Assembly: GCA_964016885.1 (NCBI GenBank)
Contig: OZ024751.1
Span: 10,106,001 to 10,170,000, forward strand
Origin: Eledone cirrhosa
Lineage: Eukaryota
Length of the DNA: 64,000 bases
Direction: 5' to 3'
Positions 1 through 64,000 of the stretch are shown in pieces. Under the pieces are notes generated by a model. That model had not been told where the DNA came from. It worked only from the letters and a program-made list of their open reading frames with translations, and ran no database searches. Position numbers and translations under genes: made by a program. The first letter of the stretch is position 1. Each line of letters starts with the position of its first letter.

Positions 1-440
1 TAATAATAACACCACCACCACTACTCCTACCACAACTACTACCATCACTACTACTACTACTACTGCTGTTACTAATAATAATAACACCACCACCACTACT
101 CCTACCACAACTACTACCATCACTACTACTACTACTGTTACTAATAATAATAACACCACCACCACTACTCCTACCACAACTACTACCATCACTACTACTA
201 CTACTACTACTGTTACTAATAATAATAACACCACCACCACTACTCCTACCACAACTACTACCATCACTACTACTACTACTACTACTGTTACTAATAATAA
301 TAACACCACCACCACTACTCCTACCACAACTACTACCATCACTACTACTACTACTACTACTGTTACTAATAATAATAACACCACCACCACTACTCCTACC
401 ACAACTACTACCATCACTACTACTACTACTACTGCTGCTG
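1..440. repeat. Tandem repeat, ~57-63 bp unit, about 7 copies
   Basis: Unit TAATAATAACACCACCACCACTACTCCTACCACAACTACTACCATCACTACTACTAC..TGTTAC recurs with a variable number of TAC triplets. Confidence 0.9.
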
Positions 441-479
441 CTGCTACTACTGATGTTGTTGCTACAACTGTAATTGCTG

Positions 480-3400
480 CAGTTACTCTATTAACATATT
501 GTCGCTTGAGGAGGAGGATGATGTTGTTGTTGATAACGATGATGCTGGTGGTTGTGCCGATGATGATGATGATGATGTGATGATGGCGGTGGTGGTGGTG
601 GTGGTGGTGGTGGTGGTGGTGGTGGTAGGGGATGGAGTGGTGTTGGTGATAAAATTGATGACGACGATGGTGATGCTGGTGGGGGTGATGCTGGTAGTGG
701 TAGTGGTGGCGATAATGATGCCTGTGTTGTTGGTGATGGTGATGATGATGGCGGCGGTGGTGGTGCTGGTGGTGGTGGTGGTGGTGGTGGTAGGGGATGG
801 AGTGGTGATGAGGATAAAATTGATGACGACGCTGGCGACGATGGTGATGCTGGTGGGGGTGATGCTGGTAGTGGTGGCGATAATGATGCTTGTGCTGTTG
901 GTGATGGTGATGATGATGGTGGTGGTGCTGGTGCTGGTGTTGGTGCTGGTGGTGGTAGTAATGATGGTGATGATGATGATAATGGCAGTGATCATAGTGG
1001 CATTAATGATGCTAGTATTGGTGGTGGTGGTGGTGGTGGTGGTTATAGTAATGGTGGTGTGGATGGTATTGATGGTGTTGGTGGCGGTGTTAATGACGAT
1101 GGTGGTAGTAACGATAGTGGCGTTGGTGTTGGTGGTGATAATTATGTTGATGATAGTGGTGGTAGTGGTGGTGGTAGTGGTGATAGTATTAGGGGTGGTA
1201 ATGGTGGTAGTGGTGGTGGTAGTGGTGATAGTGGTGGTAGTGGTGGTGGTAGTGGGGATAGTGGTGATAGTGGTGATAGTGGTGGTGATAGTGGTGGTGA
1301 TAGTGGTGATAGTGTTAGGGGTGATAGTGGTGGCAGTGGTGGTGGTAGTGGTGATAGTGGTGATAGTGGTGGTAGTGGTGGTGGTGGTAGAGGTGGTGGA
1401 AGTGGGGATAGTGGTGATAGTGGTGGTAGTGATGATAGTGTTGGTAGTGGTGGTGGTAGTGGTGATAGTGGTGGTAGTGGTGGTAGTGGTGATAGTGGTG
1501 GTAGTGGTGGTGGTAGTGGTGGTAGTGGTGATAGTGGTGGTAGTGGTGATAGTGGTGGTAGAGGTGGTGGTAGTGGGGATAGTGGTGATAGTGGTGGTAG
1601 TGATGATAGTGTTGGTAGTGGTGGTGGTAGTGGTGGTAGTGGTGATAGTGTTAGGGGTGATAGTGGTGGTGGTAGAGGTGGTGGTAGTGGGGATAGTGGT
1701 GATAGTGGTGGTAGTGGTGGTGATAGTGGTGGTAGTGGTGATTGTGGTGATAGTGGTGGTGATAGTGGTGGTAGTGGTGATAGTGGTGGTGATAGTGGTG
1801 GTAGTGGTGATAGTGGTGATAGTGGTGGTAGTGGTGGTAGTGGTGATAGTGGTGATAGTGGTGGTGATAGTGGTGGTAGTGGTAGTGGTGGTAGTGGTAT
1901 GATAGTGGTAGTAGTAGTGGTGATTGTGTTGATGATGGTGGTGATAATGGTGGTGATAGTGGTGATAGTGTTAGGGGTGATAGTGGTGGTAGTGGTGGCA
2001 GTGGTGGTGGTAGTGGTGATAGTGGTGATATTGGTGGTAGTGGTGGTGGTAGAGGTGGTGGAAGTGGGGATAGTGGTGATAGTGGTGGTAGTGATGATAG
2101 TGTTGGTAGTGGTGGTGGTAGTGGTGATAGTGGTGGTAGTGGTGGTAGTGGTGGTAGTGGTGGTAGAGGTGGTGGTAGTGGGGATAGTGGTGATAGTGGT
2201 GGTAGTGATGATAGTGTTGGTAGTGGTGGTGGTAGTGGTGGTAGTGGTGATAGTGTTAGGGGTGATAGTGGTGGTGGTAGAGGTGGTGGTAGTGGGGATA
2301 GTGGTGATAGTGGTGGTAGTGGTGGTGATAGTGGTGGTAGTGGTGATTGTGGTGATAGTGGTGGTGATAGTGGTGGTGATAGTGGTGGTAGTGGTGATAG
2401 TGGTGGTGATAGTGGTGGTAGTGGTGATAGTGGTGATAGTGGTGGTAGTGGTGGTAGTGGTGGTAGTGGTGATATTGGTGGTGATAGTGGTGGTAGTGGT
2501 AGTGGTGGTAGTGGTATGATAGTGGTAGTAGTAGTGGTGATTGTGTTGATGATGGTGGTGATAATGATAGTGGTGATAGTGGTGGTAGTAGTGATGGTGT
2601 TGATGATGGTGGTGATAGTGGTGGTAGTGGTGGTAGTAGTGGTAGTAGTGGTGGTGGTGTTGATGATGGTGGTGATAATGATAGTGGTGATAGTGGCGGT
2701 AGTGGTGATGGTAGTGGTAGTAGTGTTGATGGTGTTGATGATGGTGGTGATAATGATAGTGGTGATAGTGGTGGTAGTAGTGATGGTGTTGATGATGGTG
2801 GTGATAGTGGTGATACTAGTGGTGATGGTGTTGATGATGGTGGTGATAATGATAGCGGTGATAGTGGTGGTAGTAGTGATGGTGTTGATGATGGTGGTGA
2901 TAGTGGTCGTAGTGGTGGTGGTAGTGGTGGTAGTGGTGGTAGTGGGGGTAGTAGTGGTGATGGTGATGATGGTGATGATGATAGTGGTGATAGTAGTGGT
3001 GATGGTGATGATGGGGATAATGATAGTGGTGGTGGTGGTAGTGGTGATAAAGATGGTAATTTATGTAACAATGAGGCGATAACAATATTATGCTGTTGTT
3101 ACTGTCACTATCACTGTTATTACTCTAATCATTATTGTTGTTGTTAATTTAAAATCAATAAATAAAAGATGGTTAGAACTCATCTCTTGAGAACTATCAA
3201 CTTTTGCCTTCACAATCTCTCCAATTCAATGAATCAACGATTCTTTCACTTTTCTCTTTTTTTCCTCTCCATTTCACGTTTCTTTTTTCCTCTCTTCTTG
3301 ATTTGTTTTCTTTATTTCATATCATTTCTTTCTTATTTCATTTTATTTGTTATTTTATACATTTTAATTATTGTTATTGTTGTGATTATAACTATTATTA

Positions 3401-3910
3401 TTGTTATTACTCTTCTCATTATTGTTATTACTGTCATTATTATTGTTGTTGTAGTTGTTTTCGTTGTTGTTGATGCTGCTGTAGTTGTTTTGTTATTGTT
3501 GTTGTTGTTGTTATTGTTGCTGCTGTTGTTTGCAGTTGTAGTTGCTGTTCATGAATGTTTTGTCGTCGTCGGTTGTTGTTGTTGTAGTTGCCTGTGGTGA
3601 AGTTGTAGTTGTTGATGATGAAGCTGTTGTAGATGATAATGCTGTTATTGTTGTTGTTGATGCTGTTGTTGTTAATGATGATGATGATGCTGCTGCTGTT
3701 GCTGATGATGAAGCTGTTGTAGTTGTTGTTGATGCTGCTGTTGATGATGATGCTGTTGCCGTTGCTTTTGTTGTTGATTTTTGTTGCTGTTGATGATGTA
3801 GTTAATGATTCTGCAGTTGATAATACTGTTGTTGTTGCTGTTGCTGTTGTTGTAGTTGTTGTTGTTGTTGATACTGTTGTTGATGTTGTTGTTGTTGTTG
3901 CTGTTGTTAT
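480..3910. repeat. Trinucleotide low-complexity block (GGT/GAT/AGT, then TTG/ATT)
   Basis: Degenerate (GTG/GAT/GTA)n; overlapping poly-V, poly-G/S/D and poly-H ORFs on both strands are compositional artefacts. Confidence 0.95.
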
Positions 3911-4777
3911 TTCTAAACAATGCAGAGATTGAATAAAAGTTTAAACACTTGGTAAATATTCCAGAACTGCCTTCAAGCTAACAAAATGTTAAGTTAACTG
4001 TCTAATCCATTAACTAGATATTTTAACGCTAGCTCATTAAAATCTCATCAAATTGGTTATTTCAATAGACTTTCGAAGGAGAGTGAGAGTGTGTGAGAGA
4101 GAGTGTGTGACAGAGAGTGAGTGAGAGTGTGAGAGGGTGTGAGAGAGTGTGTGTGACAGAGAGTGTGTAAGATGGTGTGAGAGAGTGTGAGAGAGTGTGA
4201 CAGAGAGTGTGTGAGAGTGTGTGAGAGAGTGTGTGCGACAGAGAGTGAGAGAAATTTCAATAGAGTTTTAAGTGAGAAAGAGAGAGAGCGAAAGTAAGAT
4301 GTGTGAGAGAGAGAGATTTCAATAGAGTTTAAAGCGAGAAAGAAAGAGAGAGAGACAGAGTAAAAGTAATGGAGAGGGAGAAAGAGACAGAGTCGAGATG
4401 ACAGAGAGGAAGAAAGAGAGAGAAAGTAGAAGTGATAGAAGGGAAGAAAGAGAGGATGAGAATATTTTATGCAATCAACATGTTCCCGTACATGCTTGCA
4501 TTAACTCTTTGCTTCACTTTAGTCTGAGAATTAGATAAAAAAAGATGAAATGATTTTGTTTTGATTTTAAATCGATGTCGAGTAGCAAATAAATTCTAAA
4601 GCTTGATCAGTGTTGCTGTTGCTGTTGTTGTTGTTTTTTAACCCCAGGTCATCTCTAAGTGAAATGACTTATGATCAAGCAAGTGAAACAAAAATCCTCT
4701 TTTTATTCCTTTTATCCTCGTTTGTTTCGTTGTTTTTTAAGATTCTAGATATAGCACCTTCAATAATAATAATAGTA

Positions 4778-4950
4778 ATGGTTTTTGATTTAGGCACAAG
4801 GCCAGCAATTTGGGGGGGAAGGCGAAAAGCCGATTAAATCGACCATAGTGCGTGACTAGTACTTTATTTTTTCGAACCCATCTGGATGAAAGACAAAGCT
4901 AACCTCGGAGGGATTTGAACTCAGAACGTAAAGGGTCGTAACTCTATGCC
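4778..4950 (-). mobile_element. tRNA-derived SINE (family A)
   Basis: Reverse complement carries B box GAGTTCAAATCCC and the family body CTTTCATCC..TCGA.AAAATAAAGTAC.AGT; (AAT)n tail on the left. Confidence 0.85.
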
Positions 4951-5119
4951 ACGAATCATATAATTGATGTTTCATTCCGAACTTCACCAATTGCAACAGT
5001 ATTTAACTTTTCATTCCAGGTTAAGGCGAGATAAACACTCCTCTGATACACATTTCACCCAATTAGTAACACCTATTAAGATAACAACAACTAGGTCCTT
5101 ATTCGTGCTGGCTTTCCCA

Positions 5120-5440
5120 GAATGTTTACCCTACTCCGACTGCGCAAACTACGCTGGCTAGGACACGTCCACCACACGAATGATGGCCGCATCCCAAAAG
5201 ACATCTTTTATGGGGAGCTGGTCGCCGGAAAGAGAGCCACAGGTCGACCTTGGCTTCGACACAAAGACGTTGTGAAGAGAGATATGAAGGCCATTGAAAT
5301 CAACAGTCCTGGGGGGGGGGGGGGGGGGGCTCGTAGCTGACTGGCCAAGATGGAGGAACACCCTGAATCAACACCTCAAATCAGGGGAGGAGAGGTTGAT
5401 AACTGCAGCAGTAGACAGGAGAGCCTGGCGAAAGTAGCGC
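5120..5440 (+). mobile_element. RTE-clade LINE 3' fragment
   Basis: RLRWLGHVHHTNDGRIPKDIFYGEL..GKRATGRP is the typical RTE ORF2 C-terminal motif. Confidence 0.85.
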
Positions 5441-5469
5441 AATAAATCCAAAAGAGCAAAGACCATATA

Positions 5470-5610
5470 CAGCATAGTTACGTCCCTTTACGATCTGAGT
5501 TCAAATCCCGCCGAGGTTGACTTTGCCTTTCATCCTTACGGGGTCGATAAAATAAAGTTCCAGTAATGCACTGGGTAATTGCTGGCCTTGTGCCTAAAGT
5601 AGAAACAATT
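5470..5610 (+). mobile_element. SINE family A, 5'-truncated
   Basis: CTGAGTTCAAATCCCGCCGAGGTTGACTTTGCCTTTCATCCTTACGGGGTCGATAAAATAAAG. Confidence 0.9.
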
Positions 5611-5707
5611 AAATTATGTAAACATTTTTGGGTGTTTACGTATAATTGAAATATGTATGTAGATCATTATTTTTTTTTGGGGGGGGGGGGGGGGTAGGCT
5701 GTGTATT

Positions 5708-5766
5708 GTAATAAATATTGTCTGTACAAGTAATCAAAGTGTGTATACATTTTGGGGGGACACCCT
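5708..5766. mobile_element. One end of a Tc1/mariner-type MITE
   Basis: AAGTGTGTATACATTTTGGGGGGACACCCTG followed by TA matches the right end of the complete MITE at 63605-63704. Confidence 0.65.
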
Positions 5767-6394
5767 GTATATAAATATGAATAAATAACCATGGTTTAAT
5801 GCATTATTTAATTAATTTACATATGTTTAATTCAAATACAGAAAGGTGTAGTACTCTATTCCTCTGTATGGAATTCTTCAGAATCATTAAATAATATATA
5901 AAAGATTTTTTTTTTTTACCAACCACATATTAAATATCTCCTAACACGATTATTTCGAAAAACGTAAACAAGGTTTACATATAGTCGGGAAAACGTTAAA
6001 CTTTATGGAAGACTAGTAGCACAAATTAAAATGTTTAGCAATACTTTTTAGATTTCTTTAGAATAAAACAGTTCTAGTCCTGTAGAAGCCATTTTCATAT
6101 TAAACATGATATATATGTGTGTGTATTTGTGGTTCTGTATCCTATTTGCCATACACAAGGCTGAAAAGACCTTAATCGAAGACTTCCCAATGTAACACAG
6201 ATCTAAGGTGTTCATCACTGTTACATTCTACAACAAAGACTTCTTGTATTGTTTGGTACGGGAAGATGGTGACTAATATAAGTTCTGCTCAAGTCTGTAG
6301 ACTCAACAACAAAGAAAACAAGTCAGTTAACACACCTTCAACAAAGTGGTAGATTGAGGGGCAATAAAACAAGACTACTGAATAATAATAATAA

Positions 6395-6548
6395 TGATTT
6401 CTAGTATATGCACATGGCCAGTAATGGGGGGGGGGGGGGGGCTCGATTAAATCGACCCAGTACGTTACTGGTGCTTTATTTTATCGACCCCGTAAGGATG
6501 AAAGGCAAAGTTAACCTCGGCAGGATTTGAACTCAGAACGTAAAGGAG
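6395..6548 (-). mobile_element. SINE family A
   Basis: Same body and B box on the minus strand. Confidence 0.85.
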
Positions 6549-6586
6549 CATAATAATAATTGTAAGGAGCATAATAATAATAATAA

Positions 6587-7660
6587 ATGTTACTGAACAA
6601 AAAGACATGGATAGAAAGACTAGGAGGTTAATAACTACCTACAGCATGTTCCACAAAAGTAATGACGTTGATAAACTCTACTTAAAGAGATCTGAAGGTG
6701 GAAGAGGTCTTATCAGCGTAGAGGACTCTGTTCAGATGGGGAAGAGCTGTCTACACAAATATGTGTCTGCTCAAAGTTGTATAGAAGAAGACAATAGACC
6801 AGGGGATGTCCAAGGAGGAAATAACAAAGAGGAAGAGAAACCTTCATGAAAAATCATCCTTTCATAGTACCTTTTTTAAGAAAACGGAATTCAGGGATCC
6901 ACAGACATAGAGCTAGTTAAAAAGAGGAGACCTTTAAAAAGCTACAGAAGGAATACTAATGGTTGCACAAGAGCAAGCCCTCAGAACGAAGTGGGTGAAA
7001 CACCATATTGACAAGGAGGAGGCTAGCTTAGTCTGTAGGATCTGTGGAGAAAGGGAGGAAACTCTGGTTCACAGCATATCCGAGTGTAAACACCTAGCCC
7101 AGAGGCATGATATCATAGCAAAAGTGATTCACTGGCATTTATGCAAACTAAGTAATTTACCACATTCTGAGAAGTTGTATAAGCCAGAGTCGGTGATAGA
7201 AAACAATCAAGTTAAGGTCCTGTGGGATTTCAGGATACAGACGGACAAGAAATTAGAATGCAATAAGCCTGACCTGGTGGTTTTGGACAAGGAAAGAAGA
7301 TCGTGCCTGATTGTAGATGTAGCCTATCCATTTGACACAGGAGTGCAAGAAAAGCAGAAGGAGAAAATTAACTGATACCAGGGTTTAAAGTGGGAGTTAA
7401 AAAGGATTTGGGACTGTCATGAGATCAAGGTCGTCCTGATTGTCATAGGAGCACTAGGTACTATCTCGAAGAGTTTTCAAGGATGGTTAAAGAACATTAG
7501 TCCAGCACCCTTTTTGGAACACTTCAAAAGGCATGGTTGCTGGGAACAGCAAGAACCCTCTGATACGTCCTGAATATCTGAGGCTGCAGATAGCGGCTTG
7601 GTGTTCTTATGAACAAAATTTCCAGTTAAATATTATCAATGACTGAGACTCCAGGAAAAT
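6587..7660 (+). mobile_element. R4/Dong-like non-LTR retrotransposon, 3' part with restriction-like endonuclease (decayed)
   Basis: LYLKRSEGGRGL, AQEQALRT, CCHC knuckle CRICGEREETLVHSISEC, RHD, VLWDFRIQTDK..NKPDLVV..IVDVAYP; stops and frameshifts; (TAA)n on both sides. Confidence 0.85.
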
Positions 7661-7875
7661 AATAATAATAATAATTTCTACTATAGGCGCAAGGCCAGCA
7701 ATTTTGGGGGAGGGGAAAGTCAATTAAATCGACCCCAGTGCATTACTGGTACGTTATTTTATCGACCCCGTAATGATGAAAGGCAAAGCTAACCTTGGCA
7801 GGATTTGAGCTCAGAACTCTATGCTGCAAAGCAGGGTGTCCGATGCTCTACCGGTACTGCCAATCCACCGCCCTT
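7660..7875 (-). mobile_element. SINE family A, full length
   Basis: Minus strand starts GGGCGGTGGATTGGCAGTACCGG (A box), has a B-box-like GAGCTCAAATCC, ends in (ATT)n. Confidence 0.9.
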
Positions 7876-7876
7876 C

Positions 7877-7912
<36 letters not shown>

Positions 7913-8579
7913 CAACAACTCATCTCAAAAACAGATATATAAATACATAAAAAGTTATTTATTTAATTCAGCACTCAAACATTTAGCTAACAACCAGCCT
8001 CGTATATTCTCGTTTATTATGTTTTTATATTGTTTTTTTTTTTTGCACTCAGTGGACCTATGGCCATGCTGGAGTACTACCTTCATTTTTTTTTTTTTTT
8101 TCACATTGATCATATCAACCCCAGCACTTATTTCAGTCTGGTTCTTGTTTTAGCCATTTATATTTATTGAATCACTTAGTTACACTGTTTTACACAACAT
8201 CAGTTTTACAGAGGCAAACATACACACTCATTTACATATACACACATACATACGCACTCATACATACGGTGGAATTCTCCACAGTCTGTCTACGAAATTC
8301 CACTTCAATAAATTAATGAAGGAACTTCTATATGGTAATCGTGCTTTTTAGAAATAGCAGTCAAACCTCTCTCATATTAATCTGTACTATCTTAGAAAAA
8401 GACATTATATAAAGTAGTTACAACTAAACTGTGCCAAAAATAAGATGGAATGGTCATGATTGGAGTGCCTTAGCCCATGAGTCTGCCCTATCAGTAATTA
8501 CTCGGGGCTAAATATCAACAACCACATCATTATCCAAATATTAGTTTAACCTAGACTACAGTAAAATACACATGCTTAA

Positions 8580-8911
8580 CCCTTTAGCATTTAAACCGGC
8601 CATATCCGGCCATAATTCTCTCCCTTCTTTCTCTTCAAGCCAGCCATAACTGGTTGCTCATGCCAATATTAAGGTATTGTTCTCAAAATAAATAATTGTT
8701 TCTACTTTTGGCACAAGGCCAGTAATTATCCCAGTACATTACTGGTACTTTATTTTATCGACCCCATAAGGATGAAAGGCAAAGTTAACCTTGGCGGGAT
8801 TTGAACTCAAAATAAATAATATCAAAATCTCGTAGAGTCGATATTATGTGAGATAAAGCCTTTTCTGTGAAAATACAACAGTAAATATAAAGTAATAAAA
8901 ATGCTAAAGGG
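8580..8911. mobile_element. piggyBac-type MITE with nested SINE fragment (8696-8805)
   Basis: TTAA|CCCTTTAGCATTT ... AAATGCTAAAGGG|TTAA; same family at 32142 and 63248. Confidence 0.9.
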
Positions 8912-9834
8912 TTAAAGTATCACACAGTGAGATCAAACTGGGAGCACATGGTTGCAAAGCTTGACTTCTTAACCACATAGCTATACCTGCCTGCAGCTGG
9001 CATCAACCACCTTTCATATCTTCACAGTAACAAGAAATTACATTAACAGTAAATCAAGATGTAGTTAATACAATATTTAATAAAATGTAATAATTAAAAA
9101 CAAATAATAAATAATAATTTACATACATACATGTAAATTAATAATTCCTTCGGTCAGTAAATTGAATAAATTATATATAAAGAATTGAAAATCCTTAATA
9201 AATAAATGAATGCATCATTATAATGGCAGATAAATAAATTAGATATTTACAAACAACTTATGTTGTCATTGAGAAATATCAATTTTCACCACCTTCTTCA
9301 ACCACCTCACTGCAACAATTTTGTGTTTTTTGCTATTTTTTGTGTTCGATATTTTTCATATTTTTCTGTTATGTTTTTATTCTTTATTATTAGTTTGTTT
9401 GTTTTGGTTTGTTGTTGTTTGTTTTTTGGTTTGTTTTTGTTTTTTTTTTATCTTGTAAATTCCCAGACAAGAACTTTCTGCATTTTAACATCACAGCCAG
9501 CTTCTCTGAGAAGCAATTAGTTTGTAGTTCTTACAAAACAAAACAAAATGGGAATTGGCAAGGCAGAATTATGTCTCCAAACAAGAAATATATATATATA
9601 TATATACACATATGTGCATAAACATACATATACATATATATACATATACAGAGAGAGAGAGAGAGAAAGAGAAAGAGAGAGAGAGAGAGATGGAGCCGGA
9701 CATGATAGTAAACAGTAAAAAAAGTTTCCGGAAATCTTCAAATTAAATAAATACTAGAGAATCAAATTAAATTAAATTTTAAAAAAGATGATGAAAGAAA
9801 ACCATAGCTACAGATCTTGATTTCAAAAACAATA

Positions 9835-10367
9835 TATACATACATATATACATACATATATGCATACATACATACATACATATAAGCATACATACATGTA
9901 TGCATATAAACATATATATATATATATAAATATATACATACATATATATATACATATAAACATATATATATATATATAAATATATACATACATATATATA
10001 TACATACATATATGTATATATATACATACATATATATATATATACATACATACATATATGTATATATATATATACATACATATATGTATATATATACATA
10101 CATATATGTATATATATATATACATATATATATACATACATACATATATGTATATATATACATATATATATACATACACATATATACATACACATATATA
10201 TATACATACACATACATATACATACATACATACATACACATACATATATATATATATATATACATACATATACATACATACATACACATACATATATACA
10301 TATACATATTCATACATATATATATATACATATACATATATACACATATATATACATATACACATAT

Positions 10368-10399
<32 letters not shown>

Positions 10400-10565
10400 A
10401 CATATATACATATATATATATATGTATGTATATATATGTATATGTATACATATATACATATACATATATACATATATATACATATACATATATATACATA
10501 TATACATATACATATATATACATATATATACATTCATATATATACATATATATACATACATATAT

Positions 10566-10598
<33 letters not shown>

Positions 10599-10709
10599 TA
10601 CATATACTTGCAAACATATACATATATATATATACACATACATATATATATATATACACACATACAGATACATACACACATATATATACATACACACATA
10701 TATATACAT

Positions 10710-10754
<45 letters not shown>

Positions 10755-10997
10755 TATATATATACATACACACATATATATACATACACACATATATATA
10801 CATACACACATATATATACATACATACACACATAGACATAAATACATACACATATATATCTATATATACATACACATATATATACACACATATATATACA
10901 TACATATACACATAAATACATACAAATACACACACATACATATATACATACAAACATACATACATATACAAACATACATACACATACATGTATAAAT

Positions 10998-11056
<59 letters not shown>

Positions 11057-11059
11057 TGA

Positions 11060-11097
<38 letters not shown>

Positions 11098-11105
11098 TAT
11101 ATAAT
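9835..11105. repeat. (TA)n/(TACA)n compound microsatellite
   Basis: Direct inspection; source of the Y/I/H/T ORFs. Confidence 0.97.
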
Positions 11106-11310
11106 ATACCATCAGAGAAATATATATTGTTTTCTTATAGTGTTCTTATTTTTGTGTTTGCATGTTTGGAAATTTCATTGAGGTCCCTTTAAATTGTTGT
11201 TGTTATTGTTGCAGTTGGATTTTTCCCCCTTGTCTTTTAATTTGTCTCCATACCTTTCACTTCATTTCATTTCATTTCATTTTATTTCATTTTAAATTAT
11301 TTATTGAGAG

Positions 11311-11729
11311 TCAGTAGTTGCACCAGTCTTCAGCAATCCAGCTAATAAGAAACGCATGGCGTTTATACATATCATCTGGAACTTTGCTGCTTTCCAAGTA
11401 AGGCACAGAGGACCCTTTCAGCTGCTCCAAGAAGTTTCTAAAAGGGTCCACAAAACCTCGGCCAATTGTGATGATGCCTCGTTGATCTCTTGAAGACTGA
11501 GCGCTCCGTGGAATTCCAACCGTCGAAGCTGGTGTACATACCTCCATCATGCCACTATCTGCTTGTAAAGGCTGGATTCCTTTGATGTAGAATTCACTAG
11601 CCCCATGGCACTGGAGGGTAGCAAGAGGCACCATTGTTAATGCTTCAGCCACAACAATTATTCCAAGTGTTGTTCCAACATATAGATGACCAGAAATAAT
11701 ATTCATAGCTGTCACCAGACAGGTTTTCT
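11311..11729 (-). CDS. LRRK1: Terminal coding exon of an LRRK1/Lrrk-like leucine-rich repeat kinase (C-terminal WD40-like region)
   Basis: Acceptor ttttttttttccccag at 11730; peptide KTCLVTAMNIISGHLYVGTTLGIIVVAEALTMVPL..IITIGRGF..LISWIAEDW then TGA resembles, from memory, the invertebrate Lrrk C-terminus (LYIGTTWG, TIGR, W..W); phase fits the upstream exon. Confidence 0.75.
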
Positions 11730-11929
11730 CTGGGGAAAAAAAAAAAATATATATATATATATATAGCAATCAAAACGCTCATTATGTAAATTTCCAGACG
11801 AAAACATTTTGTAATATTTACTTCTATCGCTCTCCATCTGAAGTTTAAATCCTACAAAACACAACTTTGTTTTTCATTCATCTAGGGTCAATAATATACA
11901 GACTAAGATTACTTCTTCACCCACTTATT

Positions 11930-12260
11930 CATGAAAGACTCATTAGGGCAGAGTCCTCAAACACCCCTTTCAGTGGGTCCTGACAGAAGCAACCGTCTCC
12001 AATCAATCCAGCTAGATCCCCAACCGTAACCAAGCCCAGGGTTGTTATCCAACCATCTTACTCAGTGTCTACTCTTGGGTGGTCTGCCAGTTGGTTTTAC
12101 CCAGTGATTCTTTCCTGAGACATTCTAACCATAGTATCAGAGCTGTGATCTCTCAATTCGAAGAAGTAGCGGCTCTACCTAGAGTGATTCTCTGATCTCT
12201 GAGCTATGCATTTTATCAAGTAACGTTACTCCAAAGACCCTTTGGGGGAATCTCATTACA
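11930..12260 (-). mobile_element. Decayed RTE-like LINE 3' fragment
   Basis: Reverse complement resembles the RTE 3' fragments at 12800-13185 and 53925-54200. Confidence 0.55.
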
Positions 12261-12799
12261 TAAAATTCCTGGCCTAAACATCTTGTAGTATTAACATCGA
12301 TATCTCTCTATTTAAAGTTCAAATCCTACCACATTCAACTCTGCGTTTCATATTTTTATATAACAAGAGTTTTATTACGTTATGATGCAACATAATTTAA
12401 TAATGTCAACACCAGCTTAATATTGATAAACTGAGATAATGTGTTATATTTCTAATAAATAACCCACCTACCCATCCCCACTTGCTTCCTGGCACACTCC
12501 CAACAGTTGATTAGTTCTGAAATTAATTGAAACACATTGACAGTGTAGTTTTATTAGAAATATGGTCCCAGAAGGGCTATGTCTCATACAAGCAGCAACT
12601 ATTATTTTACAACAGTAACCAAATATAAAACACATAAACCAATGAAGAATCATCTATGCAGTGGTTGTTTCAGCTGCTAGAAATAGCAGCCAAATCTCCA
12701 CCCACCCCAAATCACACCCTAACGTTTTAAAAGTTAACAGACACATTCTTTTTTTTTTATCAATCCTAGAACATCTTTTATTATGTATGAGAGATAGTG

Positions 12800-13185
12800 A
12801 ATACAAGCAGCTGAAATATGGTTCCTCTGAAAGGTCTTTGGAGTAACGTTACTTGGTAGAGTGCATAGCTTGGAAATCAGAGAATCACTCCAGGTAGAAT
12901 CACTACAAATTGATAGATCACAGCTCCAATACTACGGGCATGTAGTTAGACTGTCTCAGGAAAGAATTGCTGGACAGATTTTACAGGTAAAACCAACTGG
13001 CAGGAGACCAGAGGTAGATCCCGATCAAGATGGTTGGATACCATCCATGAGCTTAGCTGGTCTTGCTGGGGGATCCAGCCAGATCAGTTAGAGACGATTG
13101 CTTCCAAGAGGACCTGCTGGAAGGAGTGTTTGAGGATTCTGCTCCAATGACCCTCTCAGGAATAAGTGGCCGAAGAAGAAGAAGA
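12800..13185 (+). mobile_element. Decayed RTE LINE 3' fragment
   Basis: IRESLQVES..IDRSQLQYYGHVVRLSQERIAGQILQVKPTGRRP; ends in (GAA)n. Confidence 0.75.
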
Positions 13186-13640
13186 AGCATGTGTGTGTCT
13201 GCGAGAGCATTATTAACCTTTATGTCTGAAGACGTCCACCGTACTCCTGCCCTAATATGTCATATGCCTCATGGTCCCAGCTGACAGGAGGGAGAAGACA
13301 TTGCCCTGGAGGACGGCAAGGGAGGCCCACTGAAAAAGCCACTACACCTCACAGAGCTCGCACCTGCAGGCAGCCAAGCCTGCTTCGATAGCAGTGAACA
13401 GAGATGTGGTCTAGGAGCCAAGAATGCCCAAAGCCTTCACTGCTACAGACTCAACCACAAACCTATCAAAGAGCGGCTGATACAGACAGATTGGATAATA
13501 TAATCTAGGAAAACAAAAAGACTAGAATAAGCCTGGTTAGAAAACCTTTAATTATAGCTCTGCTCATTTGGGGCTGATATAGGAATTAACAACAACAATA
13601 GCAACAATAACATATATGAAAAACACACAAAAATACTCAC

Positions 13641-13733
13641 TTTTGGGTCTTTTAACATTTGCGACTGCAGACTCGCAGTCAAGTGTTGACTCTTGAAGGT
13701 GGGTGTGAACATTCCACCTCACAACGGTAGAAC
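13641..13733 (-). CDS. LRRK1: Internal coding exon (93 bp) of the LRRK1-like gene
   Basis: ttttaaatttag acceptor, gtgagt donor, phase 1 at both ends; encodes (G)STVVRWNVHTHLQESTLDCESAVANVKRPK(K), joining both neighbouring exons in frame. Confidence 0.8.
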
Positions 13734-14169
13734 CTAAATTTAAAAGTAACAAAAAATCATGTGAAATGAAAACTAAATAAATTCCTCCAGAGATGGGTGT
13801 ACAGACGATGTAGAAGGAAGGTAAGAGAAGTGTTCCAGGAATGGGAGAAGTGAGGAGGGGTGTAGTGATAAATTGAAGAGATAGAGCTCATCTTATCTTA
13901 CCAAATAAAATAATGATGTACTACAGTATAACCTTATATATCATTAGATAGGTAGATATAGACAGACAGACACACAGACAGACAGACAGACAGATAGATA
14001 GATAGATAGATGAGATGGAAAGAAATGAGAGCTGGCTTTATACAATAGTTGGCGCTATGCAGTAATATGGACTGAAACATACATCTAGTAGGCACCTCTG
14101 ACCCACTGTGCCCCCACCCATACACTTCCGAGGTCCCAACACCTACCCACCCATTTCTGTCCACACCAC

Positions 14170-14970
14170 CCTTACACTGTAAAGTTATGTTGGTATCACA
14201 ACAAAAAAATCACCCAGCCCACACTGTAAAGTGGTTGTGTAGGAATCAGAACAAAAAATCACCCAGCTCACTCTGTAAAGTGGCCATGAAGGAGTTACAA
14301 TAAAAATCACCCAGCCCTCACTGTAAAGTGGCCATGAAGGAGTTACAATAAAAATCACCCAGCCCTCACTGTAAAGTGGCCATGAAGGAGTTACAATAAA
14401 AATCACCCAGCCCACACTGTAAAGTGGTCATGTAGGTGTCATGACAAAAAGCACCCAGCCCACACTATAAAGTGGTTATGTAGGAATCACAACAAAAAGC
14501 ACCCAGCCCACACTGTAAAGTGGTTGTGTAGGAATCACAACAAAAAGCACCCAGCCCACACTGTAAAGTGGTTGTGTAGGAATCATAACAAAAAGCACCC
14601 AGCCCACACTGTAAAGTGGTTGTGTAGGAATCACAACAAAAAGCACCCAGCCCACACTGTAAAGTGGTTGTGTAGGAATCACAACAAAAAGCACCCAGCC
14701 CACACTGTAAAGTGGTTGTGTAGGAATCACAACAAAAAGCACCCAGCCCACACTGTAAAGTGGTTGTGTAGGTGTCATGACAAAACGCAAACAACCCACA
14801 CTGTAAATGTGGTTGGTATTAGAAGGGGCATCCAGCCATAGAAACCAAGCCAGAAACAGTTCTATATGAGCAAGACACGGTTACCGGACCAAACATGCCT
14901 CTAACAGGACAACCCGTCTAACCCATGCTAGCATGGAAAATGGGCATTAAACAATGGTGATGATAATGAT
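14170..14970 (+). repeat. 48-bp minisatellite grown from an RTE/SINE 3' UTR, followed by the normal element tail
   Basis: Unit AAAAAGCACCCAGCCCACACTGTAAAGTGGTTGTGTAGGAATCACAAC about 13 times, then AGGGGCATCCAGCC..CATGCTAGCATGGAAAATGG..(GAT)n. Confidence 0.9.
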
Positions 14971-15024
14971 ACACATGCACAATACATATATACAGCTACT
15001 ATATATTTATTATCTATTTTTACA

Positions 15025-15145
15025 TTGAGTTCAAATCCCGCCGATGTTAACTTTGCCTTTCATCCTTACGGGGTCGATAAAATAAAGTACCAGTAATGCA
15101 CTGGATTAATTGCTGGCCTTGTGCCAAACGTAGAAACAATTATCT
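15025..15145 (+). mobile_element. SINE family A, 5'-truncated
   Basis: B box plus family body. Confidence 0.85.
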
Positions 15146-15544
15146 ATTTTTACATTACATTTTATACACAATAGCATTGTGTGCACAATAGCATTTTGGT
15201 TACAAGGCATGACGCAGTAGGGTTGAACCCCAAACCATGTGGTTACAAGTTATACTTGTTACCCACACAGCCATCACAGTACCTTACACAGGTATATTAT
15301 ATATCTACTTATACATCATTCTACCAAATATTTATTTATAATCAGTCTATCTGTCTCTGTCCATCAAACTGATTATCTAGTTATTATATCTAATTTTTTA
15401 CATAATCTACCTCCCCATCTACCTACCTATCTATCCATTTATCTGTCTATCTATCCATTGATCTGTCTATCCATCAATCCATTTATCTATCTATCTATTT
15501 ATTTGTCTGTCCACCTACTCCATCTATCTGTTTATCAATCTGTC

Positions 15545-16275
15545 TATCTGTCTCTACTCCATCTATCTCTATCTCTCTCTACTCCATCCCTCTCTCTACT
15601 CCATCCCTCTCTCTACTCCATCCCTCTCTCTCTCTCTCTACTCCATCTCTCTCTCTCTCTCTACTCCATCTCTCTCTCTTTCTACTCCATCTCTCTCTCT
15701 TTCTACTCCATCTCTCTCTCTCTCTCTCTACTCCATCTCTCTCTCTACTCCATCCCTCTCTCTACTCCATCCCTCTCTCTACTCCATCTCTCTCTCTACT
15801 CCATCTCTCTCTCTACTCCATCTCTCTCTCTACTCCATCCCTCTCTCTACTCCATCTCTCACTCTACTCTATCTCTCTCTCTACTCCATCCCTCTCTCTA
15901 CTCCATCCCTCTCTCTACTCCATCTCTCTCTCTACTCCATCCCTCACTCTACTCCATCCCTCTCTCTACTCCATCTCTCACTCTACTCCATCTCTCACTC
16001 TACTCCATCTCTCTCTCTACTCCATCTCTCTCTCTACTCCATCTCTCTCTCTACTCCATCTCTCTCTCTACTCCATCTCTCTCTCTACTCCATCTCTCTC
16101 TCTACTCCATCTCTCTCTCTACTCCATCCCTCTCTCTACTCCATCCCTCTCTCTACTCCATCCCTCTCTCTACTCCATCCCTCTCTCTACTCCATCCCTC
16201 TCTCTACTCCATCCCTCTCTCTACTCCATCTCTCTCTCTACTCCATCTATCTCTCTACTCCATCTATCTATCTAT
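15545..16275. repeat. CT-rich minisatellite (CTCTCTACTCCATC(C/T)CT, ~17 bp)
   Basis: Direct inspection. Confidence 0.9.
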
Positions 16276-16844
16276 CCCATCTAACAACCCATTTATCTAG
16301 CTATATATCAACTTATCTATCTGCACATCTGCCCTATCAATCTCTCCATCTGTCAGCCAACATCAGATAAACACAAACTGTTGGCTTCTTCACAACTTTC
16401 AAATATTAGGTTGGCAAGACAACTTGCCATGTCGGGCATTGCTTTTGCCAGTGGGAAGAAACCTTTAAACAAACGAACTTCAATGACTATCAGAAAATAA
16501 TTAATAAGATGGAGTAGGTTTTCTGCTAAAATCATGTTACGTTTGCTGAAGCAAAGACACGAGGCAGAGCAGAGCAAGCCGATGATGATGATGAAACTCA
16601 TACCAACCGCTGTTGCCAAACAAAAACATGTCTTCCATGGCAGTAATTTGGACAAAGTTAATTTCCACACCAATAAGATACTATATGAAGCAATGGGGGG
16701 AACAAAGAAGAAAGAAAATGAAGAGAGGAAAGAGAGAGAGAAAGAAATGAAAATGAAAGAACATAAATGATGTTTAGATGAAAGGAAAGGAAGTAGAAGA
16801 GGACAGAAGACAATAACAAAGAAAGAGGATGACAACACCTAACG

Positions 16845-17725
16845 AGGAGTGGACAGATGTGAAGTAGACAGGTGTGGAGTGGACAGGTGTGAAGTAACCA
16901 AGTGTGGAGTGGACAGTTGTGGATTGGACAGGTGTGGAGTGGACAGGTGTGGAGTGGACAGGTGTGGAGTAGACAGATGTGAAGTAGACAGGTGTGGAGT
17001 AGACAGGTGTGGAGTGGACAGATGTGAAGTAGACAGGTGTGGAGTGGACAGATGTGGAGTAGACAGGTGTGGAGTGGACAGGTGTGGAGTACACAGATGT
17101 GGAATGGACAGGTGTGAAGTGGACAGATGTGGAGTGGACAGATGTGAAGTAGACAGGTGTGAAGTGGACAGATGTGGAGTGGACAGGTGTGGAGTGGACA
17201 GATGTGAAGTAGACAGATGTGGAGTGGACAGATGTGGAGTAGTCAAGTGTGGAGTAGTCAGGTGTGGAGTGGACAGATGTGGAGTGGACAGGTGTGAAGT
17301 AGACAGATGTGAAGTAGACATATGTGGAGTAGATAGATGTGGAGTGGACAGGTGTGGAGTAGACAGATGTGGAGTAGACAGATGTGGAGTGGACAGGTGT
17401 GGAGTGGACAGGTGTGGAGTGGACAGATGTTGAGTAGACAGGTGTGGAGTGGACAGGTGTGGAGTGGACAGATGTGGAGTAGACAGATGTGGAGTGGACA
17501 GGTGTGGAGTACACAGATGTGGAATGGACAGGTGTGAAGTGGACAGATGTGAAGTGGACAGGTGTGGAGTACACAGATGTGGAATGGACAGGTGTGGAGT
17601 AGACAGGTGTGGAGTGGACAGGTATGAAGTAGACAGGTGTGGAGTAGACATGTGTGGAGTAGACGGGTGTGGAGTGGAGAGATGTGAAGTAGACAGGTGT
17701 GGAGTGGACAGGTGTGGAGTGGACA
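16845..17725. repeat. 15-bp minisatellite (GGAGTGGACAGGTGT)
   Basis: Direct inspection; gives the DRCGV and STPHL pseudo-ORFs. Confidence 0.95.
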
Positions 17726-18194
17726 AATAGATAGGTGACAGCAGGTAAACATACAGGTATCAATACAAGGATATATATAGGTAACAGGTGATAGCAGATG
17801 ACAGTGAGGAGGAAGTAAGTAGAAAGATATACAGGTGACAGGTGGTAGACAGACACAAAGATATATAGGTGACATGTGACAGGTGGTAGACAGACACAAA
17901 GATATATAGGTGACAGCAGATGGTAGACAGACACAAAGATATATAGGTGACAGGTGGTAGACAGACACAAAGATATATAGGTGACAGGTGACAGCAGATG
18001 GTAGACAGACACAAAGATATATAGGTGACAGGTGATAGAAAATAGGTGACAGAAGGTAATAGAGAGAGATAAATAGAGAGCCATTTAGAAGACAGGTGAC
18101 AGAAAGTTAAAAGTAGTCAGGGGAGAGGGGGATAAGAGGGGTGAGAGAGAGAGGATGAGAGAGAGGGCGGGTAATAAAGAAAGTTATATAGGTG

Positions 18195-18195
18195 A

Positions 18196-18239
<44 letters not shown>

Positions 18240-18392
18240 AAAATAAAGAAAGGAAAGAGAAAGAAAGAAAGAGAAAGAAAGAGAAAGAGAGAAAAAAAGG
18301 AAAAAAAAGAAAAAAGAAAGAAAAAGAAAGAGAAAATAGAAAGAAAAAGAAAGAGAAAGAAAGAAAGAAAGAAAGGAAAAGAAACAAAGGAA

Positions 18393-18484
<92 letters not shown>

Positions 18485-18790
18485 AAAAGTGATGATGAAA
18501 TGATAAAAGATAAATGGAGCTAAATTCAGCTAAAGTAAATATGGTGGAATAAAGAGGACAGCAGAATTGATGAGCAAGAGATAGCAGTGAGGAGGTGGTG
18601 GTGGTGGTGTGGTGTATAAGGCGCTGGGGGGTGGAGAAGGATTTATGAACAGCTTCTACTTGCCTATAGCAGAAAACTGTGAAAGAAAGTAAAAGTATTG
18701 CCAAGGAAAAAATGGTTTAATCCACAGAATACATCTTTACAATATTATTGATGTTGTTGCTGTTGATGATAATGATGGTGGTGGTGGTGT

Positions 18791-18824
<34 letters not shown>

Positions 18825-19680
18825 GATGATGAGATGATGGTGGTGGTGTTGATGATGAGATGATGGTGGTGGTGTGTTGATTTCTTGTTGTTGGTGGTGT
18901 GGTGTGGTGTGGTGTTGTGTTGATTTCTTGTTGGTGGTGGTGTGGTGTTGTGGTGTGGTGTTGTGTTGATTTCTTGTTGGTGGTGGTGGTGTGTTGATTT
19001 CTTGTTGGTGATGGTGTGGTGTTGTGTTGTGTTGTGTTGATTTCTTGTTGTTGGTGGTGTGGTGTTGTGTTGTGTTGATTTCTTGTTTGTGGTGTGGTGT
19101 TGTGTTGTGTTGATTTCTTGTTGGTGGTGTGGTGTTGTGTTGATTTCTTGGTGGTGGTGTGGTGTGGTGTGGTGTGGTGTGGTGTGGTGTTGATTTCTTG
19201 TTGTTGGTGGTGTGGCGTTGCGTTGATTTCTTGTTGTTGGTGGTGATGTGGTGTTGTGTTGTGTTGATTTCTTGTTGTTGGTGGTGTGGTGTGGTGTTGT
19301 GTTGATTTCTTGTTGTTGGTGGTATGGTGTTGTGTTGATTTCTTGTTGTTGATGATGGTGGTGTGGTGTGGTGTTGTGTTGATTCTTTGATGGTGGTGAT
19401 GGTGTGGTTTTGGTGGTGTGGTGTTGATGGTGGTGTTGCAGTTGATTGTGGTGTTGCAGTTGATTGTGGTGTGGTGTTGATTTCTTTGTAGTCGTGGTGG
19501 TGGTGCTGGTGGTGTTGTAGTTGTGGTGGTGGTGTTATTGTGTTGATTTGTTGATGGTGGCAATGATGATTGTGGTTGTGTTGTAGTTGATGGTGATGTG
19601 GTGTTGTGTTGAATTGATTTCTTGATGGTGGTGGTGTTGTGTTGATTCCTTGATGGTGGTAGTGGTGTTCTCATTGTTGA
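18195..19680. repeat. (GAAA)n tract followed by GTT/GGT-rich low complexity
   Basis: Direct inspection. Confidence 0.9.
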
Positions 19681-19712
19681 GGATAGTTCAGGTAGCAGAG
19701 CATTAATATCCA

Positions 19713-20042
19713 ATATGACAAAAGACCAAAGTTAACAACATAAACTGATTCTTTAATTTCTACGTCTGTTTCAATATGGTTACAATGTCACATGCATACA
19801 TAAACAATTGGAAACAATTATCAATTATTAACACCATACATAATACGTATAACTGCATTTCTTCAGGAAAATGTGAGAAACTTGGTAAACTTTGTTCTTT
19901 CTTACATTTTCCTGAAGAAATGCAGTTATACGTATTATGTATGGTGTTAATAATCGATAATTGTTTCCAGTTGTTTATATGCATGTGACATTGTAACTGT
20001 ATTGAAACAGACGTAGAAATTAACCTTGGTCTTTTGTCATAT
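19713..20042. mobile_element. Fold-back element P1 with a hammerhead motif in each arm
   Basis: Arms 19753-19880 and 19898-20023 are near-perfect reverse complements, with outer arms ATATGACAAAAGACCAA/TTGGTCTTTTGTCATAT. Confidence 0.85.
19908..20019 (+). ncRNA. Minimal type I hammerhead ribozyme motif (mirror copy on minus strand, 19757-19870)
   Basis: TTTC-CTGAAGA(19912-19918)-AATGCAGTTATA..TGTAACTGTATT-GAAA(20004-20007)-C AGAC-GTA-GAAA; stem II 12 bp with G-U pairs, stem I 4 bp. Confidence 0.75.
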
Positions 20043-20179
20043 CAAATATATATGTGGTGAGAGCTGATCTTAAATCGTTGAGATTCAGAAAAGAGATGAT
20101 GGAGAAACAGGGTAAGTGGAGAGATACTATGCTGAAAAGGACCCATCCACCCCATGCAAGTATGGAAAAATGGACATAA

Positions 20180-21255
20180 AAATGATGATGTCGAGGTCAG
20201 ATTTTCATCATTTTGGGGTTTATACAATAAAATACCAGTAAAGTACTAGGGTTGATTTAATCAACTTCCCCTACTCTATAATTGCTGGTTTTGTGCCTAG
20301 AACACAAACCACTATTATTATTATTATTATTATTATTATAAGGGCGGTTGATTGGCAGTATCGGTAGAGGGTCGGATGCCATGCTTTGCAGCAAAGAGTT
20401 ACGGTCCTTGCCATTCTGAGTTCAAATCCCGCTGAGGTTAGTTTTACTTTTCATCCTTACGGAGTCGATAAAATAAAGTACCAGTTATGCACTGGGAAGA
20501 ATTTAATTGACTTTCCCCTCTCCCTCAAAATTGTTGACCTTGTGCCTAAATCAGAACCCATTATTATTGCATTTCCAGTATCGGTAGAGCATCAGAAAAC
20601 AGGCTTTATGTCATAGAATTACAGCCCTTTATATTCTGAGTTCAAATCCTGCTGAGGTTAGCTTTACTTTTCATCCTTGCAGAGTCAATAAAATAAAGTA
20701 CCAGTCATGCACTGTGGTCAATTTAATCGACTTTCCCTTTCCCAAAAGATTGTTGGCCTTGTGCCTAAATCAGAAACCATTGGTGGATTGGCAGTATCAG
20801 TAATGGGTCGGACGCCATGCTTTGAAGCATAGAGTTACCTCCCTTTATGATCTGAGTTCAAATCCCGTCGAGGTTAACTTTGCCTTTCATCCTTATGGGG
20901 TCGATAAAATAAAGTACCAGTAATACACTGGGATAATTGCTGGGCTTGTGCCAGTGGATTGGCAGTATCGGTAGAGGGTCGGACACCATGCTTTCCAGCA
21001 TAGTTACGTCCCTTTACGATCTGAGTTCAAATCCCGCCGAGGTTGACTTTGCCTTTCATCCTTACGGGGTCGATAAAATAAAGTACCAGTAATGCACTGA
21101 GTAATTGCTGGCCTTGTGCCTAAAGTAGAAACAATTATTATTATTATTATTATTTAATGTACCAGTAATGCACTGGGGGTGAATTTAATCAACTTGCCCA
21201 TCTCCCCAAATTGCTGGCCTTGTGCCTAAATCAAAAACCATTATTATTATTATTG
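20180..21255 (+). mobile_element. Head-to-tail array of about 6 SINE family A copies
   Basis: Repeated GGATTGGCAGTATCGGTAGAG heads, GAGTTCAAATCCC B boxes and (ATT)n tails. Confidence 0.9.
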
Positions 21256-21674
21256 AAATATTACAAGAATCTGTCAGAATTGGTAGAACATTGAACTGTA
21301 TGACTTTCAATACATCATTAGATTTTCTTATGTTTTAGGTTGAAATCTCACCAACACCAACTTTGCATTTCATTATTTGGGGTTAAGTTAAGTAGGAGTC
21401 AAAAACTGAAGTCAATACACACATGTACACAAACACATACATGCACACACACACGTACACATGCACACACACAAACACACACATACAAAGACAAACACAC
21501 ACATACAAACAAAAACACACACACATACATACATACAAACACACATGCACACTAGGAGTCAAAAACTGAAGTCAATACACACATGTACACAAACACATAC
21601 ACATAAATATACACACAGACGTACACATGCACACACACACACACAAACACACACATACAAACACATACAAACAC

Positions 21675-21712
<38 letters not shown>

Positions 21713-22676
21713 AAACACTGACACCCAGAGGCAGATGTATACAGACACATACATAAAATAAGTATCAACTCAATACCGGACTCAATATATACACACACAT
21801 ACAAACATACATATATATATATATATATAGATACAAGCACATAAAAACACATACAAACACATACTCACACAAGCATATACCCATGCACACATACAAACAC
21901 ACACATATACAAGCATATACAAACATGCACACAAACACATATACAAGCATACACACACACACACATATACAAACATACACACACAGAGACACACACATAT
22001 ACAAACATACACACACAGAGACACATATATACAAGCATACACACACAGACACACACATATATACAAGCATACACACACAAAGACACACATATATACAAGC
22101 ATACACACACAGATACACACATATACAAACATACACACACAGACACACACATATCATATACAAGCATACACACACACATACTTTCATCTTTTTGTCTGTT
22201 CTCTGCAGGCTTCAGGTTATTAAGTTGGCAGTTGAAGGATTTCCTTTCCAAATTAGCTGCTTTTCTTCTACCTCCCTCTCTAACTCTCTCTCTCTCTACC
22301 TCCCTCTCTACCTCTAACTCTCTCTCTCTACCTCTACACCTTTCTCTACCTCTCTATCTCTACCTCTCTCTCACCCACTCTTTCTCTACCTCTGTAGCCC
22401 CCTGTCTCTCAACCTCTACCTCTTTTTCAACCTCTCTCAAACTCTATCTCTCTCTCTACATGTATCTCTCTCTACCCCCTCTCTCTCTCTCTCTTTACCT
22501 CCATCTTTCTCGTTCTCTCTTTACTTCTGTTTATCCATATAGTAATAGTAGCAGTAGTAATAGTAGTAGTAGTAATAGTAGTAGTAGCAGCAGCAGCACC
22601 AGTAGTAGTAGTAGTAGTAGTAGTAGTACTTATAATGGTCATATTATGGGTTTTATGAAACCATTATTATCTTATA

Positions 22677-23345
22677 ACGGTGGATTGGCAGAATCGGTAG
22701 AGGGTCGGACGCCATGCTTTGACGCATAGAGTTACGGCCCTTGCCATTCTGAGTTCAAATCCCGCCGAGGTTAACTTTACCTTTCATCCTTACGGGGTCG
22801 ATAAAATAAAGTACCAGTAATACACTGGGTAATTGCTGGCCTTGTGCCAAAAGTAGAAACAATTATTATCATATAATAATTATTTCTACTATAGGCACAA
22901 GGCCAGTAATTTGGGGGGAGGGGAAGGTCGATTAAATCAACTCCAGGTCATTACTGGTACTTTATTTTATCGACCCCATAAGGATGAAAGGTAAAGTTAA
23001 CCTCGGGGGGATTTGAACTAAGATCATAAAAGACCATAACTCTATGCTGCAAAGCATAGAGTCCGTCTCTCTATTGATACTGCCAAATAATAAAAATGAT
23101 TGTGTTCAGTGCTCAGGTGCACTACCACTCATCAAAGGTGCATGTGTAGTACAAAGAATAATTGTTTCTACTTTAGGCACAAGGCCAGCAATTACCCAGT
23201 GCGTTACTGGTACTTTATTTCATCGACCCCGTAAGGATGAAAGCAAAGTCAACCTTGGCGGGATTTGAACTCAGATCGTAAAGGGACGTAACTATGCTGG
23301 AAAGCATGGCGTCCGACCCTCTACCGATACTGCCAATTCACCGCC
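22677..23345. mobile_element. SINE family A cluster: one plus copy tail-to-tail with two minus copies
   Basis: Plus 22677-22868; minus about 22875-23085 and 23157-23345. Confidence 0.9.
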
Positions 23346-23411
23346 CTTGTAGTACAAAGAATATTGTACAAAAGTTAGGAAAGTGAACAGTGTTATATCT
23401 TTTGATTATAC

Positions 23412-26011
23412 ACACGTGTGTATGGAGGGGGAGTATCAGGTGTGTATGGAGGGGGAATATCAGGTGTGTATGGAGGGGGAGTATCAGGTGTGTATGGAGG
23501 GGGAGTATCAGGTGTGTATGGAGGGGGAATATCAGGTGTGTATGGAGGGGAAATATCAGGTGTGTATGGAGGGGGAGTATCAGGTGTGTATGGAGGGGGA
23601 ATATCAGGTGTGTATGGAGGGGGAGTATCAGGTGTGTATGGAGGGGGAGTATTACGTGTGTATGGAGGGGTAATATCAGGTGTGTATGGAGGGGGAGTAT
23701 CAGGTGTGTATGGAGGGGGAATATCAGGTGTGTATGGAGGGGGAGTATCAGGTGTGTATGGAGGGGGAGTATCAGGTGTGTATGGAGGGGAAATATCAGG
23801 TGTGTATGGAGGGGGAGTATCAGGTGTGTATGGAGGAGGAGTATCACGCGTGTATGGAGGGGGAGTATCAGGTGTGTATGGAGGGGGAGTATCAGGTGTG
23901 TATGGAGGGGGAGTATTACGTGTGTATGGAGGGGTAATATCAGGTGTGTATGGAGGGGGAGTATCAGGTGTGTATGGAGGAGGAGTATAATGTGTGTATG
24001 GAGGGGGAATATCACGTGTGTATGGAGGGGGAATATCACGCGTGTATGGAGGGGGAGTATCAGGTGTGTATGGAGGGGGAGTATCAGGTGTGTATGGAGG
24101 GGGAATATCAGGTGTGTATGGAGGGGGAGTATCAGGTGTGTATGGAGGGGGAATATCAGGTGTGTATGGAGGGGGAGTATCAGGAGTGTATGGAGGGGGA
24201 GTATCAGGTGTGTATGGAAGGGGAATATCACGTGTGTATGGAGGGGGAGTATCAGGTGTGTATGGAGGGGGAGTATCAGGTGTGTATGGAGGGGGAGTAT
24301 CAGGAGTGTATGGAGGGGGAGTATCAGGTGTGTATGGAGGGGGAGTATCAGGAGTGTATGGAGGGGGAATATCACGTGTGTATGGAGGGGTAATATCAGG
24401 TGTGTATGGAGGGGGAGTATCAGGTGTGTATGGAGGGGGAATATCACGTGTGTATGGAGGGGTAATATCAGGTGTGTATGGAGGGGGAGTATCAGGTGTG
24501 TATGGAGGGGGAGTATCAGGAGTGTATGGAGGGGGAATATCACGTGTGTATGGAGGGGTAATATCAGGTGTGTATGGAGGGGGAGTATCAGGTGTGTATG
24601 GAGGGGGAGTATCAGGAGTGTATGGAGGGGGAATATCACGTGTGTATGGAGGGGTAATATCAGGTGTGTATGGAGGGGGAGTATCAGGTGTGTATGGAGG
24701 GGGAGTATCAGGAGTGTATGGAGGGGGAATATCACGTGTGTATGGAGGGGTAATATCAGGTGTGTATGGAGGGGGAGTATCAGGTGTGTATGGAGGGGGA
24801 ATATCAGGAGTGTATGGAGGGGGAATATCACGTGTGTATGGAGGGGTAATATCAGGTGTGTATGGAGGGGGAGTATCAGGTGTGTATGGAGGGGTAATAT
24901 CAGGTGTGTATGGAGGGGGAGTATCAGGTGTGTATGGAGGGGGAATATCAGGTGTGTATGGAGGGGGAGTATCAGGAGTGTATGGAGGGGGAGTATCAGG
25001 TGTGTATGGAAGGGGAATATCACGTGTGTATGGAGGGGGAGTATCAGGTGTGTATGGAGGGGGAGTATCAGGTGTGTATGGAGGGGGAGTATCAGGAGTG
25101 TATGGAGGGGGAGTATCAGGTGTGTATGGAAGGGGAATATCACGTGTGTATGGAGGGGGAGTATCAGGTGTGTATGGAGGGGGAGTATCAGGTGTGTATG
25201 GAGGGGGAGTATCAGGAGTGTATGGAGGGGGAATATCAGGTGTGTATGGAGGGGGAGTATCACGTGTGTATGGAGGGGGAGTATCAGGTGTGTATGGAGG
25301 GGGAGTATCAGGAGTGTATGGAGGGGGAATATCAGGTGTGTATGGAGGGGAAATATCAGGTGTGTATGGAGGGGAAATATCAGGTGTGTATGGAGGGGGA
25401 GTATCAGGTGTGTATGGAGGGGGAGTATCAGGTGTGTATGGAGGGGGAGTATCAGGTGTGTATGGAAGGGGAATATCACGTGTGTATGGAAGGGGAATAT
25501 CACGTGTGTATGGAGGGGGAGTATCAGGTGTGTATGGAAGGGGAAATATCAGGTGTGTATGGAGGGGAAATATCAGGTGTGTATGGAGGGGAAATATCAG
25601 GTGTGTATGGAGGGGGAGTATCAGGTGTGTATGGAGGGGAAATATCAGGTGTGTATGGAGGGGGAATATCAGGTGTGTATGGAGGAGGAATATCAGGTGT
25701 GTATGGAGGGGAAATATCAGGTGTGTATGGAAGGGGAATATCAGGTGTGTATGGAAGGGGAATATCAGGTGTGTATGGAGGGGGAGTATCAGGTGTGTAT
25801 GGAGGGGGAGTATCAGGTGTGTATGGAGGGGAAATATCAGGTGTGTATGGAAGGGGAATATCAGGTGTGTATGGAAGGGGAATATCAGGTGTGTCTGGAG
25901 GGGGAGTATCAGGTGTGTATGGAGGGGGAGTATCAGGTGTGTATGGAGGGGGAGTATCAGGTGTGTATGGAGGGGAAATATCGGGTGTGTATGGAGGGGG
26001 AGTATCAGGTG
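23412..26011. repeat. 24-bp satellite (CAGGTGTGTATGGAGGGGGAGTAT), about 108 copies
   Basis: Highly homogeneous tandem array; a unit length divisible by 3 explains the 680-876 aa ORFs. Confidence 0.98.
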
Positions 26012-26039
26012 TAGTGTTGGCAAATTTCATAAATCATAA

Positions 26040-27087
26040 TAACAATGGTTTCTGAATTAGGCACAAGACCAACAATTTGGGGGGAAGGGGAAAGTCAATT
26101 AAATCGATCACAGTGCATTACTGGTACTTTATTTTATTGACCCCCATGAGGTTGAAAAGTAAAGCTAACCTCGGGAGGATTTGAACTCAGAAAGTAAAGG
26201 GTCGTAACACTATGCTACAAAGCATGTTGTCTGACGCTCTACCGATAATGCCAATCCACTGCCCTGACAACAATAATAATTGTTTCTACTTTAGGCACGA
26301 GGCCAGCAATTTGAAGAGGAAGTTAAGGTCAATTAAATCGACCCCGACCCCAGTGCATTACTGGTACTTTATTTTATCAACCGTAAAAGGATGAAAGGAA
26401 AAGTTGGTCCCAGCTGGATTTGAACTCAAAACATAAAAAGCCATAATTAAACACTGCAAAACATTAATCTGACATTGTCAATTCACCTAATAAGGGTTTC
26501 TTATATAGGCACGAGGCCAGCAATTATCCCAGTGTATTACTGGTACTTTATTTTATCGACCCCGTAAGGATGATAGGCAAAGTTAACCTCGCCGGGATTT
26601 GAACTTAGACCATAAAGGGCCGTAACTCTTTGCTACAAAGCATGGTGTCCGACCCTCATGGTTTCTTATATAGGCACAAGGCCAGCAATTTGGGGGGAGG
26701 GGAAAGTCAATTAAATCGACCCCAGTGCATGACTGGTACTTTATTTTATCGATCCATAAGGATGTAAGGCAAAGTTAACCTCGGCGGGATTTGAACTCAG
26801 ACCATAAAGGGAGGTAACTCTATGCTGCAAAGCTTGGCGTCTGTTGCTCTACCGATACTGCCAATCCACCACCCTAATAATATTAATAATAATAATTGTT
26901 TCTACATTTGGCACAAGGCCAGCAATTATCCCAGTGCATTACTGGTACTTTATTTTATCGACCCCCGTAAGGATGAAAGGCAAAGTTAACCTCGGTGGGA
27001 TTTGAACTCAGAATGGCAAGGGCCGTAACTCTATGCTGCAAAGCATGGCGTCCGACCCTCTACTGATACTGCCAACCCACCGCCCTA
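26040..27087 (-). mobile_element. Array of about 5 SINE family A copies
   Basis: Repeated GGCACAAGGCCAGCAATT..GGATTTGAACTCAG..TGCCAATCCACCGCCC. Confidence 0.9.
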
Positions 27088-27996
27088 ATGTTTTCTAATT
27101 AAGAAACAAGGCCAATAACTCCATGCTATCAAGTCATCCTAAAATATCTGTAGCCATATTCTAGTCAAATTTTATTCATGTAACAATGTATGTATCTGTG
27201 TGCATGTATGTGTGTGTGTGTGTGCATGTATGTGTGTGTGTGTTTGTATATGTGTGAATGTATGTGTGTTTGTATCTGTGTGAATGTATGTGTGTGTGTG
27301 TCTTTGTATATGTGTGAATGTATGTGTGTGTGTGTATCTGTGTGCATGTATGTGTGTGTGTGTTTGTATATGTGTGAATGTATGTGTGTGTGTGTGTTGG
27401 TATATGTGTGAATGTATGTGTGTGTGTGAATGTATGTGTGTGTGTTTGTATATGTGTGAATGTATGTGTGTGTGTGTGTTTGTATATGTGTGAATGTATG
27501 TGTGTGTGTTTGTATATGTGTGAATGTATGTGTGTGTGTATTTGTATATGTGTGAATGTATGTGTGTTTGTATATGTGTGAATGTATGTGTGTGTGTGTT
27601 TGTATATGTGTGAATGTATGCGTGTGTGTGTTTGTATATGTGTGAATGTATGTGTGTTTGTATATGTGTGAATGTATGTGTGTGTGTTTGTATATGTGTG
27701 AATGTATGTTAGTAAGTGCATGAAGTTGTTTGCATGCATTTGAGTACATATGTGCATGTGATTGTATATATTTGTCCTTTGTGTTTGTGTGTATGTTTGT
27801 ATGTGCACATGGTTATGTGCATCTATTTGTGTGCATATGTGCATGTGTTAATGTATGCATTTGTATGTACATGTCTGTGCACGTGGTTGTGTGCAATATG
27901 TTTTTGTGTATGTATTTCAGTATATGTGTGGGTGTGTGTGCTTCTGTATATGTGTGTGTGTGTGTGTGCATGTGTATTTGTGTGCATTTTACGTAC

Positions 27997-28202
27997 CTGG
28001 GTAGTTGTAGGAGAAAACGTAGTCAGTGTTTGTGAGGGCCGATGACCAGGTAACAAGGAGATAACAGACACTTTGTCCCTTCTCGTCAGCTAGGTGACCA
28101 ACTGTCGTAGCTTTTACATCCTGTTTCTGCTGCCAGTCGAGAAGATCGGTGATATCAAAAACTTCCAACATACAATCAGTCGTCCCTCTCCACAGTAAGC
28201 AA
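27997..28202 (-). CDS. LRRK1: Internal coding exon (206 bp) of the LRRK1-like gene
   Basis: ttttcaattttcatttccag acceptor, gtacgt donor; CLLWRGTTDCMLEVFDI..TDYVFSYNYP(G) resembles the Lrrk LW.G and VFS..YPG motifs; ends in phase 1, matching exon 13733-13641. Confidence 0.8.
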
Positions 28203-28449
28203 CTGGAAATGAAAATTGAAAAAAAAATCATCATCATCACCATTACCATCATCATCAACATCATCACCATCATCATTATGACCATTACCATCACTGTCAA
28301 CATCAATAACATCAACATCACCATCATCGTCAATATTACCATCATCATCATCATCATCACCACCATTATTATCACCACAATCACCATTTAATGTCTATTT
28401 TTCCTTCTTTGCATTGGTTAGGGTGGCTGTCATGTTGTGAGACAAGACA

Positions 28450-29090
28450 AGTCTACCCTGTAAGGTGGGCATGCTAGTGACAACAAAAAAGAACCAGTCT
28501 ACCCAGTAAGGGGGTCATGCTGGTCACATGACAAAAAACACCCAGTCCACACTGTAAGGTGGTCATGTTGGTCACATGACAAAAACACCCAGTCCACACT
28601 GTAAGGTGGTCATGTTGGTCACATGACAAAAAACACCCAGTCCACACTGTAAGGTGGTCATGTTGGTCACATGACAAAAAACACCCAGTCCACACTGTAA
28701 GGTGGTCATGTTGGTCACATGACAAAAACACCCAGTCCACACTGTAAGGTGGTCATGTTGGTCACATGACAAAAAACACCCAGTCCACACTGTAAGGTGG
28801 TCATGTTGGTCACAACAAAAAACACCCAGTCCATTCTGTAATGTTGTTGTGCTGATTACATGACAAAAAACACCCAATCCACTCTGTAATGTTGTTGTGC
28901 TGATTACATGACAAAAAACACCCAATCCACTCTGTAATGTTGTTGTGCTGATTACATGACAAAAAACACCCAGTCCACTCTGTAATGTTGTTGTGCTGAT
29001 TACATGACAAAAAACACCCAGTCCACTCTGTAATGTTGTTGTACTGATAACATGACAAAAAACACCCAGTCTACCCTGTAAGATGATTGT
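28450..29090 (+). repeat. Second 48/49-bp minisatellite of RTE 3' UTR origin
   Basis: Unit AAAAAACACCCAGTCCACACTGTAAGGTGGTCATGTTGGTCACATGAC, switching to a TGTAATGTTGTTGTGCTGATTACATGAC variant after 28830. Confidence 0.9.
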
Positions 29091-29214
29091 GCTGGTGATG
29101 ATAATAAAAAAACCTCAATATAACAGAATCATCATCATCGATTAACGTGTATCTTCCATGCTAGCTTGGGTTGAATATGAAATATAACAACAAGCAGAAT
29201 TTAATGATACAACT

Positions 29215-29380
29215 AGAGGGATGTCCACATCAGCGAAAAGTCTCTCTCCCTCGATTCATAAATCGAATCCATTTTGGTTATCTATTCACAGTTCCTTGCT
29301 GAGATTGCTATTGAACAAATACACAATACTTGTAGACAGCTTTTTTATTGTATATCTTAGGCTTTCAAGAAATCTTCATT
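29215..29380 (-). mobile_element. Possible decayed Tc1/mariner transposase fragment
   Basis: Minus strand reads [22 protein letters not shown], which I recall from transposase-like repeats; short and interrupted. Confidence 0.3.
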
Positions 29381-29533
29381 GGTGTGTGTGTGTATATATA
29401 TCATCATCATCATTTAATGTACATCTTCCCTGCCAGAATACATATATATATACATATACATATATACACATACATACATATATACACATACACATATATA
29501 TATATACACACATTCATACATACACATATATAT

Positions 29534-29588
<55 letters not shown>

Positions 29589-29798
29589 CACACATACATA
29601 CACCTGTATATATATATATATATATATATACATATATATACACACATACATACACCTGTATTTATATATATATACATATCATATATACACACATACATAC
29701 ACCTGTATATATATATATATATACATATATATACACACATACATACACCTGTATATATATATATATATATATACATATATATACACACATACATACAC

Positions 29799-29836
<38 letters not shown>

Positions 29837-30075
29837 TATATACACACATACATACACCTGTATATATATATATATACATATGATATATATATACATACAT
29901 ACACCTGTATATATATATACATATCATATATACACACATACATACACCTGATATACATATCATATATACACACATACATACACCTGATATACATATCATA
30001 TATACACACATACATACACCTGATATACATATCATATATACACACATACATACACCTGTATATATATATATACAT

Positions 30076-30119
<44 letters not shown>

Positions 30120-30471
30120 CACATATATATACATATACCAAAACTAGTTTTTTCCAGACATTTTTCTAATTCAAAAGTTTGCACATTATACACAAATACA
30201 TGCAATACACAGAAAAGTACAGCATTATTATTTCATATATATATATATACATATACATATACCCCATGCTAGCATGGAAGATGGACGTTAAACGAAGATG
30301 TTGATGATGATGATGATACACACAGGCACATACACTATGTTGGATAAGTACACCCTAGGCACCAATGTATATAAGCAGTTAGAAATACACAAATGTTGCT
30401 ATGGTTTAACTCTTAACATCCTGTAATAAGCAGAAAATATCTACAAACAGGTTTGTTAATTTAAATGTTTA

Positions 30472-30657
30472 TAATTGTTTCTATTTTTGGCACAAGGCCA
30501 GCAATTACCCAGTGTATTACTGGTACTTTATTTTATCGACCCCGTAAGGATGAAAGGCAAAGTTAACCTCGGCGGGATTTGAACTCAGAATGGAAAGGGC
30601 CGTAACTCTTTGCGTCAAAGCATGGCGTCCGACCCTCTACCTATACTGCCAATCCAT
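30472..30657 (-). mobile_element. SINE family A
   Basis: Full body and head on the minus strand. Confidence 0.9.
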
Positions 30658-30659
30658 CT

Positions 30660-31190
30660 TTACGTCACTGTGAACTCTTTCGGCCTCCACCCACTTTCCT
30701 GTCGCTACAGTGCCGGCTGCCTGTCGCTACAGTGCCGGCCTCAACAGGGTCACAAACCATGGCTTGGATGCTGCAGGCTTCCCCTCCCAGCTTGAGTCAG
30801 GGGGCTGGACCGAGGAGACGGCAAAAGGCCACATGGCATGATCATCTTCCCGTTCCGTGGTGGTAAACCCCTCCTCTGGGATGCCACTTGCAGTGACGCA
30901 TTCTCCAGCTGCAACCTGGTGCAGTTTGCAACTAACCCAGGTTCTCCTGCACTTCGGGCTGAGGAGGGCAAACTCTCCAAGTATCGGTCGCTCTCCGACA
31001 GGTTTGCAGTCATTCCCCTAGAAGTGGAGACTTCTGGTGTCCTTGGCCCTAGGGCTACCTCTTTACTTACCACCATAGGCACTGAGCTGGCTACCTGCAG
31101 GTGTGAGCCTCGCGAGATGGAATGGCTCTTCCAGCACATCTCCTTTACCATCCTCCGGAGAAACGCTTTCTCCATTCTGTCTGCCGGGGC
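30660..31190 (+). mobile_element. CRE-like non-LTR retrotransposon, restriction-like endonuclease fragment
   Basis: LDRGDGKRPHGMIIFPFRGGKPLLWDATCSD..AEEGKLSKY..IPLEVETSGVLGP..LFQHISFTILRRNA. Confidence 0.75.
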
Positions 31191-31379
31191 TGTGGGGCAG
31201 CCAGCACGTGGGACCTCATTTGCTCATAATACAGAGAGAGATGGGGAGGGCGAGAGAGATGGAGGTAATGACAGTGGGAGTTCAGCTCTTTTGTGTTGGG
31301 ACATGGTGTGCAGCGTCAGTTGTCCATAGGAAGGTAGTGATTCATACATACATACATATATATATATATATCTATCTAT

Positions 31380-31810
31380 CTAAGGCGGGTAAAATTCCCG
31401 AGATCCATGGACGAGTTCTCTCCAGCGGTCTCTGTCCCTCATTATCGCTGCCATATCCTGCATCTCCAACAGACCAGTGTCTGTCCTTAGGGCATCAACA
31501 TATGTTAACCTTGGTCTTCCTCTTCTAGTGTGTCCATGTAGGGGCTCCCAAAGGAGCACTGAGTGCAATGTCAACTCTGGATGTCGGTGAGCATGTCCAG
31601 CCAACCTCAGTCTCCTCTGTGTCACTTTTGAGCTGACTCTTGGGATGCTCCCATACAGCTCTGAGTTTTTCATCCTCAGTGTATACTGATTAATGTTCAG
31701 AGCCATCCTCAACATTCTTGTGTAGCACCCATCCACCATCTGAGTGAGTTTCTTGGTCAGTGTCCAAGTCTCAGACCCATACAGCAGCACAGACTCCACT
31801 ACAGCAATGG
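31380..31810 (-). mobile_element. RTE LINE 3' fragment
   Basis: AVVESVLLYGSETWTLT..RRLRLAGHAHRH..RRGRPRLTYVD. Confidence 0.9.
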
Positions 31811-31919
31811 GAATACGGAGGATGATGTGGTTGAGAGGAAGAGCAAGGCTTGGGCGGCGTGCCACAGCTTGAGATCGGTGTGGAAGTCGGACCTTCGTAG
31901 AGACCTGAAGGTCCGCCTC

Positions 31920-31971
<52 letters not shown>

Positions 31972-32141
31972 TGTTCTCTATCGCCTTTTAGCCAGTTTCT
32001 TGTTTCTTTGTATACTCTCAACTCACTCTTCTTAATGAACAGATTGTTGTGAAAATATAAACTAACCCAATATAAAGACTTCAATACTTAATGTGATGCA
32101 GTACTAGTGGTGTTTTGTACTTTTTAAGAATGTTTTGTTAA

Positions 32142-32343
32142 CCCTTTAGCATTTACATTACTGTATGGTAAATGCTTTATGATTGTCTTACATAATATTG
32201 AATCTATGAGATTTTGATATTATTTATTTTGAGAATAATGCCTTAACATCAGTATGAGCAGCCAGTTACAGCCAGTTTTAATACAAAGAGGTAAGAGAAT
32301 TCCAGCCTGATATGGCCGGTTTAAATGCTAAACTGCTAAACAG
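32142..32343. mobile_element. piggyBac-type MITE, opposite orientation, one end damaged
   Basis: TTAA|CCCTTTAGCATTTA at left; GGCCGGTTTAAATGCTAAA..GTTAA at right. Confidence 0.75.
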
Positions 32344-32636
32344 TTAATGCAGTCTTATGTAATACTAGATGTTTTAGAATTAAAACAGACCCGTGCGTGT
32401 GAGTGACTGTGTGTGTGAGTGTGTGACCATGTATGTTCTGTTTTTATTTTTGCTTGTTTTTCTTTAATTTTTACCAACAGAGAGCGAGCATGATTCTATC
32501 ACAGAAACAAGATATTTTCATTGGAATTTTGACATCAACTAATTAAGTATGTATATGATTGTGTGTGTGTGTGCGCACATATATGGATGATATTGCATGT
32601 ATGGATCTGTATGTTTTTAGTTATATGTACATATAT

Positions 32637-34862
32637 CGGGGAGAAGTGTTTCGGCAATGATAATGGTGTACTTGCCCTCACTGATACTGATAAGAAGATA
32701 GCTTGGAAGTGTCACTACGAGAGACTATTAAATGAGGAGAATAAATGGGAAAAAGATAGTCTGCCCCAAATCGATCCAATAGAAGGTCCAGCAGTGCAAG
32801 TTAAAGGTAGTATAATAAGTAAGGCAATCAAAGATATGAAGACAGGCAAGGGAGCTGGGCCTTCAGAGATAGTTGCTGAGATGTTGAAGGCATCTGGAAT
32901 GGTGGGACACACTATGGTCGCCCGTATAGTAAACCAAGGAATACAGAATGGGATCATACCAAAAGACTGGTGTAGCAGCATCATCATTAACTGCTACAAG
33001 GGTAAAGGGGATGCTCTAGATAAGGGAAACTATAGAGGCATTAAGTTAGTTGACCAGGTCATGAAGGTCACAGAAAGAGTTATAGCGCAACTAATCAGAG
33101 AGCGAATTGATCTAGATGAAATGCAGTTTGGGTTTGTGTCAGGTAAAAGTACCACAGACGCTCTTTCCCTTGTACAACAACTACAAGAGAAGTACCTAGC
33201 TAAAAGTAAACCCCTCTACTTAGCTTTTGTAGGCCTGGAGAAAGCCTTTGACAGAGTCCCCCACTCCATTATCTGGTGGGCTCTTAGAAAACTAGGTGTA
33301 GATGAATGGCTTGTGAGAGCTATACAAGCCATGTATAAAGAAACAGTCAGTAAGGTTAGAATTAACAATGAATATTGTGAAGAATTTAGTGTAAAAGTTG
33401 GTGTTCATCAAGGCTCAGTCCTTAGCCCCCTCCTATTTATTATTGCCCTTCAGGCTATAACAGAGGAGTTTAAGACCAGCTGCCCATGGGAACTCCTATA
33501 CGCAGATGATCGAACTCTCATAGCTGAATCTATGGCTGAACTAGAGAAGAAATTCCAAACATGGAAGAATGGCCTAGAATCAAAAGGCCTTAAAGTTAAC
33601 TTGTCTAAGACTAAAGTTCTAGTTTGTAGAAAGGAAAATAAGGCACAGGTGCCCTCAGGGAAATGGCCATGCTCAGTGTGTAGGAAAGGAGTAGGCAGAA
33701 ATTCCATTTTATGTCCCAAATGCAAACTATGGGTACATAAAAGATGTAGTGGGATCAGAGGTAAACTATCTAAGAACATAGATTTTATATGTGGCCGATA
33801 CTCAGTTGCAATAAGTAGCAAGTGCCCACAGGATACTGGCTCCTTCTATTACCCAGATGGTTCTATAGAAATAGTGGACACTTTCTGTTACCTGGGTGAC
33901 AAAATCAGCAGTGGTGGTGGGTGCTCTGAAAGTACAGTAGCCAGAGTCAGAACGGGATGTAAAAAGGTTAGAGAGCTTATACCGCTGTTGGCCACAAAAG
34001 GTTTCTCTCTAAAAAGGAAAGGCAGATTGTATGATACCTGTATATGAACAGCAATGCTACATGGCAGTGAGACATGGGCATTGTGTGCAGAGGACCTGCG
34101 CAGACTGGAAAGGAACGAAGCATGCATGCTCCGTTGGATGTATAATAGTAATATACGTGAACGGCAAAGGATAAATGAACTAAGTGAGAAATTACGAATA
34201 AGAGGGATCAGATGCTGTTTACTTGAGAGAAGACTACGTTGGTATAGTCACGTGATGCGCATGAAAGACGACAGCTGTATAAAAAAGTGCAGGGCGATCA
34301 AAATTGATGGAAGTTACGGAGTAGGTAGACCCAGAAAAACCTGGGACGATTTGATAAATTCCGACCTTACACACTTGCACCTCTCTAAGACAATGTCACT
34401 GATCAAGATCTTTGGTGCTAAGCAGTAATACAGAAGACACACCTTTCCTATGTACAAAGCGAAACCTACAGTCAGTAGGCACCTCTTAACCAAATATACA
34501 TCCCAATCCACTACCCCTACCCTATCCTCCCATTCCCACCAACACCACCCTCTCTCTGTAAAGTTGGCACCACAACATCCAGTCCAAATAAATGAGATAA
34601 TGAGATTGAGATCGTGTAGGTGTCACAACAAAAAACACACAGTCCACGCTGTAATGTGGCCGGGTAGGTAACACGGTAAAAAAGTTCCCAGTTCCACACT
34701 GTAAATGTGGTTGGTGTTAGGAAGGGTATCCAGCCGTAGAAAACCTGCCAGATAGTCCTATATGAGCGAGACACGGTCACCCGACCAACCTTGCCTCAAG
34801 TGGGACAACTCCCGCCTAACCCATGCTAGCGTGGAAGATAGACATATGATGATGATGATGAT
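32637..34862 (+). mobile_element. RTE-clade LINE, 5'-truncated: RT with PHD finger plus 3' UTR and (GAT)n tail
   Basis: [40 protein letters not shown]-like Cys/His cluster, LHGSETW; in-frame TGA at 34045. Confidence 0.95.
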
Positions 34863-35392
34863 TATATGTCTCAATATCTACACAAATGTAGATGTAGTTA
34901 TTACATGCTAAATGTCTGGAACGTAGGTATGTATGTATGATTGTATGTATGTGGCTGGGTGTGAGCAAATGAGGGCATGGTCATAGAAATCAACAAGTAG
35001 TGTGCATGTGTGTGTCTGTGTGCGTGCGTGTGTATATATGTACAACTGATTACCTTTTACTTTCTGTGTCTATCCTTTCTGATCCTGTCTCTATTTTTTG
35101 TACTCCTGAAAAAGGGCTAAAGCCCAACACATCGAACTTTCTTTCCAATTTTCTATATAAAGCGTGAAACTAATAAGACTTTTTGTATCACTGTTTTCTT
35201 GATTCCTTGAACTATATATCATCATCACCATTTAACGTCCATTTTCCATGCTTGCATGAGTCAGAGAGGTTGTCCCAGTCAAGTGACAAGTCTGGCCAAA
35301 ATTGGCCATGCCATACCTTGCTCTGATGGGACTGTAAATTTGGCTGGGGTTTTTACAGCTGGATGCCCTTCCTAACGCCCACCACATTTACA

Positions 35393-35447
<55 letters not shown>

Positions 35448-35475
35448 GTAATGATATAACCAGCATTAGTTAAAA

Positions 35476-36181
35476 CTAGCAGAAAGGCCCGGTGTTGCTC
35501 GGGATTCGAAACATAGATTGACATATTTATCCCTCCTTTCTGAAGCAGTACAGAGAAGTACAGAATACCTCGGCCTTGGGATGGTGTCTACATTTTGTGC
35601 TTATAAAAAAAATTTGTCGTAGATTACCAGGGTTTTTCCATGCAATTAAAATCAATACTTTATCGTGAAATAAATACTTTTGTTTGTATTTTGTTATTGT
35701 GTATGCAAAAATATCTGTACACGAATATATGATTATATATATATTAAAATAACAGATTAAAGTTTAAGCAAAGAATCGCTGCTTTCACCCTTAACGGGAT
35801 CTTCTGAAACTAAAAAAATCAATCTGTGAACGCAGAAGTAAATATTTCGAAAAAATGTACACACTATATATTTATATACACACACACACACAGATAGCGA
35901 AGTCAATGTTTTCATAATGTCGTAATGCAGACAGCCAGACATACAGACAGATATTATAAGGGCACAACGTTATATCTATGTATCTATCTAAAAAGAGGGA
36001 TCGCTAAATCGCCTAATGCGGCCCCTAGGGCATTGAAATTTTGAAATATTTTTTTGCTCAAAACACTCACAGGACCATAAGTATTACATGTGTAAAGAAA
36101 ACAATCGATTGGGTGGTTCTCGAGTTTTAGGGAGTCAGATAGACAGACAGACACAGACATTCTCTGTTTTAGATATATAGA
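35476..36181 (-). mobile_element. Non-autonomous Helitron
   Basis: Minus strand: A|TCTATATATCTAAAAC..(TGTC)n start; end CCCGAGCAACACCGGG hairpin then CTAG|T. Confidence 0.75.
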
Positions 36182-36464
36182 TTACCAGCAGATTTCAGAA
36201 TCACCATTCAAATTTTTATCTGGCAGGAAACCAGCTAGTAGCCTAAACTAATGTTGTATGATTTCATTAACTATCATCATCATCATCATCATAGTCATCA
36301 CTGTTTAATGGCCATTTTCCATGCTAGCATAGTTAAGACAATGTGTCCCATTGTGAGACAAGCAAATTCAGATAACAGTGTCTTGCTCATACAGAACAGT
36401 TTCTGGCTTGGTTTCTATGGCTGGATGCCCTTCATAACGCATATATATATATATATATATATAT

Positions 36465-36950
36465 AGTATTATTCAAAATGTTAATAAATGAAAAATATTC
36501 TCATAATCAAAATATATATTTTATTATACATATGTCAAAGGTACAATGGTGTTTATGTACGTTTTCATCAGACAAAATATATGATTTGATATGTGACATA
36601 CCTCTACAGTTTTGATTATTCAATTCCAGTATTGGCAGTGATTTATTTCATCAAATCTCAATGTCTTTTATGAAATAAATCACTGCCAATAATGGAATTG
36701 AATAATCAAAACCATAGAGATATATCACATATCAAATCATATATTTTGTCTGATGAAAACGTACTTAAACACCATTGTACCTTTGAAATATGTATAATAA
36801 AATATATATTTTGATTATGAGAATATTTTTCATTTATTAACATTTTGAATAATATTAAACACTCCAGGAAAATCTCTTGTTGAGTGCATCTAATCTATTG
36901 TAATATTGTATTCGTTGAGTAATCAACGAACCATATTAATCTTTGGTTAT
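36465..36950. mobile_element. Fold-back element P2 (arms 36465-36651 and 36670-36856) plus ~95 bp unpaired tail, between (TA)n tracts
   Basis: About 187-bp near-perfect inverted arms; hammerhead motif inside. Confidence 0.9.
36739..36807 (+). ncRNA. Minimal type I hammerhead ribozyme motif
   Basis: ATATATTTTGT-CTGATGA(36750-36756)-AAACGTAC..GTACCTTT-GAAA(36785-36788)-T ATGT-ATA-ATAAAATATAT; stem I 11 bp. Confidence 0.85.
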
Positions 36951-37461
36951 ATATATATTGGAAACGCTACTTCGTAGAATCGAGATGTATCTGAGGATCT
37001 TGCGATTTCAGAGTCAGGTTTGATCATTGCATCGATCGTGCTTTGAGCTGGTTGCCAGAGAAACGATTGTAATATGTCTAATAAATCTTATTCGTCGCAC
37101 CACTGATTTTCCATTTCTTATGTGATATATATATGGGATAACAAGTTATCGTTTTAGGTAATCCAGTTAAAGGTTGAGTACTCTGTACTATGAATAGTTT
37201 TAACGTACGGCGTTGTTTGACTCAACAAGAGGTTTCCTTAGTTAGATAGCAAGTTTGTGAGAGTTCCCATGTAGGTTATTCTTGGAGTAATGATAGTGAA
37301 AGAGTGTTCCAATGATTTGATCAGAGACACACTGTATTTAAGGACGAGTGATGCAATTTCGAGTGATCAGCGGACTTTTGACTCTCCTGATCAATGAAAC
37401 AATTGTTAATACTGTAAATAAAACCCTTTTTGTACAGCCGAACATGTTATTCTCCACTCTT

Positions 37462-37497
<36 letters not shown>

Positions 37498-37567
37498 CAT
37501 ATGTGTGTGTGTAAGTGTGTGTTTGTATGTGTGTATGTATATATATATATATGTATGTATGTGTAGA

Positions 37568-37737
37568 CCTATCTAGGGACTTGGGCCACCTGCTGATGAT
37601 GTGCAATAGCCCAGTTACGTAAATGTCTGCTGATATTATGTGACTTTCTGAACATTGTGGATTCAATATCTGCATTTGTGATGTTATATTGCACAGAAAC
37701 AATATCGTACAGGACTTGAGATTTTTACTTTTATCTC
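37568..37737 (-). CDS. Candidate further exon of the LRRK1-like gene
   Basis: Unique open stretch DKSKNLKSCTILFLCNITSQ..IISADIYVTGLLHIISRWPKSLD; possible acceptor gtgttttggtag; phase-2 end would fit exon 28202 but the donor (gtctac) is weak. Confidence 0.3.
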
Positions 37738-38264
37738 TACCAAAACACAGCCACAGTAACTACTATATTAACTAAATGTATGTACTCTGAACAATTGATT
37801 GCAGTTGCATTACTGCAATTTGGCAGATTCATTGAGTGAGCTGGAGTGAGTTAGCCGGAGAATGTTGACTTAATACCAGCAGTCTTCGTTACATTTTATA
37901 ATTATTATATATATATATATATATATATAGATCATCATCATCATCATTGTTGTTTAACGTCCATCTTCCATACTAGCATGGAAGATGGACGTTAAATGAT
38001 GATGATGATATACATTCACACACACATTAATCAAATGTCAACAAAAATATAATGATAATTATAATGATACAGTTAAATGCTTAATTTTGATAAAAAGATA
38101 ATGAAATTTTAAAATAAACACATCACACATGTGTGTATATATATATTCCTCGAATTGAGATGTTTAAGTATTAGAGACTAATTAACCTTTAATTATATAT
38201 ATAAATAAATATATATATAAATAAATAAATATATATATATAAGTAAATAAATATATATATATTC

Positions 38265-38595
38265 ATTTCATTTTACGTCCACTTTTCCCTGCTTGCAAGG
38301 GTGGGACGGGAACTGATTCTGGCTTGATTTCTACAGCTGGATGCCCTTCCTAACACCAACCTCATTTACAGTGAGTGCTGGGTGCTTTTTTTGCCGTGGC
38401 ACCTCCACGACCACTTTGCAGTGGAATGATAGGGAGCCCAGTCTCTATCATCTCATTTCTACAGCTGAGTAAACTGGAGCAATGTGAAATAAAGTGCCTT
38501 GCTCAAGGAAACAACACATCACCCGGTCTGAGAATTGAACTCACAACCTTTCGATTGCAAGGCCAATGCTCTAACCACTAAGCCATGTGCCTCCA
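38265..38595 (-). mobile_element. SINE family B: tRNA head, CORE-like domain, RTE-type 3' tail
   Basis: Minus: TGGCTTAGTGG (A box), GAGTTCAATTC (B box), CCTTGAGCAAGGCACTT, then GGTGTTAGGAAGGGCATCCAGC shared with the RTE LINE 3' UTR. Confidence 0.8.
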
Positions 38596-38784
38596 TATAA
38601 ATAAATATATATATATATATAAATAAATATATATATATATATAAATAAATATATATATATATATATAAATATATATAAATAAATATATATATATATATAT
38701 ATAAATATATATATAAATATATATATATATAAATATATATATATATATGAGTAAATATATATATATATAAATAAATAAATATAT

Positions 38785-38815
<31 letters not shown>

Positions 38816-39242
38816 AATAAATATATATATATATATAAATAAATATATATATATATATAAATAAATAAATAAATATATAAATAAATATATATATATAAAT
38901 AAATGTATATATATAAATAAATGTATATATATAAATAAATATATATATATAAATAAATAAATATATATATATATATAAATAAATAAATATATATATATAT
39001 ATATAAATAAATATATATATATATAAATAAATATATATATATATATATATATGAATAAATATATTGTTATACTTGGGGAGGGTCATATTTGCGTAATATT
39101 GCCAGAATTAATAAATATATATATATATAAATAAATAAATATATATATAAATAAATAAATATATATATATATAAATAAATATATATATATATATATAAAT
39201 AAATATATATATATAAATAAATATATATAAATAAATATATAT

Positions 39243-39295
<53 letters not shown>

Positions 39296-39398
39296 AATAT
39301 ATAAAAATATATATATATATATATAAAAATATATATATATATAAATATATAAATATATATATATATATAAAAATATATATATATATATATATAAAAAT

Positions 39399-39429
<31 letters not shown>

Positions 39430-39466
39430 AAAATATATATAGATATAAATATATATAAAAATATAT

Positions 39467-42400
39467 ATCATCATCATCATCATCATCAACGTTTAACGTC
39501 CGTGTTCCACGCTTGCATGGGTTTGGACGGGGGTAGTCCCACTTGAGGCAAGAGTGATTGTCTTGCTCGCATAGGACTGTCTGGCAGGTTTTCTACAGTT
39601 GGATGCCCTTCCTAACACCAACCACATTTACAGTGTGGGGCTGGGAGGTTTTTACCGTGTTGCCTACACGGCCACATTACAGCGTGGACTGTGTGTTTTT
39701 TTGTCGTGACACCTACACGATCTCATTTGTTTCGGCCTCGATGGCGCGGCACCAACATAACTTTACATAGAACGGGGTGGTGTGGATGGGGTGGGGGTGG
39801 TGGTGGTGGGACGGGGTGTATTTTGTTAGAGATGCCTACTGGCTGGAGTAGGTTTTACTATATATTTAGGTAAGGCGGGTCTTCTCTGTGACTGAGTACC
39901 GCCAAAGTTCTCGGTCCAGTGACATTGTCTTGGAGAGGTGTAAGTGTGTGATGTCGGAGTTTATCAGCTCGTCCCAGGTTTTTCTAGGTCTGCCTATTCC
40001 GTGACTACCGTCTATCTTTATTGCCCTGCACTTTGTTATACAGCTATCGACTTTCATGCGCATCACGTGTCCATACCAACGTAGCCTTCTCTCGAGTAAA
40101 CAACATCTGATCCCTCTTATCTCTAATTTTTTCCTTAGTTCGTTTATGCTTTGCCGTTCACGTATATTACTGTTACACATCCAGCGGAGCATGCAAGCTT
40201 CGTTCCTCTCTAGTCTGCGTATATCCTCTGCACACAATGCCCAGGTCTCACTGCCATGCAGCATTGCTGTTCGTATGCAGGCATCATACAACCTGCCTTT
40301 CATTTTTAGGGAGAACCCTTTAGCAGCTAATAGTGGTATAAGCTCTCTGAACTTTTTCCAACCAGTTCTGACTCTAGCTACAGTACTTTCAGAGCACCCT
40401 CCCCCACTGCTGATTTTATCGCCCAGGTAACGGAAGCTGTCCACTATTTCTATAGAACCCTCTGCGCAATTGAAAGAGCTAGTATTTTGTGGGCACTTGC
40501 TGCTACTTATTGCACCAGAGCACCGGCCACATGTAAAATCTATGTTCTTAGTTAGCTTACCTGTGATCCCACTACATCTTTTATGCACCCATACTTTGCA
40601 TTTAGGACATAAAATGGAGTTTCTACCTACGCCTTTCCTACACACCGAGCACGACCATTTCCCAGAAGGGACCGCCGCCTTGTTTTCTTTCCTACAAACT
40701 AGTACTTTGGTCTTAGCCAGGTTAATTTTAAGTCCTTTTGACTCTAGGCCGTGCTTCCATGTTTGGAATTTCTTCTCTAGCTCGGCCATTGATTCCGCTA
40801 TGAGTGTCAGGTCGTCTGCGTATAGGAGTTCCCATGGGCAGCCTGTCTTGAACTCCTCTGTTATAGCCTGAAGGGCAATAATAAATAGTAGTGGTCTGAG
40901 AACAGAGCCCTGATGGACGCCAACTTTTACGCTAAACTCTTCACTATATTCGTTGTTAATTCTAACCTTGCTGACTGTTTCTTTATACATGGCTTGTATA
41001 GCCCTCACAAGCCATTCGTCAATGCCTAGTTTTCTAAGAGCCCACCAGATAATGGAGCGGGGGACTCTGTCGAAGGCTTTCTCCAAGTCGACAAAAGCTA
41101 AGTAGAGGGGTTTACCTTTAGCTAGGTACTTCTCCTGTAGTTGTCGTACTATGAAAAGAGCGTCTGTGGTACTTTTGCCTGACACAAACCCGAACTGCAT
41201 TTCATCTAGATCAATTCTCTCTCTGATTAGTTGCGCTATTACTTTTTCCGTGACCTTCATGACCTGGTCGATTAATTTAATGCCTCTATAGTTACTCCTA
41301 TCTAGGGCGTCTCCTTTACCCTTATAACAGTTAACGATGATGCTGCTATGCCAGTCCTTCGGAACAACCCCATTCTGTACGACTTGGTTAACTATGCGGG
41401 TGACCATGGTGTGTCCCACCGTGCCAGATGCCTTCAGCATCTCAGCAACTATTTCCGAAGGCCCAGCCGCCTTACCCGTCTTCATATCCTTGATTGCCTT
41501 ACTTATTATACTCCCCTCGACTAACACTGCTGGTCCCTCTATTGGGTCGATATGGGGGAGACTGTCTTTCTCCCATTTATTCTCCTTATTTAGTAGCCTT
41601 TCATAGTGACACTTCCAAGCTACCTTCTTATCAGCGTCGGTGATGGCAAGTGTGCCATCGTCGTTTAGTACACACTTCTCCCCGACAATATCACGGTTTT
41701 CCTTGACGTATTGCCTAGCAATCCTGAACACCTCACGTTTTTGGTCATCGCGTTGTAGAACATGCTTGAACTTTCTTTCCTCAGCTTCCCTTCTTGCTAA
41801 GTACACTTGTCTCCTAGCTTCCCTCCTGGCCACTTGATAGTCTTCTCTACTTCCCCCATCCCGCCATACTTTCCAAGCCTGCTTTTTGGCCTTAATTGAC
41901 CCCTCCACCTTACTGTTCCACCACCATGTTACTCTCCTCCTGCCTACAGGCCTGCTCCAGCCACAGACTTCGTCTGTCGCCAACAGCAGGTTTGCTTTCA
42001 GAAATTCCCACTCTCCCTCTATATTGTCCGACTCTAAATGTTCTTCCTTACTGTCGAAAGCATCAAGTAATATGCTTTGAAATTTATTCCTGGCTGTGGG
42101 GTCCTTTAGCTTCCATATTTTTCTCCTGAGGATAGTCCTCTTCTGCTGTCGAGTACGTCTCGTCCTGACTATGAGGTCGCTAATTATCAGTCTATGTTGG
42201 GAGGTGCATTCTTCATGGGGGAGGGATTTAGTGTTTACAACAGACACTCTGTCACGTCTTCTGGTAAGGATATAATCTACCTGGCTTGTGTGTTCCCCGG
42301 ATCTATAGGTGATCAGGTGATTGTCACGTTTTTTGAAGTTAGTGTTACAGATAGTTAGGTTATTTGCATCACAGAATTCCAGGATTCTGGAGCCTTCCTC
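39467..42400 (-). mobile_element. RTE-clade LINE, young, 5'-truncated within the AP endonuclease
   Basis: Uninterrupted frame 42400-39866: [21 protein letters not shown] (APE end), RT with YADD, intact PHD finger; 3' UTR and (GAT)n tail; flanked by (TA)n. Confidence 0.97.
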
Positions 42401-42433
<33 letters not shown>

Positions 42434-42482
42434 AAAATATATATATATATAAATATATATATATATAAATATATATAAAAAT

Positions 42483-42519
<37 letters not shown>

Positions 42520-42524
42520 AAAAT

Positions 42525-42555
<31 letters not shown>

Positions 42556-42614
42556 AATATATATAAAAATATATATATATATAAATATATATATATATAA
42601 ATATATATAAAAAT

Positions 42615-42647
<33 letters not shown>

Positions 42648-42805
42648 AATATATATATATATAAATATATATAAATATATATATAAATATATAAATATAA
42701 ATATATATTATATATAAATATATAAATATAAATATATAATATATATATATAAAAATATATATATATATATATAAAAATATATATATATATATATATATAT
42801 AAATG

Positions 42806-42839
<34 letters not shown>

Positions 42840-42927
42840 AATGTATATATATATATAAATATATATATAAATATATATATAAATGTATATATATATATAA
42901 ATATATATATAAATATATATATAAATG

Positions 42928-42963
<36 letters not shown>

Positions 42964-42980
42964 AATGTATATATATAAAT

Positions 42981-43033
<53 letters not shown>

Positions 43034-43158
43034 AATATATATATAAATATATATATAAATATATATATAAATGTATATATATATATAAATATATATATAA
43101 ATATATATATAAATGTATATATATAAATATATATATATAAATATATATGTATATAAAT

Positions 43159-43193
<35 letters not shown>

Positions 43194-43215
43194 AATATAT
43201 ATGTATATAAATATA

Positions 43216-44886
43216 TAACTCTTTTACTCTTTTAACTCTTTTACCTGTTTCAGCCATCCGGCTGAGGCCATGCTGGGGCACCGCCCTTGCTGCTACACAC
43301 TTTATCTCCAGCCTGTATAGGTTGGCCACTGGTGTAGGAGGGAGTTTGTTGCTGCTGCCCTTAGGTTTCCCTCGTGTCTTGCTGTGGGCTCATCCGGGAT
43401 CCTGGATAACAAGGTGTCGAGATGTTTCTTAAAGACATCCACCTCCACGTCATGCAAGTCTCGCAGATGCCTCGGCAGCCTGTTGAAAAGTTGAGGGCCC
43501 TTGAATCCCAGGCTATTGCAATACCTGCTCCTTATTCTAGATGTGGAAGACGGGACCTTTGGCACCACACAGTGACGTCCTGTTCGACGGTTGGTCCAGC
43601 TCCCAATGCCAAAGTTTGGTGCTAGTCCCTCCAGGATTTTCCACATGTAGATCACTGCGTATCTCTCCCGTCTTCGCTCCAAGGAGTAGAGGTTCAGTTC
43701 CTTCAGCCTCTCCCAGTAGCTTGTCTCCCTCATCTTGGCAATCCTCTTGGTGTAGCTTCGCTGGATTGCCTCAAGCTCTGTGGTTAGTTTGACACTATGG
43801 GGTGACCACAGCTGGGAGCAGTAGTCCAGGCGGCTTAGGACAAAAGTCCTCCACAGTGTCAACATGGTGTCTCGATCTCTTGTAAGGAAAGTCCTCAAGA
43901 TCCAGCCAGCGAATCGTCTACATGCTGTCGCCACCCTCATGATGTGTGAAGAAAAAGATGCATCATCGCTCATGTCTATGCCCAGGTCTCGTATCGATTT
44001 TGACACGGGGATATCGGTCCCTCCTGGTCCTGTGTAGCTGTGTTCCGCTATATTTGTGTTTGTGTTTGCAGGTTTGTATTGTAGGGCTTGGAATTTGCCA
44101 GCATTAAACTGCATGTTGTTTTCTTCCGCCCATCTGTATATGGCATCCAGATCCTGCTGTAAGAGGGCAGTGTCAGCCGGGTTTTTGATTGCCTGTGCTA
44201 CCTTAGTGTCATCAGCATAGCTAGTGAGGGATGTTGTTGCATGCACCACAGAGGGCATGTCCGAGAGAGCCACCAAAAACAGTAGTGGTCCCAGGACTGT
44301 CCCCTGAGGCACCCCACTTGTTATCGGTGTTTCCCTCGAGAGAGCCCCATTTGCTGCGACTGCCTGGCTTCTGTCCCTCAGGAAGCCATGCAGCCACTCA
44401 CCCACTTTTCCAGTCACGCCGAGTCCGCGCAGCCTGTGACATATCATTCCGTGGTCGACCTTGCCAAAGGCCTTCGCAAAGTCAAGATATATCACGTCCA
44501 CACGTGAGCTGTCCAGCAGCCGTCCCAGTACCCAGTCGTAGTGATGTAGCAGCTGTGTAAGGCAGCTTCTTCCTGGGCGGAAGCCATGTTGCGTGCTAGT
44601 CAGGCGGTCATTTTCTTCGAGGAAAGTGATTAGTTTCTTTCTGACGACTCGCTCCATGACCTTACTGATATGCGACGTCAGGGAGACTGGCCTATAGTTC
44701 TTGGCCTCCGCTCTACTACCTCCTTTATGGATAGGGCATATTGTGCCTTCTTTCAGCTCCCTGGGTAGTACACCGCTAGCCAAGGAGCTTCTGAAGAGCA
44801 TCTTCAGTGGAGTTGCTAAGGCCCGCTTACATATTTTTAGGAGAACTGCTGGGAATCCATCAGGTCCAGCAGCCGAGTCTGTTCTA
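43216..44886 (-). mobile_element. CR1/L2-group LINE, 5'-truncated, uninterrupted RT
   Basis: [61 protein letters not shown]; tail (GTAAAAGA)n; embedded in (TA)n. Confidence 0.95.
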
Positions 44887-44888
44887 AT

Positions 44889-44923
<35 letters not shown>

Positions 44924-44974
44924 AATATATATATATATAAATATATATGTATATAAATATATATATATATAAAT

Positions 44975-45035
<61 letters not shown>

Positions 45036-45052
45036 AATATATATGTATATAA

Positions 45053-45083
<31 letters not shown>

Positions 45084-45134
45084 AATATATATATATATAA
45101 ATATATATGTATATAAATATATATATATATAAAT

Positions 45135-45189
<55 letters not shown>

Positions 45190-45251
45190 AATATATATGT
45201 ATATAAATATATATATATATAAATATATATATATATAAATATATATATATA

Positions 45252-45283
<32 letters not shown>

Positions 45284-45332
45284 AATATATATATAAATAT
45301 ATATATATAAATATATATATATAAATATATAA

Positions 45333-45447
<115 letters not shown>

Positions 45448-45459
45448 AATATATATATA

Positions 45460-45812
45460 CTGGCGTCACGCAGTAATACAGGGTACCCGACCTCCCATGG
45501 GTACATGCTGAAGCATATAAACAATATGCCCCCCCCCCCCCCACCGCAAGGTGGTCGTGGAGGTGCCACGGCAAAAAAGCACCCAGCCCACACTGTAAAG
45601 TGGACGTGTAGGCGCCACGAAAAAGCACCCAGCACTCACTGTAAATGAGGTTGGTGTTAGGAAGGGCATCCAGCTGTAGAAATCAAGCCAGATCAGTTCC
45701 TGTATGAGCAAGGCATGGTCAGCCGACCAGACACTGCCCACAACAGGACAACCCGTCTAACCCATGCTAGCGTGGAAGAACGGACGTAAAACGGTGATGA
45801 TGATGATGATGA
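45460..45812 (+). mobile_element. RTE-tailed element 3' fragment
   Basis: AAAAAGCACCCAGC..GGAAGGGCATCCAGC..CATGCTAGCGTGGAAG..(GAT)n. Confidence 0.8.
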
Positions 45813-45825
45813 TATAAATATATAT

Positions 45826-46062
<237 letters not shown>

Positions 46063-46079
46063 AATATATATATAAATAT

Positions 46080-46176
<97 letters not shown>

Positions 46177-46424
46177 TATATAAATATATATATATATAAA
46201 TATATATAAATATAAATATATATATATAAATATAAATATATATATAAATATATTATATATATAAATATATATATAAATATATTATATATATAAATATATA
46301 AATATATATATAAATATATAAATATATATATATATATAAATATATAAATATATATATATTTATATATATAAATATATATATATATATAAATATATATATA
46401 TTTATATATATAAATATATATATA

Positions 46425-46469
<45 letters not shown>

Positions 46470-46485
46470 TATAAATATATATATA

Positions 46486-46520
<35 letters not shown>

Positions 46521-46617
46521 AATGTAAGTAATTCCGTCGGAAAAGTCCAGGAAAAAAGAGTGCTCTATGTAGGTAACAGAGCTTAATAGTTATGTAATAA
46601 ACAACATAAGGCAATTA

Positions 46618-46678
46618 TTCCATTTACCAGTGGTTTCTTAAAAGCAAAAAATTTTTGCTTTCAATCCTCAGAATGAAA
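46618..46678 (-). ncRNA. Minimal type I hammerhead ribozyme motif in a Penelope pLTR copy
   Basis: Minus: TTTCATT-CTGAGGA-TTGAAAGCAAAA..TTTTGCTTTTAA-GAAA-CCACTG-GTA-AATGGAA; stem I 7 bp. Confidence 0.85.
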
Positions 46679-46822
46679 AAATCCTGGTCTATTTATTGAA
46701 TTTGGATTTTAAAAACAAAAATGCAATCTATATGAAGGTGAGGTTGGAGAAAGAAGAAGGAAAGGAAAAATAAAATAAAACCACACATGCAAATACACAC
46801 ACACACACACAAAAGCATACAT

Positions 46823-46853
<31 letters not shown>

Positions 46854-47026
46854 CATACACTCATACATACACACACACATATACACACGCATGTGTATAT
46901 AAATACACACATACACATACATATACACATACATACATACGCACATAAATATCAACACATCCATACATACACATACATATATACAACCACACACACATAT
47001 ATACACACATACATATATAGAAATAG

Positions 47027-47082
<56 letters not shown>

Positions 47083-47626
47083 GCATACACAAACATAGCC
47101 ATACACACATACATATACATACATACATGCATGCAATCATACCTATATACACACGTACATACATACACATACATAAATGCGTACATATACATGTACAAAA
47201 TTAGAAAAATATACACTCCTCTACATATTCACACTCGCAAATAAAAATAAGAAAAAATATATATAAAAAAAAAATAATAATAATAAAGATTATTATAGAG
47301 TTGACAGCGAAACAAACGACGGGTAGATGAACAGACACGCGTGGTAAGTAATACACACAAATGCACGTACACATACGTACGAAAGTAAATACATACACAC
47401 ACTCTCACACATAAATATACATATACAAATACATAAACACATACATACACAAACGCGCACACACACACGTATACAATTATACACACACATATACACATAC
47501 AAAAATACACACACACACACATATATGTATACATACACACACACATACATACATAGCTATACAATTATACACAAATACGTACATATCATAAACACGCACA
47601 ACTAAATACAAACACACACATACATA

Positions 47627-47673
<47 letters not shown>

Positions 47674-47774
47674 TATATATATATATGTGTGTGTGTGTAA
47701 AACTCAATCTTAGATAATTCATATGAACCCTACATATATATAGTAGTAAAGTAATAAGCAACATAAGGCAATTA

Positions 47775-47835
47775 TTCCATTCACCAGTGGTTTCTTAAAA
47801 GCAAAAAAATGTTGCCTTCAATCCTCAGAATGAAA
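47775..47835 (-). ncRNA. Second copy of the same hammerhead, cleavage triplet GTG (probably inactive)
   Basis: Direct repeat of 46602-46690; GAAACCACTGGTG instead of GTA. Confidence 0.7.
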
Positions 47836-47909
47836 AAAACCTGGTCTATCTACATATACATATACATACACACACACATATATATATATATATATACATA
47901 CATATACAT

Positions 47910-49256
47910 ATTGGTATGTGAAGGGTAAGGCAAAAAGAATATATGGGGGGGGGGGAGACATAGGAAACGGTGAAATATAAGGGGAGATAAGGGAGAAAAA
48001 AATACAAGAGTACAGAACGTAGATTCAGCAAAATAAAAAAAACGTAGCAGAAGTAAAGAGCAGAAGAGTTCAAGGCGGTTGATTTATCATAGGAGTGTCA
48101 ATCCAGTTACAGATCAGATGTGATTTCAGATGAGGACATCTGAAGATCTCTGTCTTTGAGTTAAGGCAAGCGGAAGTGGCTCTCAAGTTTAGCAAAATCC
48201 TATATTTTTCTGTGGTACGCAAAGAACAATTCTTTGTGCCCCTTTGGTACTCTCTCAAATGGTCTAAGATAGACCAATCGATAGAGTACGGGATGTTACT
48301 ATCCTTGAATTCCCACACCTTACTTGCGAGGGCCGTTACTGATACTAATGATTGTTTTGACATCAAATCCCGTAAATATCCACCTAGAATTAAAGACATG
48401 GCCAATTTCGAATTAGACCTTGTTAATCTAATTAGTGATATCAAATTTCGTAAGTACAGTAATAACTTTCAAACTAAACTATCTAACGATATTTCTAATT
48501 TTAGAAATTCTACAAACACTTTTGTTCTTTCTGATAAAACTAAAAATCTCTTTGAAGTTAATAGTACTTTGTATAACCAACTTTTAACTAATAGTATTAC
48601 CAACAAATATCAATTAACTAATAATAATACCTATAATACTATCAATAAAGAAGCTAAAGAACTAGCTAGTTCTTTAAAAATAAACAACCGGATTGAAAGC
48701 CTAGCTAAGCGTAAAGCATATATTACCCTTAAAGACCATAAATTGGACTTTACTAATCGACCTAGTTGTAGACTGATTAACCCAGCTAAATCCGAAGTTG
48801 GCCTTGCAAGTAAAAAAATCTTAAGAAAAATAATTCTCCAAATTAGAACTAACACTGACCTATCACAGTGGCTAAATACTTCCTCTGTTATTTCTTGGTT
48901 TAATAATATACAAGGTAAAAATAAGTGTAGATTTACCCAATTTGATATTGTCGATTTTTACCCCTCTATTACTGTTTCCTTATTAACTAATGCCTTAGAT
49001 TTTGCAAGACCCTTCATTAATATTTCTAAATTAGAAGAAGACATTATCTTTCATGCTAGAAAAACTTTACTCTTTACTAATGATAATATTTGGGTTAAAA
49101 AGTCAAACCCTGAAAACTCTTTTGATGTTGCAATGGGTTCATATCACAGTGCGGATGTGTGTGACTTAGTAGAATTATTCCTTCTCCACACCCTCAAAGA
49201 GAAATTTCCTTCCCATAATATCGGTTTATACCGTGATGACGGATTAGCAGTTTCTC
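47910..49256. mobile_element. Rearranged Naiad-type Penelope element: inverted GIY-YIG 3' end (minus, ~48335-47910) joined to RT N-terminal part (plus, ~48340-49256)
   Basis: Plus: SDKTKN, TLKDHK, RLINPAKSEVG, QFDIVDFYPSI, MGSY, GLYRDDGL. Minus: TALASKVWEFKD..IDWSIL..NCSLRTTEKYRIL..LNSKTEIFRCPH. Confidence 0.9.
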
Positions 49257-49328
<72 letters not shown>

Positions 49329-49531
49329 GTTTGTATTTGGTTGTGCGTGTTTATGATATGTACGTATTTAATAGTAGAAACAATTATAAAGTAGAGATTG
49401 AAAATTTTCATTATAATTTTGAAAGTTATTATAAAAAAGAAAGAAGATTTTGATTAGATCTTCAAATTAGAATTAGAAAGATATTTAGATAATGGAAAAG
49501 AATGTACTAAGATGTTTTTGAAAATGTGTGT

Positions 49532-49573
<42 letters not shown>

Positions 49574-49574
49574 T

Positions 49575-50770
49575 GTCAAGAACTCTATTGTATCAGCTCC
49601 TAAAAGGGATTAGAAGGGATTTGGCAGCTATCATGATTAATAAAGAAAAGAATGACCCCATACCAGTTTATATAAAAACAACCAGAGATATTAAAAGACA
49701 AAAACATTACGTGGTGATGGGTGGGTTAGTTAAATATTCCATCTTTAGTACTTGATAAGAACTTTACTCTATCAGCCCCTTTAAAGGATTTGAGGGAGAT
49801 TTGGCTTCTATCACGAATCACAGGAGAAAAAATGAACCCACTCCAAAAACAGAAATACTAAAAGATAAAATAATATATCATTTTTAGCAGTTGACAATAA
49901 CTTTGTTGTGTCAGCCCCTAAAAGGGTTTTGAGAGAGATTTGGCTGCTATCACAAATCACAGAGAAGGAATGAACCCACTTCAATATATATAAAACCGAC
50001 CAGAATAACTAAAAGATAAAAAATATATCATTTTTAGAGTGCTATCAACCCCTAAAAGGGATTTGACAGAAATTTGGCTGCTATCATGAATCACAGAGAA
50101 AGAATGAACTCACATCATTTTATATAAAAACAACCAGAAATACTAAAAGACAAAAATATATCACCATTACTAGTTGATATGAACTTCATTCTATCAAACC
50201 CTAAAAGGGTTTTGATGGAGATTTGGCTGCTAAAAAAAAATGAACCATTCCAGTTATTAAAACCAACCAAAAATACTAAAAGATAAGAAAAATATGTAAT
50301 GACGGGTTGGTAAGTTAAACACACAATCTTTAGAACTTGACAAGAAGTTTATTCTATCGGTCCTTAAAAAGGATTTGAGGGAGATTTAGCTGCTAACATG
50401 ATTATTAGAGACAAAAATGAACCCACTTTAATTTATATTTAAAAAAAACCATGCTAGCATGGAAAATGAACGTTAAACGAAGATGATGATGATGATGAAA
50501 AACAACCAGAAATACTAAAAGACAAAAAAAATTATGTGATGAGATGTGGGTTAGTGAAATATACCATCTTTAGTGGTTGACAAGAACTTTATTCTATAGA
50601 CCACTAAAAGGGATTTGAGGGAGATTTGGCTGCTATCATGAATGGACCCACTCCAATATATATAAAACCAGCTAGAAATACTAAAAGACAAGAAAAATTA
50701 TGTAATGAGGGGTTGGTTAATTAAACATACCATCTTTAGTAGTTGGCAAGAACTTTGTATCAGCCCTTGA
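49575..50770. repeat. Diverged tandem repeat, units about 125-175 bp, 7-8 copies
   Basis: Recurring AAAGGGATTTGAGGGAGATTTGGCTGCTATCATGAAT..AATGAACCCAC..CCAGAAATACTAAAAGA; an RTE tail is inserted at 50449-50497. Confidence 0.85.
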
Positions 50771-51028
50771 AAGATGAAAGACGAATTCAACCTCACTGGG
50801 AATTGAACACAAGTGTGTATTAAGCCATAACTAAATCCCACAAGAGAATTTGTCCAACAACAACAACAGTAACAAACTGCTCTCAGTGCTACCAAAACGA
50901 TAAATAAATGTCTTGGAAGCATTGTTTATCAAACTAAATTTATCTTAAATGTTTTGTCTTTTGAGAATACGCCAATGTTTCTAGAGCTCAGCAAAGCAAA
51001 GCCAGTTTTCAGACTGATTATTGTCAAT

Positions 51029-51060
<32 letters not shown>

Positions 51061-51968
51061 CATCATCATCATCATCACTACTGTCATTGTCATTATCATC
51101 ATCAGCATCACTATCATCATCATTACTGCCATAATCATCATCAGCATCATCATCACCACCATCACCATTATCATCATCATCATCGTCATCATCATCATCA
51201 CCAGCCTCATTATCACAGCAGCAGTAACAGTAGTAGCAGAAAAATCATCATCATCTTCGTCATCATCATCATCAAAATCATCATCATCATCATCATCAAA
51301 ATCATCATCATCATCATCAATATCATCATCAACAGTAACAGCAGAAAAATTATCATTGTCGTCATCATCATCAAAATCATGATCATCAACATCATCACCA
51401 ATAACCAGTATCATCATCATCATCATATTGTAGTACTGTATTTGTTTTCTATTTCAAAGCACACTGGTAGAGTGCTTTTGGCAATAGTCATATTTTTTCA
51501 ATGTGAATTTTTTGCCAACATGATTCTCTGTAAATTGTTCAGGCACGGCTTACCTCCTCTTTGATGTGACATCACAGGTCATTAAAGGTTTCACTGCTAC
51601 AATTACTTGCCACTAGCAACTGAGCATGGTGGCCATTTTTCTCTTTCCATTACAGTGAGGTGAACTCCTGATGATGAACTGGCCCCCCCCTCGCATAATT
51701 ACATAATGTACACTATCATTACCTAATATTCTGCACATGGCAGTGCACTGAACCTCTCAGTGCACTGCCAGCAGTTTGGGACCACAGAAACTGTTGCAGC
51801 AGTCCGAGTAACTCAACATCTTACGCTCATGAAGTTGTCCTCCTCACTCATTAACAATAGTGTGCACTCTGGCCAGCTGGGTTCGAATTTTAATAATACG
51901 AACCTAATTGATCATTGTGTGAGTGAGGAAATGACCAAAGCTATGTTTTCTATCTCTTAATTATATAT

Positions 51969-52030
51969 ACCCAAGGGCGATGCCCCAGCATGTCCTCAGC
52001 CGGATGGCTGGAACAAGTAAAAGAGTAAGT
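51969..52030 (+). mobile_element. Extreme 3' end of the CR1/L2-group LINE
   Basis: CAAGGGCGATGCCCCAGCATGTCCTCAGCCGGATGGCTGGAACAAGTAAAAGAG matches the reverse complement of 43225-43290. Confidence 0.75.
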
Positions 52031-52609
52031 ACTAGCAGAAAAACCACCCTTCAAGTGGGTATCTGCTAACATGTGTAGTGTGTATATTGATATTATATGC
52101 AAATATATATGCATGTAGATATGGTACGTCAAATAAAATCGTAATTGAGAATATGCACAGAAATTGAAGAGAGCCTATGTTATACTCTCTTCTGTAATCA
52201 GTAAATTAATCCATGATACATTTGAAAAAAGACGATATTATATATAAACTGCATTACGACAAAATGTTATGAAAACAAAAAAGGAGAAAATTAGTGACGG
52301 ACATATAAACGTTATATAACAATACTAATATAAGAACGTTTCTTTATGCGATGTGATATAGCATACAGCTAAGTGTTAAGATATAACAGACACTAACAGG
52401 AAGTATTGACATTTGAAAATGTTTAAAGAAGTGAATCTTAAAATAAGCAATCATTATATATAAGAATATTTATGTTTAATCAACAGCTACAAAATTTAGT
52501 AGATAAATTACATAATATTCATTCATGATTTATTTAAAGTAATCTAACTTATTTTAATAACGTCTTCAAATAAAATATCTCTGGCACAGCCCTGCAGTCC
52601 TCCAATCAT

Positions 52610-52654
<45 letters not shown>

Positions 52655-52691
52655 AGGAAGTTGTAGTTTACTTGAAGCATTGTGTAATGAG

Positions 52692-53096
52692 ATATAAACG
52701 TTTGGAGTTGGAAGGCCAAGACAATGCAGGTATGGATATAGAATATAAATGCAAATGCAAAAGATATTGTTGACAATTAGCCTTTTACCTTAAATTTATT
52801 TAAATATCCTTAATTTTCGAGATAATATCTCTTCTTCAGAGGGAAGTAAAGGGGTTAATCCAGTGTTCTAATTAGCTTGCCAAGTCATGCTGACAGGAAA
52901 TGGTGACTTTGCAAGCTAATTAGAACACTGGATTAACCCCTTTACTTCCCTCCGAAGAAGAGATATTATCTCGAAAATTAAGGATATTTAAATAAATTTA
53001 AGGTAAAAGACTAATTGTCAACAATATCTTTTGCATTTGCATTTATATTCTATATCCATACCTGCATTGTTTTGGCCTTCCAACTCCAAACGTTTA
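52692..53096. mobile_element. Fold-back element P3 (arms 52692-52887 and 52904-53096)
   Basis: About 195-bp near-perfect inverted arms, 16-nt loop; hammerhead-like core in each arm. Confidence 0.9.
52808..52843 (-). ncRNA. Ultra-minimal hammerhead-like motif
   Basis: Minus: CCT-CTGAAGA-A-GAGAT ATT ATCTC-GAAA-A-TTA-AGG; stem III reduced to palindromic AATT; plus-arm copy has CCGAAGA. Confidence 0.6.
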
Positions 53097-53676
53097 TCTA
53101 TATATATAAAAGCAAGTCGGTCTATGTGTGTCTGTCTGTGTACAAATACTAGGCTCCTTTTAACTTTTGAAGTACTAGGCCAATTTCAACCAAATTTGGC
53201 ATACGTATTGCTTATATGCCAGAGCAGGTTTTGGACAAAAACAAATTTGAAAAAAATCGATATTGGGGCTGAAAATCAATTTTGTGTGTGTATCTGTCTG
53301 TGTACAAATACTAGGCTCCTTTTAACTTTTGGAGTACTAGGCCGATTTGCTTCAAGAAATATTTCTATGTCCAGTGGATGGTTAACGTGGTTTAGTCTAC
53401 TGAAGGATATATGGTGCGTCTATTCCATCTTTATCCCCTTACTCATACCTAATACAGCAAGGCCAGACCTGAAATCATTCACGTCAATTAACTGAAGCTA
53501 CCCCATGAATTGTTTTTATGTTGCCGTTTATTTCACTCAATCATGTCACTGTACACCCATTTTGTTAAACTTTTTTTTACAATTACATTTCAATTCTTTG
53601 CTCAACCTTTGGCTCTCTTTATATGGACAAACAGGCTGTCATTCATTTCCCGAGCAACGCCGGGTACATCTGCTAG
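53097..53676 (+). mobile_element. Non-autonomous Helitron
   Basis: A|TCTATATATATAAAAGC start; CCCGAGCAACGCCGGG hairpin and CTAG|T end; no TSD; internal ~55-bp duplication (about 53135 and 53295). Confidence 0.85.
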
Positions 53677-53704
53677 TATATATATATATATATATATATA
53701 TATG

Positions 53705-54200
53705 ATCATAGGTAATGGTTGGCATGAAAACCAAATTGAAGATAGCGACTTTGGCTTTTATGCCTACCTTCCTTCTGATTACTGAAGCTGGTACGTTACT
53801 GCACCAGCTTTTGCAATTCTTGCACTTAATTCACCCTCCTCCCTTCCATCACTTGTGAACACGGCCCCGAGATACTTGAACTTCTCTACTTGCTTCAGTG
53901 GAACTCCATTCACATGTAGAGTGCACTGCGCAGATTTGAATCACTCCAAGAAGATAGTAAGAGTTAGAATGTCTCAGAAAAGAATCGCTGGACAGATTTT
54001 ACGGGCAAAACCAACCAGTAGAAAACCCAGGGGTAGATCCCAAGCAAGATGGTTGGATAACATCCATGGGCCTAGCTAGTCAAGCTTAGGGATACAGCTG
54101 GATCAGTTGGAGATGGTTGCTTCTGTCAAGACCTGCTGGGAGGAGTGTTTGAGGGCTCTACCCCCACGACTCTCACAGAAATAAGTGGCAAAGAAGAAGA
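53705..54200. mobile_element. RTE fragment, plus-strand 3' end (53925-54200) preceded by probably inverted LINE sequence
   Basis: RMSQKRIAGQILRAKPTSRKPRGRSQARWLDNI on plus; minus VEKFKYLGAVFTSDGR upstream. Confidence 0.7.
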
Positions 54201-54204
54201 TATA

Positions 54205-54822
54205 TCATCATCATCATCATCACCGTTTAACGTCCATCTTCCACGCTTGCATGGGTTTGGAGGGGAATTTTCCCACTTGAGGCAAGATTGGTTTTCCTGC
54301 TCGTATAGGACTGTCTGGCGGGTTTTCTACAGCTGGATGCCCTTCCTAACACCAACCACGTTTACAGTGTGGACTAGGAGGTTTTTACCGTGTTACCTAC
54401 ACAGCCACATTACAGCGTGGACTGTGTGTTTTTTTGTCGTGACACCTACACGTCTGGCGGGTTTTCTACGGCTGGGTGCCCTTCCCAACACCAACCACGT
54501 TTACAGTGTGGACTGGGAGGTTTTTACTGTGTTACCTACATGGCCACATTACAGCGTGGACTGTGTGTTTTTTGTCGTGACACCTACACGACCTCATTCG
54601 TTTCGGACTGGATGTTGTGGTACCAACATAACTTCACATTTAAGGGGGTGGTGTGGATGGGGTGGGGGTAGTGAGACGGCGGTGTATTTTTGTTAGAGGT
54701 GCCTACTGACTGTAGGTTTCGCTTTCTACCTAGGCAAGGCGGGTCTTCTGTATAACTGTGTAGCACCAAAGATCTCGGTCCAGTGACATTGTCTTGGAGA
54801 GGTGTAAGTGTGTGAGGTCGGA

Positions 54823-54826
<4 letters not shown>
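54205..54826 (-). mobile_element. RTE LINE 3' end with internal duplication
   Basis: Matches 39467-39965; segment 54314-54450 repeats at 54453-54590. Confidence 0.9.
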
Positions 54827-54860
<34 letters not shown>

Positions 54861-54865
<5 letters not shown>

Positions 54866-55210
54866 ATATTAATAAATGGAAACTATATTTATTAAACCAT
54901 ATTTATTTTATTATACATATTTCAAGGGCCACCAAGGCAAATTATTTGTTTTATAAATAAATATTGACATACCCGGAAAAAAAGACAACCTTAATGGTTG
55001 GAGCTTCTGTATTTTATCTGATGAAAGCGCACCATAATTTGCCTTGGTTGCCCTTGAAATATGTATAATAAAAATATGGTTTTATAAATATAGTTTCCAT
55101 TTCTTAATATATTGTGTATTTACTCCACTAATCTGTTAAGTGCTTTATATCAGTTATAAAAAATGTTTAAGCTTGTTGAATCCCAACAAATTAAATATAA
55201 CCTCTGCATA
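54861..55210. mobile_element. Fold-back element P4 (arms 54861-54945 and 55034-55115) plus tail, between (TA)n tracts
   Basis: Inverted arms of about 85 bp; hammerhead related to that in P2. Confidence 0.85.
55012..55073 (+). ncRNA. Minimal type I hammerhead ribozyme motif
   Basis: TTTTAT-CTGATGA(55018-55024)-AAGCGCACCA..TGGTTGCCCTT-GAAA(55056-55059)-T ATGT-ATA-ATAAAA. Confidence 0.85.
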
Positions 55211-55449
55211 TGTATATATAAATATACATATATATATATATATATATAGTGGTGGTAGTAGGTGAAGAGGAAAGGGTGGTGGATGGTATTCCATATGAAA
55301 TATGATTCCAATAGTAATTAATTCCATAGTTTTCTTCTGCGGTTGCTGTTCTGACATAAAGTTGACAAATTATGTTGTCTTACCAGTGTACTTTAAACAT
55401 CCACCACCTTCGATTAACTTGTCAACAGATAGCACTAACCAAGAATTAG

Positions 55450-58400
55450 TGTGTGTGTTTCTATGTGGGGGAATGGGGTGTGTGTGTGTGTTTGTATGTG
55501 AGAGGGTGGAGTGTGTGTGTGTTTGTATGTGAGAGGGTGGAGTGTGTGGGGGAATGGGGTGTGTGTGTGTTTGTATGTGAGAGGGTGGAGTGTGTGGGGG
55601 AATGGGGTGTGTGTGTGTTTGTATGTGAGAGGGTGGAGTGTGTGGGGGAATGGGGTGTGTGTGTTTGTATGTGAGAGGGTGGAGTGTGGGGGGGAATGGG
55701 GTGTGTGTGTGTTTGTATGTGAGAGGGTGGAGTGTGTGGGGGAACGGGGTGTGTGTGTGTTTGTATGTGAGAGGGAGTGGAGTGTGCGTGTGTGTGTGTT
55801 TGTATGTGAGAGGGGTGGAGTGTGTGGGGGAATGGGGGTGTGTGTGTTTGTATGTGAGGGGGGAGAATGTGTGGGTTAATGGGGGTGTGTGCGTTTGGAT
55901 GAGAGGGGGTGGAGTGTGTGGGGGAATGGGGTGTGTGTGTTTGTGAGAGGGGTGGGGTGTGTGGGAGAATGGGGTGTGTGTGTGTTTGTATGTGAGAGGG
56001 GTGGAGTGTGTGGGGGAATGAGGGTGTGTGTGTTTGTATGTGAGGGGGGAGAATGTGTGGGGTAATGGGGGTGTGTGTGTTTGTATGAGAGGGGGTGGAG
56101 TGTGTGGGGGAATGGGGTGTGTGTGTTTGTATGTGAGGGGGTGGAGTGTGTGGGGGAATGGGCGTGTGTGTGTGTTTGTATGTGAGAGGGGTGGAGTGTG
56201 TGGGGGAATGGGTGTGTGTGTGTTTGTATGTGAGAGGGTGGAGTGTGAGGAGGAATGGGGGGGGTGTGTGTTTGTATGTGAGAGGGTGGAGTGTGTGGGG
56301 GAATGGGGTGTGTGTGTGTTTGTATGTGAGAGGGTGGAGTGTGTGGGGGAATGGGGTGTGTGTGTGTTTGTATGTGAGAGGGTGGAGTGTGTGGGGGAAT
56401 GGGGTGTGTGTGTTTGTATGTGAGAGGGTGGAGTGTGTGGAGGAATGGGGGGTGTGTGTGTTTGTATGTGAGAGGGTGGAGTGTGTGGGGGAATGGGGTG
56501 TGTGTGTTTGTATGTGAGAGGGAGTGGAGTGTGCGTGTGTGTGTGTTTGTATGTGAGAGGGGTGGAGTGGGGGAATGGGGGTGTGTGTGTTTGTATGTGA
56601 GGGGGGAGAATGTGTGGGTTAATGGGGGGGGGTGTTTGGATGAGAGGGGGTGGAGTGTGTGGGGGAACGGGGTGTGTGTGTTTGTGAGAGGGTGGGGGGG
56701 GGGGGGGGTTTGTATGTGAGGGGGTGGAGTGTGTGGGGGAATGGGCGTGTGTGTGTGTTTGTATGTGAGAGGGTGGCGTGTGTTGGGGAATGAGGGTGTG
56801 TGTGTTTGTATGTGAGGGGGGAGAATGTGTGGGGTAATGGGGGGGTGTTTGTATGAGAGAGGGTGGAGTGTGTGGGGGAATGGGGTGTGTGTGTTTGTAT
56901 GTGAGAGGGGGTGGAGTGTGTGGGGGAATGGGGTGTGTGTGTGTTTTTATGTGAGAGGGAGTGAGGTGGGGGGGAATGGGCGTGTGTGTGTGTTTGTATG
57001 TGAGAGGGGGTGGAGTGTGTGGGGGAATGGTGTGTGTGTGTGAGTTTGTATGTGAGAGGGGGTGGAGTGTGTGGGGGAATGGGGGTGTGTGTGTTTGTAT
57101 GTGGAGAGGGTGGAGTGTATGGGGGAATGGGGTGTGTGTGTGTTTGTATGTGAGAGGAGGTGGAGTGTGTGGGGGAATGGGGTGTGTGTGCGTTTGTATG
57201 TGAGAGGAGTTGGAGTGTGTGGGGGAATGGGGTGTGTGTGTCTGTATGTGTGAGAGGGGTGGAGTGTGTGGGGAAATGGGGGGGGTTGTATGTGAGAGAG
57301 GGTGGAGTGTGTGGAGGAATGGGGTGTGTGTGTGTTTGTATGTGAGGGGGTGGAGTGTGTGGGGGAATGGGGTGTGTGTTGTATGTGTGAGGGGGGGGGA
57401 ATGGGCTGTGTGTCTATGTGTGAGAGGGGTGGAGTGTGTGGGGGAATGAGGTGTGTGTGTGTTTGTATGTGAGAGAGGGTGGAGTGTGTGGGAGGAATGG
57501 GGGGTGCTTGTATGTTAGGGGGAGAATGTGTGGAGTAATGGGGGTGTGTGTGTTTGTATGAGAGGGGGTGGAGTGTGTGGGGGAAAGGGGTGTGTGTGTT
57601 TGTATGTGAGAGGGGGTTGAGTGTGTGGGGGAATGGGGTGTGTGTGTGTTTGTATGTGAGAGGGGGTGGAGTGTGGGGGAATGGGCGTGTGTGTGTTTGT
57701 ATGTGAGAGGGGTGGAGTGTGTGGGGGAATGGGGTGTGTGTGTGTTTGTATGTGAGAGGGGGTGGAGTGTGTGGGGGAAAAGGGTGTGTGTGTTTGTATG
57801 TGAGAGGGGGTTGAGTGTGTGGGGGAATGGGGTGTGTGTGTGTTTGTATGTGAGAGGGGGTGGAGTGTAGGGGAATGGGCGTGTGTGTGTTTGTATGTGA
57901 GAGGGGTGGAGTGTGTGGGGGAATGGGGTGTGTGTGTGTTTGTATGTGAGAGGGGGTGGAGTGTGTGGGGGAATGGGGTATGTGTGTGTTTGTATGTGAG
58001 AGGGGGTGGTGTGTGTGGGGGAATGGGGGGCGTTTGTATATGTGAGAGGGGGTGGAGTGTGTGGGGGGATGGGGGGTGTTTGTATGTGTGAGAGGGGGTG
58101 GAGTGTGTGAGGGAATGGGCAGTGTGTGAGGGAATGGGCTGTGTGTATGTATGTGTGAGCGGGTGGAGTGTGTGGGGAATGGGGTGTGTGTGCTTGTATG
58201 TGTAAGAGGGGGTGGAGTGTGTGGGGGAATGGCGTGGGTGTGTTTGTATGTGAGAGGGGGTGGAGTATGTGGGGGGGGAAAGGGGTGTGTGTTTGAATGT
58301 GGGGGGTGGGGGTGTATGTGAGAGAGGGTCGAGTGTGTGGGGGAATGGGGTGTATATGTTTGTACGTGAGAGGGGTGGACTGTGTGGGGGAATGGGGGGT

Positions 58401-58700
58401 ATATTTGTATGTGAGAGGGGGTGGAGTGTGTGGGGGAATGGGGTGTATATGTTTGTATGTGAGAGGGGTGGACTGTGTGGGGGAATGGGGGGTATGTTTG
58501 TATGTGAGAGGGGGTGGAGTGTGTGGGGGAATGGGGTGTATATGTTTGGGGCGTATGTGTATGGGGAGATGGTGTATGTGTGTTTGTATGTGTGTATGTG
58601 GAGGTGTGGGTGGGTGTGGGTGTGTGGGTGGAGTGTATGTATGTGGGGTATATGTGTGGAGGGTGTATGTCTATGGGCGGTTTGGTGTATGTGAGCTGGG
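55450..58700. repeat. G/T-rich satellite, ~42-46 bp unit
   Basis: GTGTGTTTGTATGTGAGAGGG(G)TGGAGTGTGTGGGGGAATGGGG repeated, degenerating toward the right. Confidence 0.95.
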
Positions 58701-58829
58701 GTGTGTAGTGCTGGAGAGGTGTATTTCTTGGGGGTGCATTTATGAAATGGTGGTGGTGGTGTGCTGATGGTGGTAGTGGTTAATGTGCCAAAGTCAATAT
58801 TTGTATGTACAAGTGTATATGTGTGCGTG

Positions 58830-58862
<33 letters not shown>

Positions 58863-58996
58863 ACATGTGTGTATATATATCATGATCATCATCACTGTGT
58901 AACGGCCATTTTTCCATATATATATATATATATAAATATATATACATATCTATATACTTATATATATATTTACATATATATATATACATATTTACA

Positions 58997-59048
<52 letters not shown>

Positions 59049-59111
59049 CATATATATATATTTACATATATATATATATACATATATATATATACATATA
59101 TATACATATAT

Positions 59112-61441
59112 TAGGTATAGGATTATCCTAGATGTAGTAATGCTTTCGAACAAGATTTAATGAAAACTACCATGAACATTAAGTTTAACAAACATAGAAA
59201 TAATGAGCTGCAGAGCAACATGAAAGCACTACTCCGAAGACTGCAAAATACCAATGGAATTGTTGTGAAAGCTGACAAGACCTCTAACGTGTCTACCATG
59301 GATATCGATACGTACAATAACTTCATACGCAACGAACTACACAAAAAATAAAGAAAAACAAATGAAACTACGCTAGCAAATATTAATAACGAGGCATACA
59401 AAGTGGTGAAGAATCTCAAGATAGACGATTGAACCGAGCCGATTATACCCGCTACCCCCACCTTCAACCTGAAGGACCATAAGGTAAATTTTGACTCTAA
59501 CCCTAAGATTAGACTTATATGCCCTTCTAAATCAGACATAGGAAAAATTAGCAAACATATACTTGACAGAGTAATAACTCAAGTGAAAAAGAAAATTGAA
59601 ATTAAATTATGGGGCAACACTAGCGAAGCAATTCGCTGGTTTAATAACGTTAAGAATAAGAATAAATCTAAGTTTATACAATTTGACATAGACGAATACT
59701 ACTCTTCAATCTCACCAAGCACTTTACGTAAGGCCCTATCGTTTGCTAAAGTAAATTCCGACCTAACGGAGGACGAAATTAATATTATTCTCTAGGCTAG
59801 AAAAACTATTATCAAGTTTGATAACTGCTACTGGGAACGTAAGGACAGACCCACAAACTTCGACATTACCATGGGTTCCAACGACTCAGCGGAGGTCACG
59901 GATCTTGTGGGAATTTACATAGCCCACATAGTACATAGTAAATTTAGTAATCTACAGGGGGGGGGGTATACAGATATGACGGGCTCTTATTAGTTAATAA
60001 CTTGAATAACCAAAATCTTGAAAGGCTACGGGAAAATATTAGAAAATCTTTTAGTGAACTGGGTCTAAAAATAACATACGAATACAATCTTAAAGTAGTA
60101 AACTTTCTGGACGTAACTCTTAATTTAAATACCGGACAGATACGACCCTTCCATAAGATAAATGAGAACCTTACGTATATCAACTTTAACTCAAACCACC
60201 CACTCTCCATGATCAAATCGGTTCCCCGGAGTATTTCTCTTAGAATCTCTCGCCTATCGTCTAACTCTTATATTTTTAGTGAACACGCTGAATACTATAA
60301 TAATGCATTAAGGAATGCCGACCACCGGGATACAATAGAATACATTGATAGGAATCTCCATAACACACATAGCTCTACACGAAATCAAGGAATACGTAAC
60401 CGGGGGACTAAAATACAAGCGCGCACACACAGTACCACCAGACATACTAATAATAGAAAATCACCACCAAATAAATCACGTTGTAGAAAGTCTATCTGGT
60501 ATAATCCTATTTTTAATGCCTCGATTAGTACAAAACTATCTCTTTCATTCTTTAAGTTAATCAACAAACATTTCCCTAGTTCCCATAAGTACAGTAAAAT
60601 TCTGAACTCTAAAACTATTAGACTATCATACTCCACGGCACCAAACCTTGAAGCATACATAAAAAGCATATATGTTTAAAGCAATTAAACAACACTACAA
60701 AACGAAATATTTTGGTAACAGATGGGCAGAACGTAAAATCTGCCTCCCAACCACTAAATGGGAGACGGGTATTACACAACCCACCTGTACTGCTATCACA
60801 ACCTATCCATGGTATACCCGCTACCCACAACAAAGAATGTAACTGCCATCTACCTGAAAGATGTCCATTGAAGAATGAATGCCTAAAGTCCAACATTGTT
60901 TATCAATGCACGGTTGAATCGAACGACCAGAAATGGTATTATATCGGATCTACCACCACCTCGTTTAAATCTCGCTGGTGCCGTCATCGATTCTCAATCA
61001 AACATCCTGATCACCGTTTTGTGACCACGCTCGCCAACAAGACCTGGCAACTCCGTGAACGCAACCAACAGTTCACCTTAAAATGGGATATACTTTCCAG
61101 CGCAAGTGCATACCAGAGTGGATTGAAGTACTGTAGGTTGTGTAACCTTGAACTCTTTTACATATTAAAATCCAAAAACAAACTACTTAACGATAGAATC
61201 GAACGATCATTATACTGCAACCACAAACTAAAAGCTAAATTCTCTCACTATAAAATAACTTAACATTAGAACCCGTAACTATAACATCGCTTTCTAGCTC
61301 TCTTCCCCCACACTACAAGACAATACACTGCTTATCACTATAAATGGTAACTCAGTGCAATTCGCAGATTACTACTACGAACCCTAAGTTCACCCACCAC
61401 AGTCTTCGTCTGTCCCCTCCTATCTCTCTCTCTACATCCAT

Positions 61442-61490
<49 letters not shown>

Positions 61491-61932
61491 CTTTGGCCTA
61501 CCTCCCTCCCTCTCCACATCTATGAACCTGCCCTCTGGGGCAATAAATAATTCCGACCTTGACTATCAACGCATCTCTCTAAAAGTAACCAGTATAATAA
61601 AACCCCTACCATAACATTTTGATTAAGATATCTACAAACCACTCTCTCCTATTTCTCCAACCCCTGCATATCTTTCTCTCTCTCTACCCTACTTTTCTCT
61701 CTTCCTTTTCTACTCTATCTTCTCCAATAACCCCACTTAAGGGTATTTACATTGTACATTTTAACCATTCTGCTCTGAGGATACAGTGGTCACAGCATTT
61801 GATATTTGAGTTCTGCAAATAGTTGTAAATTTGCACATAGCATAACTAGGCTGTATTACCACCGTGGAAACATTTGTAAGCACACGGAATAAATTAACTT
61901 TTTATGATGTCTACCTGTTATTATTCATTCTT
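59112..61932 (+). mobile_element. Naiad-type Penelope-like element, 5'-truncated pseudogene (RT, Cys-rich linker, GIY-YIG, 3' pLTR)
   Basis: KADKTSN, LKDHK, QFDIDEYYSSI, MGS, YRYDGL, VNFLDVTLNL, WYNP, linker CNCHLPERCPLKNEC (CxCx5Cx5C), NIVYQC..YIGST..FKSRW..H, CRLCNLE; several stops and frameshifts; TA-rich tracts on both sides. Confidence 0.93.
61771..61882 (+). ncRNA. Type I hammerhead ribozyme motif in the Penelope 3' pLTR
   Basis: TGCT-CTGAGGA(61775-61781)-TACAGTGGT..ACCACCGTG-GAAA(61867-61870)-CATTT-GTA-AGCA. Confidence 0.8.
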
Positions 61933-62060
61933 TATATATATACATATATACATATATACATACATATACATATACATATACATACATATACATATATATA
62001 CATATATCTACATATACATATATATACATATACATATATATACATATATATACATTTACA

Positions 62061-62092
<32 letters not shown>

Positions 62093-62201
62093 ATTTAGTA
62101 TATCTACTAACATATGCGTACAGATGTACGCTAATGCCAGCAAATACATAAGTTATGTCATAGTACCTAGGTGGTTCAATGCAGGAGGATGCAGAACAAT
62201 A

Positions 62202-62688
62202 ATATGAAGGACGTAAAATAAGAAAATTTAAAAAAAAGATTTAGTTAGTAGATATACTAAATTCTCTATATTTATCTCCAAATTATTTATTTGTTGAGCA
62301 AACCTGCCAAAACCACTCCTAATTCATCGGTGTGGTAGTAGGCTTCTGTCATCTTACCATCCCACTCCTTCCGACTAGCCTCAGTGTCACGTGATTGATT
62401 CTTTAGAATCTGCCATTTGACCAGAGACAGCGAGCTTTTCAGTGCATGGAATCCAGTCCCCGCTAGCTGTTCCATCTACCGAATTATTATTATTTTTATA
62501 CGAGTCCCCGGTGTCCGCGCATTGCCTGGAGACTTAGCTGAGAATAGACTCCCTGATGACGCAATGAATTCTCGACGGTTGTATTACGTAACTGCCTTTA
62601 TCCCATTGCAGAAACTAATTAGTTGGAGTGAAAATTTTAGTAAGTTAATTTTTTTAATCTTTTTTTTAAATTTTCTTATTTTACGTCC

Positions 62689-62695
<7 letters not shown>
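62202..62695. mobile_element. Element P5 with 40-bp inverted ends and one hammerhead, ending at (TA)n
   Basis: ATATGAAGGACGTAAAATAAGAAAATTTAAAAAAAAGATT (62202-62241) and its reverse complement (62656-62695). Confidence 0.8.
62548..62629 (+). ncRNA. Type I hammerhead ribozyme motif with palindromic stem III
   Basis: ACTCC-CTGATGA(62553-62559)-C GCAATG..CATTGC A-GAAA(62611-62614)-CTAATTA-GTT-GGAGT. Confidence 0.75.
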
Positions 62696-62736
<41 letters not shown>

Positions 62737-62785
62737 CATATATATATATATATTTACATATATATATATACATATATATATATAC

Positions 62786-62836
<51 letters not shown>

Positions 62837-62946
62837 TTTACATATAATTATATATATATAGTTCAAGGAAACGACAAACAGAGGCACAAAAAGTCTTATT
62901 AATTTGACGATTTATATGGAAAAGGGGAAAAAAGTGTATGCATATA

Positions 62947-63000
<54 letters not shown>

Positions 63001-63247
63001 TAGGGTGTGGTAAAATACCAGGTGGACCTTAAGCCACGAGAGTACTTGATACTTAGGGTAGTAGAGTGGGTAATATGAAAAGATTCAGGACCCCGATGGC
63101 TGAGCTCCAGCTGTTTCGACAGCTAGAGAGATGTGAGGAAAAGTACTTAATATGGAAGCAGAGTTCGAATATCCATTTATTATGGCTAATAGGTAAAACT
63201 TCAGAGTAACAAAGCTCACAGCTTTGTCATAATAAATGAATATTTAA

Positions 63248-63470
63248 CCCTTTAGCATTTAAACCAGCCGTATCTGGCCAGAATTCTCTCATCTCTTTCT
63301 GTTGAAACTGGCCGTAACACGCCACTCATACTGATGTTAAGGTATTGATCTCAAAATAAATAACATCAAAATCTCATAGATTCAATATTATGTGAAATAA
63401 TTTTGTGAGATAAAGCCTTTACCATGAAAATATAATAGTATATATAGAATATATTTAGAGTACTAAAGGG
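63248..63470. mobile_element. piggyBac-type MITE, uninterrupted copy
   Basis: TTAA|CCCTTTAGCA ... TACTAAAGGG|TTAA. Confidence 0.9.
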
Positions 63471-63604
63471 TTAAAATGTACTTCGATATCAAGTACTTTT
63501 TCTCACATCTGTTAATAACACATGTGTGTGTGTCTAGGTGTGTGTGTATATATATATATATATATATGTAGGTATGTGTGTGTGTGTGCGTATGTGTATA
63601 TATA

Positions 63605-63704
63605 CAGCGTGTCCCGAAAAATGTATACACACTTCAACAGCGTTTTAATAAATATTACTTGTACAGGTAATCAAAGTGTGTATACAGTTTTGTGGGACAC
63701 CCTG
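63605..63704. mobile_element. Tc1/mariner-type MITE, 100 bp
   Basis: TA|CAGCGTGTCCCGAAAAATGTATACACACTT ... AAGTGTGTATACAGTTTTGTGGGACACCCTG|TA. Confidence 0.85.
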
Positions 63705-63709
63705 TATAT

Positions 63710-64000
63710 ATCATCATCATCACCGTTTTACGTCCATTCTTCCACGCTAGCATGGGTTAGACGGGTTGTCCTGTTGTGGGCAGTGTCCAGTCAGCTGACC
63801 TTGTCTTGCTCATACAGGAACTGATTCTGGCTTGATTTCTACAGCTGGATGCCCTTCCTAACACCAACCTCATTTACAATGAGTGCTGGGTGCTTTTTTT
63901 TCCGTGGCACCTACACATCCACTTTACAGTGTGGGCTGGGTTCTTTTTTGCCATGGCACCTCCACAACCACTTTGCAGTGGAATGATAGGGACCCCAGTC
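63710..64000 (-). mobile_element. SINE family B 3' part, cut by window end
   Basis: Matches 38265-38445 and the RTE-type tail. Confidence 0.8.

Follow-up and report, generated by a model that had tools for sequence, protein, structure and literature searches.

Two 5'-truncated Penelope-like ends joined head to head in an intron of a putative LRRK-type gene of Eledone cirrhosa, with hammerhead motifs predicted to be inert

The window analysed here, a 64,000-nucleotide stretch of the Eledone cirrhosa genome, contains a palindrome (P1) that carries a hammerhead ribozyme motif on each strand. We are highly confident that P1 represents two 5'-truncated ends of a Penelope-like element, arranged head to head in an intron of an LRRK-type gene, likely as the product of one insertion event, and that its motifs are predicted to be inert. 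The analysis established that P1 belongs to a repeat family, is arranged head to head, bears a tail on a single arm and sits in an intron, and that its family is linked to an endonuclease frame; P1 is an ordinary example of an insertion footprint already published for Penelope-like elements.

The feature extends from 19667 to 20049, and its parts are listed in Table 1. The palindrome reported by the earlier note is present, although the span given there, 19713..20042, proved too narrow. The two arms align over ~150 nt, with 143 of the 153 aligned columns identical, and differ by ~10 substitutions and two indels, one of 2 nt and the other a loss of 21 nt from the plus arm directly past helix I. 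Folding of the minus strand yielded −204.6 kcal/mol (z = −36), a stability reached by none of 100 shuffled sequences, with ~17–20 nt left unpaired at the tip of the hairpin. The tail remnant is confined to the minus arm, where it stops at a GGT-rich microsatellite; most tailed family copies elsewhere extend to position ~755 of the reference. On the plus arm, the 3' end is followed by a short AT run. Both arms are shorter than 220 nt and have kept no ORF. As a candidate target-site duplication, the 6-nt repeat flanking P1 (19662–19667 and 20054–20059) is weak, the left flank being the GGT microsatellite.

Table 1. Coordinates of the palindrome, its host intron and exons, and the tandem hammerhead pair of the same window
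Feature	Position in window	Strand	Basis
Tail remnant (~39 nt), past the family's usual 3' end	19667..19705	-	matches reference 618-656
Inverted, 5'-truncated pseudo-LTR arm; sense in host pre-mRNA	19706..19880	-	family alignment
5'-to-5' arm junction, ~2 nt microhomology	19879..19880	.	sequence versus family copies
Pseudo-LTR arm in direct orientation, truncated at its 5' end and running to the 3' end usual for the family	19879..20049	+	family alignment
Minimal type I hammerhead, antisense to host gene	19908..20019	+	core and helix readout, strict descriptor
Minimal type I hammerhead, sense to host gene	19757..19870	-	core and helix readout, descriptor listing
Host intron (putative), 14.3 kb, phase 1, GT-AG	13734..27996	-	exon ends, frame, homologue
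Upstream flanking exon	27997..28202	-	P0001 residues 162-244, 42%
Downstream flanking exon	13641..13733	-	X1 contig; P0001 residues 243-277
Last exon, coding part	11311..11729	-	X1 contig; P0001 residues 272-422, 62%
Direct tandem minimal hammerhead pair, other family, sense	46584-46695 and 47741-47852	-	strict descriptor

Each arm contains a minimal type I hammerhead, comprising the core elements CUGANGA and GAAA, an NUH cleavage site and helices I–III. In the plus motif, CUGAAGA is found at 19912–19918, GAAA at 20004–20007 and the GUA cut site after 20015, with a helix II of 12 bp (two of them G-U) around a 61-nt loop. The corresponding elements of the minus motif are located at 19866–19860 and 19772–19769, with the GUA cut site after 19761, and 10 of the 12 helix II pairs form around a 63-nt loop. 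Together with the arm alignment and the fold, these readouts bear out the description in the earlier note of a palindrome with an intact core on each strand, with CTGAAGA, GAAA and GTA kept on both arms, a 12-bp stem II closing a ~60-nt loop and two stem II mismatches in the minus copy; the 5' ends predicted there, at 20016 (plus) and 19760 (minus), are correct given the cut sites. Two further properties, absent from that description as is the 21-nt deletion of the plus arm, are the short helices I (4 bp) and III (2 bp) of both motifs and the pair 10.1–11.1, which in both arms is A-U and not G-C. Among 48 other family copies (65 full matches less 15 duplicates gave 50 rows, two of them P1), this pair is A-U in 30 and U-U in 15. 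Helix III and loop 3 of P1 are palindromic at 4 of 8 positions, short of what dimer formation demands. Both arms lack one pair of the dimer helix, a change shared by 13 of the 48 other copies, and the dimer duplex was calculated at −2.5 kcal/mol for P1, whereas the form seen most often in the family (16 of 48 copies) reaches −6.7 kcal/mol.

A strict hammerhead descriptor, applied to the window and the 200 kb upstream of it (264 kb in all), gave 12 matches, as opposed to none in each of 10 shuffled controls. The plus arm of P1 passes this descriptor and the minus arm is listed with only four of the first six stem II pairs. Rfam returned no match on the window at gathering score, and relaxing the threshold to E = 10 brought up no family of hammerheads; the hits at that level were generic miRNA-hairpin and chance matches, all below gathering, and a reading of P1 as a miRNA was rejected. 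According to passages of PMC4209133, the minimal hammerheads of metazoan Penelope-like elements are of type I, with a helix I of 4 bp and a long helix II, as in P1, and have a 2-bp helix III with a near-palindromic loop, as in P1's family; dual motifs on opposite strands, 100–700 bp apart, are reported in the same source. P1 departs from the motifs described there in its loop II of ~60 nt, in having A-U for the conserved G10.1-C11.1, in the missing bulge after A9 and in the loss of one dimer pair from loop III.

P1 is one copy of a dispersed repeat. A search of the 3.0-Gb genome with P1 gave at least 86 matches, obtained from 40 scored of 317 candidates. In their best pieces the other loci reach up to 90% identity to P1. 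Most of them hold one arm, which runs to a fixed end point beyond which AT repeats follow; some copies continue for ~140–185 nt past the usual end, into the tail. The extent of 5' truncation is variable and two sites account for 78 of 79 3' ends, as expected for insertions of an endonuclease-bearing Penelope-like element. Intact cores were found in 29 of the 48 other copies. Core positions are better conserved (95%) than the remaining positions (89%), a difference that counts against the favoured reading but may stem from selection acting on the source elements. Changes in paired positions across the 48 copies amount mostly to decay, with nearly no double-sided changes, and covariation therefore lends the structure no support.

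The identity of the element is indicated by two family loci (L083/L115 and L091/L116), in which a broken frame with a CX4CX2C motif and a GIY-YIG-like part lies on the same strand, upstream of the 3' UTR and the hammerhead. This frame shares 55% identity with a sister family's open frame (E = 3e-55), whose Atlas neighbours carry PF01541 (GIY-YIG) and PF26215 (HTH_animal) in 12–18% of members, and 33% with a Pfam GIY-YIG match (E = 4e-4). A GIY-YIG endonuclease upstream of the pseudo-LTR (pLTR) was thus found in these two loci, as broken frames, despite a direct Pfam scan of two endonuclease frames that returned no family and no GIY-YIG. The genome-wide GIY-YIG search gave 10,596 candidates. 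Passages of PMC8557442 describe for Neptune and Nematis a CX2-5CxxC linker before GIY-YIG and a bias towards (TA)n insertion, both of which are seen in P1's family; the suggested assignment to Neptune/Nematis is based solely on the linker motif, CX4CX2C, present in the two loci. A reverse transcriptase (RT)-like frame was detected upstream in the sister-family locus L129, with an RVT_1 match (E = 1e-4) under the cut-off. No RT was found in the loci of P1's own family, L115 having no RT match, and no full-length RT-bearing member of this exact family was encountered when the loci were walked upstream. Copies spaced ~3.8 kb apart on C5 had been considered as an array of full-length elements, a candidate that was rejected as they are local duplications with no element ORF. 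The loci concerned, L061/L062 (G000:C5:60.68–60.70 Mb), form a ~3.8-kb local tandem duplication with one family copy per unit.

The recurrence of the head-to-head layout was assessed in a census of 75 loci (L001–L094 after removal of 15 duplicates and 4 larger stretches, all taken with flanks of 1.5 kb), which are best BLAST hits, so that the count is a biased lower bound. Opposed pieces were present in 14 of them, including P1, and in all 14 the pieces are joined 5' to 5'. A tail on one arm only was found in P1 and in 11 of the 13 other opposed loci. The combination seen in P1, an inverted pLTR placed head to head and a one-arm tail, corresponds to passages of PMC8557442 and PMC3846280, in which an inverted 5'-truncated copy in head-to-head position, with an optional tail, is typical of Penelope-like elements. 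The likeness extends to Pen2a of Adineta vaga (PMC3846280) and to the general scheme of PMC8557442 as far as these passages go, with an inverted 5'-truncated pLTR and a one-arm tail, and Pen2a-type insertions likewise show a small junction overlap, AT-microsatellite targets and a hammerhead in the pLTR. P1 differs from Pen2a-type insertions in having no ORF, arms of less than 220 nt and no clear target-site duplication, and its family differs in the length of the tail, ~140–185 nt versus the 30–40 bp mentioned in these two sources. Non-LTR retrozymes, as portrayed in passages of bioRxiv 10.64898/2026.07.22.740005 (see also PMC7229834), resemble P1 in being non-coding, in their type I hammerhead and in their Penelope origin; they are direct tandem repeats, whereas P1 is inverted with one motif per strand.

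We infer that the element's enzyme would have cleaved AT-rich DNA and primed one cDNA from each strand, one beginning at the usual end and the other inside the tail. Both cDNAs would have halted just upstream of the hammerhead and been joined through ~2 nt of microhomology. Arm-to-arm gene conversion probably maintained the similarity of the arms thereafter. The antisense arm precedes the sense arm in the pre-mRNA and would pair with it. Passages of PMC11167929 report that a Penelope enzyme cuts and extends both target strands and that two RT starts define the tail.

The arms of P1 are more similar to each other than any two other copies. Within the hammerhead span they differ at 5 of 121 sites (4%), while the 1128 pairs among other copies differ by at least 7.1% (median 17.6%), all above the P1 arms. 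Compared with the family majority, the arms share five substitutions and a 4-nt deletion. No younger subfamily that could have supplied these changes was found, a diagnostic 17-mer occurring genome-wide only in P1's two arms and other copies carrying at most two of the five substitutions. These private shared changes suggest arm-to-arm gene conversion as the simplest reading. A unique source element could also have supplied them; selection on the hairpin or on masking is unlikely, because a few mismatches would not dent an energy difference of 143 kcal/mol. Opposed loci of the same family, which mostly have longer spacers, show arm identities of 83–92% (overlap >20 nt), with the exception of L071 (97%). 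In the short-spacer pairs of a second family, arm identity is 96–99% (three pairs) versus 67–91% between loci, and the value for P1 is 96%.

The close similarity of the arms, 4% apart versus 8–10% from any other copy, would also be expected if the palindrome had formed later, by fold-back duplication of an older single-arm copy during DNA repair, or if it were a fold-back of the assembly. Among the pieces listed, the short-read contigs of X2 and X3 tile the left arm only, without differences, and no X1–X3 contig spans the junction, a pattern that would fit such an origin without being evidence for or against it. However, the arms stop at two different family-specific ends, the usual end and the tail, as in 11 other loci, and their 5' start points differ, while a late copy would include flank or give symmetrical ends. 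In addition, a read fold-back would not yield ~10 substitutions and two indels between the arms. Considering these points, we regard a late or artefactual origin as highly improbable and favour a single insertion of two truncated ends.

The three minus-strand exons of Table 1 have GT/AG ends and share a single open frame. The homologue P0001 (63% identical) matches the exons in order, with no gap across the intron of P1 and with the alignment carrying on into exons farther upstream. Since its residues 162–244 and 243–277 fall on the two flanking exons, no exon would be expected between them. A contig of run X1 joins the last two exons (record positions 27–459 and 467–561); the junction across P1's own intron is provisionally placed by splice sites, frame and homologue, not by RNA. 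The splice sites, the frame and the collinearity with P0001 agree with the earlier note in placing P1 between exons 27997 and 13733, with the minus-strand motif in the pre-mRNA; the motif is ~6 kb from the acceptor. At window position 11377, in the last exon, the transcript-like X1 contig differs from the assembly by a single base (T>G), which may be an allelic or a strain difference. Exons upstream matched protein kinase families (E = 1e-8 and 8e-10), with weak matches to Roc and COR-B that are both under the cut-off, and on the strength of these matches the host gene appears to be LRRK/ROCO-like, encoded on the minus strand. LRRK is the name for this domain order. Two host exons used as queries against PDB sequences gave nothing informative, and the Atlas look-up of P0001 gave WD40-like neighbours with low recognition.

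Other repeats are frequent in the window. Two opposed copies of a LINE-like repeat with an RT-like frame (32636–34401 and 39917–41685; 86–87% identical) lie ~5.5 kb apart in the next intron and could form long double-stranded RNA. A SINE-like repeat of ~170–220 nt is clustered, partly in tandem, at 20346–21120, 26050–27090 and many other places.

In the host pre-mRNA the antisense arm comes first, so the minus motif is transcribed after its complement, as the earlier note had it, and the masking by the long hairpin proposed there is reproduced by the computed folds. When the minus-strand RNA is folded as a whole, the predicted probability of every hammerhead pair is ~0, and the most stable structure retaining the hammerhead lies 142.6 kcal/mol above the hairpin; for the plus strand the difference is 143.8 kcal/mol. 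By these models, masking is an outcome of the geometry on either strand. For the lone minus arm, the predicted probabilities are 0.56 for helix II, 0.23 for helix I and ~0.01 for helix III, and these values predict no hammerhead junction for one arm on its own. A motif with a 2-bp helix III would need a partner, and no second copy of P1's family on the same strand was found in the window or in the 200 kb upstream. Owing to the missing same-strand partner, the 2-bp helix III, the weakened dimer loop and the A-U pair at 10.1–11.1, P1 would be a poor cutter, and the models indicate that it is probably inert even if unmasked. Passages of PMC4209133 report no cleavage by single minimal hammerheads and low cleavage by dimers, and PMC11167929 reports no cleavage by a Penelope hammerhead without protein.

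The earlier note had further suggested that the palindrome may act as a built-in off switch. Its masking component stands; an active ribozyme and a selected control, which a switch would also need, are not supported. A co-opted, regulated switch, in which the hairpin holds an active hammerhead off until unwinding or A-to-I editing frees it to cut the LRRK pre-mRNA, would be consistent with the two intact cores, the predicted masking and the compensating changes common to both arms in the long hairpin. Nevertheless, we consider it exceedingly unlikely. The barrier of 143 kcal/mol is far too high, and the sense (minus) arm is the weaker of the two, with 10 of 12 stem II pairs. The lone arm lacks a predicted helix III, the dimer helix is weakened and the 264 kb searched gave no partner on the same strand. 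With intact cores frequent in the family, the presence of two of them calls for no selection, and the layout recurs at many loci, the same geometry being present in all 14 opposed loci and in the published Penelope footprint. The reading is also weakened by an unmasked sense tandem pair that is tolerated in the next intron. Host-domesticated intronic ribozymes, namely CPEB3 (see PMC10919898) and amniote HH9 and HH10, resemble P1 in having a motif of self-cleaving type on the sense strand of an intron. CPEB3 and HH9/HH10 are single-copy, conserved and active as monomers, whereas P1 belongs to a multi-copy family, as one copy of a dispersed, decaying repeat. A literature search at the level of titles and passages returned no account of a regulatory switch in which an antisense arm masks a Penelope hammerhead.

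The unmasked sense pair, denoted 46671/47836, belongs to another family, with the two motifs 1.16 kb apart. The GUA site of 46671 is intact; 47836 has an intact core and the site GUG. The motifs have a palindromic helix III (−8.2 kcal/mol), with 7 bp in helix I and 12 bp in helix II; the two co-fold 7.4 kcal/mol better than apart, and no inverted partner was found within 5 kb. Presumably, judging by motif, the C-terminus of a Penelope-like endonuclease precedes the copy at 47.8 kb. According to these predictions, the pair is a better candidate than P1 for cleavage of the pre-mRNA.

Further hammerheads were noted in the window and beyond. A head-to-head palindrome of the second family is located at 36506–36815 (extending to ~36465–36850), with arms 98% identical and a change in the GAAA core of the minus motif, and a partial head-to-head pair of that family at 54891–55085 has a complete core on the plus strand only. 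Two more head-to-head palindromes of the second family were seen at L158:6060–6400 (arms 99%) and L163:2837–3250 (95–96%), the former between exons of the same LRRK-type gene. Unpaired minimal hammerheads of further families occur on the plus strand at 36991, 37593 and 61775, all antisense to the host gene, and two of them have a long loop II (spans of 85 and 96 nt), similar to P1.

This distribution raises the question of whether sense Penelope hammerheads harm pre-mRNAs, so that self-masked head-to-head copies outlast unmasked sense ones in introns. Within this gene, inverted pairs account for four motif remnants on the sense strand (P1; 36591, whose core is changed; the partial 54945; L158:6155), all three unpaired singles in the window are antisense, and tandem retrozymes are depleted from Xenopus introns according to passages of bioRxiv 10.64898/2026.07.22.740005. 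Yet these numbers are tiny, too small for a test, and the same gene tolerates the unmasked sense pair 46671/47836, with its palindromic helix III. Passages of PMC4209133 describe single minimal hammerheads with hardly any activity. Inverted pairs, moreover, are masked whichever way they lie, and should be found in introns even if no selection acts on them. We therefore consider such a survivor effect improbable, and place the same low confidence in the broader proposal that head-to-head stumps are self-silencing ribozyme cassettes, that introns keep sense hammerheads mainly when these are masked and that gene conversion preserves the mask.

For the family, the similarity of the arms has a bearing on dating: the arms of short-spacer Penelope palindromes appear homogenised, and arm identity would then underestimate their age. 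Passages of PMC8557442 treat the in vivo function of Penelope hammerheads as an open question. If head-to-head stumps were indeed self-silencing cassettes, the unmasked 46671/47836 pair would be the one cutting the LRRK pre-mRNA. Whether or not this holds, comparing masked, unmasked sense and antisense copies in introns across the genome could show if any Penelope hammerheads cleave the pre-mRNAs of their host.
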